NCBI GenBank assembly: GCA_965219685.1
Contig: CBDCOH010000002.1
Coordinates: 2,496,001-2,560,000, forward strand
Source: Candidatus Spongiisociaceae bacterium
GTDB lineage: Bacteria; Actinomycetota; Acidimicrobiia; Spongiisociales; Spongiisociaceae
DNA: 64,000 nt
Reading direction: 5' to 3'
Shown: positions 1-64,000 of the stretch, in pieces
Numbering within the stretch: position 1 is the stretch's first letter
How the letters are laid out: each line of letters begins with the position of its first letter
Notes under the pieces: model-generated
What the model was told of the DNA's origin: nothing
Databases searched by the model: none
What the model saw: the letters and a program-made list of their open reading frames with translations, nothing else
Translations under genes and position numbers: made by a program

Positions 1-195
1 ACCACTTCTGCCGGTGTTTCTGGGAGGGTGTGGTGGTTGAGCTGGCTGGCCGGTGAGTACTGATGGCACCCGGAACGTTGATTCCTAGAGCTAGAGCGTA
101 CCCCGGCCGGTTCGCGAGGGTGCTTGTAGCGCTCATGGGGTGTCGTGCCGTAGAGCACTGATCCATTAGGTCGCCGCCGGGTGTCCCTCGAAGCT
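1..195 (+). ncRNA. Putative IS110 bridge RNA (5' stem-loop, target-binding loop, donor-binding loop)
   Basis: Stems 48-60/98-108 and 115-126/178-190, with internal hairpins 72-85 and 145-158. TGGGGTGTC at 136-144 is identical to the right end 1470-1478; AGCTAG at 89-94 is the reverse complement of 1478-1483. Confidence 0.75.
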
Positions 196-236
196 CTCTG
201 ACAATGTTTTGGGACTGTTTCTGAAGGAGGCAGCAG

Positions 237-1457
237 ATGATCTTTGTGGGAGATGACTGGGCTGAGGCGCATCACGATGTGTGTCTGATGGACGAGGCGG
301 GAACTCGGTTGGCTGGACGGCGGCTGCCGGAGGGCCTGGCGGGGGTGGCCCAGTTGCATGAGATGATCGCCGAGCACACATCGGATCCGGCCGAGGTGGT
401 GTTAGGCATCGAGACCGATCGGGGCCTCTGGGTCGGTGCTCTGGTCGCAGCGGGCTATCAGGTATATGCGATCAACCCCAAGGCGGTGTCCCGTTACCGG
501 GATCGGCACAGCATGGGCGGAGCGAAATCAGACCGTGGCGATGCCAAGGTGTTAGCCGATCTGGTACGAACCGACCGTCACAACCATCGTCCCGTGGCCG
601 GGGACAGCCCAGAAGCGGACGGGATCAAGATCATGGCCAGAGCGCATCAGAACCTGAAATGGGCCCGGGTGCGTCACACCAACCAGATGCGCAACGCCCT
701 CCGCGAATACTATCCCGCAGCGTTGGAAACGTTCGATGACCTGGCCCATCGCGACGCCCTTGCCGTCCTGGGCAAAGCACCCACCCCCACCCTGGGCACC
801 CGCCTGACACTGCCCCAGATCAGAGCAGCCCTCCAGAAAGCCGGGAGGCGACGCAACCTCGACAAGGTTGCCCGCCGCATCCAGAAAGGCCTCAGAGGTG
901 CCCACCTCACCGCACCGGAGCCGGTTGAGAACGCACTCGGGACAACAGTTGCATCACTGGTCAACATCATTGTGGAAACCAACCACCAGATCGAACAGCT
1001 CGAGCAAACCCTCGAGACCCGTTTTAGAGAACACCCGGACGCCGTCATCTACCACTCCCAGCCAGGACTCGGTACCGTGCTCGGCGCCCGGGCGCTCGGT
1101 GAGTTCGGGGACGACCCCCAACGCTACACCAGCGCCAAGTCTCGCAGGAACTACGCCGGCACGTCGCCCATCACCATCGCATCAGGCCGCAAACACGCCG
1201 TCACGGCCCGCCACGTCCGCAACCGGAGACTCTACGACGCCCTCGACCAATGGGCATTCTGCACCCTAACCCGAAGCCCAGGCGCCCGAGCCTTCTACGA
1301 CCAACGACGAGCAGCCGACGACGAACACCACCAAGCCCTCCGAGCCCTCGCCAACCGACTCGTAGGCATCCTCCACGGCTGCCTCAAACACCGAACCCCC
1401 TACAACGAACACACCGCCTGGGCCCACCGAACCGCCCTCGACCGAGCCGCAGCTTGA
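237..1457 (+). CDS. IS110-family DEDD recombinase/transposase
   Basis: FVGDDW, GIET, AKSDRGDA (RuvC-like DEDD); PGLG; YAGTSP..ASG catalytic Ser loop; RALANRL; RBS AAGGAGG. Confidence 0.95.
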   Translation: MIFVGDDWAEAHHDVCLMDEAGTRLAGRRLPEGLAGVAQLHEMIAEHTSDPAEVVLGIETDRGLWVGALVAAGYQVYAINPKAVSRYRDRHSMGGAKSDRGDAKVLADLVRTDRHNHRPVAGDSPEADGIKIMARAHQNLKWARVRHTNQMRNALREYYPAALETFDDLAHRDALAVLGKAPTPTLGTRLTLPQIRAALQKAGRRRNLDKVARRIQKGLRGAHLTAPEPVENALGTTVASLVNIIVETNHQIEQLEQTLETRFREHPDAVIYHSQPGLGTVLGARALGEFGDDPQRYTSAKSRRNYAGTSPITIASGRKHAVTARHVRNRRLYDALDQWAFCTLTRSPGARAFYDQRRAADDEHHQALRALANRLVGILHGCLKHRTPYNEHTAWAHRTALDRAAA

Positions 1458-1543
1458 CATTTACGCTCCTGGGGTGTCTAGCTAGCTCATCGTGGTCGTC
1501 GTGGTCGGTCCTGGCTCGGTAGTCGAGTACCCTCCGGAGTTAC

Positions 1544-1613
1544 CACCATTCACCATTCACCATTCACCATTCACCACTCACCACTCACCACTCACCACTC
1601 ACCACTCACTAAC
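1544..1613. repeat. Heptamer tandem repeat (CACCATT)x4 (CACCACT)x5
   Basis: Read directly; abuts a TAACCT -10-like box at 1610-1615. Confidence 0.95.
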
Positions 1614-1621
1614 CTTAGGGT

Positions 1622-2584
1622 ATGCGAAGGTTCACGATTGACCTGAAGGGACCGTTTCACGGGATCGAGTTCGGTGGCGAGGGCCGGCTGGTGCTCCTCG
1701 TGCATGGTCTGAGCGGATCGGCCGTCAATTGGGTGGAAGTGGGGGATGGACTGACTGTCTACGGCAGAGTCGTTGCGCCCGAGCTCCCAGGATTCGGACG
1801 CACTCCCCCGGCCGGGCGCCGTGCGTCGATCGAAGCGCAGGCGGAGATCTTGGCCGAGTTCATTCGGAGGCAGTCGGACAGACCAGCTCTCATCGTCGGC
1901 AACTCGATGGGGGCGATGGCCGCAATGATCCTGGCGGGACGTTATCCCGAACTGGTGAAACGGCTCGTGCTGATCGATTCACCAGCGCCATCACCCTCCG
2001 CTATCGGCATGGCGCCGGTGTGGATGCTGGTCATGGTCCTGTACCTGATCCCCGGGCTGAACAAGGCCTTGCTGACCTGGATGCACAGCCAGGGCTCACC
2101 CGAGGAGCGCACGGAGGCGGGAATAGACCTGATCGCCGCCCGTGCCGACCGCATCCCCAGATCGACGCGCCTCCTTCATGCCCAAGTGACTGCCGAGCGC
2201 AACATGATGCCGTGGACACACGATGTGCACCTCGAGGCTTACCGCTCGATAATCCGGACCCTTGTCCCCTACTCGCGCTTCGACCAGATGGTGCGTCGGA
2301 TCACAGTACCGACCCTTCTGATACACGGGACCACGGACATCGTGGTACCGGTAGCAGCGGCCGAACGCCTAGCCTCCCTTCGTCCCGATTGGACCTACCG
2401 ACCGTTGGTGGATACCGGGCACATCCCCATGATGGAGTCCCCCGAGTTGTGCCTGGAGTTGATCGGCGAGTTCATGGCGGCGACGGGACTGACTCCGGAA
2501 CATGGAACCGGCAGCGTGGCAGCCGTCAGCCATAACGGCGCCGCCGACTCCAATCCAGAAAGCGTTCGAGCGGCCAGGTATTAG
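1622..2584 (+). CDS. Alpha/beta-fold hydrolase, probably leaderless
   Basis: LVHGL, PGFG, GNSMG nucleophile elbow, HG..D.VVP, GHIP. Confidence 0.9.
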   Translation: MRRFTIDLKGPFHGIEFGGEGRLVLLVHGLSGSAVNWVEVGDGLTVYGRVVAPELPGFGRTPPAGRRASIEAQAEILAEFIRRQSDRPALIVGNSMGAMAAMILAGRYPELVKRLVLIDSPAPSPSAIGMAPVWMLVMVLYLIPGLNKALLTWMHSQGSPEERTEAGIDLIAARADRIPRSTRLLHAQVTAERNMMPWTHDVHLEAYRSIIRTLVPYSRFDQMVRRITVPTLLIHGTTDIVVPVAAAERLASLRPDWTYRPLVDTGHIPMMESPELCLELIGEFMAATGLTPEHGTGSVAAVSHNGAADSNPESVRAARY

Positions 2585-4316
2585 CGATCCGGTCCCGCTC
2601 GAGCCAGCCTCGCTGAGCCTGGCGGACTCCCCATTTCGACTGCTCCAGTTCCTCAACGCGGTGGGCGTCGGTCGAGATGACGAGATGGACCCGACGGGTT
2701 CGCGCCCGTGATAGGACCTCGACCGAGGCGTCGAGGCGGTCCAAGTGGGAGTTGATCTCGATGGCGGTCCCGGTCGCCTCCGCCGCTTCCAGCACCGTTC
2801 CCAGGTCGAGGTCGATCCCGGGACGGCGGCCGATGCGGCGACCCTGCAGGTGACCGATCACATCGACGGCCGGGTGCCGGATGGCCTTCACGACACGGGC
2901 CGTCTGATGCCCGATCGGCAGGTCGAAGTAGCTGTGCACCGAGGCGACGCACCAGTCGTAGTCCATTAGGAAGTCATGGTCGTAGTCGAGCGAGCCGTCC
3001 TTGCCGATGTTGAGCTCAACTCCGTGAAGTATGCGCATCGTGGGGTAGCGCTCCTGGAGGGAGGCGATCCGGCGGCGCTGAGACAGCATCTCCGACCTAC
3101 CCACTCCGTTGATGGCCAGATCCTCCGCGTGGTCGGTGATCGCAACGTACTCGAGACCTAGGGCCGAGGCCTTATCGAGCATCGCCTCCAGAGAGTCGTC
3201 ACCGTCCCCCGACATATCGGTGTGGACATGCAGATCACCTCTGAGATCCCCGTCGACTACCAGATCCGGGAGCCCACCCGACTGGGCCGCCTCGATCTCA
3301 CCGGTATCTTCACGGATGGTCGGAGGTATCCACGGCAGTCCCAGAGCCTCGTATATGCCGTCCTCCGTCTCCTGGGCGACGATCCCCCCACCCTCCGCCT
3401 CGTACAGCGAGTACTCGCTGAGCACCCACCCCCGCTCGATCGCCAGCCGGCGCAACCGGATGTTGTGCTCCTTGGAACCTGTGAAGTACAGCAGCGCAGC
3501 ACCCCACTGCTGCATGGGGACTACCCGGACGTCGACCTGGAGACCCGAATGGGTGAGCATCGATGTCTTCGTGTCCCCCGATACCACCACATGGCGGACC
3601 CAACCCATCTTTACCAGCCGCTGCGTCACCGGCGCAGGATCGGGCGTCGCCACCAGGATGTCGAGATCGGCAACCGTGTCCCGGAAGCGGCGCAGGCTCC
3701 CGCAGTAAGCAGCTTCCTGAACACCGGGCAGCGTCCGGACTTCGGACACGATCCGCCGGGCGAGCCGCATCGCCGCCAGGATCGGAGTCCGGCGGTCCTT
3801 GCCGGACCACCCGAGCCGGTCGATGGCCCGGCGCAGGTTCTCCTCGGTCTTGGGACCGAAGCCGGGCAGTTGCCGGACCGCCTCCGCCTCGAGGGCCACG
3901 ATGAGGCTCTCCACCGAGTCCACCCCCAGGGCCGTGCGCAACATGACGGCTCGTTTCGGTCCCAGGCCCGGAACCCGCACGAGCTCGCGGAAATGGAGCG
4001 GGAACTCCTCCCGGAGTCGATCGAGCCTGTCGATCCGACCGGTCTCGACGTATTCGCGTATGTAGGACGCCGAGGACTTCCCGATGCCGGAGACCCTCAG
4101 CAACTCCCCACCGGACAACCCCGCCACTCGATGGGGAAGCCCCTCGAGAGCCTTGGCGGCCGCCTCGTATGCTCTGGCACGGAAGGACTGAGCGCTGCCA
4201 TCCTTGATACGGGTGAGTAGGGCGAGTTCCTCGAAGAGGGCGGCGACCTCGATGTTGGTCACCAAGACGACCACCCCATCGCTACTCCTCTCCGCACCGG
4301 ACTGAAAGATAGCCAC
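2526..4316 (-). CDS. polX: DNA polymerase X with PHP exonuclease domain (true start probably GTG 4274 or 4262)
   Basis: HhH motifs, GSLRR..DLDIL, VDVR, YFTGSKEHN, PHP motifs HVHT, TDH, GVE, STDAH; overlaps the hydrolase 3' end by 59 bp. Confidence 0.93.
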   Translation of the reverse strand: MAIFQSGAERSSDGVVVLVTNIEVAALFEELALLTRIKDGSAQSFRARAYEAAAKALEGLPHRVAGLSGGELLRVSGIGKSSASYIREYVETGRIDRLDRLREEFPLHFRELVRVPGLGPKRAVMLRTALGVDSVESLIVALEAEAVRQLPGFGPKTEENLRRAIDRLGWSGKDRRTPILAAMRLARRIVSEVRTLPGVQEAAYCGSLRRFRDTVADLDILVATPDPAPVTQRLVKMGWVRHVVVSGDTKTSMLTHSGLQVDVRVVPMQQWGAALLYFTGSKEHNIRLRRLAIERGWVLSEYSLYEAEGGGIVAQETEDGIYEALGLPWIPPTIREDTGEIEAAQSGGLPDLVVDGDLRGDLHVHTDMSGDGDDSLEAMLDKASALGLEYVAITDHAEDLAINGVGRSEMLSQRRRIASLQERYPTMRILHGVELNIGKDGSLDYDHDFLMDYDWCVASVHSYFDLPIGHQTARVVKAIRHPAVDVIGHLQGRRIGRRPGIDLDLGTVLEAAEATGTAIEINSHLDRLDASVEVLSRARTRRVHLVISTDAHRVEELEQSKWGVRQAQRGWLERDRIANTWPLERFLDWSRRRRYG

Positions 4317-4540
4317 TCGAGACCGGAAGTTGCCGACGTTGCCCCCTAGACGAGCAGGCCAAGTCGGACCAGAAGCGACGGTACTCTACGATCGCTACAC
4401 AACGCTGTACAACCCATCCGTAACTCGTGTGCCCTGTTCCTGGACTCGGACCACGGGGCTGCCATTTCGTGACGAGCCACCCGCCGCGCTGAGGCGGGAC
4501 CCAAATAGCGCGATGGAGGATGGTAAGTGATCCGATTGAA

Positions 4541-4589
4541 CGCTAACCACTGAACACCAACTAGAAACTATAGACCACCGACTACGAAC
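4541..4589. repeat. Degenerate 7-bp periodic tract
   Basis: cgctaac cactgaa caccaac tagaaac tatagac caccgac tacgaac. Confidence 0.55.
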
Positions 4590-4673
4590 TGATCATCTAA
4601 CCGGCGTAGTCGGCCGGCGTGGCCTGGTAACGCGGTAACCTCTCGTGGCGCCTCCCCGTCAGAAGGGTTCAAC

Positions 4674-6059
4674 ATGACTTTGGCCAGCGCCGGATACTCG
4701 GTGACCCTCCGTATCCACGTCCCCGCCGAGGACGAGCGGGCCATCGGGCGGATCACGACCGCCATCGGGGAGGCAGGTGGCGTGGTCACTGCCCTCGACT
4801 TCGTAGAGTCCGACTCGAACCGGTTGGTGCTCGACATCAGCGCCAACGCCCGTGGGGTGGAGCACTCCGGCGACATCACGGCTGCCGTGGACTCGGTGGA
4901 CGGGGTCACGGTCCACCACGTCTCGGACCGTACTTTCCTCATCCATCTGGGTGGCAAGCTCGAAGTCAGGAGCAGGGTCCGCCTCCGCAACCGCGACCAG
5001 CTCTCGATGGCGTACACCCCCGGCGTCGCGCGGGTGAGCCTGGCGCTGGCCAAGCATCCTGAAGACGCCCGCAACCTGACCGTCAAGGGAAACGCGGTGG
5101 CGATCGTCACCGATGGAAGCGCGGTGCTGGGCCTGGGAAACATCGGGCCGGTGGCGGCCCTTCCGGTTATGGAAGGAAAGGCCGCCCTGTTCAAACGTTT
5201 TGCCGATGTGAACGCCTGGCCCATCTGTCTCGACTCCAACGACTCCGACGAGATCGTGCGGGCCGTCGAGATGTTGGCCCCCGGATTCGGGGGGATCAAC
5301 CTCGAGGACATAGCCGCTCCCCGCTGTTTCGACATCGAGGCCCGCCTGCGGGACTCGCTCGACATCCCGGTGTTCCATGACGACCAGCACGGAACCGCCA
5401 TCGTCGTGCTGGCGGCTCTGACCAATGCGCTCAAGGTCGTCGGGAAGAAGATCGTCGACGTGAGGGTGGCCATGAGCGGCGCCGGAGCCGCCGGAGTCGC
5501 GGTAGCCAAGCTCCTCAAGGCCGTCGGTACACCCGACATCGTCGCCCTGGACAGGGGCGGCATCATCGGCCCCGACCGCACCTTCGTCGACCGGTCGAAG
5601 CGCTGGATGCAGGAACACACCAACCAGGACGGTCTCTCGGGGGGGATCCTGGATGCCCTCGAAGGGGCAGATGTGTTCGTCGGGGTGAGCGGCCCGGACC
5701 TGTTCGACGCGGCCGAGATCCGACGGATGGCGCACGACCCTATCGTTTTCGGACTCGCCAACCCCGATCCGGAGTTCGATCCTCAACGGGCGCGGGATTT
5801 TGCACCGGTGGTGGCAACCGGCCGATCCGACTTCCCCAACCAGATCAACAACGTGCTCGCCTTCCCGGGTGTCTTCCGGGGAGCGCTCGACGCGCGCGCC
5901 AAGTCCATAACCGATTTGATGAACGTGGCAGCGGCCCGGGCTATCGCTTCGGTGGTCAGGCCGGAGCAGTTGAACGCGAGCTACATCATCCCGTCGGTCT
6001 TCAATCCCGAAGTGGTCGACGAGGTCGCCAAGGCCGTGAGGGCTGCAGCCTCCGGCTGA
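4674..6059 (+). CDS. Malic enzyme with N-terminal ACT-like domain
   Basis: AYTPGVA, TDGSAVLGLG, MEGKA, NLEDI, HDDQHGT, GAGAAG, NQINNVL. Confidence 0.93.
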   Translation: MTLASAGYSVTLRIHVPAEDERAIGRITTAIGEAGGVVTALDFVESDSNRLVLDISANARGVEHSGDITAAVDSVDGVTVHHVSDRTFLIHLGGKLEVRSRVRLRNRDQLSMAYTPGVARVSLALAKHPEDARNLTVKGNAVAIVTDGSAVLGLGNIGPVAALPVMEGKAALFKRFADVNAWPICLDSNDSDEIVRAVEMLAPGFGGINLEDIAAPRCFDIEARLRDSLDIPVFHDDQHGTAIVVLAALTNALKVVGKKIVDVRVAMSGAGAAGVAVAKLLKAVGTPDIVALDRGGIIGPDRTFVDRSKRWMQEHTNQDGLSGGILDALEGADVFVGVSGPDLFDAAEIRRMAHDPIVFGLANPDPEFDPQRARDFAPVVATGRSDFPNQINNVLAFPGVFRGALDARAKSITDLMNVAAARAIASVVRPEQLNASYIIPSVFNPEVVDEVAKAVRAAASG

Positions 6060-6061
6060 GC

Positions 6062-7318
6062 TCAGAAGGCCCGATCCCCAGGGACCGAGGGGACCCTTAT
6101 GCGAAAGGTGGAACCCTGACCCAGCCGGCTCTCCACCTCTACCCGGCCCCCGTGCAACTCGGCCACGTGTTTCACGATCGCCAAGCCCAGACCCGTCCCG
6201 CCCGTGGATCGGGAACGGGCTGGGTCGACCCGGTAGAACCGCTCGAAGATCCTCGGTAGGTCGGATGCGGGGATCCCGGAACCGGTGTCGGAGACCACGA
6301 TGGTCACCTCTCCGTTCCCGGAAGCGACGGATGCGGCAACCAGCCCTTGCTCCGGGGTGTGACGGACCGCGTTCTCCAGGAGATTGCGGAAAGCCAGCGC
6401 CAGATCGGACGGACTACCGATCATCGGGGTCGGAGCCGCCGCGAAGTCGATGGCGGGAAGCGAAGAACTGAACCGTTCGACCTCCTCGTCGAGCACGTCG
6501 GCAAGGTCGAACGGCTCGACGTGAGGACTGTCCGACTCCAGCCGGGACAGATCCAGCAGATCGGTCACGATCCTCGACATGCGCAGAGCGTTGTCGAAGA
6601 TCCTCCCTGAGAAGTCGAATACCGCCTCGGGATCCTCATCCATAGCGACCAGGATGGTCTCGGCAGCAGCCCTTATCGCCGCTACCGGTGTCTTCAGCTC
6701 GTGGGAAGCGGCGACCACGAAGTCCTGGCGCGTCCGGTCGGCCTGCACCCGCTCCGTGACATCGAGCAGATGGAGCACTATCACATCGTCGCTCCGCGAC
6801 GCGTGCCCGCACACCTCCACGATCCTGCGCGGCAGCCCCTGGGACAGACGCTTGGTGGCGGATCGACCCCTGGTCGCCGCTTCGATCACCTGGCGGACCG
6901 GCGTCGGTATGGGCGCTCCCGCCTCGGTGATCCGCTCGCCGAGGAACTTGGCGGCTGCCGCGTTCGCATACACGGGCCGGTCCGACCTGACCGCCACGAC
7001 CCCGATCGGCAGCGAGGCGAGGAGTTCTGCCTGGAACTCATCCCGGATCTGAAGCGCTTGGTTGTCGACCTCCAGGCTCTCGATCCTACGCCGGTCGGCA
7101 GCCGAGCGCAGGCGGTGGCGCCGGGCCAGCCACACGATCGACCAGATGGCCACGGCACCTGCCAAGCCTCCGATCCAGGACCACGGCGGATGCGCCCTCA
7201 GCGCTGTGAAGCCTGCCAGAGCCACCGCGGCCAGACCCGTGTAGTGGAGCGTCGCGAGACCGAGCCGTCCCGTTGGGGTGGAGAAGCTTGGCTCGTCCGG
7301 GGATGCAGGGCCCGTCAT
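6062..7318 (-). CDS. Phosphate-regulon sensor histidine kinase (SenX3/PhoR-like)
   Basis: Two N-terminal TM segments, SHELKTP, NLLENA, DTGSGI, FERFYRVD, GTGLGL; last gene of the pst operon. Confidence 0.9.
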   Translation of the reverse strand: MTGPASPDEPSFSTPTGRLGLATLHYTGLAAVALAGFTALRAHPPWSWIGGLAGAVAIWSIVWLARRHRLRSAADRRRIESLEVDNQALQIRDEFQAELLASLPIGVVAVRSDRPVYANAAAAKFLGERITEAGAPIPTPVRQVIEAATRGRSATKRLSQGLPRRIVEVCGHASRSDDVIVLHLLDVTERVQADRTRQDFVVAASHELKTPVAAIRAAAETILVAMDEDPEAVFDFSGRIFDNALRMSRIVTDLLDLSRLESDSPHVEPFDLADVLDEEVERFSSSLPAIDFAAAPTPMIGSPSDLALAFRNLLENAVRHTPEQGLVAASVASGNGEVTIVVSDTGSGIPASDLPRIFERFYRVDPARSRSTGGTGLGLAIVKHVAELHGGRVEVESRLGQGSTFRIRVPSVPGDRAF

Positions 7319-7434
7319 ACCGGCCGGGCGGGCGGACCGGTCGGCCCGCGCCGTCTATTCGGGTGGGGACCCCGGCGACTAGTTGCAGCGCCGATCAACG
7401 GCCTCATGATTATCCGTCCAGCCGCACATCCCCA

Positions 7435-8124
7435 CTACCGATCGTCGGCGAACTTGTACCCGAGGCCTCTGACGGTGACTATCCACTCCGGCGAGCGTGG
7501 GGTCTGCTCGACCTTCTCCCGTAGCCGTCGGATATGGACGTCGAGGGTCTTGGGATCGCCGAAGAACGGCACCCCCCATATCTCCTCGAGAAGGATCTGG
7601 CGCGGCACCAGCCTCCCCTTGCGCGCCAGCAGGGCCTCGAGGAGTTCGAACTCCTTGGGACGGAAGTCGACCAGTTCACCGCCGATACGGACCTCGTGCC
7701 GGTCCACATCCAGCGAGACGGGCCCGCCTTCGAACACCAGCGAGTCCATACTGCGCGGGACCCGCGACGCCCGGCGGAGGATCCCCCGGATCCGCGAGAT
7801 CAGCTCGCGCATCGAGAAGGGCTTGGTCACGTAGTCGTCGGCGCCCAACTCGAGTCCGGCAACCACGTCGGCCTCGGCGTCCTTGGCCGTGACCACCACC
7901 ACCGGGACGTCCGACGAGGAGCGTATCTGGCGTAGGACATCCAGCCCGCCCACTCCAGGCAGCATCAGGTCCAGGACCACGAGATCGATGGCTCGTCGAT
8001 GGTAGGACTCCACCGCGAGACGGCCGTCGGCCACCACGGTCACCTCGTACCCCTCCCTGGCCAGGTTGTATCGGAGGGACTCGGCGAGCGTCTCCTCGTC
8101 CTCCACTACCAGGATCGAGACCAT
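7435..8124 (-). CDS. OmpR-family response regulator (RegX3-like)
   Basis: VEDE, LDLMLP, GADDYVTKPF, winged helix KTLDVHIRRLR. Confidence 0.92.
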   Translation of the reverse strand: MVSILVVEDEETLAESLRYNLAREGYEVTVVADGRLAVESYHRRAIDLVVLDLMLPGVGGLDVLRQIRSSSDVPVVVVTAKDAEADVVAGLELGADDYVTKPFSMRELISRIRGILRRASRVPRSMDSLVFEGGPVSLDVDRHEVRIGGELVDFRPKEFELLEALLARKGRLVPRQILLEEIWGVPFFGDPKTLDVHIRRLREKVEQTPRSPEWIVTVRGLGYKFADDR

Positions 8125-8127
8125 CCG

Positions 8128-8817
8128 CTATCCGTCGCCCCGGGCCAGCACCCAACCCTCCGGGAACTCGCGGAACTCCCCGGTCAGTAGGAAGGCAACC
8201 TGCTCACCGATGTCGACCGCTCGGTCGCCGACCCGCTCGAGAGCTCGCGAGACGAGCATCATCTGCACCGCCCACTCGAGCAGGTCCGAGTCGGGAGCGC
8301 AGGCGGCTACCTCCCTCCACATGTTGTGGTTGAGCCAGTCGGCTGGATCGTCCATCTCGGGCAAGCGCAGCGCCAGATTGAGATCTCGCTTGATCAGGGC
8401 TTCCATGGCGGTCTGGACCATGGGCACCACGATGGACCGCATCTCCCGGATATGGAGCAGGATGGTCTCGTTCCTCGGGCGTCCAGCGGTCAACTCGACG
8501 GTCCGGGCGATGTTGGCCGCCTGGTCGCCCATTCGCTCGATGCTGTGCCCGGCTTGGAGGATCAGGGACATGAGGCGGAGGTCGGAGGCAACCGGGGTCT
8601 GCCGGGCCATGACCACATGCCAGCGTTGTTCCACATCGACGTACAACCGGTCAATCCTCCGGTCGTCAACCACGACTTTGCGGGCGAGTTCGACATTACC
8701 CGTCAAGAGGGCATCCACGGCGTCGACGATCTGGGCTTCGGCCATCTCCGCCATGTCGAGCAACAGGACCTCGAGCTGGTTCAGCTCGGCGTGGAACTGG
8801 CTGCGGACCTCGGTCAT
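8128..8817 (-). CDS. phoU: Phosphate signalling protein PhoU
   Basis: [24 protein letters not shown]. Confidence 0.95.
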
Positions 8818-9661
8818 CCGAACCGACCCGTGATGTAGTCCTCGGTCTCGACCTTGGCGGGCCTGGTGAAGACGGCACCGGTCGTCCCCGCTTCGACCAC
8901 GTAGCCGGCCCGGTCACTGTCCATGTTGAGAAACACCGTATAGTCGGAGGCTCGAGCAGCCTGTTGCATGTTGTGGGTGACGATGATGATCGTGTAGTTG
9001 ACCTTGAGTTCTTGGACCAACTCCTCGATCCTGAGCGTAGCCACCGGGTCGAGGGCCGAGGTCGGCTCATCCATGAGGATGATCTCGGGCTTGACGGCAA
9101 TCGCCCGCGCTATACAGAGGCGCTGCTGCTGGCCCCCCGAGAGGGAATAGCCACTCTCATCCAGCTTGTCCTTGACCTCGTCCCAGAGGGCGGCTTGGCG
9201 CAGGGACAACTCGACCAACTCATCCAAGTCGTCCTTCCAACCGTTTATCTTGGCGCCCCAGGCCACGTTCTGGTAGATGGTCTTCGGGAAGGGATTCGGC
9301 TTCTGGAAGACCATCCCCACGCGCCGCCGCAACTCCACCGGGTCGACCGACGGATCGTAGACATTCTGCCCGTGGAAGAGGACTTCCCCTTCCACGCGGG
9401 CGGACGGAACCAGGTCGTTCATCCGGTTCAGGGCCCTCAGCAGGGTGCTCTTCCCGCACCCAGACGGTCCGATCAAGGCAGTGATATGGCGGTCCCGGAA
9501 AGGCAGGGTCACGTCCTTGACCGCCCGAAATTTCCCGTAATACGCACTCATGTTCACGGCTTCCATGGCAACGCTGCCAGGTCCGACCGGTGTTTTCGCT
9601 TCCGTTTGAACGGTCAAGTCGGTCATCACCCTTCCAGTCGATCGGGCTTCGTCAATCGTCA

Positions 9662-9662
<1 letters not shown>
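8814..9662 (-). CDS. pstB: Phosphate ABC transporter ATPase
   Basis: ATG 9662 overlaps the pstA stop, RBS GGAGG; [33 protein letters not shown]. Confidence 0.96.
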
Positions 9663-11022
<1,360 letters not shown>

Positions 11023-11023
<1 letters not shown>

Positions 11024-11964
11024 TATTCGTACACCTCCCGGAACCGGGCCACGAACCGGCGGCTGAGGACGTTGAGCGCCAGGGTGATGACGAACAGCGC
11101 CAGGCCGATGGCGAAGATGGAGTTGTAGTCGATCGAGGCGTAGCTGAGGTCACCCCCGCTGATCCGCACGATGTGCCCGGTCATGGTCTCGCCGGCTACG
11201 AATGGGTTGAGGATGTACCCGAACAGGCTGTCCTCGCCGAAGTTGAAGTTCTTGGGGCCTGCGCCCGCGGCGATCGCCACGACCATCGTCTCCCCGATCG
11301 CCCTGGAGATCGAGACCACGAAAGCAGCGGTGATTCCCGACAATGCAGCCGGCAGGACCACCCGCAGGGAGGTCTCCAGCTTGGTCGCCCCCACACCGTA
11401 CGATGCCTCCCGCAGAGACAAGGGCACGGCGTGCAGAGCATCCTCGGACATGGAGCTCACCAGCGGGATGATGAGAATCCCCACCACTATCCCTGCCGAA
11501 GCGGTGTTGAAGATCTCGACAACGCTCACGCCGAGAATCGATCGGAGCAGCGGGGTCATGAACGTGAGGGCGAAGTAGCCGTAGACAACCGTGGGGATTC
11601 CTGCCAGGACCTCGAGGACGGGCTTCATAAACCCCCGCACTCGGGATGAGGCGTACTCGCTCAGGTAGATGGCGGTGGCCAAGCCCACGGGTAGGGCGAC
11701 GATCATCGCCGTCACCGAGGTCATCAAGGTCGCCAGGACGAGCGGCCAAATACCGAAGTCGAGGATGGCGGGCTGCCACTCCGTCGAGGAGAGGAACTCG
11801 GCGATCGACGCTTCCTCGGAACGGAAGAAGAGCAACGCCTCCTTGCCCAACTCGAAGACGATGCCCACCGTGGTGAGAATCGACAGGGCAGCCGCCACGA
11901 AGAGCAGGCCGCCTATCAGCGCCTCGCCCGGCCGCCTCCTCTTGCGTAGCGAAACCGGCACCAC
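11023..11964 (-). CDS. pstC: Phosphate ABC permease PstC
   Basis: AIYLSEY, LAGIPTVVYG, SRAIGETM. Confidence 0.95.
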
Positions 11965-12122
11965 CGCGTGATCGCCTGTTGCATGCGTTACGATCTCGTC
12001 ATCTCCTTTCGGACGGGCCTAGGCAGCGGATGCCTCGGCGCATCCAATCGAACTCACTCGACCCTGGCCCCGTTGGCTTCCCTCTCGGGTCGACCACCCA
12101 CAGGACGCACCTGAACCGGGCC

Positions 12123-12153
12123 GAGCGGGCCGGTGTCAGACACCGGCCCGCTC
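12123..12153 (-). terminator. 15-bp perfect inverted repeat between pstS and pstC (mRNA-stabilising or attenuating hairpin)
   Basis: GAGCGGGCCGGTGTC-A-GACACCGGCCCGCTC. Confidence 0.7.
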
Positions 12154-12209
12154 CTACGAGCCCTCGGCGGGGTCTCACCCCGTTCAGTCTTCTCATGGAC
12201 TACCCGACC

Positions 12210-14279
12210 TCAGAGTGCAGCTCCGAGCTCGTCGGCGGCGGCTTGGAGAACCGCGTCGGGGGCGGGGAAGTACCCGACCTCACCGATCTCCTCGTTCACG
12301 AACTGCAACACGAAGCTCAGGAACGCTCCCACCTGGGGCTTCTCCGCGATGATGGAAGCCGTCGAGTACATGAACAACGGACGGGCCAACGGATACGTAT
12401 TCGCATTCACCGAGTCAACCGTCGGCTCAACACCCTCGATGTCCAACACGCTCAACCGGTCACTGTTCTCTGAGTAATACGCATACCCGAAGAAACCAAC
12501 CGCGCAAGTCGTCGACACACTCGACGGGTCACACCCGTCACCGGAAATCCCCTGCACCAACACGTTGTCATCCTCCGACAACTGCGTATTCCCAGCCGCC
12601 AGGATCGGACCCTCATCCTCGTCGAACACCTCCTCCACGAAATAGTCGAACGTGCCCGAATCCGTACCCGGAATGAACCGCTGGATCGCATTAGCCGGGA
12701 ACTCCGCCCGGACATCCTGCCAAGTCGTCGCAGTCGAGAACAACACCGACAACTCCTCAACCGTCAGATCGGTAACGAACGTGTTACCCGGCGACACCGT
12801 CACCGCCAGAGCATCGGTACCCACCCGGAACTCGATCGGATCCCTACCGATCGCCCGACACGACTCGACCTCCGCGTCCTTGATCGGCCTCGAAGCATTC
12901 GAGACATCCGACTCACCTGCCACGCAGAACCGCTCGAAACCGGCACCCGAACCGATCGAATCGATCGTGATCAAACCCGAATAACCCTCGTCCTCGAACC
13001 GGGCCGCCATCGCCTCCGCCAACGGGAACACCGTCGACGAACCAGCAACCGCAACATCACCCGACACCGACAACGGATCGACCACGGGCAGGCCCCAGAG
13101 ACCCTCGTCCGCCATCATCGTCATCGCCTCTCCAGTGATGGCCGCGTGAAGCTCGTTGGCGGCGGCTTGGAGAACCGCGTCGGGGGCGGGGAAGTACCCG
13201 ACCTCACCGATCTCCTCGTTCACGAACTGCAACACGAAGCTCAGGAACGCTCCCACCTGGGGCTTCTCCGCGATGATGGAAGCCGTCGAGTACATGAACA
13301 ACGGACGGGCCAACGGATACGTATTCGCATTCACCGAGTCAACCGTCGGCTCAACACCCTCGATGTCCAACACGCTCAACCGGTCACTGTTCTCCGAGTA
13401 ATACGCATACCCGAAGAAACCAACCGCGCAAGTCGTCGACACACTCGACGGGTCACACCCGTCACCGGAAATCCCCTGCACCAACACGTTGTCATCCTCC
13501 GACAACTGCGTATTCCCAGCCGCCAGGATCGGACCCTCATCCTCGTCGAACACCTCCTCCACGAAATAGTCGAACGTGCCCGAATCCGTACCCGGAATGA
13601 ACCGCTGGATCGCATTAGCCGGGAACTCCGCCCGGACATCCTGCCAAGTCGTCGCAGTCGAGAACAACACCGACAACTCCTCAACCGTCAGATCGGTAAC
13701 GAACGTGTTACCCGGCGACACCGTCACCGCCAGAGCATCGGTACCCACCCGGAACTCGATCGGATCCCTACCGATCGCCCGACACGACTCGACCTCCGCG
13801 TCCTTGATCGGCCTCGAAGCATTCGAGACATCCGACTCACCTGCCACGCAGAACCGCTCGAAACCGGCACCCGAACCGATCGAATCGATCGTGATCAAAC
13901 CCGAATAACCCTCGTCCTCGAACCGGGCCGCCATCGCCTCCGCCAACGGGAACACCGTCGACGAACCAGCAACCGCAACATCACCCGACACCGACAACGG
14001 ATCGACCGGATCCAGGCCGAAGGCACCCGATCCGGACGTGCCCGGTGCCGAGGCCTCGCCGGCGTCCGTCGCCTGCGCCTCGGTGGTGGCCGTACCGCTC
14101 TCCGCCGTCTCGCCGTCATCCATGGCAGCCTCGTCCGTGGCATCGGACGGCGTCTGCGTGGCGGCTGTGGTAGCGATCGTGGTGATGTCAGCTCCGTCGC
14201 CGTCGCCTCCGCAGGCCACGGCAACGAGCGCCAGAGCGAGCAACAGGGGGAACGCGCGCCAACTCATGCGGTGTGTCAT
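12210..14279 (-). CDS. pstS: Phosphate-binding lipoprotein PstS with two tandem binding domains
   Basis: Lipobox VAVAC; AGSSTVFP, GSGAG, SGTFDYF and YPLARPLF each present twice. Confidence 0.93.
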   Translation of the reverse strand: MTHRMSWRAFPLLLALALVAVACGGDGDGADITTIATTAATQTPSDATDEAAMDDGETAESGTATTEAQATDAGEASAPGTSGSGAFGLDPVDPLSVSGDVAVAGSSTVFPLAEAMAARFEDEGYSGLITIDSIGSGAGFERFCVAGESDVSNASRPIKDAEVESCRAIGRDPIEFRVGTDALAVTVSPGNTFVTDLTVEELSVLFSTATTWQDVRAEFPANAIQRFIPGTDSGTFDYFVEEVFDEDEGPILAAGNTQLSEDDNVLVQGISGDGCDPSSVSTTCAVGFFGYAYYSENSDRLSVLDIEGVEPTVDSVNANTYPLARPLFMYSTASIIAEKPQVGAFLSFVLQFVNEEIGEVGYFPAPDAVLQAAANELHAAITGEAMTMMADEGLWGLPVVDPLSVSGDVAVAGSSTVFPLAEAMAARFEDEGYSGLITIDSIGSGAGFERFCVAGESDVSNASRPIKDAEVESCRAIGRDPIEFRVGTDALAVTVSPGNTFVTDLTVEELSVLFSTATTWQDVRAEFPANAIQRFIPGTDSGTFDYFVEEVFDEDEGPILAAGNTQLSEDDNVLVQGISGDGCDPSSVSTTCAVGFFGYAYYSENSDRLSVLDIEGVEPTVDSVNANTYPLARPLFMYSTASIIAEKPQVGAFLSFVLQFVNEEIGEVGYFPAPDAVLQAAADELGAAL
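12234..14007. repeat. 850-bp direct repeat within pstS (12234-13083 and 13158-14007, offset 924)
   Basis: One mismatch found by eye (12471 T vs 13395 C, synonymous Ser). Confidence 0.93.
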
Positions 14280-14343
14280 AGATCCTCTCCTCGTCCAAAG
14301 ATCGCAGCGAAAGTTATGCGGTCGGTGTTACAGAGCGTCCCCC

Positions 14344-14365
14344 CCACGGTGAACGAGGGGTAAAA
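14344..14365 (-). promoter_or_regulatory. Putative PHO box (two 11-nt direct repeat units) upstream of pstS
   Basis: Minus strand TTTTACCCCTC GTTCACCGTGG resembles Streptomyces PhoP GTTCACC 11-nt units. Confidence 0.5.
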
Positions 14366-14437
14366 AGTGAGCTATGAGACAGGTAGTGGCCGATCGGGCC
14401 CGGCAGGAAACTCTCGGTTGGTGCGGGAGGTAGGCGA

Positions 14438-16612
14438 TCAGAGATCGGGCAGATCGACCTTGTGGGTGAGAACCGCCAGGTCCGGGCCGGGTGATACGAC
14501 CGTGTAGGGCGCTACGATCCGTACCTGTTCGAACAGACAGATCTGCTCCGCCACGGCCTCGCAGTAGACGATCGAGATGTCCCCGGTCAGAACACCCTGC
14601 CCAGCCGTCAGGTGCACATCGAAGGTTCGTGGGAAACTCGGGTCGAAAACCGAACCGGACGCGTCCGGCGCCACCGTCATGCCCTCACCGTCCACCGACC
14701 ACACGAAGCGGCTCGGAGCATCCGGGTTCACCTTGTATCCGGCGGGTAGTTGCACGTCCAGGCTGATGGTTCCCTGACCCTCCCCCAACATCAGGGGCTC
14801 ATGCTCGACGACGATCCCCGCATAGCTGTCACTGTCCGGGCCGGCCATGAACGCCTCTATCCCCGCCGGCACCAGGGTGGACACCTCTCCCGTGTCGATG
14901 TCCACCACCCTGATCGAGTGGTTGTTGGTGTCCGCCACGAACAGTGTCGACCCCAGCGCGTCGATCCCGCCCGGCTCGTAGAACAGGGGCGCCACCCCGT
15001 CCCGCCATCCCGGCGTGTCGCCCCACAGTGTCGAGACCTCCCCGGTTCCCAGATCGACCGCCTTCAGCTTCGAGTTGTAGGTGTCGGCCACGTAGAGCGT
15101 GTCTCCGACCACCACCACGCCCAGCGGATGCTGCAAACGGGCTTCCGTACCCACTCCGTCCAGATCACCGAAGGAGAACAGATCGGCGTCGCTCCCCGCG
15201 ATCACTCCCACCGTGTGCTCGGGCGACTCCGTGTCCACCCAGCGGATGGCGCTGCTCTCCGAGTCGGCGAAGAACAGGCGTCCGTCGGAGGCCAGCGCCA
15301 GACCACTCGGCTGGGCCAGGGTGGCCTCGTCACCCGGTCCGTTGACCGTGCCCTCCCCACCGCTACCGGCATAGGGACCCACCGATCCCTCATCCGGATC
15401 GAAGAACCAGATCTGATGCGTCCCGGCCATGGCCACATAGAGGAGGCCCGTTCCAGGATCGAGTTCGACATCCCAAGGGGATGCCAGGGGGGTTGTCAGG
15501 GCCGATCCGCGTCGAGGTGGCCAGGCCCGCTCTCCGGTACCGGCCACCGTGGTGACCTCACCGCTGGCCAGATCGACCACGCGCAGAGCGTGGTTTCCGG
15601 TGTCGGCGACGTATAGCAGGCTCCCATCCATCGACAGAGCAGTGCCCTGCGGATCCTTGAATGTGGCTTCGCTCGAAGGCCCGTCGGTGAATCCCTCCAG
15701 ACCGGAGCCGTACACCGCCTCCACCCGGCCTTCGAGATCGGTGCGGACGATGCGGTGGTGGTTGCTGTCGGAGATGTACAACTTCCCGTTCGGGTCCACC
15801 GTCACCTTGCCGGGGAAGGAGAACACGGTCTGGGGCAGGCCCTGCCGCTCGAGCCGCAGAGCCAGAGGGGTCCGGTCGATGGAGCCGGCGAACTCCTCCA
15901 GGAGTTGGTCCAGAACCGGCTTCACCACCTCGTAGACGCCCTCACCGCTGTGATATCCCACCACGCCGCCGGCCGGATCGATCACGTAGGCGGAAGGCCA
16001 GGCACGGACCCGGTACGATCGCCAGATGTCGAAGGCGGCGTCGTTGACCACCGGGTGATGCACGTCGTACCTCAACACCACCCGGCGGATGTTCTCTGTG
16101 GCCGCCTCCTGCTCGAACTTGGCGGAGTGGACGCCGATCACCACCAGTTCGTCGGCGAACTCCTCCTCCAGCCGTTCGAGGTCGGGTATCACGTGAATGC
16201 AGTTGATGCAGCCGTAGGTCCAGAAGTCGAGCAGCACGATCTTGCCCCGCAACGACTCGATCGTCAGCGGGTGTTCCGTGTTCAACCAGTCGAGGCCGGT
16301 CGGGAACTCGGGGGCGGGTTGGCGCCAGCTGACGGGGACGGGCTCGGCGGCGGTCGCTACGGGATCCTCAGAAGCCCCTTCATCAGGAGCCCCCTCATCG
16401 CCCGGCGCCATCTCCTCGTCACGGGATGCGGGCGCCGTGCCAGGCGCCGGAAGCTCGGAGGCAACGGCGACCCCCGACTCGGGTACAGTCGTGGCGGTCG
16501 TTGCACCGGCTTCGACATCGAACACCTCGCCTCCGGGCGATCCGCATGCAGCTACCACGAGCGCCACTGCGAGCAGAAACAGACCCTGCCGTAGTCGTGT
16601 CGGCCGTCGCAT
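14438..16612 (-). CDS. Thioredoxin-like + NHL-repeat lipoprotein (NHLRC2/SOQ1-like)
   Basis: Start ATG 16612; lipobox VVAAC; DFWTYGCINC, GVHSAKF; repeated LYVADT NHL blades. Confidence 0.85.
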   Translation of the reverse strand: MRRPTRLRQGLFLLAVALVVAACGSPGGEVFDVEAGATTATTVPESGVAVASELPAPGTAPASRDEEMAPGDEGAPDEGASEDPVATAAEPVPVSWRQPAPEFPTGLDWLNTEHPLTIESLRGKIVLLDFWTYGCINCIHVIPDLERLEEEFADELVVIGVHSAKFEQEAATENIRRVVLRYDVHHPVVNDAAFDIWRSYRVRAWPSAYVIDPAGGVVGYHSGEGVYEVVKPVLDQLLEEFAGSIDRTPLALRLERQGLPQTVFSFPGKVTVDPNGKLYISDSNHHRIVRTDLEGRVEAVYGSGLEGFTDGPSSEATFKDPQGTALSMDGSLLYVADTGNHALRVVDLASGEVTTVAGTGERAWPPRRGSALTTPLASPWDVELDPGTGLLYVAMAGTHQIWFFDPDEGSVGPYAGSGGEGTVNGPGDEATLAQPSGLALASDGRLFFADSESSAIRWVDTESPEHTVGVIAGSDADLFSFGDLDGVGTEARLQHPLGVVVVGDTLYVADTYNSKLKAVDLGTGEVSTLWGDTPGWRDGVAPLFYEPGGIDALGSTLFVADTNNHSIRVVDIDTGEVSTLVPAGIEAFMAGPDSDSYAGIVVEHEPLMLGEGQGTISLDVQLPAGYKVNPDAPSRFVWSVDGEGMTVAPDASGSVFDPSFPRTFDVHLTAGQGVLTGDISIVYCEAVAEQICLFEQVRIVAPYTVVSPGPDLAVLTHKVDLPDL

Positions 16613-16689
16613 GAACGGGATTGTGCCACGGTCGGCGAACTTCCTTCCCACGAACCTCGTCGGAGGCGCGCGGCGGCGCGGGGGAACTG

Positions 16690-17319
16690 TCAGCCCTTCT
16701 TGGAAGCTGCGTAGTAGGGGTTCTCGCCGCCCTGGTGGTCGGTGACGTCCACTATCTCGACGATCTCCGGGATGGCCTCGCGCAGGATCCGCTCGATTCC
16801 CTGCCTCAAGGTCATGGCCGCCATGCCGCAACCCTGGCAACCGCCTCCCAACTGGAGGTACACCACACCGTTCTCCTCGCTGACGAGACGGGCCTGGCCG
16901 CCGTGGGCAGCAATGGCCGGGTTGACCTGTTGGTCCAGAACCTGGGCGACCTGTTCGGCCAGCGGGCCTGTAAGATCGCCGTCGGGTACGTCCGGAATCT
17001 GGGGGGACGGGTTGTTCGGGTTGTCGATCGCGAGGCCCGGCGTCATCGGATCGGAAGACATCGCCAACCTGGCCCCGGTCATGTTGTCCGTGTCGACCGA
17101 CGGGATGATGACGGTCAGATCCCCATGGCGTTCAACATGATCGCTGGCCCCGGTCTCGCCGAGCGGCACGAAGGACAGGGAGTAACCGAACTGGGTTCCC
17201 TGCAACCCGGTGATCTCGATCAGCAGGCCATACTCGTCGTCGCCGGGCTCTTGATCGCGGATCTCAACGATGCGTTCGAGGGCTTCCCCGCTGAAACTCA
17301 TCAAGGCTTGGGTATCCAT
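16690..17319 (-). CDS. nfuA: Fe-S biogenesis protein NfuA
   Basis: Degenerate A-type N-domain, NPAIAAHGG, GGGCQGC, DVTDH..GENPYY. Confidence 0.9.
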   Translation of the reverse strand: MDTQALMSFSGEALERIVEIRDQEPGDDEYGLLIEITGLQGTQFGYSLSFVPLGETGASDHVERHGDLTVIIPSVDTDNMTGARLAMSSDPMTPGLAIDNPNNPSPQIPDVPDGDLTGPLAEQVAQVLDQQVNPAIAAHGGQARLVSEENGVVYLQLGGGCQGCGMAAMTLRQGIERILREAIPEIVEIVDVTDHQGGENPYYAASKKG

Positions 17320-17359
17320 GGCCCATAATCCTAGCTGCGGGGGACAAGGAGCGGAACGC

Positions 17360-18592
17360 TTGGACGATCATCGAGATAAGCGGGAACCACCTGTCGTGGC
17401 TCTGGTCGTGCCTTCGGAGGCATACCGGGCGGACGACTGGATTCAGGCGGCGGGCCGTCTCGGTGTGGAGGCCGCAGTGGCCACAGAAGGTCACCACTCA
17501 CTCGCCGAGGACATGGGTCCCAACATTATTCCCGTCGACTTCGACGACCCCGAGGGTTCGGCTCTGCGCATAGCTTCGTCGAGCCTGCCGATCGGGGCGA
17601 TCCTCGCCATCGACGACCGTGGAGTGAAGATGGCCGCTCGGGCGGCCAGACTCAGGGACTTGCCACACAACCCGGTGGAGACGGCAGACGCGACCAAGGA
17701 CAAAGCGGCGCTCCGGCAAAGGTTGGACGGGGTGGTAAACCAGCCCCGGTTCGTCGTCCTCGAAGCCCGTCAACCAGGCCAGGATGCCCGGTCGTTGGGC
17801 GTACCGGTCGTGGTGAAGCCCGTCGACCTGTCGGGATCGGTCGGCGTAATCCGCGTCGACGACCCGGCTCGACTGCAAGAGACGGTTGAGAGGGTTCGGA
17901 AGATCGCGACCGATCGGGGCGCACATCCCGACTCCCCCGTTCTCGTGGAGCGATATGTTCCGGGGGCCGAAGTGGCCGTGGAGGGAATGGTGACCGACGG
18001 GCGCTGGGATACGCTGGCGGTATTCGACAAACCGGACCCTCTGAAAGGTCCCTACTTCACCGAGACGCATTACGTCACGCCCTCTCGCCTCACGGAGGAG
18101 GTCTTGGTCGAGATAGAAGCTGCCGCAGAGAGGGCAGCCTCATCCCTGGGAATCGTCCGGGGGCCGGCACATGCCGAGTTACGGGTTGGTGATGGAGTGG
18201 TGCTCCTGGAATTCGCCTCCCGCCCAATCGGGGGATTGTGCGGCCGCTCGCTGCGCTTCGGCCTCGCCGATACCCCGCTGGAGGAACTGTTGATCCGAAA
18301 CGCGCTGGGGGTACGGGTCCGGGGGACACGGCTAGCTCCGGGGGCTTCGGGAGTTTCCATGATTCCGGTTCCCGAGCGCGGAGTGTTCGCAGGTATCGAC
18401 GGGGTCGAAGCCGCCCGGAATACAGAGCATGTCACCGGCATAGAGGTGAGCCAAGTAGTGGGTCGTCCGGTCGCTCCTCTCCCGGAGGAATCGACCTACC
18501 TGGGTTTCGTGTTCGCCAGGGCACCCCATCCGGAGCAGGTGGAGACAGCTCTCCGGGCAGCCTGCGAGGCGTTGACGGTGCGGATCGAGTAG
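17360..18592 (+). CDS. ATP-grasp domain ligase
   Basis: TTG start with AAGGAG RBS; KDKA.LR, VVKP...GSVGV, VERYVPG.EVAVE, HAELR, LEFASR. Confidence 0.85.
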   Translation: MDDHRDKREPPVVALVVPSEAYRADDWIQAAGRLGVEAAVATEGHHSLAEDMGPNIIPVDFDDPEGSALRIASSSLPIGAILAIDDRGVKMAARAARLRDLPHNPVETADATKDKAALRQRLDGVVNQPRFVVLEARQPGQDARSLGVPVVVKPVDLSGSVGVIRVDDPARLQETVERVRKIATDRGAHPDSPVLVERYVPGAEVAVEGMVTDGRWDTLAVFDKPDPLKGPYFTETHYVTPSRLTEEVLVEIEAAAERAASSLGIVRGPAHAELRVGDGVVLLEFASRPIGGLCGRSLRFGLADTPLEELLIRNALGVRVRGTRLAPGASGVSMIPVPERGVFAGIDGVEAARNTEHVTGIEVSQVVGRPVAPLPEESTYLGFVFARAPHPEQVETALRAACEALTVRIE

Positions 18593-18630
18593 TGAATGGT
18601 GGACGGGCAACGGACAACGGACCAACGGAC
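18590..18630. repeat. Degenerate heptamer tract starting at the stop codon
   Basis: tagtgaa tggtgga cgggcaa cggacaa cggacca. Confidence 0.55.
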
Positions 18631-18673
18631 ATCAGGTCGGCGCTGACCGGGACACCTGGGTTACAGTCCTGTA

Positions 18674-20098
18674 ATGAGAGTTCCGTGCACCGGCATCCGA
18701 ACCTCGAGATGGGCCACTTCCGCGGTCTTGGCGGTCGGGGTGCTGGTGGCTGCTTCCTGTTCGGCGCCCGAAGAGGTGGTGTTCGAAGGCATTCCCGCAC
18801 CATCGACCGAGGCTACGCCGGCGAGTACCGACGGCGAGGCAGGCGCCGCTCCGCCCACGCCTACATCCGGACCCGGGCCCACCTCGACCACGGCTGCGGC
18901 GTCCGCGCCGGATGGCACCACCGTCGCTACGACTTCCGCGGCGACCAGCCCTGCGGCCACCCCCTCGACGCTGGCCGTCTCGGAGACAAGCATCGAGAGA
19001 CTCCCGGGACAGATCGTGGTCAACGACCTTCGTTCGAGATCGGTCACCATCCTCGGTCCGGAGGCGGAGCAGTTCGAGCCGTTCGCGAACCCCGGCGAAG
19101 AGGTCCATCAACCCACATGGTCGCCCGATGGCACGCGGCTGGCCTGGTCCCGCGCCACGAACGAGGGGTTCTCGGTGGTAGTCAGCTCGAATACCGGAGG
19201 CCCCGCCACCGCGTATGACACACCGTTCGGAGTCTTCTACATGCAGTGGCGACCCGATGGCAGAGCCATAGCGCTCCTGGGCGCCTCGGAGCCCGGGCGG
19301 GTAGGCCTGGCGATCCTCGATCTGGACAGCCGGAGAGTCACCACGCTCAACTCGTCCACGTCCTACTACTTCCACTGGTCGCCCGATGGGGACGAGATGA
19401 TCACCCATCTCGACGGCACCCGGCTGGAGCAACTGGACCCGTCGACGGGGGACACATCCCTTCTGGAGACCCTCGACCAAGTCACCTCCGCTTTCCAGGC
19501 TGCCGCCTGGACACCCGACGGTCGGTCCATCCTGTACGTCCGCCCCTCCCCGGCGAACGCAGCGGGATCCGGGGGCGAACTGGTTACCCACGATCTGACA
19601 ACGGGGGAGATCGAAGTACTGGCCAGAGGTACCGGCTTCTTCAACTTCGCCATGTCACCCGACGGGACCGCGGTTGCGTACTCGATCCGGAGCCTGGAAG
19701 GGTCGGCATCCATGGGGATCGTCGATCTCGCCGGCGGCCGCACCGAAGAGATCGACGCGCCCTTCACCCTGGCATGGCAGTGGAGTCCGGACAGCCGCAA
19801 GATCCTGTTGCTGGGCGCCGGGGATAACGCCATGACGGTGAGCGTCTACGAATCAGGAGCGATCACCCGATACCAGGACATCCTCCCCACCGCGACCTTC
19901 GTGCAGAACTACCTGTACTTCTGGAGCCAGTACGACCTGAGCCATAGCCTCTGGGCGCCGGACAGTTCGGCCTTCGTGTTCCCGGCGTTCGACGGCAACG
20001 CCGACTTGGTGTTCCTCCAGTTCCTCGAAGAGGAGTTACCGATCCTGATCGGCCCCGGCTCCATGGCTGTCTTCTCGCCCGCGAGCAACACCCCCTAG
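18674..20098 (+). CDS. TolB-like (PD40) beta-propeller lipoprotein
   Basis: Lipobox AASC, Pro/Thr linker, repeated WSPDG motifs. Confidence 0.8.
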   Translation: MRVPCTGIRTSRWATSAVLAVGVLVAASCSAPEEVVFEGIPAPSTEATPASTDGEAGAAPPTPTSGPGPTSTTAAASAPDGTTVATTSAATSPAATPSTLAVSETSIERLPGQIVVNDLRSRSVTILGPEAEQFEPFANPGEEVHQPTWSPDGTRLAWSRATNEGFSVVVSSNTGGPATAYDTPFGVFYMQWRPDGRAIALLGASEPGRVGLAILDLDSRRVTTLNSSTSYYFHWSPDGDEMITHLDGTRLEQLDPSTGDTSLLETLDQVTSAFQAAAWTPDGRSILYVRPSPANAAGSGGELVTHDLTTGEIEVLARGTGFFNFAMSPDGTAVAYSIRSLEGSASMGIVDLAGGRTEEIDAPFTLAWQWSPDSRKILLLGAGDNAMTVSVYESGAITRYQDILPTATFVQNYLYFWSQYDLSHSLWAPDSSAFVFPAFDGNADLVFLQFLEEELPILIGPGSMAVFSPASNTP

Positions 20099-20104
20099 GG
20101 CACC

Positions 20105-20839
20105 ATGGCGACCCGATCCGGGAACCCGGCCGCAACGGCAGGCGGAACGAGCCACGATGTCAAGCACCCGACAGCGGCACTAGGCAGTGGCTCCCGCCCG
20201 CACGGAGTGACCATCGCCCACGTCCTGGCAGGTGGCGAACCGATGCCGGCACGGCGACTGCTCGACCTCGGGAGAGCCGACATCGTGATCGCCGCCGACT
20301 CGGGAGCGGAGAGCGCGGCAGCGGCCGGGGTGTTCGTCGATGTCCTGGTCGGCGACCTCGACTCGATCACGAAGCAGACCCTGGATCAGGTCATCGATGA
20401 GGGAACCAGCATCGAGGCGCACGATCCCGACAAGGACGCAACCGATCTGGAACTCGCGCTCGCGACAGCGGTCGAACGAGGGGCCGACGAGATCGTGGTC
20501 GTCGGCGGAGGGGGTCGTCGACTCGATCACCTGCTCGGCAATGTGGCGGTTGTTGCCAGCCGGGCCCTCCGACATGTCCCCGTCCGGTGGGAACTGGAAC
20601 GGGAGACAGCCTATGTCGTCCACAGGCGCCGCGCCATCCCGGTCGCGGCCGGTTCCACCTTCAGCTTGATCCCGATCGCGGGCGACGCGCATGGCGTAAC
20701 GCTCACAGGATCGAAGTGGAACCTCCGCGACGCCAAGCTAGATGCAGGAACCTCGCTCGGAATCAGCAACATAGCTGTCGCCTCCGAACTCCGTGTAGAG
20801 GTCCGCAAAGGAACGCTACTGGTAGTGGTTGGTGGCTAG
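20105..20839 (+). CDS. thiN: Thiamine pyrophosphokinase (start may be GTG 20207)
   Basis: AADSG, VGDLDS, DKDATDLELAL, RLDH, GISN. Confidence 0.92.
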   Translation: MATRSGNPAATAGGTSHDVKHPTAALGSGSRPHGVTIAHVLAGGEPMPARRLLDLGRADIVIAADSGAESAAAAGVFVDVLVGDLDSITKQTLDQVIDEGTSIEAHDPDKDATDLELALATAVERGADEIVVVGGGGRRLDHLLGNVAVVASRALRHVPVRWELERETAYVVHRRRAIPVAAGSTFSLIPIAGDAHGVTLTGSKWNLRDAKLDAGTSLGISNIAVASELRVEVRKGTLLVVVGG

Positions 20840-20857
20840 TGGTTGGTGGCTAGTGGC
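20823..20857. repeat. Heptamer tract TAGTGGT/TGGTGGC x5 containing the thiN stop
   Basis: Read directly. Confidence 0.85.
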
Positions 20858-20902
20858 GGGGTATACCATAAACTAAATACTACTGCTAGCACATAACATC
20901 CA

Positions 20903-20993
20903 TACCATTCACTATTCACTATTCACTATTCACCATTCACTATTCACCATTCACTATTCACTATTCACCATTCACCATTCACCATTCACCAAT
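20903..20993. repeat. Heptamer tandem repeat CAC(C/T)ATT, about 13 units
   Basis: Read directly; contains the stop of the minus-strand dehydrogenase. Confidence 0.95.
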
Positions 20994-21960
20994 ACACTTC
21001 GGGGTTGGCGCAGTAGGGCATCTTGCTGCCGCGCAAGGCCGCGATCAGGTTCTCCGCGGCCCGCTCCGCCATGAGCCTGCGGGTCCTCACGGTGGCACTC
21101 CCTATGTGCGGCACTACGAGGCAGTTCGGGAGGGACACGAGCCGGTGGGACGAGGGCAACGGCTCAGGGTCGGTGACGTCCAGCCCCGCCGCGGCGATCC
21201 ATCTGCAGGTGAGAGCCTCCACGAGCGCATCGGTGTCTACCACCTGGCCCCTGGATGCGTTGACTAGGGTGGCGGTCGGTTTCATCATGGCGAGCGCGCT
21301 CCGATCGATCAGCCCGTAGGTTCCTGGGTTGAGACTGGTGAGCACCACCACATGGTCCGACTCCGCGAGAAGGGCTTCGAACGAGCGGAACTCGACTCCC
21401 AGCCTCTCCTCGGCGAGGTGGTCGCGCGACCGCTTGTTGTAGAGCACCCGCATCCGGAAGCCGCCCGCCCGCCGGGCCACCGCCCTCCCGATGCGGCCCA
21501 GTCCCACGATGCCGAGGGTGGAGCCATGCAGGTCGCGACCGAGCAGCGCAGCCGGATCCCATTCCCCCCATCGACCCTCTAAGACGTCTTCCATGCCCTC
21601 CCGGAACCTCCGGGCTGCTGCGATCAGCAATCCGAACGCCGTGTCAGCGGTCGTCTCGGTGAGAACATCAGGCGTGTGACCCACCGGGATTCCGCGTTCG
21701 GTGCAAGCGGACAGGTCCACGTTGTCGACGCCCACCGCCATCTGGCTGACCGCGGCCAGCCGCGGCGCCGCAGCCAGCAACTCTCGATCGATCCCGTCGG
21801 TGAGCATGCAATACAGGCCCTGTGCATCACGCACCCTCTCCAACAGCTCATCCCTCGGAATGGCTCGATTCTCAGGCCACATCCAAACGTCCGACACCGG
21901 CCTGAGCCGCTCGACGATGGATCCAGGCGGGTTCCTTGTCACAACGACCTGCGGCGGCAC
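20986..21960 (-). CDS. D-2-hydroxyacid dehydrogenase (glyoxylate/hydroxypyruvate reductase-like)
   Basis: AVGVDNVD, GLGRIG, NASRG, LDVTDPEP, PHIGSAT. Confidence 0.92.
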   Translation of the reverse strand: MPPQVVVTRNPPGSIVERLRPVSDVWMWPENRAIPRDELLERVRDAQGLYCMLTDGIDRELLAAAPRLAAVSQMAVGVDNVDLSACTERGIPVGHTPDVLTETTADTAFGLLIAAARRFREGMEDVLEGRWGEWDPAALLGRDLHGSTLGIVGLGRIGRAVARRAGGFRMRVLYNKRSRDHLAEERLGVEFRSFEALLAESDHVVVLTSLNPGTYGLIDRSALAMMKPTATLVNASRGQVVDTDALVEALTCRWIAAAGLDVTDPEPLPSSHRLVSLPNCLVVPHIGSATVRTRRLMAERAAENLIAALRGSKMPYCANPEVYW

Positions 21961-22043
21961 CAGCCCTCCAATCCGATCAGGCGCACCAATCTACCGATGG
22001 CCGCCCTCCAAGCCTTGGGATCGAGTCCCCGGAGGCGGGAAGA

Positions 22044-23894
22044 TCAGTCTCCGTACAGCTTCTCGATCTCGACCGAGTACCGCTCCAGAACCACGCGGCG
22101 CTTCATCTTCAAGGAAGGTGTGAGCTCGCCGGTCTCGGGCGACCAGGCATCCGGAGCCACGAACCACTTCCTGGCTTGCTCGACCCGGGCAACCTGTTCG
22201 TTGGCCGATTCGACGATACCTTGCACCTCCTCAAGAACTTGAGGCGCCCGGCTGAAGTCCTCGAAACTCCGATACTCCATCCCGTTACTCTCGGCCCACC
22301 CTGGCGCCATATCGGGATCGAGCGCCACCAGCAAGGTGAGATACCGGCGTCCGTCACCGACGACACATGCCTGCGAGACCAGAGAATGCTTGTTGATGAG
22401 GTTCTCCAATCTGGCCGGCGCCACGTTCTTCCCGCCGGCAGTGATGATGATCTCCTTCTTACGGCCGATGATGGTGAGGAACCCACGGTCATCCAGACGG
22501 CCCAGGTCACCGGTGCGCAGCCATCCGTCCTCGCCGAATGCCTCGGCAGTCCCGGCCTCATCCTTGTAGTAGCCCCCCGTGACCAGGCCGCCGCGGATGA
22601 GGATCTCGTCGTCCTCGGCCGTGGCGATCTCGACGCCGGGCATGGCGCAGCCGACAGTCCCGATCCGGTCGAGACCGGAACGGTTTGTCGTGCCAGGGCC
22701 CGACGACTCGGTCATCCCGTAGAGCTCGTACACGGGAATGCCGATCCCCCTGAAGAACATCAGAAGGTCAGCCGAGATCGGTGCAGCAGCCGAGATGGCC
22801 AGTTTGAGTTCATCCAGACCCAAGCCATGGCGGATCTTCGAGAAGACCAGATGGTCGAAGAGACCGAGCTTGATCCGGTCGATCAATCCGGGTCGCCCTC
22901 CGGCAAGCCGGATGCGCTGTGCCTTTGCAGCCAGTTCCACCGCGGCGAGAGCCAGAGCCCGCTTGCGGGCGTTCGGGTTCTCGTTCAGCTTGGCCATCAA
23001 GCCGGCATGGAATTTCTCCCACACCCGGGGGACGGCGAAGAAGACCTCAGGTCGAGTCTCCTGTACAGCCGGGGCTACCTGGGTGATCTCAGGGACATAG
23101 CGCACCGATCCGACGAACCACATCCCCGCGTAGTGGCTCACCATCCGCTCACCGATATGGGCGAGGGGCAGGTAGGAGATCAGCCGTACATTCTCGGGGA
23201 TCTCCGAGAAGGTCCGGTTGACACACTCGAGCGTCCACAGCACGTTGCGGTGGCTGATCATCACCGCCTTGGGTGTTCCGGTGGTACCGGAGGTGTATAT
23301 GAGGGTGGCGAGGTCGTCCTGGGAGACCTCCGCCGAGGAGCGCTCGACCAGCCCGGAGTCCTTCTCCAACTCGGCCTGTCCCCTGGCAACGAGGTCGTCC
23401 CAGGAGATAACACCATCGCTCGCCGCGCCGTCCGGCGGATCCATCACGACGACATGGCTGAGATCCGGCAACTCTCCTCGGATCTGGCCCCACCGCTCGA
23501 GGTATCCGGCGTTTTCGACGATGGCTACCTTGGCGGAACAGTGATCGGCGATGTAACGGATCTGAGACGGCGCGAGAGTGTTGTAGAACGACACAGGCAC
23601 CGCCCCCGCACAAACGGCGCCAAGATCCGCAATGACGTGCTCGGGCCGGTTGCCGGCCATCAGGCCCACGAAGTCACCCTTGCCGACACCGAGGGATCGC
23701 AGGCCCGCGGCGACCTCCCTCACTTTCTGGCGATACGCCGCCCAACTCAGCGTGCGGAGTCCGTCGTGTGCCGACCAGCGGATGGCGGGAAGGCTGCCGA
23801 AGCGCTCCGCGTTCCGGTCGAGCAGGTCCACAAGGGTCATGTCGCCGATCGTCTCGGCGATCTCTCGTCGTTCCCGTTCTATGTCCCTCAGCAT
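22044..23894 (-). CDS. Long-chain fatty-acid--CoA ligase (FadD15-like)
   Basis: YTSGTTGTPK, LPLAH, YGMTE, RTGDLG, GRKKE, LTPSLKMKR. Confidence 0.92.
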   Translation of the reverse strand: MLRDIERERREIAETIGDMTLVDLLDRNAERFGSLPAIRWSAHDGLRTLSWAAYRQKVREVAAGLRSLGVGKGDFVGLMAGNRPEHVIADLGAVCAGAVPVSFYNTLAPSQIRYIADHCSAKVAIVENAGYLERWGQIRGELPDLSHVVVMDPPDGAASDGVISWDDLVARGQAELEKDSGLVERSSAEVSQDDLATLIYTSGTTGTPKAVMISHRNVLWTLECVNRTFSEIPENVRLISYLPLAHIGERMVSHYAGMWFVGSVRYVPEITQVAPAVQETRPEVFFAVPRVWEKFHAGLMAKLNENPNARKRALALAAVELAAKAQRIRLAGGRPGLIDRIKLGLFDHLVFSKIRHGLGLDELKLAISAAAPISADLLMFFRGIGIPVYELYGMTESSGPGTTNRSGLDRIGTVGCAMPGVEIATAEDDEILIRGGLVTGGYYKDEAGTAEAFGEDGWLRTGDLGRLDDRGFLTIIGRKKEIIITAGGKNVAPARLENLINKHSLVSQACVVGDGRRYLTLLVALDPDMAPGWAESNGMEYRSFEDFSRAPQVLEEVQGIVESANEQVARVEQARKWFVAPDAWSPETGELTPSLKMKRRVVLERYSVEIEKLYGD

Positions 23895-24089
23895 GTATTC
23901 GCTCCTCGAAGACGGTCCGGCCCGCCGAGTCTACCGAGGTCGCCCTGAAATGGCGGGCAATGAGTGGCGATTCGATTCGGACTCTCCCGCCTTACGAGCC
24001 GGGATCAAGCACCCGAAATACGGTTGGGATCTATCGAGCTCCTGAATCGGACGAGGTCCGCTGCCGGACCCGGAGCGCCGGGCAGTTGG

Positions 24090-25955
24090 TCAACTGCAGT
24101 ACATCTGTTCGATCCGAGGGAAGTAGCGCTCCAATACAACGGCCCGTCTCACCCTAAGAGTGTGCGACAGTTCCCCGGTCTCGGGCGACCATGCGTCGGG
24201 GATGATGCACCAACTCTGGACCTGGTCGGCAGGATCCACCCGGCTGTTGGCAGAATCGACTACCCGCCCTACTTCGTCGAGCACCTGCTGCGCCCGGCTC
24301 AGGTCCTCGAGATCGTCGAATTCGATCCCCCTGCTGGTCGCCCAGCCCGGAGCCAGGCGAGTATCGAGAGCGATCAACATCGTCAGGTAGTCCCGCCCCT
24401 CACCTACCAGACAAACCTGCCCTATGGGGGTGTTCCAACCAACCATCGTCTCCAACTCGAGAGGCAACACGCCGCCGCGGGTGGTCTGAATCAGATCGTC
24501 CTTGCGACCGAGATAAGTAAGGAAGCCGCTGTCGTCGATGCGCCCCAGGTCGCCCGTGTGGAGCCACTCGTCCTTGTCGATTGCCTTCCGGGTCGCCTCG
24601 GGATCGCCGTAGTACCCGCTGGCCACCAACCCGCCACGCATGAGTATCTCGCCGTCATCGGCCGTCGCGACCTCCATGCCGGGCAAGGGATGGCCGACGG
24701 AGCCGAAACGGTTGGAACCGGGGAGATTGGTACAACCGGTGCCCGAGGCCTCGGTGAGGCCATAGAGTTCGAACAACGGAACACCGATTGCAGTGAAGAA
24801 GAGGAGCAGGTTGCGGGAGATGGGCGATCCGGCGGAGATGGCCACTTCGACCTCGTCCAACCCCAGCGCCTCGCGAATCTTCGAAAAGAGGACCCGTTCG
24901 AAGAAACGGAGCTTCGTCGCCTCGACCAATCCCGGCCGCTCCCCGGCCTGCTGCTTCCTCGTGACCGCCACTGCCAGTTCGATGGCCTCCGCGGCCATCG
25001 CGCGCTTGCGGGCGCTGGGCTCTTCCTCCATGCCGGCGACCAGGTGTCCGTGGAAGATCTCCCAAACGCGGGCAGGAGCGAAAAAGGCGGTCGGTCGGGC
25101 GTGACGTATGCCATCGACAAGATCGTCGGGATTCGGAATGCACCGGATCGAACCCGCGATGCACAACGAGTTGTAATGGTTCGCCATTCGCTCGCTGATG
25201 TGAGCCAAGGGCAGGTATGAGATGAGCCTCAAATGAGGCTTCACGTGCGGGAAGGCGAGCCGGGAGCACTCGACGAGCCAGATAGCCTGGCGATGGGTGG
25301 CCATTACGCCCTTCGGCGGACCCGTCGTCCCGGGTGTGTACGAGACCGTTAGCAGGTCGTCCTGCATGACCTCGGCCGACGAACGGTCGACCATCTCGGG
25401 ATCCTCCTCCATGGCGGCTGCTCCCTTCGCCACCAGTTCCGCCCAGGAGATCACTCCGTTGCCTCCGGCCTCCGGTGCCAAGTCCAGAACTACCAGGTGC
25501 TGGAGTTGCGGGAGTTCTTGCCTGACCTCCTCCCACCGCCTCAGGTGCTCCGCGTTCTCGACCACGACCACCTCGGCTTCGCAATGGGCTGCGATGTAGG
25601 ACATCTCCGGCGGTGTCAGGCTCTCGTACAGGGACACGGGGAACGCGCCTGCATGGACAACGCCGAGATCGGCGATGAAGTGCTCGGCCCGCGTGCTCAT
25701 CATGAGACCTACGAAGGCGCCGCTCTCGATCCCCAGAGCTAGGAGGCCGGCGGCGAACTCCCTGGCCTTCTCACGGTAAGCCGCCCATGTGATGGTCCGG
25801 ACACCCTCATCGGTGGACCACTGGAGAGCCGGGAGGTTGCCGTAGCGGCGGGCGTTGCGATCCAACAGATCGACGAGCGTCCGGTCGCCGACAGATTCGT
25901 CTATTTCGCGGCGTTCTCGTTCGATGCCCCGCTTGTATCTAGGCCTGAACAACAC
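24090..25955 (-). CDS. Long-chain acyl-CoA ligase paralog with altered motifs (start uncertain; ORF open to 26012)
   Basis: Colinear with its neighbour; YTPGTTGPPKG, YGLTE, HTGDLG, LSHTLRVRR. Confidence 0.85.
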   Translation of the reverse strand: MLFRPRYKRGIERERREIDESVGDRTLVDLLDRNARRYGNLPALQWSTDEGVRTITWAAYREKAREFAAGLLALGIESGAFVGLMMSTRAEHFIADLGVVHAGAFPVSLYESLTPPEMSYIAAHCEAEVVVVENAEHLRRWEEVRQELPQLQHLVVLDLAPEAGGNGVISWAELVAKGAAAMEEDPEMVDRSSAEVMQDDLLTVSYTPGTTGPPKGVMATHRQAIWLVECSRLAFPHVKPHLRLISYLPLAHISERMANHYNSLCIAGSIRCIPNPDDLVDGIRHARPTAFFAPARVWEIFHGHLVAGMEEEPSARKRAMAAEAIELAVAVTRKQQAGERPGLVEATKLRFFERVLFSKIREALGLDEVEVAISAGSPISRNLLLFFTAIGVPLFELYGLTEASGTGCTNLPGSNRFGSVGHPLPGMEVATADDGEILMRGGLVASGYYGDPEATRKAIDKDEWLHTGDLGRIDDSGFLTYLGRKDDLIQTTRGGVLPLELETMVGWNTPIGQVCLVGEGRDYLTMLIALDTRLAPGWATSRGIEFDDLEDLSRAQQVLDEVGRVVDSANSRVDPADQVQSWCIIPDAWSPETGELSHTLRVRRAVVLERYFPRIEQMYCS

Positions 25956-26236
25956 GGTGGCATCAGCTCCCCGGTTGACAAATGCCCCTAGCCCGAAGAT
26001 TACCTCAAGCACCTATAGGAATTGCCCTATTCGTTGAAATCAGGCTGCAGACCTCCCCTCGAGACCCTCGTGATCGAACTATCACTGCAACATGCGCTGC
26101 TGGATCCCGCGACCGAGCGATGGTCCCGGCCGGGCGGAACTGTCCTACGAAGCTATCATCCGGTTGCCGACCGTCACCACTCGGACACCATCCGCGGGGC
26201 GGGCGGGCCGCCTACACAAGCCACCCCCGAGGCACC

Positions 26237-26791
26237 ATGAGACAGGTCTCTTTTTCCCGTATGGAGGACGGCACCAGGGAGGACTACGAACTCCTCGACC
26301 GGCTCGAACGGGAACTCCATACCGATTACGCCGATCGCCTCCTCGAGTGGGTGCAGTGGAACGAGGGCGAAACCGGATACAGGATCAGCCGGTTCGAACA
26401 CGTCCTTCAGTCGGCGACCCGCGCCTACCGCGACGGGCGGGACGAGGAGTTCGTCGTCTGCTGCCTGCTCCACGACATCGGAGACCTCATCTCCCCCTAC
26501 AACCACAGCCAAGCCGCCGCGGACATCCTGAGGCCCTACGTATCGGAGAAGAACTACTGGATCATCCGCCACCACGGTCTCTTCCAGGGGTACTACTACT
26601 TCCATCACTTCGGCGGGGACCGCAACGCCCGAGATGCCTACAGAGATCACCCCTGGTACCACGACACGGTCGAATTCTGCGCGAAGTACGACCAGAACTG
26701 CTTCGATCCCGACTACGAGTCGCTACCGCTGGACTTCTTCGAACCCATGGTGAGACGGGTGTTCAGCCTCCGCAGGCAAGATACGTGGTGA
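26237..26791 (+). CDS. HD-domain metalloenzyme (PhnZ/TmpB/MIOX-like ligand pattern)
   Basis: EHVLQSA, LLHDIGD, YNH, RHHG, YDQ. Confidence 0.8.
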   Translation: MRQVSFSRMEDGTREDYELLDRLERELHTDYADRLLEWVQWNEGETGYRISRFEHVLQSATRAYRDGRDEEFVVCCLLHDIGDLISPYNHSQAAADILRPYVSEKNYWIIRHHGLFQGYYYFHHFGGDRNARDAYRDHPWYHDTVEFCAKYDQNCFDPDYESLPLDFFEPMVRRVFSLRRQDTW

Positions 26792-26880
26792 GTGGTGAGT
26801 GGTGAGTGGTGAATGGTGAATGGTGAATGGTGAATGGTGAATGGTGAATGGTGAACACCTAGCACCTAACCCCTAACACC
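26786..26880. repeat. (TGGTGAG)x3 (TGGTGAA)x7 followed by oppositely oriented CACCTA(G/A)-type units
   Basis: Read directly; includes the stop codons of both convergent genes. Confidence 0.95.
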
Positions 26881-27612
26881 CGACGAGATTCTTCCGGCGG
26901 CGTCGGCTACCACCGCGGCGATCGCGTCAGGATCCGCCTGGCCCGGGAACCGGTACGCGGGCCCGTGGACATGGATGGCGGCTTCGACCCGTCCGTGACC
27001 GTCATATACCGGGGATGCGACCGAACTGATGCCCTCGGCGAACTCCTCCACGACCCATGCGGACCCGTCGCTGCGGATCCGTTCCAACCGCTCCCGTAGC
27101 AGCCTCGGGTCGGTCACCGTGTTTCGCGTGTAGGCGTTCAACCCGCCACCGATGTAGCTGTCCACTTGTTGCTCGGGCCAATGGGCCAGGATGACCAGGC
27201 CTGATGGCACCACGTGCATCGGGAGCAGGGTTCCCGTCCAATCCCGAACCTGGATGTTGTTAAGCGCGTCCTCTTGAGCCACGTAGTGGACCTTGTTCCC
27301 GTCGGGTACCGACAACCCTGCGTCCTCCCCAACCTCGCGGGCCAGCATCGCGAGGTGCGGGCGCGACCTGAAGACCAGGTCGGCGACCCGGTTCGGGCCT
27401 GCGCCCAGACCGAAGACCCTCGGACCGATGCGGTAGGTGGCGTTCGGATCGACGCGCTCGACCGCCTTCAAGTCCAGCAGGGTGTTGACGATCCGGGCCA
27501 CGGTGCTCTTAGGCATCTCCAACCGCACAGCCAACTCGGTGACGCCCAGCTCGGAAGCGGATATGGCGTCGAGCAACTGAAACGCCCGTGCGATCGACTG
27601 GACTCTGGCCAT
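26866..27612 (-). CDS. IclR-family transcriptional regulator
   Basis: VQSIARAFQLL, PKSTV HTH, GISSVASPV. Confidence 0.93.
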   Translation of the reverse strand: MARVQSIARAFQLLDAISASELGVTELAVRLEMPKSTVARIVNTLLDLKAVERVDPNATYRIGPRVFGLGAGPNRVADLVFRSRPHLAMLAREVGEDAGLSVPDGNKVHYVAQEDALNNIQVRDWTGTLLPMHVVPSGLVILAHWPEQQVDSYIGGGLNAYTRNTVTDPRLLRERLERIRSDGSAWVVEEFAEGISSVASPVYDGHGRVEAAIHVHGPAYRFPGQADPDAIAAVVADAAGRISSGVRG

Positions 27613-27767
27613 CGGCCTCTCCCGCGACTGTCAGTCCTTGAAAGTACCACATGGTGGAACAGTCTCGAAGAGCGGAACATGAGGGAGTCGGCGCTGATGA
27701 GGACGCTGCCCCGAGTGTTGACATCCGGCGTGATTGGTAGGCTCGGAGCCGGAAAGGAGACATCCCC

Positions 27768-28484
27768 TTGGCTACACCCCACATCTCGGCGCCCGAGGGT
27801 GCCTTTGCCCCATCCATCCTGTTGCCCGGCGACCCCCTTCGTGCCCGCTACATCGCCGAGACCTTCCTCGACAATGCCGTCGAGGTCACATCGGTCCGCA
27901 ACATGCTCGGATTCACGGGTTCCTACCGCGGAACCGCCGTGTCGACCATGGGCACCGGCATGGGTATGCCGTCGGCATCGATCTACCTGACGGAGTTGAC
28001 CCGCTTCTACGGAGTCAGGCGCCTTGTCCGGGTAGGTAGCTGCGGCGGTATCTCCACGGATGTGAAGATGCGGGAAGTGATTCTCGCCATCGGCGCCTCC
28101 ACCGATTCGGGGACCAATCGAACCCGTTACAACGGGTGGGACTACGCCGCCACGGCGAACTTCGATCTGCTCAGGGCAGCCTCCGACGCGGCCTCTGCGA
28201 TGGGGATCCGGACCCACGTCGGGAACCTGCACTCATCGGACCTCTTCTACAACAGCTATCAGAACTCTCTGGAGGTCTGGCAGCGCATGGGGATCCTCGC
28301 GGTGGAGATGGAGGCCGCCTCCCTCTATGCGATCGCCGCGGAGGAGCGGGCCCAAGCGTTGGCCATCGTCACGGTGTCCGATCACCTGGTTACCGGTGAG
28401 GAAACTTCCTCGGCTGAACGCGAACGAACCTTTGACAGCATGGTGAAGATCGCTCTGGAGGCTCTGCACGGTGGTGAGTGGTGA
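27768..28484 (+). CDS. deoD: Purine nucleoside phosphorylase, DeoD type
   Basis: TPHI, PGDPLRA, GMGMPS, RVGSCG, VEMEAA, VSDHL. Confidence 0.96.
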   Translation: MATPHISAPEGAFAPSILLPGDPLRARYIAETFLDNAVEVTSVRNMLGFTGSYRGTAVSTMGTGMGMPSASIYLTELTRFYGVRRLVRVGSCGGISTDVKMREVILAIGASTDSGTNRTRYNGWDYAATANFDLLRAASDAASAMGIRTHVGNLHSSDLFYNSYQNSLEVWQRMGILAVEMEAASLYAIAAEERAQALAIVTVSDHLVTGEETSSAERERTFDSMVKIALEALHGGEW

Positions 28485-28506
28485 GTGGTGAGTGGTGAGT
28501 GGTGAG
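28472..28506. repeat. (TGGTGAG)x5 overlapping the deoD stop
   Basis: Read directly. Confidence 0.95.
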
Positions 28507-28579
28507 TTGTTGTCCCCTCCGTTGTCCGTCTCCGTGAGCTGGTAACTATCCTTGCCTGACCCCGCGTGGAAGGACTCCG

Positions 28580-29032
28580 ATGTTTGAGATTCTGCTGTTC
28601 GTTCACCTACTGGGGGTAGCAGCGTGGTTTGGCGCCAATCTGGCCCGGGCCTTCGCTGGTGGTCCCATGTCGAAGGCAGACCCGGCGACCGCGGCGAGTT
28701 GGCACCGAGCGACGGTCTCCATGGGGAGGGTGATCCACACTCCCGCGGCGATAGCGGTGTTCATCACCGGCTTCGGTCTCGTAGGCCTGTCGGAAGGTGT
28801 CTACGAGATGACTGCCCCCTTCGTCATAGTCGGCATCGCGGTGGTTGTGGTGGGGGCGGTTCTCGCCATGAGCGTGCTCGGGCCGAACGGAAGACGGATC
28901 GCTTCGGCATACGAAGCTGGCGACAGCGCTCTCGCCGAGACTGTAGCCCGCAGGTCTGCCGTGGTCGGTTGGGTCGATACGCTGCTGCTCGCCTTCGCGA
29001 CCCTGGTAATGGTGCTGCGCTGGGGGGCTTGA
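28580..29032 (+). CDS. Four-TM membrane protein (DUF2269-like)
   Basis: LLFVHLL...WFG, ITGFGL, four hydrophobic segments, C-terminal MV. Confidence 0.75.
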   Translation: MFEILLFVHLLGVAAWFGANLARAFAGGPMSKADPATAASWHRATVSMGRVIHTPAAIAVFITGFGLVGLSEGVYEMTAPFVIVGIAVVVVGAVLAMSVLGPNGRRIASAYEAGDSALAETVARRSAVVGWVDTLLLAFATLVMVLRWGA

Positions 29033-29081
29033 GCCCGTTGTCCGCTGTCCGTGCGGAAAAACACAGATTAGCAATCGTTAG

Positions 29082-29114
29082 TCACCACTCACCACTCACC
29101 ACTCACCACTCACC
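29082..29114. repeat. (TCACCAC) about 5 units overlapping the stop of the FAD oxidoreductase
   Basis: Read directly; reverse complement of the 28472 tract. Confidence 0.93.
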
Positions 29115-30219
29115 TGAGCCTGTCAGGAGAATAGTCCTCAACCCGCACCCCGAATCGCAGATAGTCATCGGGCGGCTGTCCGTTGACGATTATGGACGCG
29201 GCGAGGCGACCGGCTCCTGGCGAAGTCTGGATACCCGTGCCTCCCTGTGCAGCGAGCCAGAAGAACCCGTCGGTAGACCTATCGAACCCGATAACCATCG
29301 AGCGGTCGGCAACGAACGACCGCAGACCGGTCCAAGAGGAGCGCACGGTGCGGATGCCCAAGGACGTCGCTCGATTGATGCGGTCGATGGCCAACGCTAT
29401 GTCGACTTCTTGGGGACGGGCATCGCACGGAGGGGAGGGCTTCTCTTCTGCCGGAGAACAGAGCAATTGCTCGCCATCGGGCTTGAAGTACCAACGTTGG
29501 TCTATGTCCACCACCACGGGCCAGTCGGACCACTCCGGCCGGCCGGGAACCATGAACGCGGTACGACGCAGTGGGGTCAGTCCGATCGGCTCGACCCCCG
29601 CCATCTCGGCTACGAGATCGCACCATGCCCCTGCCGCGTTGACCACCACCGGGGTGGTGATGGTGTCTCCGGGAACGTGCACCTTCCAGCAACCATGCGA
29701 GCGGGTCAGGGCCTTGACCGGAGAAGATGTCCGGATCGTCGCTCCCGACCGGCGCATGCCCCGGACGAACGCCTGGTGAAGACCGGCGACATCCAGATCA
29801 GCAGCCTGAGGCTCCAGGAGGGCGCCTCCAAGCAGTTCGGCCCTTATCACCGGTACCATCGCACGCACCTCGGAAGGGCTGATCGATTGGAGGCCAATCC
29901 CGTGTGATGCCTCAGCTCTCAGGCTCTCCATCTGGCTCGGGCGCGCCACCAGGAGCACTCCCCTCTTCGTGACCAGCGGGACATCGACCAGCGCTTCGGG
30001 TGGACTTCTGAGAAAGCCGAGACTCGCCATGGTGAGTCTCTGGTTCGCCCGGGTACCGTAGCTCTCGTACAGAACCGCCGCCGACCGGCCGGTGGTGTGA
30101 GAGGCGAGTTGCGGCTCCTGCTCCACCAGTATCACGGTACGCCCCGCCTCGGCCAGGTAGTGACCCACGGACACTCCGGCGATCCCGCCGCCGATCACCA
30201 CAGCATCTGCATAGACCAT
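29110..30219 (-). CDS. FAD-dependent oxidoreductase, D-amino acid oxidase/DadA family
   Basis: IGGGIAG, TGRSAA, NAAGAW, WTGLR, QGGTGIQTSP. Confidence 0.9.
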   Translation of the reverse strand: MVYADAVVIGGGIAGVSVGHYLAEAGRTVILVEQEPQLASHTTGRSAAVLYESYGTRANQRLTMASLGFLRSPPEALVDVPLVTKRGVLLVARPSQMESLRAEASHGIGLQSISPSEVRAMVPVIRAELLGGALLEPQAADLDVAGLHQAFVRGMRRSGATIRTSSPVKALTRSHGCWKVHVPGDTITTPVVVNAAGAWCDLVAEMAGVEPIGLTPLRRTAFMVPGRPEWSDWPVVVDIDQRWYFKPDGEQLLCSPAEEKPSPPCDARPQEVDIALAIDRINRATSLGIRTVRSSWTGLRSFVADRSMVIGFDRSTDGFFWLAAQGGTGIQTSPGAGRLAASIIVNGQPPDDYLRFGVRVEDYSPDRLR

Positions 30220-30618
30220 CGAAGGAGCTTAGGAGAACGCCCAGCGAACCGCTCCGACCTGGGTACGCCGGCCACAGGGTCCCGCTCCTCCTCGAAGGCA
30301 GACTCGATGTTCTGCGATAGAAGGTGCAGGCTCAAAGCCGGAAGGCTATCCTGACCTCGGGTTCCCGAGGTTCATCACCCGCTCTGCGTGGGCTCTGAAC
30401 CTCTGGTTCCGTCCCGCCCCGTCCTTCGGAACGATACGAGGAGGTCCCACCAGACCCACATCGGCCGCCGAACACCCGCACCCGATCGGCCCGGGCTCGC
30501 CGAGTCCCCGCACGTGGCCGGTCCACGACCCGGTCCGCTCTCAACACCAACAAGCTGATATAGTCGGGTCCGGTGCGTGCGTCTCCATCACACACCAAGA
30601 AGCTAGAAAGGAAGAGCC

Positions 30619-30957
30619 GTGGCAATTAGCACTGAACGGGAAGGCTGGGTGCTGGTCATCAAGGCTGAGGGCCGGATTGACGGCTCCAATGCCGCACAGT
30701 TCCTAGAGTCCGTCGAAGGCGTCATCGACCAGAACGACAACGCCGTAATCCTGGACTTCACCCAACTAAACTACATCAGTAGTGCTGGACTTAGAATCAT
30801 CCTGCTGATCGCTAAGGACCTTCGCCAACGGAGCGTGAAGTTCGCCGTCTGCTCGCTGTCAAGCTCGGTTCACGAGATCTTCATGATAAGTGGATTCGAT
30901 CAGATTATCGACCTCTATGATGATTCTGCATCCGCTGTTTCAGCAGTGCAGAGTTAG
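30619..30957 (+). CDS. STAS anti-sigma-factor antagonist (RsbV/SpoIIAA-like)
   Basis: GRID, LDF..LNYISSAGL phospho-Ser motif, FMISGF. Confidence 0.92.
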   Translation: MAISTEREGWVLVIKAEGRIDGSNAAQFLESVEGVIDQNDNAVILDFTQLNYISSAGLRIILLIAKDLRQRSVKFAVCSLSSSVHEIFMISGFDQIIDLYDDSASAVSAVQS

Positions 30958-31040
30958 TCACTCTCTCCTAGCACCTTCTCCGACATCATTAACGGAGGGT
31001 GTTGCCACACCGAATGCGACGAGAGTACAGGAGTTCCTAG

Positions 31041-32201
31041 GTGGCTAAATACAAGATCCTGGTCGTTGACGATGAGCCGGATCTAGAACCCCTGATTTTA
31101 CAGCGAATGCGTCGTGCAATCAGAACGGGGCGCTATTCGTTTGTCTTTGCTCGGAATGGGGTTGAAGCCCTTGAGAGGTTGGCTGAGCAAGAGGACATTG
31201 ATATGGTCCTCTCTGATATCAACATGCCCCGCATGGATGGCCTGACGCTACTTGAGCAGATACCCAAGGTAGACCCTAACATCCGCTCAGTGATCATATC
31301 TGCTTACGGCGATATGAAGAATATCCGTACTGCCATGAATCGCGGAGCGTTCGACTTTGTAACCAAGCCATTGGACTTCAAGGATCTTCGCCATACGATT
31401 GATCGTACCCTCAAGCACCTAATAGAGTGGCGATCTGCCCTTGCCTCCCGTGACCAGCTTGTCGCGATCCAAAACGAACTTGACGTAGCCAGCAAGATCC
31501 AGCAATCCATACTTCCCACCCGATTCCCTAAGACGGCAGAATACGAAGTCTATGCGAATATGGAACCGGCTCGTAATGTAGGCGGTGACTTCTACGACAT
31601 TCTTTCATTGGAAGGCAGCTACATTGGGCTAGCGATTGCTGATGTCTCCGATAAGGGCGTTCCGGCCTCCCTATTCATGATGTCGAGCCGTACGCTTTTA
31701 AAGGGCACGGCCATAGGCATCCCAGAGCCGGGTAACGTGCTGCAGGATGTTAACGATCTTCTCTATGAAGAGAACGACACTTCCATGTTTGTAACCGTTA
31801 TATACGCCATCTATTCCCCCGATACTGGAAGCTTTGTATATGCAAACGGTGGTCACAACCCGCCTCTAGTTATTCATAGCGATGGAAGCTCAACTTTGCT
31901 ACCACTAATCGGTGGTATCGCCCTAGGTATCGCTCCTGGAATGGCCTTCCCACAGAAAACCGTGATACTCGAGCCTGGGGATATTCTGATGCTATATACC
32001 GACGGTATTACGGAGGCGATGAACGCAGAACGAGAAGAGTTCGGGATGGAGCGGATGCAACAAGTTTTCGCCGATCAGCCTCCGGCTAGTGCAAAGGAAG
32101 CAACCGAAATGATCTTCGAGGCGGTACACGCTTTCGCTGGAGATACCGCACAATCAGATGACATCACCTGTCTTACCATATCTCGTACCGGGACACGCTA
32201 A
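31041..32201 (+). CDS. Receiver + PP2C/SpoIIE phosphatase (RsbU/RsbY-like)
   Basis: VVDDE, SDINMP, FVTKP; VGGDFYD, ADVSDKG, YTDGITE, DDIT. Confidence 0.93.
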   Translation: MAKYKILVVDDEPDLEPLILQRMRRAIRTGRYSFVFARNGVEALERLAEQEDIDMVLSDINMPRMDGLTLLEQIPKVDPNIRSVIISAYGDMKNIRTAMNRGAFDFVTKPLDFKDLRHTIDRTLKHLIEWRSALASRDQLVAIQNELDVASKIQQSILPTRFPKTAEYEVYANMEPARNVGGDFYDILSLEGSYIGLAIADVSDKGVPASLFMMSSRTLLKGTAIGIPEPGNVLQDVNDLLYEENDTSMFVTVIYAIYSPDTGSFVYANGGHNPPLVIHSDGSSTLLPLIGGIALGIAPGMAFPQKTVILEPGDILMLYTDGITEAMNAEREEFGMERMQQVFADQPPASAKEATEMIFEAVHAFAGDTAQSDDITCLTISRTGTR

Positions 32202-32635
32202 TGAAGACTCTGATGGACATGACCGTCACTGCGCCGGCGACAGAGACAAACGAGCAAATCCTCGCGCGTATCTCATCGAAGGTAGACCAGCTGGGGGAGG
32301 AAGGTAACTGGCCACCCAGGCTCGTGTATCTGGTCAATCTGACGCTTGAAGAGTTGGGTCTCAACGCATTGACCCATGGCCGGGAGCATGGCTTAGACGA
32401 GCTATCCATTACTATCCAGTCGGGAGCGGAGAGTATTGTCATTAAAATGCTCGACAACGGCGCTCCGTTCGATCCGCTCACAGACGCACCGATACCGGAT
32501 CCGGATGCCCCTCTGGAGTCCCGACCCATCGGCGGACTCGGCATCTATCTGATACGGAACATGATTGATGAAGCCCATTACGAACGTGCGGATGGAAGGA
32601 ACTGCTTGACCTTGATCACGAGGAGGAACCAATAA
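32201..32635 (+). CDS. Anti-sigma factor/serine kinase (RsbW-like HATPase)
   Basis: EELGLNALTHG, DNGAPFDP, GGLGIYLI. Confidence 0.88.
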   Translation: MKTLMDMTVTAPATETNEQILARISSKVDQLGEEGNWPPRLVYLVNLTLEELGLNALTHGREHGLDELSITIQSGAESIVIKMLDNGAPFDPLTDAPIPDPDAPLESRPIGGLGIYLIRNMIDEAHYERADGRNCLTLITRRNQ

Positions 32636-32637
32636 CG

Positions 32638-33924
32638 TTGACGGCCAGGAAATGGTTCGTGTTCCTTTCAGCCCTAATCGTGGTCGCCAGCACGCTTGCC
32701 TCATGCGGCTCAGATGAAGTTGACGGGGTCTCGACACCACCCTCCGTAGGTGAGGAGGTCGTGCAGCAGACCGAAAGCGGAACAGCCTCCTCCTCAATTG
32801 CAGCCGAGGGCGGAACAGGTGTCGCCGGCGTGTCCGATCAGTCGGTGACCTTTGGTCAGTCGGCCGCGTTCTCGGGACCGGCCCAGGAACTCGGCAAGGG
32901 GATGAGGCTCGGCATCGAGGCAGCGTTTGACGAGGTGAACCAGCAAGGTGGTGTCCACGGCAGGGAACTGAAACTCATCGCATACGACGACACTTACGAG
33001 CCCGAGGCCGCCATTGCCAATACCATCCATCTGATAGAGGACGATCGAGTATTCGCCCTGATCGGGGAAGTTGGTACACCGACCTCCCGCTCTGCTACGC
33101 CGGTGGCTGCCGATGCCAACACGCCGTTCATCGCCCCGTTTACCGGAGCCGCCTTCCTAAGGGACCCCGGCTGGGCGAACATCGTAAACCTGCGCGCATC
33201 CTATGCACAGGAGACCGAGGAAATGGTCGCCCGGATGACTACCGACTTGGGTATCGAGCGGATCGCCATCATGTACCAGGACGACTCGTTCGGTCGCACG
33301 GGCTATCAAGGAGCGCTGGCGGCGCTCCGGCGCCGAGGGATGGAGCCGGTCTCGGTCGGCCTATATCCCCGCAACACGACCGCGGTCAAGACGGGACTGC
33401 TGGATCTTCAGCGCGGTGACCCGGAAGGGGTGATCATCGTCGGTGCCTACGACCCCGTAGCCGAGTTGATCTCATGGGCGCGCCACACCGGGTTCGACCC
33501 CGTCTTCATAACCATCTCCTTTGTCGGGAGTAACGCCCTCGCCAGAGAATTGGGTCCTTACGGTGAGGGCGTCTATGTAACGCAGGTGGTTCCCTTCCCG
33601 ACGGACGAGTCGATACCGATCGTGTCGTCCTACCTGAGCGCGCTCGCCGCCTACGCCCCCAATGCCGAACCGGGCTTCGTGTCGCTCGAGGGCTACCTGG
33701 CGGGACGGCTCGCGATTGCCGGACTGGAGATGTGCGGCCGTGATCTCAACCGGGCCTGCTTCCTCGATGGTCTCCTGACCGGTGACAGCATGGAGTTGGA
33801 GGGGTTTCCCCTGAGCTTCGGCACAGACGACAACCAAGGCTCCGATCAGGTCTTTCTTACGGTAATCGGCCCGGATGGCGGATACATACCCACCGACGTG
33901 CTGTTAGGGCCGGACGATGCTTGA
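32638..33924 (+). CDS. Type-1 periplasmic binding lipoprotein (LivJ-like) without transporter genes
   Basis: Lipobox LASC; GQSAAFSGP, GGVHGR, YDDTYEP, VGTPTS, RASY. Confidence 0.87.
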   Translation: MTARKWFVFLSALIVVASTLASCGSDEVDGVSTPPSVGEEVVQQTESGTASSSIAAEGGTGVAGVSDQSVTFGQSAAFSGPAQELGKGMRLGIEAAFDEVNQQGGVHGRELKLIAYDDTYEPEAAIANTIHLIEDDRVFALIGEVGTPTSRSATPVAADANTPFIAPFTGAAFLRDPGWANIVNLRASYAQETEEMVARMTTDLGIERIAIMYQDDSFGRTGYQGALAALRRRGMEPVSVGLYPRNTTAVKTGLLDLQRGDPEGVIIVGAYDPVAELISWARHTGFDPVFITISFVGSNALARELGPYGEGVYVTQVVPFPTDESIPIVSSYLSALAAYAPNAEPGFVSLEGYLAGRLAIAGLEMCGRDLNRACFLDGLLTGDSMELEGFPLSFGTDDNQGSDQVFLTVIGPDGGYIPTDVLLGPDDA

Positions 33925-36145
33925 TCGGATACGCAAGGTCGCAGAACTCCGCTTTCGCATCTCGATACAGATGTACCTGGCGATCGGCGGCGCCGTAGCC
34001 CTGACGATTGCCGCCAGTTTCGTAGGCTGGATCTCGTTCAACAGCGTGGGAGAAGCACAAAAGCGAGTGACCGAAGAAAGCGTGCCGGAGCTCGGCGCCG
34101 CCTTCCGGATCGCTGAGTACAGCGGTACGCTCGCAGCCGCAGCTCCTCGTCTGACCGCGTCCACCACTCCGGAAGACCTGGCTACCGTGTCAGCAGAGAT
34201 CGCTGTGGCTCAGGAGGGATTCGAGGAGCAGATGAGACTGCTCCAGCAGTACACAGGCGATCCCACCTTCGAGGCAATCCGTACCAATGCCCAAACAATC
34301 CTCTTCCGCCTCCTGTTCAACATCAACGCGATTGAAGGAGGCATGCCCGTACTCTTCGAGCTGAACGACGAATCAGAAAAGCTCCGTCTGGAGCTCATCG
34401 ATCTTCGCACCAGCTTGGAGTCTCTAATCGTTCCCGAGATAGACGATCAGCTCTTTTACCTGCTGACCGGATACAGCCAGCTTGGCGAGCCGCCTGTGGC
34501 TCGAGTACTCCACCTTTCCGAATCTGAGTTCAACCGTTACCGGCATCTGGCAGCTCTCCGCGAAAACACGACACTGGCCACACAGTTACTGTCGAGTGCT
34601 TTCAGCGTCTCAAACGCGGCCTTGATTGAACCGCTGCAGGAGAGCTTCGAATCGGCCGAGGGTCGCCTCAGGGTCAGCATGGCCGCCCTCGGTGATTTTC
34701 CTATTTCCGAGGGCATTCAGCCGATACTCACCCGCCTCTTCGAAATGGGTACCAATGAGGATGACGGCTTCGACTTGCTCATCAGCAAACATCAACTTGA
34801 GGATCGGCAGCAGGCACTCCTCACCGAGAATCGCAACCTCTCCTTGGAACTCCTCGGCGGTGTCGACGGTCTCGTTACGGTCTCCGAAGGCAAGGCGGCG
34901 ATCTCCAACGCAGCCTCAACCCAGGCACTCCAGACAGGACGGACGCTGCTACTCGTGATCAGCGGCGTAGGTGTGCTGGGCGCTCTCATCATCGCCTGGG
35001 GATTCGTGGGGCGTGTCCTCCTCAGGAGAATCGGACGCCTTTCCGAACGGATGCGGCACATGGCAGACGGAGACCTTGAAGGAGAGGTAGACGTCCATGG
35101 AAGGGACGAAGTAGCTGAGATGGCTGCCGCCCTAGAGGTGTTCCGTCGTCACGCTCTAGAAGTCCAGAGGCTGAATCTCGTCGAGAAACTCGCCGAGGAA
35201 CTCGGTGAGAAGAACTCCCAACTCGAAGACGTACTCGCCGAACTCCAGCGTGCTCAGGACCAGATCGTCATGCGCGAGAAGTTGGTAGCGCTCGGTGAAG
35301 TTACCGCTGGAGTGGCTCACGAAATCCGGAACCCTCTCAACTTCGTCAAGAATTTCTCAGAAGCGTCCCAAGAACTGATTGAGGAACTCGAGGAGATCTT
35401 CGAAGAAGCAGAGGGGGAGCTCTCGGAGGACGACCAGGAATATGTTGAAGAGGTCGTTCAAGACCTCACCGACAATCTCGAGCGCATCCGTAACCATAGT
35501 GAACGCGCTAACCGTATCGTTCACGACATGCTGATGATGGGCCGTGGCGGTGGCGAGTGGCGAACAGTCGACCTAAACCTGCTACTCAACGAGCACGCCC
35601 TGCTCGCCTATCACAGCGCTCGTGCAACAGACCCTGAGTTCCAACTAGATCTGCAGCGTGACCTGGATCCGCAAATGGGTGAGATGGACGCAATACCACA
35701 GGATCTAGGTAGAACATTCCTGAACATGGTGGGTAACTCCTGCCATGCAACGGACAAGAAGCGTAAAGGGTTGCTGGCGTCCGGACAGATTGGTGACTAT
35801 GCCCCGGTCGTAAGACTCAAGACCAGACGTAAAGACGATATGGCGGTCGTCTCCATATACGACAACGGCAGTGGCATCCCGCAAGACTTGAAGGACAAGG
35901 TATTTAACCCCTTCTTCACCACAAAGCCAACCGATGAGGGTACGGGACTCGGGTTGGCGCTCTCAAGTGACATCGTCAGACAACACGGCGGCAGCATCCG
36001 TGTCGAGTCGGTCGACGGAGAATTCACGGAGATGATCATCGAGCTTCCACTCACCAAGCCGGAGACCGCGGCAGGAGAGGAGGACAACCGCCTCACGATA
36101 GATGACGATGATGATGACGACTACTACTATGATGACGACGAATAG
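33917..36145 (+). CDS. Sensor histidine kinase with TorS-like helical extracellular domain and HAMP
   Basis: Two TMs around a ~300-aa helical region; HAMP GDL..RDEVAEMA; AHEIRNPLN, DNGSGI, FNPFFTTK, GTGLGL; acidic tail. Confidence 0.88.
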   Translation: MLDRIRKVAELRFRISIQMYLAIGGAVALTIAASFVGWISFNSVGEAQKRVTEESVPELGAAFRIAEYSGTLAAAAPRLTASTTPEDLATVSAEIAVAQEGFEEQMRLLQQYTGDPTFEAIRTNAQTILFRLLFNINAIEGGMPVLFELNDESEKLRLELIDLRTSLESLIVPEIDDQLFYLLTGYSQLGEPPVARVLHLSESEFNRYRHLAALRENTTLATQLLSSAFSVSNAALIEPLQESFESAEGRLRVSMAALGDFPISEGIQPILTRLFEMGTNEDDGFDLLISKHQLEDRQQALLTENRNLSLELLGGVDGLVTVSEGKAAISNAASTQALQTGRTLLLVISGVGVLGALIIAWGFVGRVLLRRIGRLSERMRHMADGDLEGEVDVHGRDEVAEMAAALEVFRRHALEVQRLNLVEKLAEELGEKNSQLEDVLAELQRAQDQIVMREKLVALGEVTAGVAHEIRNPLNFVKNFSEASQELIEELEEIFEEAEGELSEDDQEYVEEVVQDLTDNLERIRNHSERANRIVHDMLMMGRGGGEWRTVDLNLLLNEHALLAYHSARATDPEFQLDLQRDLDPQMGEMDAIPQDLGRTFLNMVGNSCHATDKKRKGLLASGQIGDYAPVVRLKTRRKDDMAVVSIYDNGSGIPQDLKDKVFNPFFTTKPTDEGTGLGLALSSDIVRQHGGSIRVESVDGEFTEMIIELPLTKPETAAGEEDNRLTIDDDDDDDYYYDDDE

Positions 36146-36211
36146 TCCCGGTCGCCCTTCGGGTAGCCGCGTTCACCCCATTCGCCGGCGCCAAATGATC
36201 GGAGCGTGAGC

Positions 36212-36910
36212 ATGTCCGGCCCGCCCCCCGCCGCACCTCCTCCGGTCGAGTTCGTCTATGTAGGCGACGTGATGTGTTCGTGGTGCTGGGGATTCGCCCC
36301 AACCCTTCACCAACTGGAGGAACGATTCGGTGCCCCCGTGACAGTCGTCAACGGCGGTCTCCGGCCAGGACCGTACGCCAGGCTTCTCGACGATGAAATG
36401 GCCGGGTACCTGAGCCATCACTGGGAACAAGTCTCCGAGGCGAGCGGGCAACCCGTCGATCCGTCGTTCCTCAACCGGCGTGACGGTTGGAAGTTCGACT
36501 CCGAGTTCCCGGCCATCGCAGTCACGGCTATGCGGGAGCGCCATCCCGCTTCGGCCCTCCGCTTCTTCACGGACATCCAGCGGGCCTTCTTCGCGCAGCG
36601 GGTCGACGTAACCGATCCTGATGAGTATCGACCACTGCTCGACGGCTATCCGGTCGAGCCCGAACCCTTCCTGGAGTATCTGCTTAGTCCCGAGGCTCAG
36701 CGGGCGGCCTGGCAGGACTTCGAAGAGGCACGGGGCTTCGGCGTCTCATCCTTCCCGGCACTGATGATCAGGACCAACGGGACGGTAGCCACGGTCACCA
36801 AGGGGTGGCAGCCGTACGAGCGGATAGAAGAGCCGATACGGGCTTACCTCGCGGAACACGGGTACGAGATACTCGACGGCCAAGTCTGCCCGATCAACGA
36901 GCCCTGCTAA
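36212..36910 (+). CDS. DsbA/FrnE-family thioredoxin-fold protein
   Basis: DVMCSWCWGF, GVSSFP. Confidence 0.87.
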   Translation: MSGPPPAAPPPVEFVYVGDVMCSWCWGFAPTLHQLEERFGAPVTVVNGGLRPGPYARLLDDEMAGYLSHHWEQVSEASGQPVDPSFLNRRDGWKFDSEFPAIAVTAMRERHPASALRFFTDIQRAFFAQRVDVTDPDEYRPLLDGYPVEPEPFLEYLLSPEAQRAAWQDFEEARGFGVSSFPALMIRTNGTVATVTKGWQPYERIEEPIRAYLAEHGYEILDGQVCPINEPC

Positions 36911-36913
36911 TCA

Positions 36914-36934
36914 CACCTAACACCTAACACCTAA
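36914..36934. repeat. (CACCTAA)x3 between convergent genes
   Basis: Read directly; supplies the TAG of the minus-strand gene. Confidence 0.85.
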
Positions 36935-37191
36935 TGCTCCATCGCGCGGAGCATACCGATGAAGCCCCCGCCGAAGACCCCGAACAGGACTCCCGGGAGC
37001 AACCCCGCGACGATCGAGGTCTCCAAGCTCTGGCCGGTCACCAGCCAGACCGCGGCGCTGACGAAGACGACCATCAAAGGAAGGCCGACCAGCGCGCCCT
37101 TCAACACCGCTCTGCCGAAGGTCAGGTCGAAATTCTCACCGTCGTGATCACCACCGTCGCCGGTGGCGGGATCATGTCCATGGTCGGTCAT
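36931..37191 (-). CDS. Small two-TM membrane protein
   Basis: ATG 37191 with GGAAGG RBS; two hydrophobic segments. Confidence 0.65.
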   Translation of the reverse strand: MTDHGHDPATGDGGDHDGENFDLTFGRAVLKGALVGLPLMVVFVSAAVWLVTGQSLETSIVAGLLPGVLFGVFGGGFIGMLRAMEH

Positions 37192-37266
37192 CCGAGCCTT
37201 CCATCGTCGTCCATCCCGCCAGCTACCGTAGCTCCGGCGCGCGGCCTGGGGCAACTTCCATCGGCG

Positions 37267-37887
37267 TCACCACGGGCCGGGCGACTCGACTGCCGTCCGC
37301 AACCTTCGCAGGTACTCGGCCTGCCGGATTTCGATGGCTCCGAGCGACTCCAGGTGAGGGGTTATCCACTGCACGTCGAACACCGCCCTTTCGTAGGGTT
37401 CGAGGAGTTCAACCATGCGAGCAACGGCCACCTTGGAAGCATCCCTAGCTCGGTGGAACTTTGACTCACCGGCGAAGAAGGCCCCGATCGACACCCCATA
37501 CATGCCGCCGACGAGCTCTCCCTCGTGCCAGACCTCGATGGAGTGTGCCCACCCGAGTTCGTGCAGCCGGGTATACGCATCGGCTATCTCCGCTGTTATC
37601 CAGCCGTGGGGGCGGGCCGGGTCCGCGCAGCCCTCAACCACATCCCGGAAGCACCTGTCGATGGTCGTGTCGTAGCGCCTGATCGATCGGCGCAGGGAGC
37701 GGGAAGGCAGGAACCGTTCGGCAGGGATCACAGCCCTAGGGTCCGGTGACCACCACGCCATCAACCGGCTTCCTTCCACGGGCATCGGGAACAGACCGGC
37801 TCGGTAGGCGGCGAGCAGCGTCTCGGGCTCAAGGTCGCCACCCAGCGCCACGGGTCCTGGGCCATGGGAGATGGGGACTGTGGACAC
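37267..37887 (-). CDS. aat: Leucyl/phenylalanyl-tRNA--protein transferase (start uncertain)
   Basis: AYRAGLFP, WWSPDPR, AHSIEVW, GGMYG, FAGESKF, ASKVA, DVQ. Confidence 0.93.
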   Translation of the reverse strand: MSTVPISHGPGPVALGGDLEPETLLAAYRAGLFPMPVEGSRLMAWWSPDPRAVIPAERFLPSRSLRRSIRRYDTTIDRCFRDVVEGCADPARPHGWITAEIADAYTRLHELGWAHSIEVWHEGELVGGMYGVSIGAFFAGESKFHRARDASKVAVARMVELLEPYERAVFDVQWITPHLESLGAIEIRQAEYLRRLRTAVESPGPW

Positions 37888-37927
37888 CCTGCGGTCATCC
37901 CGGCCGCCGGCGCGGCGGCTCGACGGA

Positions 37928-39400
37928 TCAGAGGAGCGAGGCAAGCCGCTCGATCCCGGGACGGATCGCCTCGAGCTCGATCACTGCGAAGCCCAGTTGG
38001 AAGTAGTTGGCGGGGCGCGGCTTCCCGAAGAAGCAGGCATCCCCCCGCTCGATCACAACGCCAACGGAGCGGGCTCGCTCCGCCAGGCCGGCCCCGTCCA
38101 GCGTGGACGGGCCGCGAACCCAGAGGCTCATACCCCCATCCGTCGGGGACACCTCCCACGGGAACAGGTCCGACACCGAGTCCGTGATCACCCGCCACTT
38201 CGACTTGAGCACGCGACGGTGACGCCGGATCACCCTTCCGTAATCCCCGGCTTCCATCATGAGTGCCGTCGTCCGCTGGATGATCCCGGGCGGATGGCGC
38301 AGCATGTGATGGCGCAGGCGCCGCAGATGTCGGATGAGGTGGGAATCGCCCACGACAAAACCGAGCCGCAGGCCAGGGGCGAGAAACTTCGAGAAGCTCC
38401 CCACGTACACCACCCGACCTGAGGTGTCCAGAGCCTTGAGCGCCGGGGGAGGCTGGCGGGAGTAGCAATACTCGGAGTCGTAGTCGTCCTCCAGTATCAC
38501 GACCTCGTCCCGGGCGGCTCTCGACAGGATCTGGCGCCTCCGGCCGATCGCCATCGTCACGTTGGTGGGAAACTGGCGTCCCGGCGTCACGAACAGCAAG
38601 TCCAGGCCGCTCATCCGCTCCGGAACCGTGATCCCCTGCTCATCGACCGGCACGGAGACCGGCACGGCCCCCTGCCGCACGAAGATGTCCCTGGCATCGG
38701 GGTACCCCGGTTCCTCCACTCCGACCCTGGAACCGCCACCCAGCAACGCCTCTGCCACCAGGTGGATCCCGTGCTGGGAACCGAGTGTGACCAGTATCTC
38801 GTCGCGGCGCGCCTCGATCCCTCGGGATGGGAGGATCGTCCGCCGTATGTGCTCCACCAACAGCGGATCGTCGCGGTCGTCCAGGTTGTGCAGGCTGGGA
38901 CCACGATGCTCCTTGCGCAGGGCGGTGCGCATGGCTCGGGTCCAAGCGCCGATCGGGAAGGTCTCCGGGCCGGGACCGACCACGAAAGGATAGGGATAGC
39001 TTCGCCAGTCCCGGGGCTTCGTCAGGTCGGCCACACCCTCTGGTGAGGTTCCCAAGATCAGGTCCCAGTCGAGGGAGCCCCCATGTTGCTCCCTGGCCGG
39101 CTCGAACACGGCAGCCGGACGGCTCGCGAGACCGCGGTTGATTACGTAGCCCACGCGTTCGATCGCCTCGATGAAGCCCTCCGCCACGAGCTCCCGGTAT
39201 GCACGGTTCACGGTGTTACGCGAGAGGCCCAACTCGTCGGCCAGGGCGCGCGACGAGGGGAGCATGTCGCCTCCGCCCAACTCACCGGTCTCGATCGCGC
39301 TGCTGAGCGCATCGCGCAACCTTCGATAGCGCGGTCCCGCCTCCCCGCCGGGGAAGTCAACGAGGCTGGCCAGCCTGACGGCCTGCTGTCTGGAACTCAC
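37928..39400 (-). CDS. MocR/GabR-family PLP-dependent regulator, TauR-like
   Basis: GntR HTH LPSSR.LA..SRNTV; KPRDWRSYPYPF; EDDYD; GSFSK..PGLRLG. Confidence 0.9.
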   Translation of the reverse strand: MSSRQQAVRLASLVDFPGGEAGPRYRRLRDALSSAIETGELGGGDMLPSSRALADELGLSRNTVNRAYRELVAEGFIEAIERVGYVINRGLASRPAAVFEPAREQHGGSLDWDLILGTSPEGVADLTKPRDWRSYPYPFVVGPGPETFPIGAWTRAMRTALRKEHRGPSLHNLDDRDDPLLVEHIRRTILPSRGIEARRDEILVTLGSQHGIHLVAEALLGGGSRVGVEEPGYPDARDIFVRQGAVPVSVPVDEQGITVPERMSGLDLLFVTPGRQFPTNVTMAIGRRRQILSRAARDEVVILEDDYDSEYCYSRQPPPALKALDTSGRVVYVGSFSKFLAPGLRLGFVVGDSHLIRHLRRLRHHMLRHPPGIIQRTTALMMEAGDYGRVIRRHRRVLKSKWRVITDSVSDLFPWEVSPTDGGMSLWVRGPSTLDGAGLAERARSVGVVIERGDACFFGKPRPANYFQLGFAVIELEAIRPGIERLASLL

Positions 39401-39464
39401 AGGTACCGCAATAGTGCTCGAATCTCACTTTACCCCGGTTCGATTGACGATTACATTGCCGCGT

Positions 39465-40796
39465 ATGGTGACGAACCCAGACTTGAAACACCTTTTGCTG
39501 CACTTCACAAGCGCCGACAGTTGGCGGCAGGGAACCATCCCCTTGTTCACGAGGGGAGAGGGCTGCTACCTCTGGGACCAGGGAGGGACGAGGTACTTCG
39601 ACGCGCTGGCGGGCCTGTTCGTGGTCCAGATCGGACACGGCAGGGCGGACATCGCCAAGGCGATGAGCGATCAGGCCGAACAGCTGGCCTACATCCCGTC
39701 GTGGTCGGCTACCACGCCGACGACCATCGAGGCCGCCAGACTGATCGCTGACCTGGCACCCGGCGACCTTGACACGGTCTTCTTCGTGAGTTCCGGCTCG
39801 GAGGCGGTCGAGTCCGCCCTCAAGTTCTCCCGCCAGTACCACGCGGCGAACGGGAACCCCGGCCGTACCAAGGTCATCTCGCGAGTCGACGCGTACCACG
39901 GAACCACCCTCGGAGCCCTCTCGGCCACGGCCCTTCCGGGCATCAGGGATCCCTTCCGTCCGTTGCTGCCCGGGTTCAGCAACGTGGCCAACACCCTCGG
40001 GCACACCGACGGGGTGGCCTGCGCCAGGCTCGTGGAGGATGAGATCCTCCGCCAGGGACCCGACCAGGTCGCCATGGTCATCGCGGAGCCCGTACAGAAC
40101 GGTGGGGGCGCCATCGTCCCGCCCGACGGGTACTGGCCGGAGCTGCGACGGATATGCGACAAGTACGGAGTGTTGCTCGTGGCGGATGAGGTCATATGCT
40201 CGTTCGGCAGGGTCGGTGCGTGGTTCGGATCGGAACGGTTCGGCGTCACGCCTGACCTGATCACTTTCGCGAAGGGAGCCACCTCAGGCTACGCGCCCAT
40301 CGGGGGGATCCTGGTCAGGCGCCCTCTGGTCGACCGGGTACTCGACTCCCCCGCCGGGAGCTTCCTCCACGGCTCCACCTGGGGAGGGCACCCGGTGGTG
40401 ATGGCCGCTTCGGTGGCCAACCTCGCCGCCATGCAGGACGAGAAAGTTGTTGAGAACGTGGCTCGAAACGAGGGGGCGCTGCACGAACGCCTCCGTGACC
40501 TCATGGCATCCCACGACGTGGTGACGGAACTGCGGGGCACCGGTTACCTGTTTGCCTTGATGCTCGGACACAGCCGGACCCACGACCGCCCGTACTCCAC
40601 CGAGGACACGGCCCTCGCAATCAAGGAAGTGCTGCCCCGGCTCGCCCTCGAGGCACGCATGCACCTGCGGGTCGACGACCGGGGCGGCGCCAAGATCATG
40701 GTCTCACCTCCCCTGATCGCCACTCTCGAAGAACTCGACGACATGCTCGAACGGATGTCTCAGGTTCTCGATCGGCTCCCCTCCGCAATGCGATGA
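39465..40796 (+). CDS. Class-III omega-amino acid aminotransferase (taurine/beta-alanine:pyruvate type)
   Basis: RGEGCY, SGSEAVE, YHG, ADEVICSFGR, FAKG (PLP Lys), HGSTWGGHP; TACATT 7 nt before the ATG. Confidence 0.88.
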   Translation: MVTNPDLKHLLLHFTSADSWRQGTIPLFTRGEGCYLWDQGGTRYFDALAGLFVVQIGHGRADIAKAMSDQAEQLAYIPSWSATTPTTIEAARLIADLAPGDLDTVFFVSSGSEAVESALKFSRQYHAANGNPGRTKVISRVDAYHGTTLGALSATALPGIRDPFRPLLPGFSNVANTLGHTDGVACARLVEDEILRQGPDQVAMVIAEPVQNGGGAIVPPDGYWPELRRICDKYGVLLVADEVICSFGRVGAWFGSERFGVTPDLITFAKGATSGYAPIGGILVRRPLVDRVLDSPAGSFLHGSTWGGHPVVMAASVANLAAMQDEKVVENVARNEGALHERLRDLMASHDVVTELRGTGYLFALMLGHSRTHDRPYSTEDTALAIKEVLPRLALEARMHLRVDDRGGAKIMVSPPLIATLEELDDMLERMSQVLDRLPSAMR

Positions 40797-40812
40797 CCGC
40801 ACAGGTGCACGC

Positions 40813-41907
40813 TTGAACATCGGCGTCGTCACGGAGACGAAGCCCGACGAGAGCCGCGTCGCGCTGACCCCCGGCGGCGTCCACGCCCTCAGGGAGGCGG
40901 GGCACCAAGTCATGATCGAGATCGGAGCCGGCCTGGGCTCCTACATCCCGGACGACGAATTCGCAGGCGCCGGAGCCACGATGACCGCAGCGGCGCAGAG
41001 CATCTGGTCGGACGCCGACATCATCGTGAAGGTCAAGGAACCTCAAGCCGATGAACTGTCCCACCTCTCCGACGATCAGATCCTCTTTACGTTCCTGCAC
41101 CTAGCCGCCTACCCGGACGTCGCCGAGGCGCTGTGCGAGGCCCGAACGACTGCCATAGCCTACGAGACGGTGCGCCGCCCGGACGGCAGACTGCCACTGC
41201 TCGCACCCATGTCCGAGGTGGCGGGGCGCATGGCAGCCCAGGTGGGGGCCCGGTTCCTCGAGAAGTCGGGGGGCGGAAGGGGCGTCCTGCTCGGCGGGGT
41301 TCCCGGGGTCGAGTCGGCGAGCGTCGTGGTGATCGGCGCCGGCTCGGCCGGTACCAACGCGGTACAGATCGCTGTCGGCATGGGAGCCGATGTCACGGTG
41401 TTCGACCTCAATCCTGACCGTCTGCGCGAGCTCGACCAGATGTACCGCGGCGCGGTGACCACCCTCATGGCCAACCGCGCGGATGTGAGGCGGGCAGTAC
41501 TGGATGCCGACCTGGTGATCGGGGCGGTTCTGCTCCCCGGCGCGAAGGCCCCCCGTGTCTTGACCGCCGAGGACGTCGAGGACATGAAGCCCGGCTCGGT
41601 GGTGGTCGACATCGCCATCGACCAGGGCGGTTGCTTCGAGACCTCCCGGGAGACCCGGCATTCGGATCCGACCTACGTGATCGACGATGTAGTGCATTAT
41701 GCGGTCGGGAACATACCGGGTGCGGTACCGCGTACGTCCACATACGCTCTGTCCAATGCGACCCTCCCGTACCTCCGCCTCATAGCCGACGAGGGCCTCG
41801 ACGTCGCCATGGAGCGCCGCCCGGAACTGTGCGAGGGTGTGAACACCCGGAACGGCGAGATCACCAACCGAGCGGTCCTGGCTGCTCTCGGGAGCACCGG
41901 GCCCTGA
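40813..41907 (+). CDS. ald: Alanine dehydrogenase
   Basis: [41 protein letters not shown]. Confidence 0.95.
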
Positions 41908-41920
41908 TGGCGGGATCCCG

Positions 41921-44407
41921 GTGACCGACCCCTCGACAACGCTTCCGATCGACCTTCCCGAGACCCGGTACACGACCGGGGAATTGCCGTCGCGGGCCCA
42001 GGTCGTGGTGGTCGGCGGTGGAATCGTCGGGTGCTCGATCGCCTACCACCTCGCCAGGCGAGACATCACCGATGTTCTGCTCCTGGAGCAGAACACGCTG
42101 ACAGGAGGGACCACCTGGCACGCCGCCGGCCTCGTCAGCCAGCTGAAGGCCAGCCACAGCCTCACCAAACTTGCCACCTATACGACCCGCCTGTTCGAGG
42201 AACTGGAGGACGAGACCGGCCAGGCCACGGGTTACCGGACCACCGGATCGATTTCAGTGGCCTCGGACCAGGAGAGGTGGGAGGAGATATTGCGCGGCAT
42301 GTCCATGGCCAGGACCTCGGATGTGGAGATGGAGGTCATCGACCCCGAGCAAGCGCGCGAGATGTGGCCGTTGCTGCGCATCGACGACCTGGTGGGCACG
42401 GTCTTCATACCTGGTGACGGCCAGACCAGCCCGGTGGACACGACGATGGCGCTGGCGAAGGGAGCCAGGGACCGGGGAGTGACGATCCGCGAGGGAATCT
42501 CGGTGGAGCGCGTCCGCGTCGAGAACGGGACGGCGGTCGGCATCGAGACCGAAGCAGGCTACGTGGAGGCGGAGACAGTGGTCCTCGCCTGCGGTATCTG
42601 GACCCGCCAACTCGCTGCCTCCGCAGGAGTGAACGTACCCCTCCATCCCTGCGAGCACTTCTACGTGGTTACCGAGCCGCTCGACGGGATGCTGCCGGGG
42701 ATGCCGACGCTCCGTGATCCCACCAACTACACCTACTTCAAGGAGGAGACCGGCAAGCTGATGGCCGGTTTCTTCGAGCCGAAGGCAAAGACCTGGAAGT
42801 ACGAGGTTCCCCGGGACTTCTCGTTCGGCGCCCTCGGCGAGGATTGGGACCATATCGGACCGATCTTCGAGAGGTCCATCCACCGCATTCCCGCCCTGGC
42901 CGAGTGCGGTATCCAACTCTTCTTCAACGGTCCCGAGGCGTTCACACCCGACGGCGTCTACTACTTGGGCGAGTCTCCGGAAGTGGACAGCCTCTACGTG
43001 GCCGCCGGCTTCAACTCGGTCGGCATCCAGTCGGCCGGAGGAGCAGGCTGGGTGCTGGCGGACTGGATCGCCGACCGGCGCCCTCCGATGGACCTGTCCG
43101 CGGTCGACCTCCGCCGGGCCTTCCCATTCCAGGGTGAGAAGACCTACCTGGAGGACCGGATCTCTGAGAGCCTCGGGCTGCTGTACGCCATGCACTGGCC
43201 CTTCCGCCAGTTCGAGTCGGCCCGGGACGTGTTCCGGTCCGTTCTCCACGACCGCTTGGACGACCTGGGCGCGGTGTTCGGAGAGGTCGCCGGTTGGGAG
43301 CGGCCCAACTGGTTCGCGACCGGTGACATGGAACGCGAGTACAGGTACTCGTACGGCAAGCAGAACTGGTACCCGGCCTCCGCCGCCGAGTGCGAGGCCA
43401 CCCGCCGACGGGTCGCACTCTACGACCAGTCCTCCTTCGCGAAGTTCCAGGTACGGGGACCGGATGCCCTGGCCGTCCTGAACCACATCGGGACCGCCGA
43501 TGTCGACACGCCGCTGGGCAAGGTCTGCTACACCCAGTGGCTCAACGACCGGGGCGGTATCGAGGCCGACCTGACCGTCACCCGCACCGGCCCCGAGGAC
43601 TTCCTGGTGGTGACGGGAGCGGCCGCGGCCAACCGTGACTACCACACGCTGCGCCGGGCCCTGCGGGGCCGCGACGCCGAACTCACCGACACAACGATAG
43701 AACTCCCCACCATCGGTGTGATGGGCCCGCGGTCCCGGGCCCTGCTGGGGGCCCTGACCGATACCCCCCTCGACAACGTTTCATTCCCGTTCGGATGGTC
43801 ACGGGAGATGACGGTGGCCGGCATCCCCGTGCGAGCCCTCCGCGTCAGCTACGTCGGCGAACTGGGCTGGGAACTGTACGTAGCCGCCGAGGCCGCGGTG
43901 GACCTGTTCGACGCGGTGATGGAGGAAGGAAGGGCGCACGGGATCTATCCGGCCGGCTACCACACCATGAACACACTCCGCCTGGAGGCGGGATACCGGC
44001 ACTGGGGACATGACATCACCGACGAGGACACGCCGATCGAGGCCGGACTGGGCTTCACCATCGCGTGGGACAAGGAAGGCGGCTTCCTGGGACGCCAGGC
44101 CCTCCTTGCCCAGCGAGCCGCCGGGGTACCACCCAAACGGCTGGTCCAGTTCAAGCTGGAGGACCCCGAGCACATCGCCTACCACGACGAGCCGATCCGC
44201 CGCAACGGAGTCCTGGTCGGCCGCACCACCTCCGGAATGTACGGCCACACCTTCGGCACCTGCCTGGCGATGGGATACGTTCTCCGCGACGAGGGCGTAA
44301 CCCGCGAATGGATCGATACCGGGTCCTGGGACATCGAACTAGCGGGGGCGCGGATCCCCGTCGCAGCACAACTCCGTCCGTTCTACACCGCCAAAACCCG
44401 CAGCTAG
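41921..44407 (+). CDS. GcvT-family FAD-dependent oxidoreductase (dimethylglycine/sarcosine dehydrogenase-like)
   Basis: GGGIVG, GTTWHAAG, GPEAFTPD, GWERPNWF, SYVGELGWE, LRLEAGYRHWG. Confidence 0.92.
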   Translation: MTDPSTTLPIDLPETRYTTGELPSRAQVVVVGGGIVGCSIAYHLARRDITDVLLLEQNTLTGGTTWHAAGLVSQLKASHSLTKLATYTTRLFEELEDETGQATGYRTTGSISVASDQERWEEILRGMSMARTSDVEMEVIDPEQAREMWPLLRIDDLVGTVFIPGDGQTSPVDTTMALAKGARDRGVTIREGISVERVRVENGTAVGIETEAGYVEAETVVLACGIWTRQLAASAGVNVPLHPCEHFYVVTEPLDGMLPGMPTLRDPTNYTYFKEETGKLMAGFFEPKAKTWKYEVPRDFSFGALGEDWDHIGPIFERSIHRIPALAECGIQLFFNGPEAFTPDGVYYLGESPEVDSLYVAAGFNSVGIQSAGGAGWVLADWIADRRPPMDLSAVDLRRAFPFQGEKTYLEDRISESLGLLYAMHWPFRQFESARDVFRSVLHDRLDDLGAVFGEVAGWERPNWFATGDMEREYRYSYGKQNWYPASAAECEATRRRVALYDQSSFAKFQVRGPDALAVLNHIGTADVDTPLGKVCYTQWLNDRGGIEADLTVTRTGPEDFLVVTGAAAANRDYHTLRRALRGRDAELTDTTIELPTIGVMGPRSRALLGALTDTPLDNVSFPFGWSREMTVAGIPVRALRVSYVGELGWELYVAAEAAVDLFDAVMEEGRAHGIYPAGYHTMNTLRLEAGYRHWGHDITDEDTPIEAGLGFTIAWDKEGGFLGRQALLAQRAAGVPPKRLVQFKLEDPEHIAYHDEPIRRNGVLVGRTTSGMYGHTFGTCLAMGYVLRDEGVTREWIDTGSWDIELAGARIPVAAQLRPFYTAKTRS

Positions 44408-44524
44408 ACCTCCGAAGGGCCGGTAGTCAACGTGTCATACCGGCGGGAGCCTTTACCTGACTCTACATAAGGTCCCAATGTTTAGGGATTGTCTTTGTCA
44501 CACGGATTCGGTACAACTTAGATC

Positions 44525-45814
44525 ATGGAGAACGAACATACGCTTGGTTGGCTGGAGGACACGACCGGCCCTGGCGCCGAAACCCTTGGGGCGTCGAACG
44601 GCTCCGCCGTTCGCACCGCGGACCGGATCGCAGCCGCACTCCGGGAGTTGGAACAGGTCCGCGTCGGACCGATGTCCCGGTCCGACGCGCAACATACCCT
44701 CGGGTTGTTGAGCCGGGCGCAGTCGGTGGTGAAGTCGTTGATGTGCGACGTGACCCGCCATGCGGCCCACGGGAAAACCGACACCGACCGCGCCGAGATA
44801 CTGCGACAGGGCGCCCGCCTACCCAGCCGCGAGTCGAAGAAGATGGCCAAGGTAGCCCAGCGACTCCAGGAGATGCCCAAAGTCAAGGAACGGTTCGCCA
44901 CCGGTCAGATCACCGTCGACCACGTCAACGCTCTGGCCAACGCCGCCGAGAAGGTAGGACCCCACGAGGTGGAAGCCGACGACAGCCTGATCGAAGCCGC
45001 CGACCAACTGCTTCCGGATAGCTTCGACCGGCATGCCCGTAAATGGTCCAACGAGAAGCTGATCGAACAGGGCATCGACCCGCTGGAACGTCAGCGGCGG
45101 GCGCGAGAAGCCAAGCTCTGGGTGGAGAAGGAGACCGGGCTCGGAGTGCTGATGGCCAAACTGCCCCGCCCCCAGTTCGAGCGCCTCCGCCAAGCCATCG
45201 ACAACCACTACATGCACCACCTGCGCCGGGACGGCGCCGACGGTCAGGATCCGGACCTGGTTCGGAGCCCGAAGCAGCGTCTCGCCGATGTCGTCTTCGA
45301 ATTGTCGACCAACCGGAGCGCGGACACCGGCGAGCCCATAACCGGAGCCGTAGGTGTGAAGGCCAAGGCCGCTACGCAACTCATCCTGTTGGCACCGTTC
45401 GGGGTGGTGGACGGAACGAACCCGGCCGCTCAAGTCAAGATGACCGGGGTCGGGCCGGTGCCCCGCAAGATCCTCGAGACCCTGACACCGGACACGGAAC
45501 TCGCCGGCATGGTCTTCGACCGGGCAGGCCGTCCCCTTTGGCTGGGCCGCAAGCAGCGCCTCGCAAACGCCGCTCAACGGTTGGCTGTGGCCATCCGCGA
45601 CGGGGGATGCTTCGAGTGCGGCGCTCCCATGCACCGCTGCGAACTCCACCACATCCGGGAGTGGCACCGCGACCGCGGCCCCACAGACATCGACAACCTC
45701 GTCGCCGTCTGCCGCCGACACCACAAGTGGTTGGAAACCAACAACCTCATAGTCCGACGGACCGCCGACGGCTACCAGACCCGGCCGCGCACCGGCCACG
45801 ACCCCCCGCGATGA
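44525..45814 (+). CDS. DUF222 + HNH endonuclease protein
   Basis: PLWLGR..RLA, RDGGC..CG, HHIREW..GPTDIDNL..CRRHH. Confidence 0.85.
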   Translation: MENEHTLGWLEDTTGPGAETLGASNGSAVRTADRIAAALRELEQVRVGPMSRSDAQHTLGLLSRAQSVVKSLMCDVTRHAAHGKTDTDRAEILRQGARLPSRESKKMAKVAQRLQEMPKVKERFATGQITVDHVNALANAAEKVGPHEVEADDSLIEAADQLLPDSFDRHARKWSNEKLIEQGIDPLERQRRAREAKLWVEKETGLGVLMAKLPRPQFERLRQAIDNHYMHHLRRDGADGQDPDLVRSPKQRLADVVFELSTNRSADTGEPITGAVGVKAKAATQLILLAPFGVVDGTNPAAQVKMTGVGPVPRKILETLTPDTELAGMVFDRAGRPLWLGRKQRLANAAQRLAVAIRDGGCFECGAPMHRCELHHIREWHRDRGPTDIDNLVAVCRRHHKWLETNNLIVRRTADGYQTRPRTGHDPPR

Positions 45815-46026
45815 CTATCACACTGGACTACCACCCGGCAAGCAGTTCGTGCGCCGAGCCCAGCTACATCGTCCTCTTCCCCCGGAATCCGATAAGCCGG
45901 TCTACTTCAGGCTGGCAACGGCTGCTGCGTGGCCGTCTGAGATGCCCGCGGCGGTCAACGGATCGGCCCGGCGGGCTGTTGGCGATCAGCACTATCCTTG
46001 GATCTACCGATACGAACCCCGCGGCA

Positions 46027-47085
46027 CTAGCCGTATTCCACGGTCAGTTGCGGGGTGATGGGAACGGCCTGGCAGGTGAGGATCATGCTGTCGGCGATGT
46101 CAGCGTCGGTGAGGGCCATGCGGGCGCGGAGGTGGACGTTGCCGCGGCGCAGGCGAGCCCGGCAGGCGCCGCACACTCCCGACTCGCAGGAATAGGGGGG
46201 AGTCTCGCCGGTGGCCCGCACCGCGTCCAGCACCGTCTGTCCCTCCGACACCGCTACCGACAGGGTCGCGCCTCCGAGCCACACCGTGGCCGCTGACGCG
46301 ATGCCCGCCACGGAGTCGTCGGGCGGCGCTGCCGGGCTGTAGCTCTCCATGTGAATGCGCGTATCCGGCACGTCCAGATCCATGAGCGCGGCCCGGACCG
46401 CAGCATTCATCCCTCCTGGACCGCATACGTAGTACTGCGTGTCCTGGGCGTAAGGCGGATGCTCGTTGATGAACAGGGCCACGGACCGGGCGTCGATCCT
46501 GCCCCGCCTCCAAGGCCGCAAGGACGAAGACCGGGTGGGAGAGGAGAGAACGTGGCACACCCTGAGACGGCCTCGAGACTCTTCCTCCAACCGGGCCAGG
46601 TCCTCTCGGAATATGGTGGATCCGGCGTTGACGTTGCCGTAGGCCAAGCGGGCCACCGAGTACGGCTCGGAGGCGAGAACCGAGCGGATCATGGCGAACA
46701 AAGGCGTGATCCCACTACCCGCGCCGAATAGGTAGTAAGTGCGCTGGGCTACGGGATCCGGATCCAGGTAGAAGCCTCCGAAAGGAGGCATCACTTCGAT
46801 GACATCCCCTGCGGACACCCGCTCGTTGATGTGATTGGAGACCAAGCCGCCCTTGTGCCGCTTCACCGTGACTCGCAGAGGTGCTCCGCCCTCCGGCGCG
46901 TCTGATACGGAGTAGGGACGGCGAACCTCGTCACCGCCGAGGTCAAAACGCAGGGTGACGTGCTGGCCGGCCTTCCAGCGAAACGTCTCCCTCAACGGTG
47001 GTGGAACCTCGAAGAGCACGCTGGTGGCGTGCCCTGCCTCGGCTCGGGTCTCCGTGACCCGCAGCCGCTGGAATCCACCCTTCAC
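46027..47085 (-). CDS. FAD/NAD reductase + [2Fe-2S] ferredoxin (PaaE/GbcB-like)
   Basis: RPYS, AGSGITP, YVCGP, CESGVCGAC, LTCQA. Confidence 0.92.
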   Translation of the reverse strand: MKGGFQRLRVTETRAEAGHATSVLFEVPPPLRETFRWKAGQHVTLRFDLGGDEVRRPYSVSDAPEGGAPLRVTVKRHKGGLVSNHINERVSAGDVIEVMPPFGGFYLDPDPVAQRTYYLFGAGSGITPLFAMIRSVLASEPYSVARLAYGNVNAGSTIFREDLARLEEESRGRLRVCHVLSSPTRSSSLRPWRRGRIDARSVALFINEHPPYAQDTQYYVCGPGGMNAAVRAALMDLDVPDTRIHMESYSPAAPPDDSVAGIASAATVWLGGATLSVAVSEGQTVLDAVRATGETPPYSCESGVCGACRARLRRGNVHLRARMALTDADIADSMILTCQAVPITPQLTVEYG

Positions 47086-48227
47086 CGCTCTCGCTCAACC
47101 CAGGTCCGCACCAACTCCTGGTGACCCCGGACCCCTGCCTCCCCCATTGACGAAGGGCCGTGCTCGAAGTAGGGACTCTTGAGGGACCGCTGCTGCTGCT
47201 CGCAGGCATAGATGTCCTCCGCCATGAAGTCGCCCGAGCTCATCGGGTCGTCTCCGTCGCCCTGGTACTTGCCCGAGACGCGCCTGGCCCAGAAACCCCG
47301 TGAGCGCGCCGCTTGGCGCATGAAGGCCCGGTAGGGGGCGGCAGCGACCTTGGTGCGGATAACCACCCGCGTCCGCTCGGGAGCTAGAGGGATCACGTGG
47401 AACAGGGACCAGGAGCTCTCCGACTCACCCAGCCCGATGCCGGGAAAGAGCATCGGCACCCACGCGCCGGCCTGCTCTGCCGGGATGACCAGTGGATAGG
47501 GCGAGTTCTTCTCCACGTTCTCGGCGTAGTCCGGCGCGAGGGGCTCCCAAAAAGCGAAATGGGGACCTACGAAGCCCGCCTCGATGCGCGAGTGGTCGTA
47601 CATCGCCAATGTGCCGGAGTGGAGGTGCGCCAGGTGGTAGCCGTCGATGTAGTTCTCCACCACGATCTTCCAGTTGGCCTTGATGATGTGCTCGACACGG
47701 CCTTCCGGGTATTCGACCAGCTTGTCCACCTCGTGGGGGCCCAGGTGCGGCTCCACGTCGCCGAACCACTCCATGATGGAACCCGCGTTCTCATCGGGAT
47801 GCACCCACAGCATCCCCCGCCAAAGGTCCACCGAGGCCCTCCGCAGACCGATGCCGTCCAGATTGACGCCGGGGAACTGGCGTTCCCGGTCGGGAACGGA
47901 GATGAGGCATCCCTCCAGGTCATAGGTCCAGTCGTGGTAGGGGCAGACGATGGCTCGCTGGGTATGACCCACTGCCCGGAGCAGCTGCGTGCCGCGGTGG
48001 CGGCAGATGTTGTGAAAGGCCCGCAGCCGCCTGTCCCTTCCCATCACGATGAAGAGGTTGTTCAGCCCAGCCTGCACCGACACGTACCGGCCTGGCTCTG
48101 CCACATCCTCGGCCAAGCCGGCGCACGCCCAGGTGCGGGAGAATATGCGTTCCTGCTCGAGGTCGAACCACTCCCGTGAGGTGTAGGCCGCCACGGGCAG
48201 GATGGGCATCCGTCTGCGGTCAGGCAC
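47082..48227 (-). CDS. Rieske non-heme iron oxygenase alpha subunit (choline monooxygenase/CntA/GbcA-like); start 48227 or 48209
   Basis: CRHRG...CPYH, NWK..ENYIDGYH.AHLH, AEDI. Confidence 0.9.
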   Translation of the reverse strand: MPDRRRMPILPVAAYTSREWFDLEQERIFSRTWACAGLAEDVAEPGRYVSVQAGLNNLFIVMGRDRRLRAFHNICRHRGTQLLRAVGHTQRAIVCPYHDWTYDLEGCLISVPDRERQFPGVNLDGIGLRRASVDLWRGMLWVHPDENAGSIMEWFGDVEPHLGPHEVDKLVEYPEGRVEHIIKANWKIVVENYIDGYHLAHLHSGTLAMYDHSRIEAGFVGPHFAFWEPLAPDYAENVEKNSPYPLVIPAEQAGAWVPMLFPGIGLGESESSWSLFHVIPLAPERTRVVIRTKVAAAPYRAFMRQAARSRGFWARRVSGKYQGDGDDPMSSGDFMAEDIYACEQQQRSLKSPYFEHGPSSMGEAGVRGHQELVRTWVERER

Positions 48228-48232
48228 AGCCC

Positions 48233-48520
48233 TTATCCGATCCAGAGCCGGGCGGTCTCGGGGAAGAGATCGTAGAAGATGATCATCCCGGAGAGAACCA
48301 GCCACGTAATGCTGATCGTCCAGAAGAGGGCGGGGCTCTCCGACCGGTCGATGGTCCGCACCATGAAAGCCTGTCCCGTCGCGATGCCGCCCCAAGCCCA
48401 GTAGAGAAAGAAGACTCCCCAGACCCACTGCCAGTCGACCCAGGTGGCCGCGAGCAGAGCCGCCAGAGCCAACACTGTCAGCAGCTTCGACCGGATCGCC
48501 AGATCCAGGTAATAACGCAT
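48233..48520 (-). CDS. Small Trp-rich membrane protein
   Basis: AGGAGG upstream, three hydrophobic segments, tightly coupled to the Rieske gene. Confidence 0.7.
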   Translation of the reverse strand: MRYYLDLAIRSKLLTVLALAALLAATWVDWQWVWGVFFLYWAWGGIATGQAFMVRTIDRSESPALFWTISITWLVLSGMIIFYDLFPETARLWIG

Positions 48521-49020
48521 CTCCGGCCCCGTACCTCCTGCGCGGCGTCATGGGTTTCGGTTCTTGTGGTGGTCGGCGTTGGGGCGACGTTAATCGGACT
48601 CCTCGAGTCTTGGTAGCCATCGGGGTTGAGGAGTCCGTAGGTCACACTTCGCTTGACTTGTAGGAGGTGGTTCATGCCCCCCTCGAGTGGTCCGTTGACG
48701 GCGTTGACGGAGCTATCCCCCGGCCCTATCGAGAAGAACCCGCGACATTGGGATTAGCGTGCTCGCGGAATTGGGATTACAGCACGGAGGGACCGGTTTT
48801 CGGAGCTGCCCCGCCCTCCGCCAAGCCGACACATGCCACTCAGGTAGCGGGATCCGACGACCTCGAACGGCAACTGTGAGTCTTGTTACTACCCAAGGGA
48901 AGTTGCACAGTCAGGCTAGACGTCGGCCCTGCACGTGTCGTCGCAGCGCTACTCCCACACATCACCGAAGAGCCGCATAATCCCGCAGCCGGAGCGCTAC
49001 CGGTGGCATCCTTGGTGCCG

Positions 49021-50358
49021 ATGATCTGCAGTTTCTGTGGGACTCGAGAGGAGGCTGCCCAAGCCATTGTTGCGGGGGCGCCGGGTGCCGCCATCTGTGA
49101 CAGGTGCGTCGAGCTCGCGGCCGTGATGGTCAAGGAGCGATTGACCCCCGTCGGGGACATGGTTCTCGACAACATCGGGACGCTGGCGACCAACGACGCC
49201 CGCTTCCCGGGCACCCTGGGTCTGGTGAGCGATGCGGTGGTTGCCACTCGCCGGGGCCGTGTTGTCTGGGCCGGACCCGCCGAACGGATCCCTCAGGGAC
49301 TGGATCCGCTACCGCGACTCGACTGCGGCGGCCGAGCGGTGATCCCCGGCCTGATCGATGCCCACACCCACATGCTCTTCGCGGGCGACCGAAGCGAGGA
49401 GTTCGCCCTGCGGGCTGCCGGCGTACCGCAAACCGAAGCGGCCGCGCGCGTCGGGGGTCCGCCAAAGACCGCGCTCGCGACCCGGATGATGGAGCTTGAC
49501 GACTTCGAGGAACTCGTCGGCAAGCGTCTCGATCGGATGCTCGAGACCGGGACGACCACGGCCGAGGCGGCAGCCGGCTACACCACGGACCATCAGGATG
49601 AACTGGACCTGCTGGAGGTGGCGGGTACGGTCAACGACAACCATCCTCTGGACCTCGTGGGCACCTTCGACGTGTCCCGGCTCCCGCTCATACCCCCGGA
49701 GCGGGAGAAGGATCTGAGCCGCTTGCAGCAGGGGGTGATCCCCGAAGTGGCCGGGCTGGGGTACACGATCCGCATCGGGTACGGAAGGGGATCGCTCACC
49801 CTGGCCGAGAGCCGCCTTCTCCTCTCGACGGGGTCCTCCCTCGGAGCCAGAACCCGTCTCCACTGCGAGGACACCGCTTCGGGGGAGCCGTACCGGCTGG
49901 CCCTGGAAACGGGGGCAACGGTCGTCGATCACTGCGGAAACCTCGATCGCCACCTGGCCAGACAACTGGGTGACGAAGGCATCGCCGTGGTCGCCACACC
50001 GATCACAACGCTGGCCGAGCGCGGCTTCAGACCCCGGCTCCGGGACCTGATCAGGGCAGGAGTGCCCGTTGCCCTGGGAACGGACTGCAGTCCGGCTCCG
50101 GTGCTGGCGGAGTCCTTGACGCTGGCGATCTCCCTAGCGGTCCTGGAGATGGGCCTGACACCGGACCAGGCAGTGTGGTCCGCAACCCGGGGAGGCGCTA
50201 TCGCCCTCGGCCTACCGGACCGCGGCTGGATCGGATACGGATCGACCGCCGACCTGGTGGTGCTCGACGCTCCCAATCCCACGTACCTCAGCTACCGGCC
50301 CGGTGCCGAACTGGTCTGGAAGGTGATCAAGAACGGCACTGTCGTGGTGAGCCGTTGA
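49021..50358 (+). CDS. ClpX-type C4 zinc finger fused to a HutI-like amidohydrolase
   Basis: CSFCG...IVAG..AAICDRCV; PGLIDAHTH, GTTT, LH, DH, GTD, ADLVVLD. Confidence 0.85.
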   Translation: MICSFCGTREEAAQAIVAGAPGAAICDRCVELAAVMVKERLTPVGDMVLDNIGTLATNDARFPGTLGLVSDAVVATRRGRVVWAGPAERIPQGLDPLPRLDCGGRAVIPGLIDAHTHMLFAGDRSEEFALRAAGVPQTEAAARVGGPPKTALATRMMELDDFEELVGKRLDRMLETGTTTAEAAAGYTTDHQDELDLLEVAGTVNDNHPLDLVGTFDVSRLPLIPPEREKDLSRLQQGVIPEVAGLGYTIRIGYGRGSLTLAESRLLLSTGSSLGARTRLHCEDTASGEPYRLALETGATVVDHCGNLDRHLARQLGDEGIAVVATPITTLAERGFRPRLRDLIRAGVPVALGTDCSPAPVLAESLTLAISLAVLEMGLTPDQAVWSATRGGAIALGLPDRGWIGYGSTADLVVLDAPNPTYLSYRPGAELVWKVIKNGTVVVSR

Positions 50359-50425
50359 AACCACCCGGCGGCTCGCTCACAGGCGGGGATAGGAGACCCG
50401 GGAGTCAAGTTAACCTTGGCGCCGA

Positions 50426-51241
50426 ATGACCCGTCATCCCGCGCTGGCACACGAGCACCCGATTGCCATGGCCCACCGCGGATCGATGCTGTTGTGGCCC
50501 GAGAACACCATGACCGCCTTCCAGGAGGCGGTCGACTTGGGTTACAGGTACTTGGAGACCGATCTGCAGATCAGCCGGGACGGCGTCCTGGTGGCATTCC
50601 ATGACGACACCCTCGACCGCACCACCGACGGTTCCGGCCTCGTGTCGGACCACAGCATGGACGAACTCCGGAGACTCGATGCCGGATACCGTTTCGAGGC
50701 CGGCCGAGACTACCCGTACCGATCAGCCGGTGTACGGATACCGACGCTCGAGGAACTGGCGACCACCTATCCCGACCAGGTCTTCTCGCTCGACCTGAAG
50801 AGCGACGGCATGGAGGAGGCCCTCGTCGCAACGATCACGCGGCTCGACCTCTGGAACCGGGTCATCGTGGGGTCGTTCAGCGACGCCCGCCTCCGGCGCT
50901 TCCGTTCGCTCACCGACCGTCCGGTGGCAATGTCCGCCGGCCCCCGGGAGATTCTGCGCTTCGTGGCCGCCGCCCGCCTCCGCCTTCCCTTCCGGCCTCG
51001 ATGCGAGTCTTTCCAGGTACCCGTCAAGCAGGGGATTACGATCGTCAGCCCCGTAACCGTCCAAGCCGCTAACACGGCCGGGGTACCGATGATCGTCTGG
51101 ACCATCAACGACCCGGCGGAAATGCGGGAGCTACTCGACCTGGGTGTCGATGGGATCATCAGCGACCGGCCCGACCTGTTGCGGAGCCTGATCGAAGAGC
51201 GCAGCCAAGAAGCCGGACGCGAGAGGTCATCGGATGGGTGA
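50426..51241 (+). CDS. Glycerophosphodiester phosphodiesterase
   Basis: AHRG, PENT, ETD, FHD, WTIND, GIISDRP. Confidence 0.93.
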   Translation: MTRHPALAHEHPIAMAHRGSMLLWPENTMTAFQEAVDLGYRYLETDLQISRDGVLVAFHDDTLDRTTDGSGLVSDHSMDELRRLDAGYRFEAGRDYPYRSAGVRIPTLEELATTYPDQVFSLDLKSDGMEEALVATITRLDLWNRVIVGSFSDARLRRFRSLTDRPVAMSAGPREILRFVAAARLRLPFRPRCESFQVPVKQGITIVSPVTVQAANTAGVPMIVWTINDPAEMRELLDLGVDGIISDRPDLLRSLIEERSQEAGRERSSDG

Positions 51242-51812
51242 GTGGGTCGACGTTGGACGGGTGGTCAAGCTCCAGGTCCAGCGGGATCAGTTGCGCAAGG
51301 GAACTGTGTACTCCCCGCGCAACCTCGCCGAAGTGTCGGTACTACGGCTCACGCCCGACGGCACCATCGGCTTCGACGGGGCCTCATGGGTCGTCGACCG
51401 GCATCACCGCGCCCATCCCGCCTCGGCGCGCTATGACCCGGCCCGGGCGCTCTCCATAGGGTTCAGTTCCCACTACGAGTACATATGGGAGCGGTTCGAT
51501 CCCATACCGCTCGGATCGGCGGGAGAGAACCTGATCGTGGACGCGGACCGCATGGTGTCTCTGACCGACCTGCGCGGCGGCATACGCATCGGCACCTCCC
51601 ACGGGTCGGCCTCGATCGCGACGGCGGCGGTGGCGCAGCCATGCGCACCGTTCACGCGTTTCGCCACCGGACGCCGCGACGCTCGTGCCGGCGAGATAGT
51701 CGAGGAACGAGACCAGCTTCGAAGGGGGGTGCGGGGGTTCGTGATGGCGGTGGACGGTCTCGACAACTTCGATATCCACCCGGGCGCGCTCGTGTCCATC
51801 CGATCCGCCTGA
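51234..51812 (+). CDS. Hypothetical MOSC-like protein
   Basis: GSAGENL, QPC motif, RGF. Confidence 0.6.
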   Translation: MGEWVDVGRVVKLQVQRDQLRKGTVYSPRNLAEVSVLRLTPDGTIGFDGASWVVDRHHRAHPASARYDPARALSIGFSSHYEYIWERFDPIPLGSAGENLIVDADRMVSLTDLRGGIRIGTSHGSASIATAAVAQPCAPFTRFATGRRDARAGEIVEERDQLRRGVRGFVMAVDGLDNFDIHPGALVSIRSA

Positions 51813-51830
51813 ACTCCTGCCCCCGCTCCC

Positions 51831-52703
51831 ATGATCGCTGACAGCCCTGCTCCGGATGCGAGAGCCGCCGCGCTCCGGGTCGCCATCCTGCTTCTCGTGG
51901 CCGCCGTGACAGTGTCCTGCGGAGGCGACCGTCATGATGGGCTCCCCGACGACGCCCTGGTGCTGATGGTCTCATCGGATCTGGCGGTGGGCCCCCAGCG
52001 CGTGCTGGTCGCCGCAGTCGACCGCGACAACCGGTCACTGGTGTCCGACACACCTGTCGGAGTGGTCTTCTACGGGCCGGACGGGACGGCCCGGGAGGAG
52101 ACGGCGGCCCGGTTCATCTGGGCGATACCCGAGGTGCGCGGCTTGTGGACGGCCAACACGACGTTCGACGCTCCGGGGAACTGGAAGCTGGCGGTCCGCG
52201 GCGTCGATGGCAGGCTCGTGGAAGGCGCCGCATTCAGCGTCGCGGCGGAACCGCAGACCGTCGAGGTCGGGAAGCGTGCTCCCGCGTCCCTTTCCAAGAC
52301 CTCGACCGATGCCCCAATCCGGACCATCACCAGCGATCCCGAGCCGGACCCTCGCCTCTACAGGATGTCCGTGGCGGAAGCGGTCGGATCGGGGCGTCCC
52401 ACGGTCGTCATCTTCGCCACACCGGCATTCTGCACGAGCCAGACCTGCGGACCGGCCCTGGACACCGCCAAGGGACTGGTGGACGACTATGCGGCCGTGA
52501 ACTGGGTCCACGTGGAGGTTTACGAGAACCTCGACGCGTCTACCGCGGAGGAGTTGGTGATCGCCGAACCGGTGATCGAGTGGGGCCTGCCGAACGAGCC
52601 CTGGGTGTTCGTCGTGGACGCGTCGGGCGTCGTGGCAGACCGGTTCGAGGGCGTGGTGGACCGGATGGAACTCGAGGACGCCCTGGCTCGGGTCATATCA
52701 TGA
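51831..52703 (+). CDS. Thioredoxin-fold lipoprotein with CxxxxC
   Basis: Lipobox TVSC; FATPAFCTSQTCGP, HVEVY, EPWVFVVD. Confidence 0.75.
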   Translation: MIADSPAPDARAAALRVAILLLVAAVTVSCGGDRHDGLPDDALVLMVSSDLAVGPQRVLVAAVDRDNRSLVSDTPVGVVFYGPDGTAREETAARFIWAIPEVRGLWTANTTFDAPGNWKLAVRGVDGRLVEGAAFSVAAEPQTVEVGKRAPASLSKTSTDAPIRTITSDPEPDPRLYRMSVAEAVGSGRPTVVIFATPAFCTSQTCGPALDTAKGLVDDYAAVNWVHVEVYENLDASTAEELVIAEPVIEWGLPNEPWVFVVDASGVVADRFEGVVDRMELEDALARVIS

Positions 52704-52810
52704 ACTCCCTCCGGCTACCGAGTCCGGCTCCGGCTTGTTCGCAGGCGCGCCGAACCCGTAACATGCGGGGGTCCCGCGATAGACCCGCGGTCGGCTCAGG
52801 GAAGGGATAG

Positions 52811-53881
52811 ATGAACCGACGCCAACGGCCCGCCTGGCGGCGTTCCAAGAGTGCGCCGGTAGCCCTCGTAGCCCTCGCACTGCTGGGTGCCTGCGGCCGG
52901 GTCGAGCAACCCCTCAACTCGTTCGACTCCCAGGGGCCGATCGCCGAGCGCATCAACGACCTCTTCTGGCCGGTGTTCTGGATGGCGGTTGCCATATTCG
53001 TGCTGGTTCAGGGCGCCCTCCTGGTAGCCGTCTTCCTGTTCAGGGAGCGCAAGGACCGTGAACGTCCCGAACCCAAGCAGACCAAAGGCAACAAACGGCT
53101 GGAACTGCTCTGGACGGTGGTCCCCACCCTGATCCTCACGGGGATTGCCGTGCCCACGGTGACCACCCTGTTCGACCTGGCCGAGTGCCCTCGAGACTCC
53201 ATGGAGATCGAGGTGATCGGTCACCAGTGGTGGTTCGAGTTCCGCTACCCGGACTCCGGCGTGGTCACCGCCAACGTCATGGTGATACCCGAGGACACCG
53301 AAGTGTGCGCCAGGATGACTTCCGACGACGTGTTGCACAACTTCTGGATCCCGAAGTTGGCCGGCAAACGCTACCTCGTGCCGGGCCAGGAGACCGATCA
53401 GCGCCTCTATGCCGATGACCCCGGCGAGTACTGGGGTCATTGTGCCGAGTTCTGCGGCCTCAGCCACGCCCGCATGCGGGCACGGGTGGTCGCGATGACC
53501 AAGGGAGACTTCGACGCCTGGGTGGGCAGCCAGTTGCTTCCGGCGGCTACCCCGGCACCCGGCTCGGAGGCGGAACGCGGCATGGAGGTGTTCATGGGCG
53601 GCGCTTGCATCGGGTGCCATATCATCGATGGCGTGAACGATCCCGACCCGTCCACCCTCACCGTCCCCGCGCCTGACCTGACCCACTTCGCGAGCCGGGG
53701 CGTGTTCGCAGGGGCGACCCTGCCGGCGGGTCTGAACCCGACCCCTGCCGACTGGGAGGAGGGACTGCGGCTGTGGCTGGAAGACCCACCCACCTGGAAG
53801 CCGGGATCGTTCATGTCGGACCTCGGCCTGACCGCAGACGAGATCGACGCGCTGGTCGCCTACCTGTCCATGCTGGAATGA
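52811..53881 (+). CDS. ctaC: Cytochrome caa3 oxidase subunit II with heme c
   Basis: Lipobox LGAC, GHQWW, DVLH, CAEFCGLSHARM (CuA), CIGCH. Confidence 0.95.
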   Translation: MNRRQRPAWRRSKSAPVALVALALLGACGRVEQPLNSFDSQGPIAERINDLFWPVFWMAVAIFVLVQGALLVAVFLFRERKDRERPEPKQTKGNKRLELLWTVVPTLILTGIAVPTVTTLFDLAECPRDSMEIEVIGHQWWFEFRYPDSGVVTANVMVIPEDTEVCARMTSDDVLHNFWIPKLAGKRYLVPGQETDQRLYADDPGEYWGHCAEFCGLSHARMRARVVAMTKGDFDAWVGSQLLPAATPAPGSEAERGMEVFMGGACIGCHIIDGVNDPDPSTLTVPAPDLTHFASRGVFAGATLPAGLNPTPADWEEGLRLWLEDPPTWKPGSFMSDLGLTADEIDALVAYLSMLE

Positions 53882-53900
53882 CCCACGTAAGGAGAGCCGG

Positions 53901-55949
53901 ATGGCAATCGACTTGACAACCGAAACCGTCGAGCGGCCGGCCACCACCGTCTATCGCCGCCCCCGGCTGACGACCGGTTTCTGGGCGTGGATCACCACCG
54001 CCGACCACAAGAAGATCGGTCTCCTCTACGGCTACACCGCCTTCGCCTTCTTCATCGCCGGGGGCGTCGAGGCGCTGCTGCTCCGGCTACAGCTGGCCGG
54101 CCCGGACGGCGCCTTCCTCAGCGCCGCCGAGTACAACGGCCTGTTCACAACCCACGCGGTGACGATGATCTTCCTGTTCGTGATGCCGATCTCGGCCGCG
54201 TTCTTCAACTACCTCCTCCCGCTCATGATCGGCGCCCGGGATGTGGCATTCCCCCGCATGAACGCGGTGAGTTACTGGATCTTCCTGTTCGGAGGTTTGT
54301 TCATCTACTCCTCGTTGCTGTTCGCCACATCTCCGGCGCCCCTGGGCGGCAACCTGCCGGGCGGGGCCACCGACGCCAGCATGCTCGGGTCGATCCCCAA
54401 CAGCGGGTGGTTCATCTACGCACCCAACAGCGGAGCCGAGTACTCGCCGGGCACCTCGATCGACTACGCGGCGCTCGGCTTGCAGATGCTCGGCATCGCA
54501 TCGCTGATCTCGGCGGTCAACTTCATCGTCACGATCCTCAACATGCGGGCGCCGGGAATGCGGCTGCTACGCATGCCGGTGTTCGTGTGGATGACGCTGG
54601 TGGTGGCGCTGCTGCTGCTCTTCTCGCTCCCGATCATCGCCATCGCCCTGTTCATGCTCACCTTCGATCGCCAGTTCGGAACCCTGTTCTTCGTACCGGA
54701 GGCGGGCGGCGACCCGATCCTGTGGCAGCACCTGTTCTGGCTGTTCGGACACCCCGAGGTCTACATCCTGATCCTGCCCGCCATGGGCATCGTGTCCGAG
54801 ACGCTCCCGGTCTTCTCCAAGAAGCCGCTGTTCGGCTACCCCGCGGTGGTGTTCGCCGGCGCAGCCATCGCCTTCCTCGGGTTCGGGGTCTGGGCCCATC
54901 ACATGTTCTCATCGGGGATCCCGACGGTCGCGCAGGCGGCCTTCGGGCTCTCGACCATGACGATCGCCATCCCCACCGGGATCAAGATTTTCAACTGGTT
55001 GGGCACGGTCTGGGGAGGCAGGGTAAAGCTGGCCACCCCGATGCTCTTCTCGCTGGGTTTCGTGGCCCTCTTCGTGATCGGCGGCCTGTCCGGCGTGACC
55101 CACGCCGTCGTCCCGTCGGACTGGCAGCAGACCGACACCTACTACATCGTGGCCCATTTCCACTACGTCCTGTTCGGCGGGGCGATCTTCGGACTGTTCG
55201 CCGGGATCTACTACTGGTTCCCGAAACTCACGGGCCGCATGTACAACGAGGCGCTGGGAAAGTGGCACTTCTGGCTGATGTTCATCGGCATGAACCTGAC
55301 ATTCGGTCCCATGCACTGGCTCGGGTTGCAGGGCATGGTGCGACGCACATGGGTCTACCCGGAGGAGGCCGGCCTGGGCGTGTGGAACATGGTGGCCACG
55401 GTCGGGGCGTTCGTAATCGCGGTCTCCGTGCTGGTCTTCATGGTCAACTGGTCGTACTCGAAACGTCGGGGCCGACCCGCACCGGATGACCCGTGGGACG
55501 CCCGCACCCTCGAGTGGACGATCCCCTCGCCGAGCCCCGAGTACAACTTCGCGGTGGAACCGGTGGTCACCTCGCTGGATGACTTCTGGCACCGCAAGTA
55601 CGACGAGGACGCCGAAGGTCGGGCGGTGCGCAAGGAGGAGGCCGACGAGTACGTGGCCGACATCATCTACACCAACGGCCATCCCGACCACGAGATCCAC
55701 CTGCCCGCCCCCTCCTACTTCCCTTTCTTCGTCGGTCTGGGGATCATGATCATCTTCTACGGGATCATGTACCACACCCGTCCGTGGGGCATCCCGCTCA
55801 TCGTGGCGGGAGCGGTCGTGACGATCGGAGCCTTCGTGGCGTGGGGATCGGAGCCGCTCGAGGAGATCCACGAAGAGGAACACGGAACCCATGACGACGA
55901 CCCCCACGAGGAGGAGACCGAACCGGCGATGAGCGAGGGGGACGCCTGA
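53901..55949 (+). CDS. ctaD: Cytochrome c oxidase subunit I (A1 type) with two-TM C-terminal extension
   Basis: DHKKIG, GHPEVY, WAHH, HFHY. Confidence 0.97.
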   Translation: MAIDLTTETVERPATTVYRRPRLTTGFWAWITTADHKKIGLLYGYTAFAFFIAGGVEALLLRLQLAGPDGAFLSAAEYNGLFTTHAVTMIFLFVMPISAAFFNYLLPLMIGARDVAFPRMNAVSYWIFLFGGLFIYSSLLFATSPAPLGGNLPGGATDASMLGSIPNSGWFIYAPNSGAEYSPGTSIDYAALGLQMLGIASLISAVNFIVTILNMRAPGMRLLRMPVFVWMTLVVALLLLFSLPIIAIALFMLTFDRQFGTLFFVPEAGGDPILWQHLFWLFGHPEVYILILPAMGIVSETLPVFSKKPLFGYPAVVFAGAAIAFLGFGVWAHHMFSSGIPTVAQAAFGLSTMTIAIPTGIKIFNWLGTVWGGRVKLATPMLFSLGFVALFVIGGLSGVTHAVVPSDWQQTDTYYIVAHFHYVLFGGAIFGLFAGIYYWFPKLTGRMYNEALGKWHFWLMFIGMNLTFGPMHWLGLQGMVRRTWVYPEEAGLGVWNMVATVGAFVIAVSVLVFMVNWSYSKRRGRPAPDDPWDARTLEWTIPSPSPEYNFAVEPVVTSLDDFWHRKYDEDAEGRAVRKEEADEYVADIIYTNGHPDHEIHLPAPSYFPFFVGLGIMIIFYGIMYHTRPWGIPLIVAGAVVTIGAFVAWGSEPLEEIHEEEHGTHDDDPHEEETEPAMSEGDA

Positions 55950-56560
55950 TGGCCGACCCTTCCCACGGACACGCCGATGCCCCTGCCCATCATCAGGTCA
56001 CGGGCATCGACAATCGCAAGCTGGGGATGTGGGTGTTCCTGTCATCGGAGTTCCTGTTCTTCGGCGCTCTCATCAACAACTACCTGCTGTTCAAGGGACG
56101 GGACTTCGGCCCGGGCGCCCTGTACCCGGTGGAGCTCTACGACATACCCTTTACGTCGATCAGTTCGTTCGTGTTGCTGATGAGCTCGCTGACCATGGTC
56201 CTGGCGCATTCAGCATTGTCTCGAAACGACCAGGAACAGGCCCGGACCTGGTTGTTCGCCACGGCGATCCTCGGACTGGTGTTTGTGTCGGGCCAGTTCT
56301 TCGAGTTCGCCGAGTTCATTCTCCACGGCCTCAAACTCAACGTGAATCCGGCGGCCAGCGCCTTCTACATGCTCACCGGGTTCCACGGCGTTCACGTGAT
56401 CATCGGCGTGCTGATGCTCCTGGTCCTGGCCTTCAAGTCCGTCCGGCTGGGAGCGCTCTCCGAAGCCGAGGGCCTCAACGTGGAACTGGTCGGCCTGTAC
56501 TGGCACTTCGTCGATATCATCTGGATCGTGATCTTCGTGCTCGTCTATCTGATCCAGTAA
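55949..56560 (+). CDS. ctaE: Cytochrome c oxidase subunit III
   Basis: FLSSE, TGFHGVHV, YWHFVD. Confidence 0.95.
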   Translation: MADPSHGHADAPAHHQVTGIDNRKLGMWVFLSSEFLFFGALINNYLLFKGRDFGPGALYPVELYDIPFTSISSFVLLMSSLTMVLAHSALSRNDQEQARTWLFATAILGLVFVSGQFFEFAEFILHGLKLNVNPAASAFYMLTGFHGVHVIIGVLMLLVLAFKSVRLGALSEAEGLNVELVGLYWHFVDIIWIVIFVLVYLIQ

Positions 56561-56577
56561 GAGGCAGGGGTAGCGAA

Positions 56578-56889
56578 ATGGCCGGCGAAGCGCACCACCA
56601 TCCCCAACCACGGCAGTACGTGATAATCGCCCTCGTGCTGGCGGTACTCACCGCTGCCGAGGTCGCCCTCTTCTACCTGGAGGCCGGGGTAGAGGCCATC
56701 GGTCAAAGCTTGACCGTCCCGGCTCTTCTCATCCTCAGCGCCCTGAAGTTCTACCTGGTGGTGGCGATGTTCATGCATCTGCGTTTCGAGAAGCGGCTGC
56801 TGTCTCGGTTCTTCACGGCCGGCGCGGTGCTGGCAGGCGCTCTCTACCTGATCACGCTGGCAGCTCTTGGAGCTGTCATCCTGTTCTGA
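56578..56889 (+). CDS. ctaF: Cytochrome c oxidase subunit IV
   Basis: VLTAAE, K..LV..FMHL. Confidence 0.88.
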   Translation: MAGEAHHHPQPRQYVIIALVLAVLTAAEVALFYLEAGVEAIGQSLTVPALLILSALKFYLVVAMFMHLRFEKRLLSRFFTAGAVLAGALYLITLAALGAVILF

Positions 56890-57007
56890 CCACCAACCCG
56901 GATAGGTCGTACCGCCCGGTACGGTTACCCTGACGTACGCAACGGAACCGGCTTGGACGCGTGCATGACCCGACCATCCGCCACCCCGACCACGGGAGTT
57001 TCCTGAC

Positions 57008-57817
57008 ATGATTCCCGCCTGGCACCCGCACCTGGACGTCTGGGCCTTCGTCTTCGTGCTCGGGTTCGGCTACTGGTACGCAATCAGGCGAATCGGTCCA
57101 TATATGGATGTCGAGGGTCCCCTGGTCACCCGTCGCCAGGCAACCATCTACACGATCGGGCTGCTGTCCCTGTGGGTCGTCTCGGACTGGCCCTTCCACG
57201 ACATAGCCGAGCGCCACCTGTTCCTCTTCCACATGATCGAGCACATGGTGCTGGCCCTGGTCTCCGCTCCCCTGCTCATTGCCGGAACCCCGGCCTGGCT
57301 TCTCAGGCGGCTGGTCGCCAACCCCCGCATACTGCCCACCCTGCGACCCCTCACCAGGCCGCTGGCGGCATTCTTCATCTTCAACGGGATCATGGTCGGC
57401 ATCCACTGGCCCGAGATCGTCAATCTGATGGTCACGTCCGGCGTGTACCACTTCATCATCCACGCGCTGCTGATAGCGGCCGCCGCCGTGATGTGGTTGC
57501 CGGTGCTCAGTCCGGTGCCCGAGATCAAGCAGCTATCGCCGCCCCTCCGCATGCTCTACCTGTTCGCCCACTCGCTGCTCCCGACCATCCCGGCTTCTTT
57601 CCTGACGTTCGGGAGGGAGCCGCTCTACCGTTTCTACGCCGAGGCACCACGCCTGTGGGGTATCGATGCGATCACCGACCAGACGATGGCGGGTCTCGTC
57701 ATGAAGCTGGGCGGGGGCGCCATCCTGTGGGGGGTCATCGCGGTCCTCTGGTTCCGGTGGTACGCCTACGAACAGCGCTGGGAGGCCCTGGAGCGGGAAC
57801 TACGCCGAACACCGTGA
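57008..57817 (+). CDS. ctaG: caa3-type assembly factor CtaG
   Basis: HMIEH, APLL, HWP, DQ..AGLVMK. Confidence 0.9.
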   Translation: MIPAWHPHLDVWAFVFVLGFGYWYAIRRIGPYMDVEGPLVTRRQATIYTIGLLSLWVVSDWPFHDIAERHLFLFHMIEHMVLALVSAPLLIAGTPAWLLRRLVANPRILPTLRPLTRPLAAFFIFNGIMVGIHWPEIVNLMVTSGVYHFIIHALLIAAAAVMWLPVLSPVPEIKQLSPPLRMLYLFAHSLLPTIPASFLTFGREPLYRFYAEAPRLWGIDAITDQTMAGLVMKLGGGAILWGVIAVLWFRWYAYEQRWEALERELRRTP

Positions 57818-58797
57818 GAATCGCCAGAACCGCCGTCCTCGGATTGTTCCTGATCGCCGCCGGTTGCGGGGGTTCCGCCGACGACCGGGAGGAAGTGCGC
57901 GGGATCGTCCTCGAAGTGGAAGGGGACCTGGCGTCGGTGAGGTCATTCCTGCTACGAACCGACGACGGTGAGGTGCTGCGGGTGGTGCCGGCGCCCGACG
58001 GGGACTTCCGGTTCCCTCTCCCCCACCTGCACGAGCATCGACGGACAGCCGAGCCTCTCCTGGTGGAACTGGACCGCTCGCACGATCCGCCCCGCGCGAT
58101 CAGCCTCCGGGACGCCGACAACCCGGAGTGGCACGGGGAGCCCCGGACCGGAACCCGGCCACCGGACGAGGAGGAGCCGGACGACGAGGAGCTGGACGAG
58201 GAGGACGGAGGGGAACAGCAGGACACAGCCGTCCCGCCCACCAGCCCGCCGGAAACTCCTAGCCCGCAAGAGGACGAGCAGACGACCCCTTCCACATCGG
58301 GACCGGATCCCGCGACCGGCGAGGAATCCGGCGCCTCGGCGGCCACCACGGCCACAAGGTCCACAACCTCCACAAGCCCCACTACCTCCACGACGCGAGT
58401 CACTGTTGAGGAGTCCGGGGAGCAGTCGCACGTGGTTGAAGAAGACGTTCCGGACAGCCCGGAACAGGCCGGACGGGAGCCGGAAGGGTCCGGAGACGAA
58501 GCGGACGAACCGCCGATCGAGGTCGACGTGGAACCCGAGGGACCCGTCATCGAGCTCGTCGTCACGGACGGGAAGCTCGATGGTGGCGCCCGTCGCGAAT
58601 CGGTGGCGTTGGGCGATACCGTGACGATCCGGGTGAGCGGCAACACCGATGACGAGGTTCATGTGCACGGCTACGACCTCTTCCTGGAACTTGAGGACGG
58701 CGGCGGAGAGTTGACCTTCGAAGCCTCGATTCCCGGTGTGTTCGAGATCGAACTCGAAGGCTCGCACACCCTGCTCGTACGCCTGGAGGTGTCCTGA
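57814..58797 (+). CDS. Lipoprotein with His motif, acidic linker and C-terminal cupredoxin-like domain
   Basis: GTG 57814, lipobox AAGC, PHLHEH, EVHVHGYD, PGVFEIE. Confidence 0.7.
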   Translation: MRIARTAVLGLFLIAAGCGGSADDREEVRGIVLEVEGDLASVRSFLLRTDDGEVLRVVPAPDGDFRFPLPHLHEHRRTAEPLLVELDRSHDPPRAISLRDADNPEWHGEPRTGTRPPDEEEPDDEELDEEDGGEQQDTAVPPTSPPETPSPQEDEQTTPSTSGPDPATGEESGASAATTATRSTTSTSPTTSTTRVTVEESGEQSHVVEEDVPDSPEQAGREPEGSGDEADEPPIEVDVEPEGPVIELVVTDGKLDGGARRESVALGDTVTIRVSGNTDDEVHVHGYDLFLELEDGGGELTFEASIPGVFEIELEGSHTLLVRLEVS

Positions 58798-58814
58798 TCC
58801 GCCACCGGGCATCA

Positions 58815-60173
58815 GTGTTCGTCGTGTCGGCAGCAGCGGTTATGGCGGCGGCCCTCCCCGCGGCGGCCCACGGTGTCGGTGGAAGGACCGACCTGCCGAT
58901 TCCTGTCTGGCAGTTCGCATGGGCAGCCGCCCTCGCTTTGGTCGCCTCCTTCGCGATGCTCGGCCGGTTCTGGACCCGGCCCCACCTCGAATCCGCAGCC
59001 CCAGGCGTCTCTCTCCCGGAGTTGGTGCAGATGATCGGCCGGCTGTGCGTCCCATTGGCGAGGCTGGCGGGACTGGCGGCGTTCGTGGTGCTGCTCTATG
59101 CAGCCTTGGCGGGGGACCGCGAGGTGAGTTCGAACATAGCTCCTTACGCGGTATTCATCGTCTTCTGGGTGGGAATCCAACTCGTGTCGGCGGTGATCGG
59201 TGACCTGTGGGCCGGACTGGGTCCCTTCCGGACTCTCGCCGACATCGGCGCGTGGCTCCGCGCAGAAGCCATCCGGTCGGCCATGTCGCCGTCGGATCAT
59301 GGCGCCGGGAACCGATGGTGGGCCGTCGGCTCGATGTCCACCTTCGTCTGGCTCGAACTCGCCTACCACGGAGGCGCCTCGCCCAGATCGATCGGTGCCT
59401 ACCTCGCGCTCTACACAGCCGTGATGGTGGTCGGGGCATCGGTAAGGGGCAGGGGGTGGGTCAAGGATGCCGACGGTTTCGGGGTCCTGTTCGGCATTCT
59501 CGCCGCGATGGCCCCGGTCTATCGCGACCGCTCCGGCGTCTGGCGCCTTAGATCACCGGTGGCCGGGTTGGCGACGCTCAATGCTTCGCCGGCCACCGTC
59601 CGCCTCATTCTGGTGGTACTCGGATCCACGACCTTCGACGGTTTCTCGCGCAGTTCGCTATGGCTGGACGTCGTCTCGAACCGCTCCGGTTGGGCCTTGA
59701 CGGCCCTGAACACCGGAGGGTTGCTATTCGGAATCGGGGTCGTGATGTTCGTCTACCGCATGGCCATCGCGGCCATGGCCCGGACCACCGGGGAACCGGA
59801 GGACGAGTTGGGCGATGCCTTCGCGCCGTCGCTGTTGCCGATCGTGGTGGCCTACACGGTGGCCCATTACTTCAGCTACCTGGTCCTCGACGGCCAGGCC
59901 GTCATCAGGCTGGCTTCGGACCCGTTCGGCATGGGATGGGACCTGTTCGGCACCGCCGGGTACCGGGTCGACTACACGCTGCTGTCCACCGCCTCCATCG
60001 CCTGGATCCAGACCACGGCCATAGCCGTGGGACATGTGCTGGCTGTCCTGGTAGCCCATGATCGAGCGGTCGAGCGCTACCCCCACCCGCTCGCAGTGCG
60101 GTCCCAGTACCCGATGCTGGTAGCGATGATCGTCTACACCGTGTCCGGCCTGTTCCTACTACTTGGCACGTGA
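58815..60173 (+). CDS. Uncharacterised polytopic membrane protein
   Basis: Signal ending AAA-HG, about 10 hydrophobic segments, AHYF, GHV...AHD, SQYPM. Confidence 0.8.
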   Translation: MFVVSAAAVMAAALPAAAHGVGGRTDLPIPVWQFAWAAALALVASFAMLGRFWTRPHLESAAPGVSLPELVQMIGRLCVPLARLAGLAAFVVLLYAALAGDREVSSNIAPYAVFIVFWVGIQLVSAVIGDLWAGLGPFRTLADIGAWLRAEAIRSAMSPSDHGAGNRWWAVGSMSTFVWLELAYHGGASPRSIGAYLALYTAVMVVGASVRGRGWVKDADGFGVLFGILAAMAPVYRDRSGVWRLRSPVAGLATLNASPATVRLILVVLGSTTFDGFSRSSLWLDVVSNRSGWALTALNTGGLLFGIGVVMFVYRMAIAAMARTTGEPEDELGDAFAPSLLPIVVAYTVAHYFSYLVLDGQAVIRLASDPFGMGWDLFGTAGYRVDYTLLSTASIAWIQTTAIAVGHVLAVLVAHDRAVERYPHPLAVRSQYPMLVAMIVYTVSGLFLLLGT

Positions 60174-60199
60174 GACAGTCGATGGCCGGCAACGGAGAC

Positions 60200-60266
60200 T
60201 ACCAACCAGTTATTAGACAATAACTAACAAAAACTATTAACTACCGACTAATAACTAGAAACTACG
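60200..60266. repeat. AT-rich degenerate heptamer tract containing the stop of the 60248-61423 gene
   Basis: caaaaac tattaac taccgac taataac tagaaac; shares units with the 4541 tract. Confidence 0.6.
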
Positions 60267-61423
60267 TACGCGTGGTCGGCGGGCGCTTCTTCCTCGCCGT
60301 GATCCGTTGACATCGAGGCGGCGATCAGCGCGATCATGAGAAGCACCACCCCGACTCCGGCCGCCGCCACCAGAACCTCGTTCCTGGTGACTTGAAGGTT
60401 GGGACGCGACGCCATCAAGGTGGCGAAGACGAGGGTGCCGATGGCCACGAGGATGGCTATCAGTGGCGCGAACCCGGCGAAACGGAGCAGCAGGGAGCCG
60501 AAGGAAACCACGATCACCAGGATCAATAGGGTGGCGGTGACCGGGAACAGGAGCGCATCGCCGAGCCGCCGCCTGACCGTCTCCGCATCCTCGGCCTCAT
60601 GCCCCGCCAGGGCGGCGGGCTGGGCCATGGCTTGGGCGATCCCTCCGGTCGCGGCGCCCAGCAACGCCGAGGCAGCCACCATGCCGATGACCGTCATCGG
60701 ACCGATGGCGACCAGCTTGGTGCCGGAGAGGGACGCCTCGGCCGTGGCGAACACGACACCACCCAGTCCGGATCCGAGAACCAGCCCCACGAAACCGCCG
60801 GAGAACACCGATCCGAGGGTCGTGGTGTCGGTCTGGTAAGCCGGCGACCGGAACCTGCCTGCGCCGCGTGCTGCCAGCGAGATAATGGCCCCCGCGGCCG
60901 CCCAGATCGCTCCGGTTGCTGCCACAGACGTCCATGTGACCTCGACTGCCGGCCCGCCCAAGATGGTGGTTTGGGAGATCCGACCGAGGACTAGGGGCGC
61001 CTCGGCGACCAGCGTGAGAAGCCCCAGGACCGCACCGAGGGCGGCGCCTGTCCTGGCACCGAGGCGGATCCGATCTCCCAGCGCGGCCGGCTCTACCGGT
61101 TCAGCCTCCTCCTCCAGCCGCTCCTCGAGGATCTCGAACTCGGCCACCGCAACCTCCGCGAGCACCGGCTGCGGGTCGGGAACCGCCGCCACCGGCTCGG
61201 GTTCGGGCTGAGATGCAGCCGCCGGGGGCGCGGGAGAGACCTCCGGACTCGCCGTCACCGTGGCGGTCGCCGTAGCGAGCCCACCGCCTCCCGACCATGC
61301 GTCGAGGACCTGCTCCAGCGCGACACCCTGCGCCTGGGCGCGGGCTGCCGCTGATCGCTCCACCAGGTGTTCGGGCGCACCGCCGAGGAGTTCACCGATC
61401 GTCGAGAGTCGCGGGTCGGACAT
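60248..61423 (-). CDS. Hypothetical multi-TM membrane protein
   Basis: N-terminal PEHLVERS..AR...WSGG segment, Pro/Ala linker, about 7 TMs; TAACAT 8 nt before the ATG. Confidence 0.75.
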   Translation of the reverse strand: MSDPRLSTIGELLGGAPEHLVERSAAARAQAQGVALEQVLDAWSGGGGLATATATVTASPEVSPAPPAAASQPEPEPVAAVPDPQPVLAEVAVAEFEILEERLEEEAEPVEPAALGDRIRLGARTGAALGAVLGLLTLVAEAPLVLGRISQTTILGGPAVEVTWTSVAATGAIWAAAGAIISLAARGAGRFRSPAYQTDTTTLGSVFSGGFVGLVLGSGLGGVVFATAEASLSGTKLVAIGPMTVIGMVAASALLGAATGGIAQAMAQPAALAGHEAEDAETVRRRLGDALLFPVTATLLILVIVVSFGSLLLRFAGFAPLIAILVAIGTLVFATLMASRPNLQVTRNEVLVAAAGVGVVLLMIALIAASMSTDHGEEEAPADHAYVVSSY

Positions 61424-61519
61424 CGCCCGAGATGTTAGCCGGGACGCAGAGGCGCCGACCCGGCCCGGAATTCGTATTGGCGGCTCCCCGTGCGGGATGG
61501 AGCTATCGCTCCGGAGCGA

Positions 61520-61651
61520 TCAGGACCGATCCTTCCGCTCGCGCGAGCGGTGGCGAGCCCTCGCCCGGCGTTCCGCCCAGAAGATCAGAAACAGCCCCAC
61601 GAACGCTACGCCGAAGCCCACGATGTAGTCGTATGGATGATGTGCCAGCAT
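61520..61651 (-). CDS. Putative 43-aa single-TM small protein (below the ORF track cutoff)
   Basis: MLAHHPYDYIVGFGVAFVGLFLIFWAERRARARHRSRERKDRS; GAGAG upstream; mostly G/C third positions. Confidence 0.55.
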   Translation of the reverse strand: MLAHHPYDYIVGFGVAFVGLFLIFWAERRARARHRSRERKDRS

Positions 61652-61887
61652 CGCTCTCAAATCTGCCGGGGGCCACTACGACCGGCTCGGCGCAACCCGA
61701 TCTCGGACACAAGCTTAGGAATCCTGCCCGGCTAAGCACCAAGCCCGAGTTGGGCATCCCGATGCGTGATCCAGGCACCGAGTCCGTCGCTCGCCTGCCC
61801 GGCTCGGCAGGAACGATTCCGAACGCTATGGCGTTGAACAGGGATAGAATGATCGATACCGGGCCCGATGACTAGGACTGGCCAACC

Positions 61888-62532
61888 ATGAGACGATTGC
61901 TACGCTCCTTAGCCTCGGCTGCGGCGCTCGCCGTGCTCCTCTCGGCCTGCGGCGGCGGAGGCAACCCGGACACGATCACGTACCGCGATGCGGACAACCG
62001 ATCGCTCTTCGAGTTGCCCAACGACTGGCATCTCTATCGCGCCGACGAACTCGTCCAGGTAGCGCCCGTACCCTTCCTCCCCGATACGGGCGGCAACATA
62101 GTCTCCTTCGTCGCCTTCGACGGCGCCGCAGGTCGCAATCTGGGGAACGTCGCCCTGGACGCGGCCGCCTCCGAGTTCCCCGTCGGCGCCCAGATCATCC
62201 GCCAGATAAGCGACACGGAGAGAAACGACATCTCGAACCGGTCGATGGCGCTGTCGGCCTACAACGCGTACACCGCCGGCCTGGGCGTGGAGATGCTCAA
62301 CCTGGCCGAGGATCCCTCATTCGACCGGAACTACGACGGCATCCGTGGCTACCTGGGGGTGACGCTGCAGGACGGTAGCCTGGAAGGGGTCATCTACGTG
62401 CGGGCCGTGCATAATCCTGATATGACGGAGTTGTATTCGATGGCAGCCGGCTGCTCGCTGGATTGTTTCACGAGAGAGCGGGACGTGATAGAAGAGGCTG
62501 TCAACTCCTGGGTCATCAACACGAGAAGGTAG
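61888..62532 (+). CDS. Hypothetical lipoprotein
   Basis: Lipobox LSAC; C-terminal CSLDC. Confidence 0.75.
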   Translation: MRRLLRSLASAAALAVLLSACGGGGNPDTITYRDADNRSLFELPNDWHLYRADELVQVAPVPFLPDTGGNIVSFVAFDGAAGRNLGNVALDAAASEFPVGAQIIRQISDTERNDISNRSMALSAYNAYTAGLGVEMLNLAEDPSFDRNYDGIRGYLGVTLQDGSLEGVIYVRAVHNPDMTELYSMAAGCSLDCFTRERDVIEEAVNSWVINTRR

Positions 62533-62539
62533 GCACACG

Positions 62540-64000
62540 ATGAAGGCCGACGTCAGACGCCGCTCTCCCACCTGGGACCGTATAAAGTTCATCGTGCTGA
62601 TCCTTTTCTTCCTGGGCGTCAGTGTCAGCGCCAAGGTGAATGCACCGTTCACGACCTTCGCCCAGGCGGTGCAGGATACGTGGAACGAGACCTTCGGCCG
62701 TATCCTGATAATCGCCCTGCCGCTGGAGATCCTGCGCCAGATCCACTATTACGTGTCCGAGAAGGTCGGTCCGTACAACCGCTTCTGGTCGCATGGGTTC
62801 TTCGGTGGGATGGAACGACAGGCACACCGCCGGTTCAAGCCGTGGACGCGCTTCCGGTTGGGCCGCTACGTCCGGATCGTGGTCTTCCTCCTGATCCTGG
62901 GGGCGGTGGTCGACTACTTCGTGGCCGATGTGAGCAGTCCGATCGAGGCGATCGTCCAGTTGCCGCGCATCCTGGCTCGCAACCTGCAGCAGTTCATCAT
63001 GTTCCTGTTCTACCCCCTGTTCCTGATCCTCCAGTTCGGGGCACTGTTCTGGTTCCTGTCCCGCGGGGGCGTGGACACGGTCATGCCGGAGGAGATAGAG
63101 ACCCGCTACTCGGACGTGTGGGGCCAGGACCATGTGCTCGATCTTGTGCAGGAGAACGTCGGATTCCTCGAGAAGCCGGACGAGATCGAGGCCAAGGGCG
63201 GTTACATCCCGGGCGGGATCCTGCTCTGGGGACCGCCGGGAACCGGCAAGACGCTCATCGCCGAGGCCACCGCCGGTGAGGTCGGCATCCCGTTCGTGTT
63301 CGTCGAGCCCGGTGCCTTCGTCAACATGTTCATGGGCGTGGGCATCCTCAAGGTCAAGGGCCTGTTCCGCAAGCTGCGCAAGCTGGCCCTGCGACACGGC
63401 GGGGTGATCGTGTTCTTCGACGAGGCCGACGCCCTGGGAAGCCGCGGCGCCCTGGCCCAGGGTGGTGGACCACCGCAGCCCGCCCACCCCCTGTCGGACA
63501 TCGCGGGATGCAATGGCCCGTCCTACCTCAGCGCGCAGTCGATGAGCATCATCGAAGACGGATTCGCGGTGGCGGGTCCGTCACCCGCCGAGTCGGACAA
63601 CCCGGGCCCGGGAACCCTCCTCGACCGCATCATCGTGGGCGGCGGGATGGGAGGCGGCGGGATGGGAACGCTCCAGGCGCTGCTCACCGAGATCTCCGGC
63701 CTCAAGAAGCCCAGGGGCATCACCAACAAGTTCCGGAAGATGCTGGGCATGAAGCCCAAGCCTCCCCCCAAGTACCGGATCTTCATCATGATGGCCACCA
63801 ACATGCCCAGCGTGCTGGATCCGGCACTGCTGCGGCCCGGCCGGATAGACCGGATCTACAAGGTCGGCTACCCCACCAAGGAGGGAAGGAAACGGACCTT
63901 CGAGGGCTACCTGGCCAAAGTGGAACACAGCCTGACGAAGCATCAGATCGACGAGTTGGCCGCCAAGACGCCGTACTACTCGGGCGCCAAGGTCAAGGAC
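62540..64000 (+). CDS. Membrane-anchored FtsH-like AAA+ ATPase, truncated by the window end
   Basis: MKADVRRR.. start, TMs, GPPGTGKT, FVNMFMG pore loop, FFDEAD, ATN..LDPALLRPGRIDR. Confidence 0.88.
   Translation, partial: MKADVRRRSPTWDRIKFIVLILFFLGVSVSAKVNAPFTTFAQAVQDTWNETFGRILIIALPLEILRQIHYYVSEKVGPYNRFWSHGFFGGMERQAHRRFKPWTRFRLGRYVRIVVFLLILGAVVDYFVADVSSPIEAIVQLPRILARNLQQFIMFLFYPLFLILQFGALFWFLSRGGVDTVMPEEIETRYSDVWGQDHVLDLVQENVGFLEKPDEIEAKGGYIPGGILLWGPPGTGKTLIAEATAGEVGIPFVFVEPGAFVNMFMGVGILKVKGLFRKLRKLALRHGGVIVFFDEADALGSRGALAQGGGPPQPAHPLSDIAGCNGPSYLSAQSMSIIEDGFAVAGPSPAESDNPGPGTLLDRIIVGGGMGGGGMGTLQALLTEISGLKKPRGITNKFRKMLGMKPKPPPKYRIFIMMATNMPSVLDPALLRPGRIDRIYKVGYPTKEGRKRTFEGYLAKVEHSLTKHQIDELAAKTPYYSGAKVKD

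Follow-up and report, generated by a model that had tools for sequence, protein, structure and literature searches.

The first 1,479 positions of the window, the 64,000-nucleotide stretch of DNA that was analysed, belong to what is very probably a canonical IS110-group insertion sequence whose left end encodes a bridge RNA; expression, RNA-protein binding, recombination chemistry and reprogrammability are presumed as parts of this assignment. A sequence-only reading of the same DNA had proposed the bridge recombinase architecture of IS621, and all of the defining features of that type that can be tested in sequence were found: a recombinase with DEDD and Ser residues, a long left end, three stem-loops, guides that covary with the flanks, a match of guides to the donor ends, a CT core and handshake bases. 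The features are as follows, with the evidence for each in brackets.

1-1479, + strand: IS110-group insertion sequence, in-window part (two 100% identical copies, unoccupied paralogous sites)
1-36, + strand: 5' stem-loop of the predicted bridge RNA; the stem begins about 1-2 nt before the window (minimum-free-energy fold, family alignment)
41-115, + strand: target-binding loop (TBL) stem-loop, outer stem 41-60 / 97-115 (fold and alignment)
63-71, + strand: left target guide (LTG) ATGGCACCC, that is, ATGGCAC plus core-equivalent CC (flanks, family permutation test)
86-94, + strand: right target guide (RTG) TAGAGCTAG, reverse complement CT-AGCTCTA (flanks, family permutation test)
95-96, + strand: TBL handshake guide, A95 and G96; a possible partner of A95 is the T that immediately precedes the core in the donor right end (family counts)
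116-194, + strand: donor-binding loop (DBL) stem-loop, 3' limit approximate (centroid fold, alignment)
136-144, + strand: left donor guide (LDG) TGGGGTGTC, which recurs unchanged in the right end at 1470-1478 (sequence reading, family search)
162-169, + strand: right donor guide (RDG) TCCATTAG; its reverse complement CTAATGGA fits the left end CT-AATGGg (sequence reading, family)
170-171, + strand: DBL handshake guide; G170 pairs with the C that immediately precedes the core in the target CAC-CT (family counts)
224-230, + strand: Shine-Dalgarno-like AAGGAGG, 6 nt 5' of the ATG (sequence reading)
237-1457, + strand: recombinase gene, 406 aa (PF01548, PF02371, PDB sequence match, Foldseek)
1454-1459, + strand: TTGACA, candidate -35 of a promoter that only the excised circle would complete (conservation, analogy with IS621)
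1470-1479, + strand: right end, left donor sequence TGGGGTGT plus core CT (sequence reading, identical copy)
1480-1540, + strand: right half of the target split by the insertion, belonging to a REP-like intergenic repeat (unoccupied paralogues, same genome)

Boundaries, copies and genomic setting

Counting one CT core, the full element is 1,490 bp long (G000:C2:2495990-2497479), and its first 11 nt lie before the window. These 11 nt, AATGGGGGTCC, are preceded by the left CT core; read in the contig upstream of the window, the left junction is ...ACCACAC-CT-AATGGGGGTCC|ACCAC, where the bar marks the window start. The span given in the sequence-only reading, 1-1488, is corrected accordingly. That reading had predicted how the upstream junction would read: the portion '-CT-AATGG' is present there, and the left flank CAC fits the guide only after a shift of one base in register. 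On the right side, TGGGGTGTC at 1470-1478, CTAGCT at 1478-1483 and CTAGCTC at 1482-1488 are all in the places assigned to them. The non-coding left end amounts to 247 nt (the 11 upstream nt plus positions 1-236) and the right end to 22 nt (1458-1479). The element ends, AATGGGGG... and ...TGGGGTGT, are not reverse complements of each other when read in sequence.

A second copy (L002) lies elsewhere in the genome and is 100% identical to the window copy (L001) over 1,490 bp, with unrelated flanks; both boundaries are fixed by this pair. The second copy splits a PF01555 DNA methylase gene, and removal of the element in silico restores a continuous frame of 296 aa. Three unoccupied paralogous target sites in the same genome display the uninterrupted junction CACAC-CT-AGCTAGCTC, and the unoccupied paralogues of the REP-like repeat read ...GGCTACCACAC-CT-AGCTAGCTCATCGTGGTCGG.... 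CT is found at both junctions in all five full copies of the genome (5/5), and the empty paralogous sites have a single CT. As these sites carry the CT junction uninterrupted, insertion is at the CT core with no other duplication. The comparison with other copies and empty sites proposed in the sequence-only reading is provided by the identical copy and the unoccupied paralogues. An inverted repeat, CCGTT...AACGG, is present in the REP-like repeat just upstream of the copy 1 site.

Three further full paralogues reside in the genome. L003 is 83% identical, and the open reading frames of L004 and L005 are broken across three frames. Fragments and footprints of the element were detected at L006, L007, C2:3481242 and C2:101407, the footprint at C2:3481242 consisting of 20 nt of the left end. 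The window element is intact and apparently recently active, given its identical copy at an unrelated site.

Other candidates for empty-site or excision evidence were rejected. In the same-genus genome G007 (L089) the flanking genes are 89 nt apart and free of the insertion sequence, but the intergenic sequence differs, so this is not an exact empty site; the sequence is likewise different in genome G002 (L090). The skip joints 1509 to 2999 (X1) and 1491 to 2999 (X5) can be put down to variants or to paralogous copies of the repeat, a footprint site being one example.

The recombinase

In the 406-aa protein, an N-terminal RuvC-like DEDD domain (D7, E59, D99, D102) is followed by a long stretch of helices and a C-terminal Tnp domain that bears S316-G317. 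It matches PF01548 (E=9.9e-37) and PF02371 (E=6.5e-10). The sole PDB sequence match, to the IS621 transposase (E=1.7e-5), brings the DEDD and SG residues of the two proteins into register. These residues are conserved among 68 distinct homologues (DEDD in 68/68, S316 in 67/68 and G317 in 68/68).

An AlphaFold2 model of the recombinase (pLDDT 79.3, pTM 0.68) was compared with known structures by Foldseek. The top ten chains are all from ISCro4/IS621 synaptic complexes, with E values from 2.4e-10 to 1.8e-9 and target-normalised TM of 0.56-0.63, the best being ISCro4 9t56 chains (E=2.4e-10, TM 0.63). Nop5/Nop56/58 and TIGR-Tas rank below these, at E values of at least 7e-6. The predicted fold is thus closest to those of the IS621 and ISCro4 bridge recombinases.

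Structure of the left-end RNA

The comparison set consists of 80 related loci, mostly from Actinomycetota, and the 5' region is detectable with nhmmer in 86/87 loci. For the RNA alignment (A2), 70 sequences were chosen from 76 distinct upstream regions. L002 and L005, which differ from L001 and L004 in the flank only, were left out, as were the internal fragment L006, L046 and L050 (near-duplicates of L041 and L049) and L068, whose 5' match is weak.

[quoted passage not shown] The TBL internal loop is divided by GGAA (72-75)...TTCC (82-85), with ATGGCACCC (63-71) before the hairpin and GAGCTAG (88-94) after it; that of the DBL is divided by GTGC (145-148)...GCAC (155-158), with TGGGGTGTC (136-144) before and TCCATTAG (162-169) after. 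All of these motifs stand exactly where the sequence-only reading had placed them. Compensatory changes are seen in 4/6 pairs of the 5' stem-loop (helix 1), in 11/14 pairs of TBL helix 3, where 98.4% of cells are paired, in 3/4 pairs of the TBL hairpin helix and in 6/8 pairs of the DBL outer helix, while the DBL hairpin is invariant (70/70). Over all seven helices and their 42 pairs in the 70 sequences, 95.4% are paired, a share that drops to 29-49% if the pairing partners are shifted by 1-3 columns; compensatory change affects 27/42 pairs, a number reached by 0/500 shuffles. The folding and covariation analysis by which the earlier proposal was to be judged thus upholds it, as does the match of guides to flanks described below, which lies above all 5000 permutations on both sides.

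We infer that the left-end transcript of about 190 nt is a bridge RNA, its transcription and 3' end being presumed. A scan of window positions 1-2000 with Rfam 15 (E<=1) gave no family match on the 5' region. The sole Rfam match in that interval is Ms_AS-4, antisense and within the open reading frame.

Target guides and insertion sites

The LTG has the sense of the top strand of the left flank. The guides together specify the ideal target ATGGCAC-CT-AGCTC. This differs from the target ATGGCACC-CT-AGCT predicted in the sequence-only reading, where the left guide had been taken as ATGGCACC plus CT; corrected, it is ATGGCAC plus the core. The left flanks of the two identical copies are ACCACAC-CT and AGGTCAC-CT, and the right flanks CT-AGCTAG and CT-AGCTGA, so that the LTG matches its own two insertion sites at 4 and 5 of 7 positions and the RTG at 4/5. 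In the scan of the genome for the ideal 14-mer, no site was found within one mismatch, and seven sites lie within two.

In the family, the agreement between guide and flank exceeds that expected by chance. The LTG matches the left flank at 4.95/7 positions, against 2.33 when permuted (0/5000 permutations, n=62), and the RTG matches the right flank at 4.33/6, against 2.27 (0/5000 permutations, n=57). Each combination of guide and flank was counted once, and with one observation per distinct guide (41 and 35 guides) the result is still 0/5000. TBL guides were taken from fixed columns of alignment A2, with a register slop of 1 nt in a few loci (e.g., L034 and L085) that could only lower the match counts; L037, L047 and L068 are without guide calls. 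Matching on the left is highest beside the core, with values of 0.87, 0.82 and 0.97 for positions -3 to -1 vs 0.53-0.63 farther out. Some family members, such as L003 and L043, match their own site over 7-10 nt on the left. At L003, in the same genome as the window copy, the loop GGATGCTCCT faces the flank GGATGCTC-CT, and the guide CT-ATGTTC the flank CT-ATGTTT.

The last LTG base is C here, not T. In the family (n=70) the last two LTG bases are CT in 48, CC in 8, CA in 6, CG in 6 and TT in 2. The first base on the RTG side covaries, the xAGA motif being TAGA in 56, GAGA in 6, AAGA in 4 and CAGA in 4 of 70. A CT(A) core had been suggested from the two right guides; CT is retained as the core, and the A that follows is, as read from these sequences, a putatively programmable position that covaries.

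Donor guides and handshake bases

The LDG matches its own right end at 9/9 positions including the core C, and the RDG its own left end at 7/8. Among 82 loci, the LDG plus T is found downstream of the open reading frame without mismatch in 53 and with one mismatch in 17, and neither is found in 12; the LDG of L003-L005 is one base off from the right end. The RDG is TCCATTAG in nearly all loci, and CTAATGGG, with one mismatch allowed, is present at the left end in 73/85. An exception is the sub-clade of L004, L005 and L083, where the RDG is TCTGCTAG though the left end stays CT-AATGGG.

In the IS621 complex, handshake guides that follow the RTG and RDG pair with position 7 of the other substrate (PMC11208158). 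Here, the DBL handshake base is Watson-Crick complementary to target position 7 in 67/68 distinct guide/flank observations (G:C 48, C:G 14, U:A 5). The TBL handshake RNA base is A opposite donor T in 70/70 loci, an invariant pair that is uninformative for covariation.

A possible junction promoter

In the would-be circle, TTGACA is followed by 17 nt and then by TCT|AAT across the junction. All 70 loci in which the right end could be placed have TTGAC, at a distance from TCT|AAT of 17 nt in 23 loci and of 18 nt in 47. Because the hexamer shares bases with the stop codon TGA (1455-1457), a promoter role is not the only reason for its conservation. On the model of IS621 (PMC11208160), TTGACA may serve as part of a junction promoter, the putative -10 of which, TCTAAT, lacks an A at position 2. 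A sigma-70/terminator scan of the integrated copy gave no promoter-like and no terminator-like sites; the scan demands A at -10 position 2, a rule that the junction hexamer would fail too. The joint of right end to left end expected of a circle was not seen in the public runs, all of which are Logan contigs without readable starts, ends or strand, and the RNA run X17 (Logan contigs) covered only L001 2532-2980, the 3' part of the gene, at a depth below 10.

Proposed mechanism

If transposition follows the course known from IS621, excision would join right end to left end as TGGGGTGT-CT-AATGGGGG. This would place TTGACA 17 nt upstream of TCT|AAT, and the promoter so formed may drive both bridge RNA and recombinase. 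[quoted passage not shown] A recombinase tetramer (D7/E59/D99/D102 plus Ser316) would then cut after CT and exchange strands, with the help of handshake bases A95 and G170. Insertion would take place at CT, with nothing duplicated except the core.

Alternative readings

It is most improbable that the 5' region is a mere structured mRNA leader, or a DNA recombination site bound by protein, with a loop/flank complementarity that is incidental or stems from terminal repeats. The region does lie directly upstream of an open reading frame with a Shine-Dalgarno sequence, and the near-invariance of the DBL means that this loop alone cannot tell RNA from DNA function. However, the variable loop covaries with host flanks outside the element, the handshake base with the host nucleotide on the 5' side of the core, and the stems stay paired through compensatory changes, none of which is predicted by a protein-only site. 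Somewhat less remote, yet still quite improbable, is that the window copy is a decayed or domesticated relic that has lost transposition. Decay is evident in L004 and L005, with their frames over three registers, and in the fragments and footprints listed above. The window copy, by contrast, has an intact open reading frame with every catalytic residue, and its twin, identical over the full length, sits at an unrelated site where a gene has been disrupted.

A reading that keeps the bridge RNA and changes only its use deserves more weight, though it too is unlikely: the target may be set mainly by the seed CAC-CT-AGCT, by the structure of the REP-like repeat, or by both, and not by full-length guide pairing. 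The two insertion sites have only CAC-CT-AGCT in common, matching in the family peaks beside the core, a near-perfect target is absent from the genome, and copy 1 lies in a repeat with an inverted repeat just upstream. There are precedents as well, in that half-match insertion has been reported for IS621 (10.64898/2026.08.31.748434) and a sequence-structure dual-match logic for ISPpu10. On the other side, copy 2 is within a methylase gene where no such repeat is present, members such as L003 and L043 have the left matches of 7-10 nt described above, and seven CACCTAGCT sites in the genome are still unoccupied. A more specific proposal, tentative and rather doubtful, is that the element represents a deep-branching actinobacterial clade, whose coiled-coil region has gained a module of additional helices (about 60-80 residues), that is active in its present host and relies on the core-adjacent seed CAC-CT-AGCT rather than the full guide. 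Were this so, the clade would have fidelity rules unlike those of IS621 and a recombinase adapted to high-GC hosts, and the footprint at C2:3481242 would be a record of excision through a pseudo-site.

Comparison with known systems

Actinobacterial members of the IS110 family described in the older literature, among them IS110, IS117, IS900 and IS1547, share family and host phylum with the element. They generally insert in a specific orientation, without inverted repeats or target duplication.

The element resembles IS621 of E. coli in its left-end RNA with a 5' stem-loop, TBL and DBL, in the CT core, in the handshake bases after RTG and RDG, in a variable TBL and a conserved DBL, and in the DEDD and Ser active-site residues, the candidate right-end -35 box and the predicted fold (PMC11208160; PMC11208158). 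It differs in several respects. Its protein has 16-17% identity to that of IS621 by structural alignment, and is 406 aa long vs 326 aa. The coiled coil of IS621 consists of two helices in 66 residues (PMC11208158), whereas the model of the present protein adds helices (about 160-219) between long helices 125-158 and 228-265. The IS621 RDG pairs discontiguously (PMC11208160) and that of the element contiguously over 7 nt. The host is a high-GC member of the Actinomycetota, and the element is known here from sequence alone.

ISCro4 / IS622 of Citrobacter rodentium, the best Foldseek match, has the same system architecture (10.1101/2025.05.14.653916). It is closely related to IS621 and only distantly to the element's protein (16-17% identity), and is active in human cells. 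Elements of the IS1111 group, with their seekRNA, have the same recombinase family and the same RNA-guided logic, but their RNA is in a long right end and they carry subterminal inverted repeats of 7-17 bp (PMC11208160). With a left end of 247 nt that contains the structured RNA and a right end of 22 nt, the element belongs to the IS110 and not the IS1111 group.

Bridge RNAs have been predicted in most IS110 elements (Durrant et al. 2024, PMC11208160), which makes the present element a further example of a known system. It had been put forward as a new actinobacterial programmable recombinase orthologue; it stands as a further member, and programmability is suggested by the natural covariation of guide and target. 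No paper was found that describes an actinobacterial bridge RNA in its title or abstract. The name stems Actinobacter-, Actinomycet- and Mycobacter- do not occur in the main texts of PMC11208160, 10.1101/2025.05.14.653916 and 10.1101/2024.06.21.599552, nor Streptomyces in those of PMC11208160 and 10.1101/2024.06.21.599552, and supplementary tables list thousands of predicted orthologues.

What is gained is one well-documented natural example rather than a new principle. In one and the same genome, paralogues of an insertion sequence have diverged and carry different target loops, each of which fits its own insertion site. The rules of IS621 (loop strand logic, CT core and handshake base) hold over 80 loci at about 16% protein identity, which speaks for bridge-RNA guidance as a general feature in Actinomycetota. 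The recombinase and its RNA, a compact pair with a high-GC host, are also a candidate genome-engineering tool for such organisms. For annotation, the assignment accounts for the site preference at the REP-like repeat and for the disruption of the DNA methylase gene.

Element boundaries and insertion sites

The window maps to G000:C2:2496001-2560000 (contig C2 of the source genome, G000), and a second copy of the insertion sequence at its start (copy 2, L002, at C2:130180) is 100% identical to the first (copy 1, L001). Because the sequence upstream of the window could be compared with this identical copy, the boundaries are fixed: the element is 1,490 bp long with one CT counted, and runs from 11 nt upstream of window position 1 to position 1479. 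At the left junction the sequence is ...ACCACAC-CT-AATGGGGGTCC in copy 1 and ...AGGTCAC-CT-AATGGGGGTCC in copy 2; at the right junction it is ...TGGGGTGT-CT-AGCTAGCTC and ...TGGGGTGT-CT-AGCTGAGCC, respectively. The sequence-only reading, whose named motifs were all recovered in place, had correctly predicted a left junction of -CT-AATGG; its left flank, GGCACC, was right in content (CAC) and one base out in register.

The flanks of copy 1 (35 nt left, 60 nt right) are part of a REP-like intergenic repeat of ∼80 nt, present in roughly ten full or partial copies in the genome, that includes the CT site into which copy 1 inserted. This genome also has three paralogues of the site that are unoccupied (C2:1842071, 3613540 and 886805) and read ...GGCTACCACAC-CT-AGCTAGCTCATCGTGGTCGG..., the last with CTCAT for CACAC. 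They represent the two flanks of copy 1 joined exactly via a single CT, which places the insertion at a CT core, with nothing else duplicated. Copy 1 is flanked by genes for a transketolase-C-domain protein and an alpha/beta-hydrolase, which are found 89 nt apart, without the insertion sequence, in a same-genus genome. Copy 2 interrupts an N6/N4 DNA methylase gene (PF01555, E=1.8e-30), and a 296-aa frame is continuous over the junction after in silico removal of the element. As the two copies are identical and one splits a gene, the sequences argue for recent transposition.

Genomic features at the two insertion sites
REP-like repeat copies: G000:C2:1842071, 3613540, 886805, 3885707, 3844274, 4137816, 4169483 and others
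Methylase gene split by copy 2: L002:784-1488 and 2980-3160, minus strand, G000:C2 about 129.4-131.9 kb, PF01555

Immediately to the right of copy 1, a 9-nt direct repeat, TCGTGGTCG, occurs twice (window 1490-1507); the unoccupied paralogous sites have a single unit. A 7-nt tandem array (window 1544-1609, consensus CACCACT, 9.4 copies) is located upstream of the alpha/beta-hydrolase gene (1622-2584).

The recombinase

Positions 237-1457 encode a 406-aa protein in which both Pfam domains of the IS110 family are present (PF01548 DEDD_Tnp_IS110, E=9.9e-37; PF02371, E=6.5e-10). The sole match in a PDB sequence search is the IS621 transposase (8wt6_A, E=1.7e-5). Residues D7, E59, D99, D102 and S316-G317 align with D11, E60, D102, D105 and S241-G242 of IS621, the residues named by Hiraizumi et al. 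(2024; PMC11208158). The four acidic residues are the same in all 68 distinct full-length homologues, and S316 is found in 67.

An AlphaFold2 model built from an alignment of 37 sequences has a mean pLDDT of 79.3 and a pTM of 0.68, with low confidence in loop 304-317. In a Foldseek search of the PDB with this model, ISCro4/IS621 synaptic-complex chains take all ten top places (E 2.4e-10 to 1.8e-9, target-normalised TM 0.56-0.63, identity 16-17%), followed at far weaker E-values by Nop5/Nop56/58 and TIGR-Tas proteins. The extra length relative to IS621 is modelled as added helices between long helices 125-158 and 228-265.

A match to the Rfam family Ms_AS-4 (RF02464, 'Actinobacteria sRNA'; 79.8 bits, gathering threshold 50) is present on the minus strand at window 1058-1139, antisense to the best-conserved stretch of the recombinase Tnp domain. 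The Rfam model may do no more than follow the coding sequence of IS110-type transposases.

Predicted left-end RNA structure

[quoted passage not shown] A protein-seeded scan of genome contigs gave 80 loci, mostly from Actinomycetota, including Acidimicrobiia MAGs, Mycobacterium, Rhodococcus and others, with amino-acid identities of 59% to 86%; the closest match is a Candidatus Spongiisociaceae MAG (Acidimicrobiia). nhmmer detects the 247-nt 5′ region in 86/87 loci, and RNAalifold predicts the same three modules from 70 distinct upstream regions. Over these regions the 42-pair structure has 95.4% of cells paired, versus 29-49% when partners are shifted by 1-3 columns. Compensatory changes occur in 27 of the 42 pairs, a number reached by 0/500 shuffles. 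For the predicted structure, these comparative data are the decisive evidence. The first internal loop is variable across loci and the second nearly invariant, as in IS621 (Durrant et al., 2024; PMC11208160).

Target guides, donor guides and core

The left target guide, in the seven bases before the core, matches the seven flank bases at 4.95/7 positions on average across loci, versus 2.33 when permuted (n=62; 0/5000 permutations reach it). The right target guide matches the six right-flank bases at 4.33/6, versus 2.27 (n=57; 0/5000). The match also stands in a count with a single observation per distinct guide (41 guides, 4.61 vs 2.24; 35 guides, 4.49 vs 2.08). Matching peaks beside the core and reaches ∼5 nt on the right side. 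In the paralogue L003 (83% identical, same genome), loop GGATGCTCCT stands against flank GGATGCTC-CT, and guide CT-ATGTTC against flank CT-ATGTTT on the right.

A CT(A) core had been proposed. Across 70 loci, however, the right target guide reads TAGA in 56, GAGA in 6, AAGA in 4 and CAGA in 4, and the base after the core has a per-position guide/flank match of 0.96; as this base covaries with the flank, the core is CT, not CTA. The element's own guides are imperfect at both insertion sites (left 4-5/7, right 4/5), its left target guide terminates in CC, not CT, and the ideal 14-mer target has no counterpart in the source genome, even with one mismatch allowed. The sequence CACCTAGCT occurs 7 times in that whole genome versus ∼30 expected from base composition; CTAG is contained in the family's commonest targets.

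In this element the left donor guide equals the right end at 9/9 positions, and the right donor guide is complementary to CT-AATGG. Of 82 family loci, 53 have an exact copy of the left donor guide plus a T after the open reading frame and 17 have a copy with one mismatch; CTAATGGG is present at the left end in 73/85. Under the handshake definition of Hiraizumi et al. (PMC11208158), the base after the right donor guide forms a pair with the base 5′ of the core in the target in 67/68 observations, with three pair types; the base after the right target guide, an invariant A, is opposite the donor T in 70/70.

A sub-clade of paralogues L004 and L005 and the related locus L083 has a right donor guide mismatched to its own left end. 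L004 and L005 are frameshifted pseudogenes, with the reading frame spread over three frames; that of L083 is intact. In all three (L083:1403-1445) the guide is TCTGCTAG, not TCCATTAG, and the left end is still CT-AATGGGGG. The target guides of L083 agree with its flanks, and L004 and L083 lie in similar right-flank sequence (ATCA.GTCACATCCGCTTCGAAGCC).

Classification

Since all the defining features open to a test at sequence level were found, we assign the element to the IS110 group, as a bridge-RNA element of the IS621 type; the sequence-only reading of an IS621-type architecture is supported, with corrections. By the criteria of Durrant et al. (PMC11208160) it differs from IS1111, since its RNA maps to a long left end, against a right end of just 22 nt. 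In that work, a bridge RNA was predicted by covariance models for 85.7% of the IS110-group elements in ISfinder, and thousands of orthologues entered the covariation analysis (Durrant et al., PMC11208160). As these predictions cover most IS110-group elements, a bridge RNA of this kind is already known. No paper dealing specifically with an actinobacterial bridge RNA was found in the literature library searched, by title, abstract or main text.

Candidate junction promoter

Circularization would place a TTGACA box 17 nt ahead of TCT|AAT, a candidate promoter. TTGAC is conserved in 70/70 family loci, 17 or 18 nt ahead of TCT|AAT. Position 2 of the junction -10 is not an A, and the stop codon overlaps with the -35. 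A simple scan of the integrated copy detected no sigma-70-like site, and no circle junction was seen in the contigs of public runs.

Remnants and paralogues in the source genome

At C2:3481242 (minus strand), a REP-like repeat copy reads ...CCCAC-CT-AATGGGGGTCCACCACTT-CT-AGCTGG.... All that is left here are the first 18 left-end nt and a CT, a pattern resembling loss of the rest of an element by deletion from an internal CT to the CT at the right end; the 'skip' joint in public run X1 is explained by this site. After CT-AATGGGGGTCCACCACTTCC at C2:101407 (minus strand) come a loop and the perfect 13-nt inverted repeat of that sequence (GGAAGTGGTGGAC), and neither bridge RNA nor transposase lies behind it. 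It may represent a left-end remnant or a miniature derivative. A cluster at C2:3.08-3.15 Mb (L003-L007) comprises three paralogues 82-83% identical and two fragments. The right end of L005 has a short duplication, and L007, a solo left end, shares its flank with L003.
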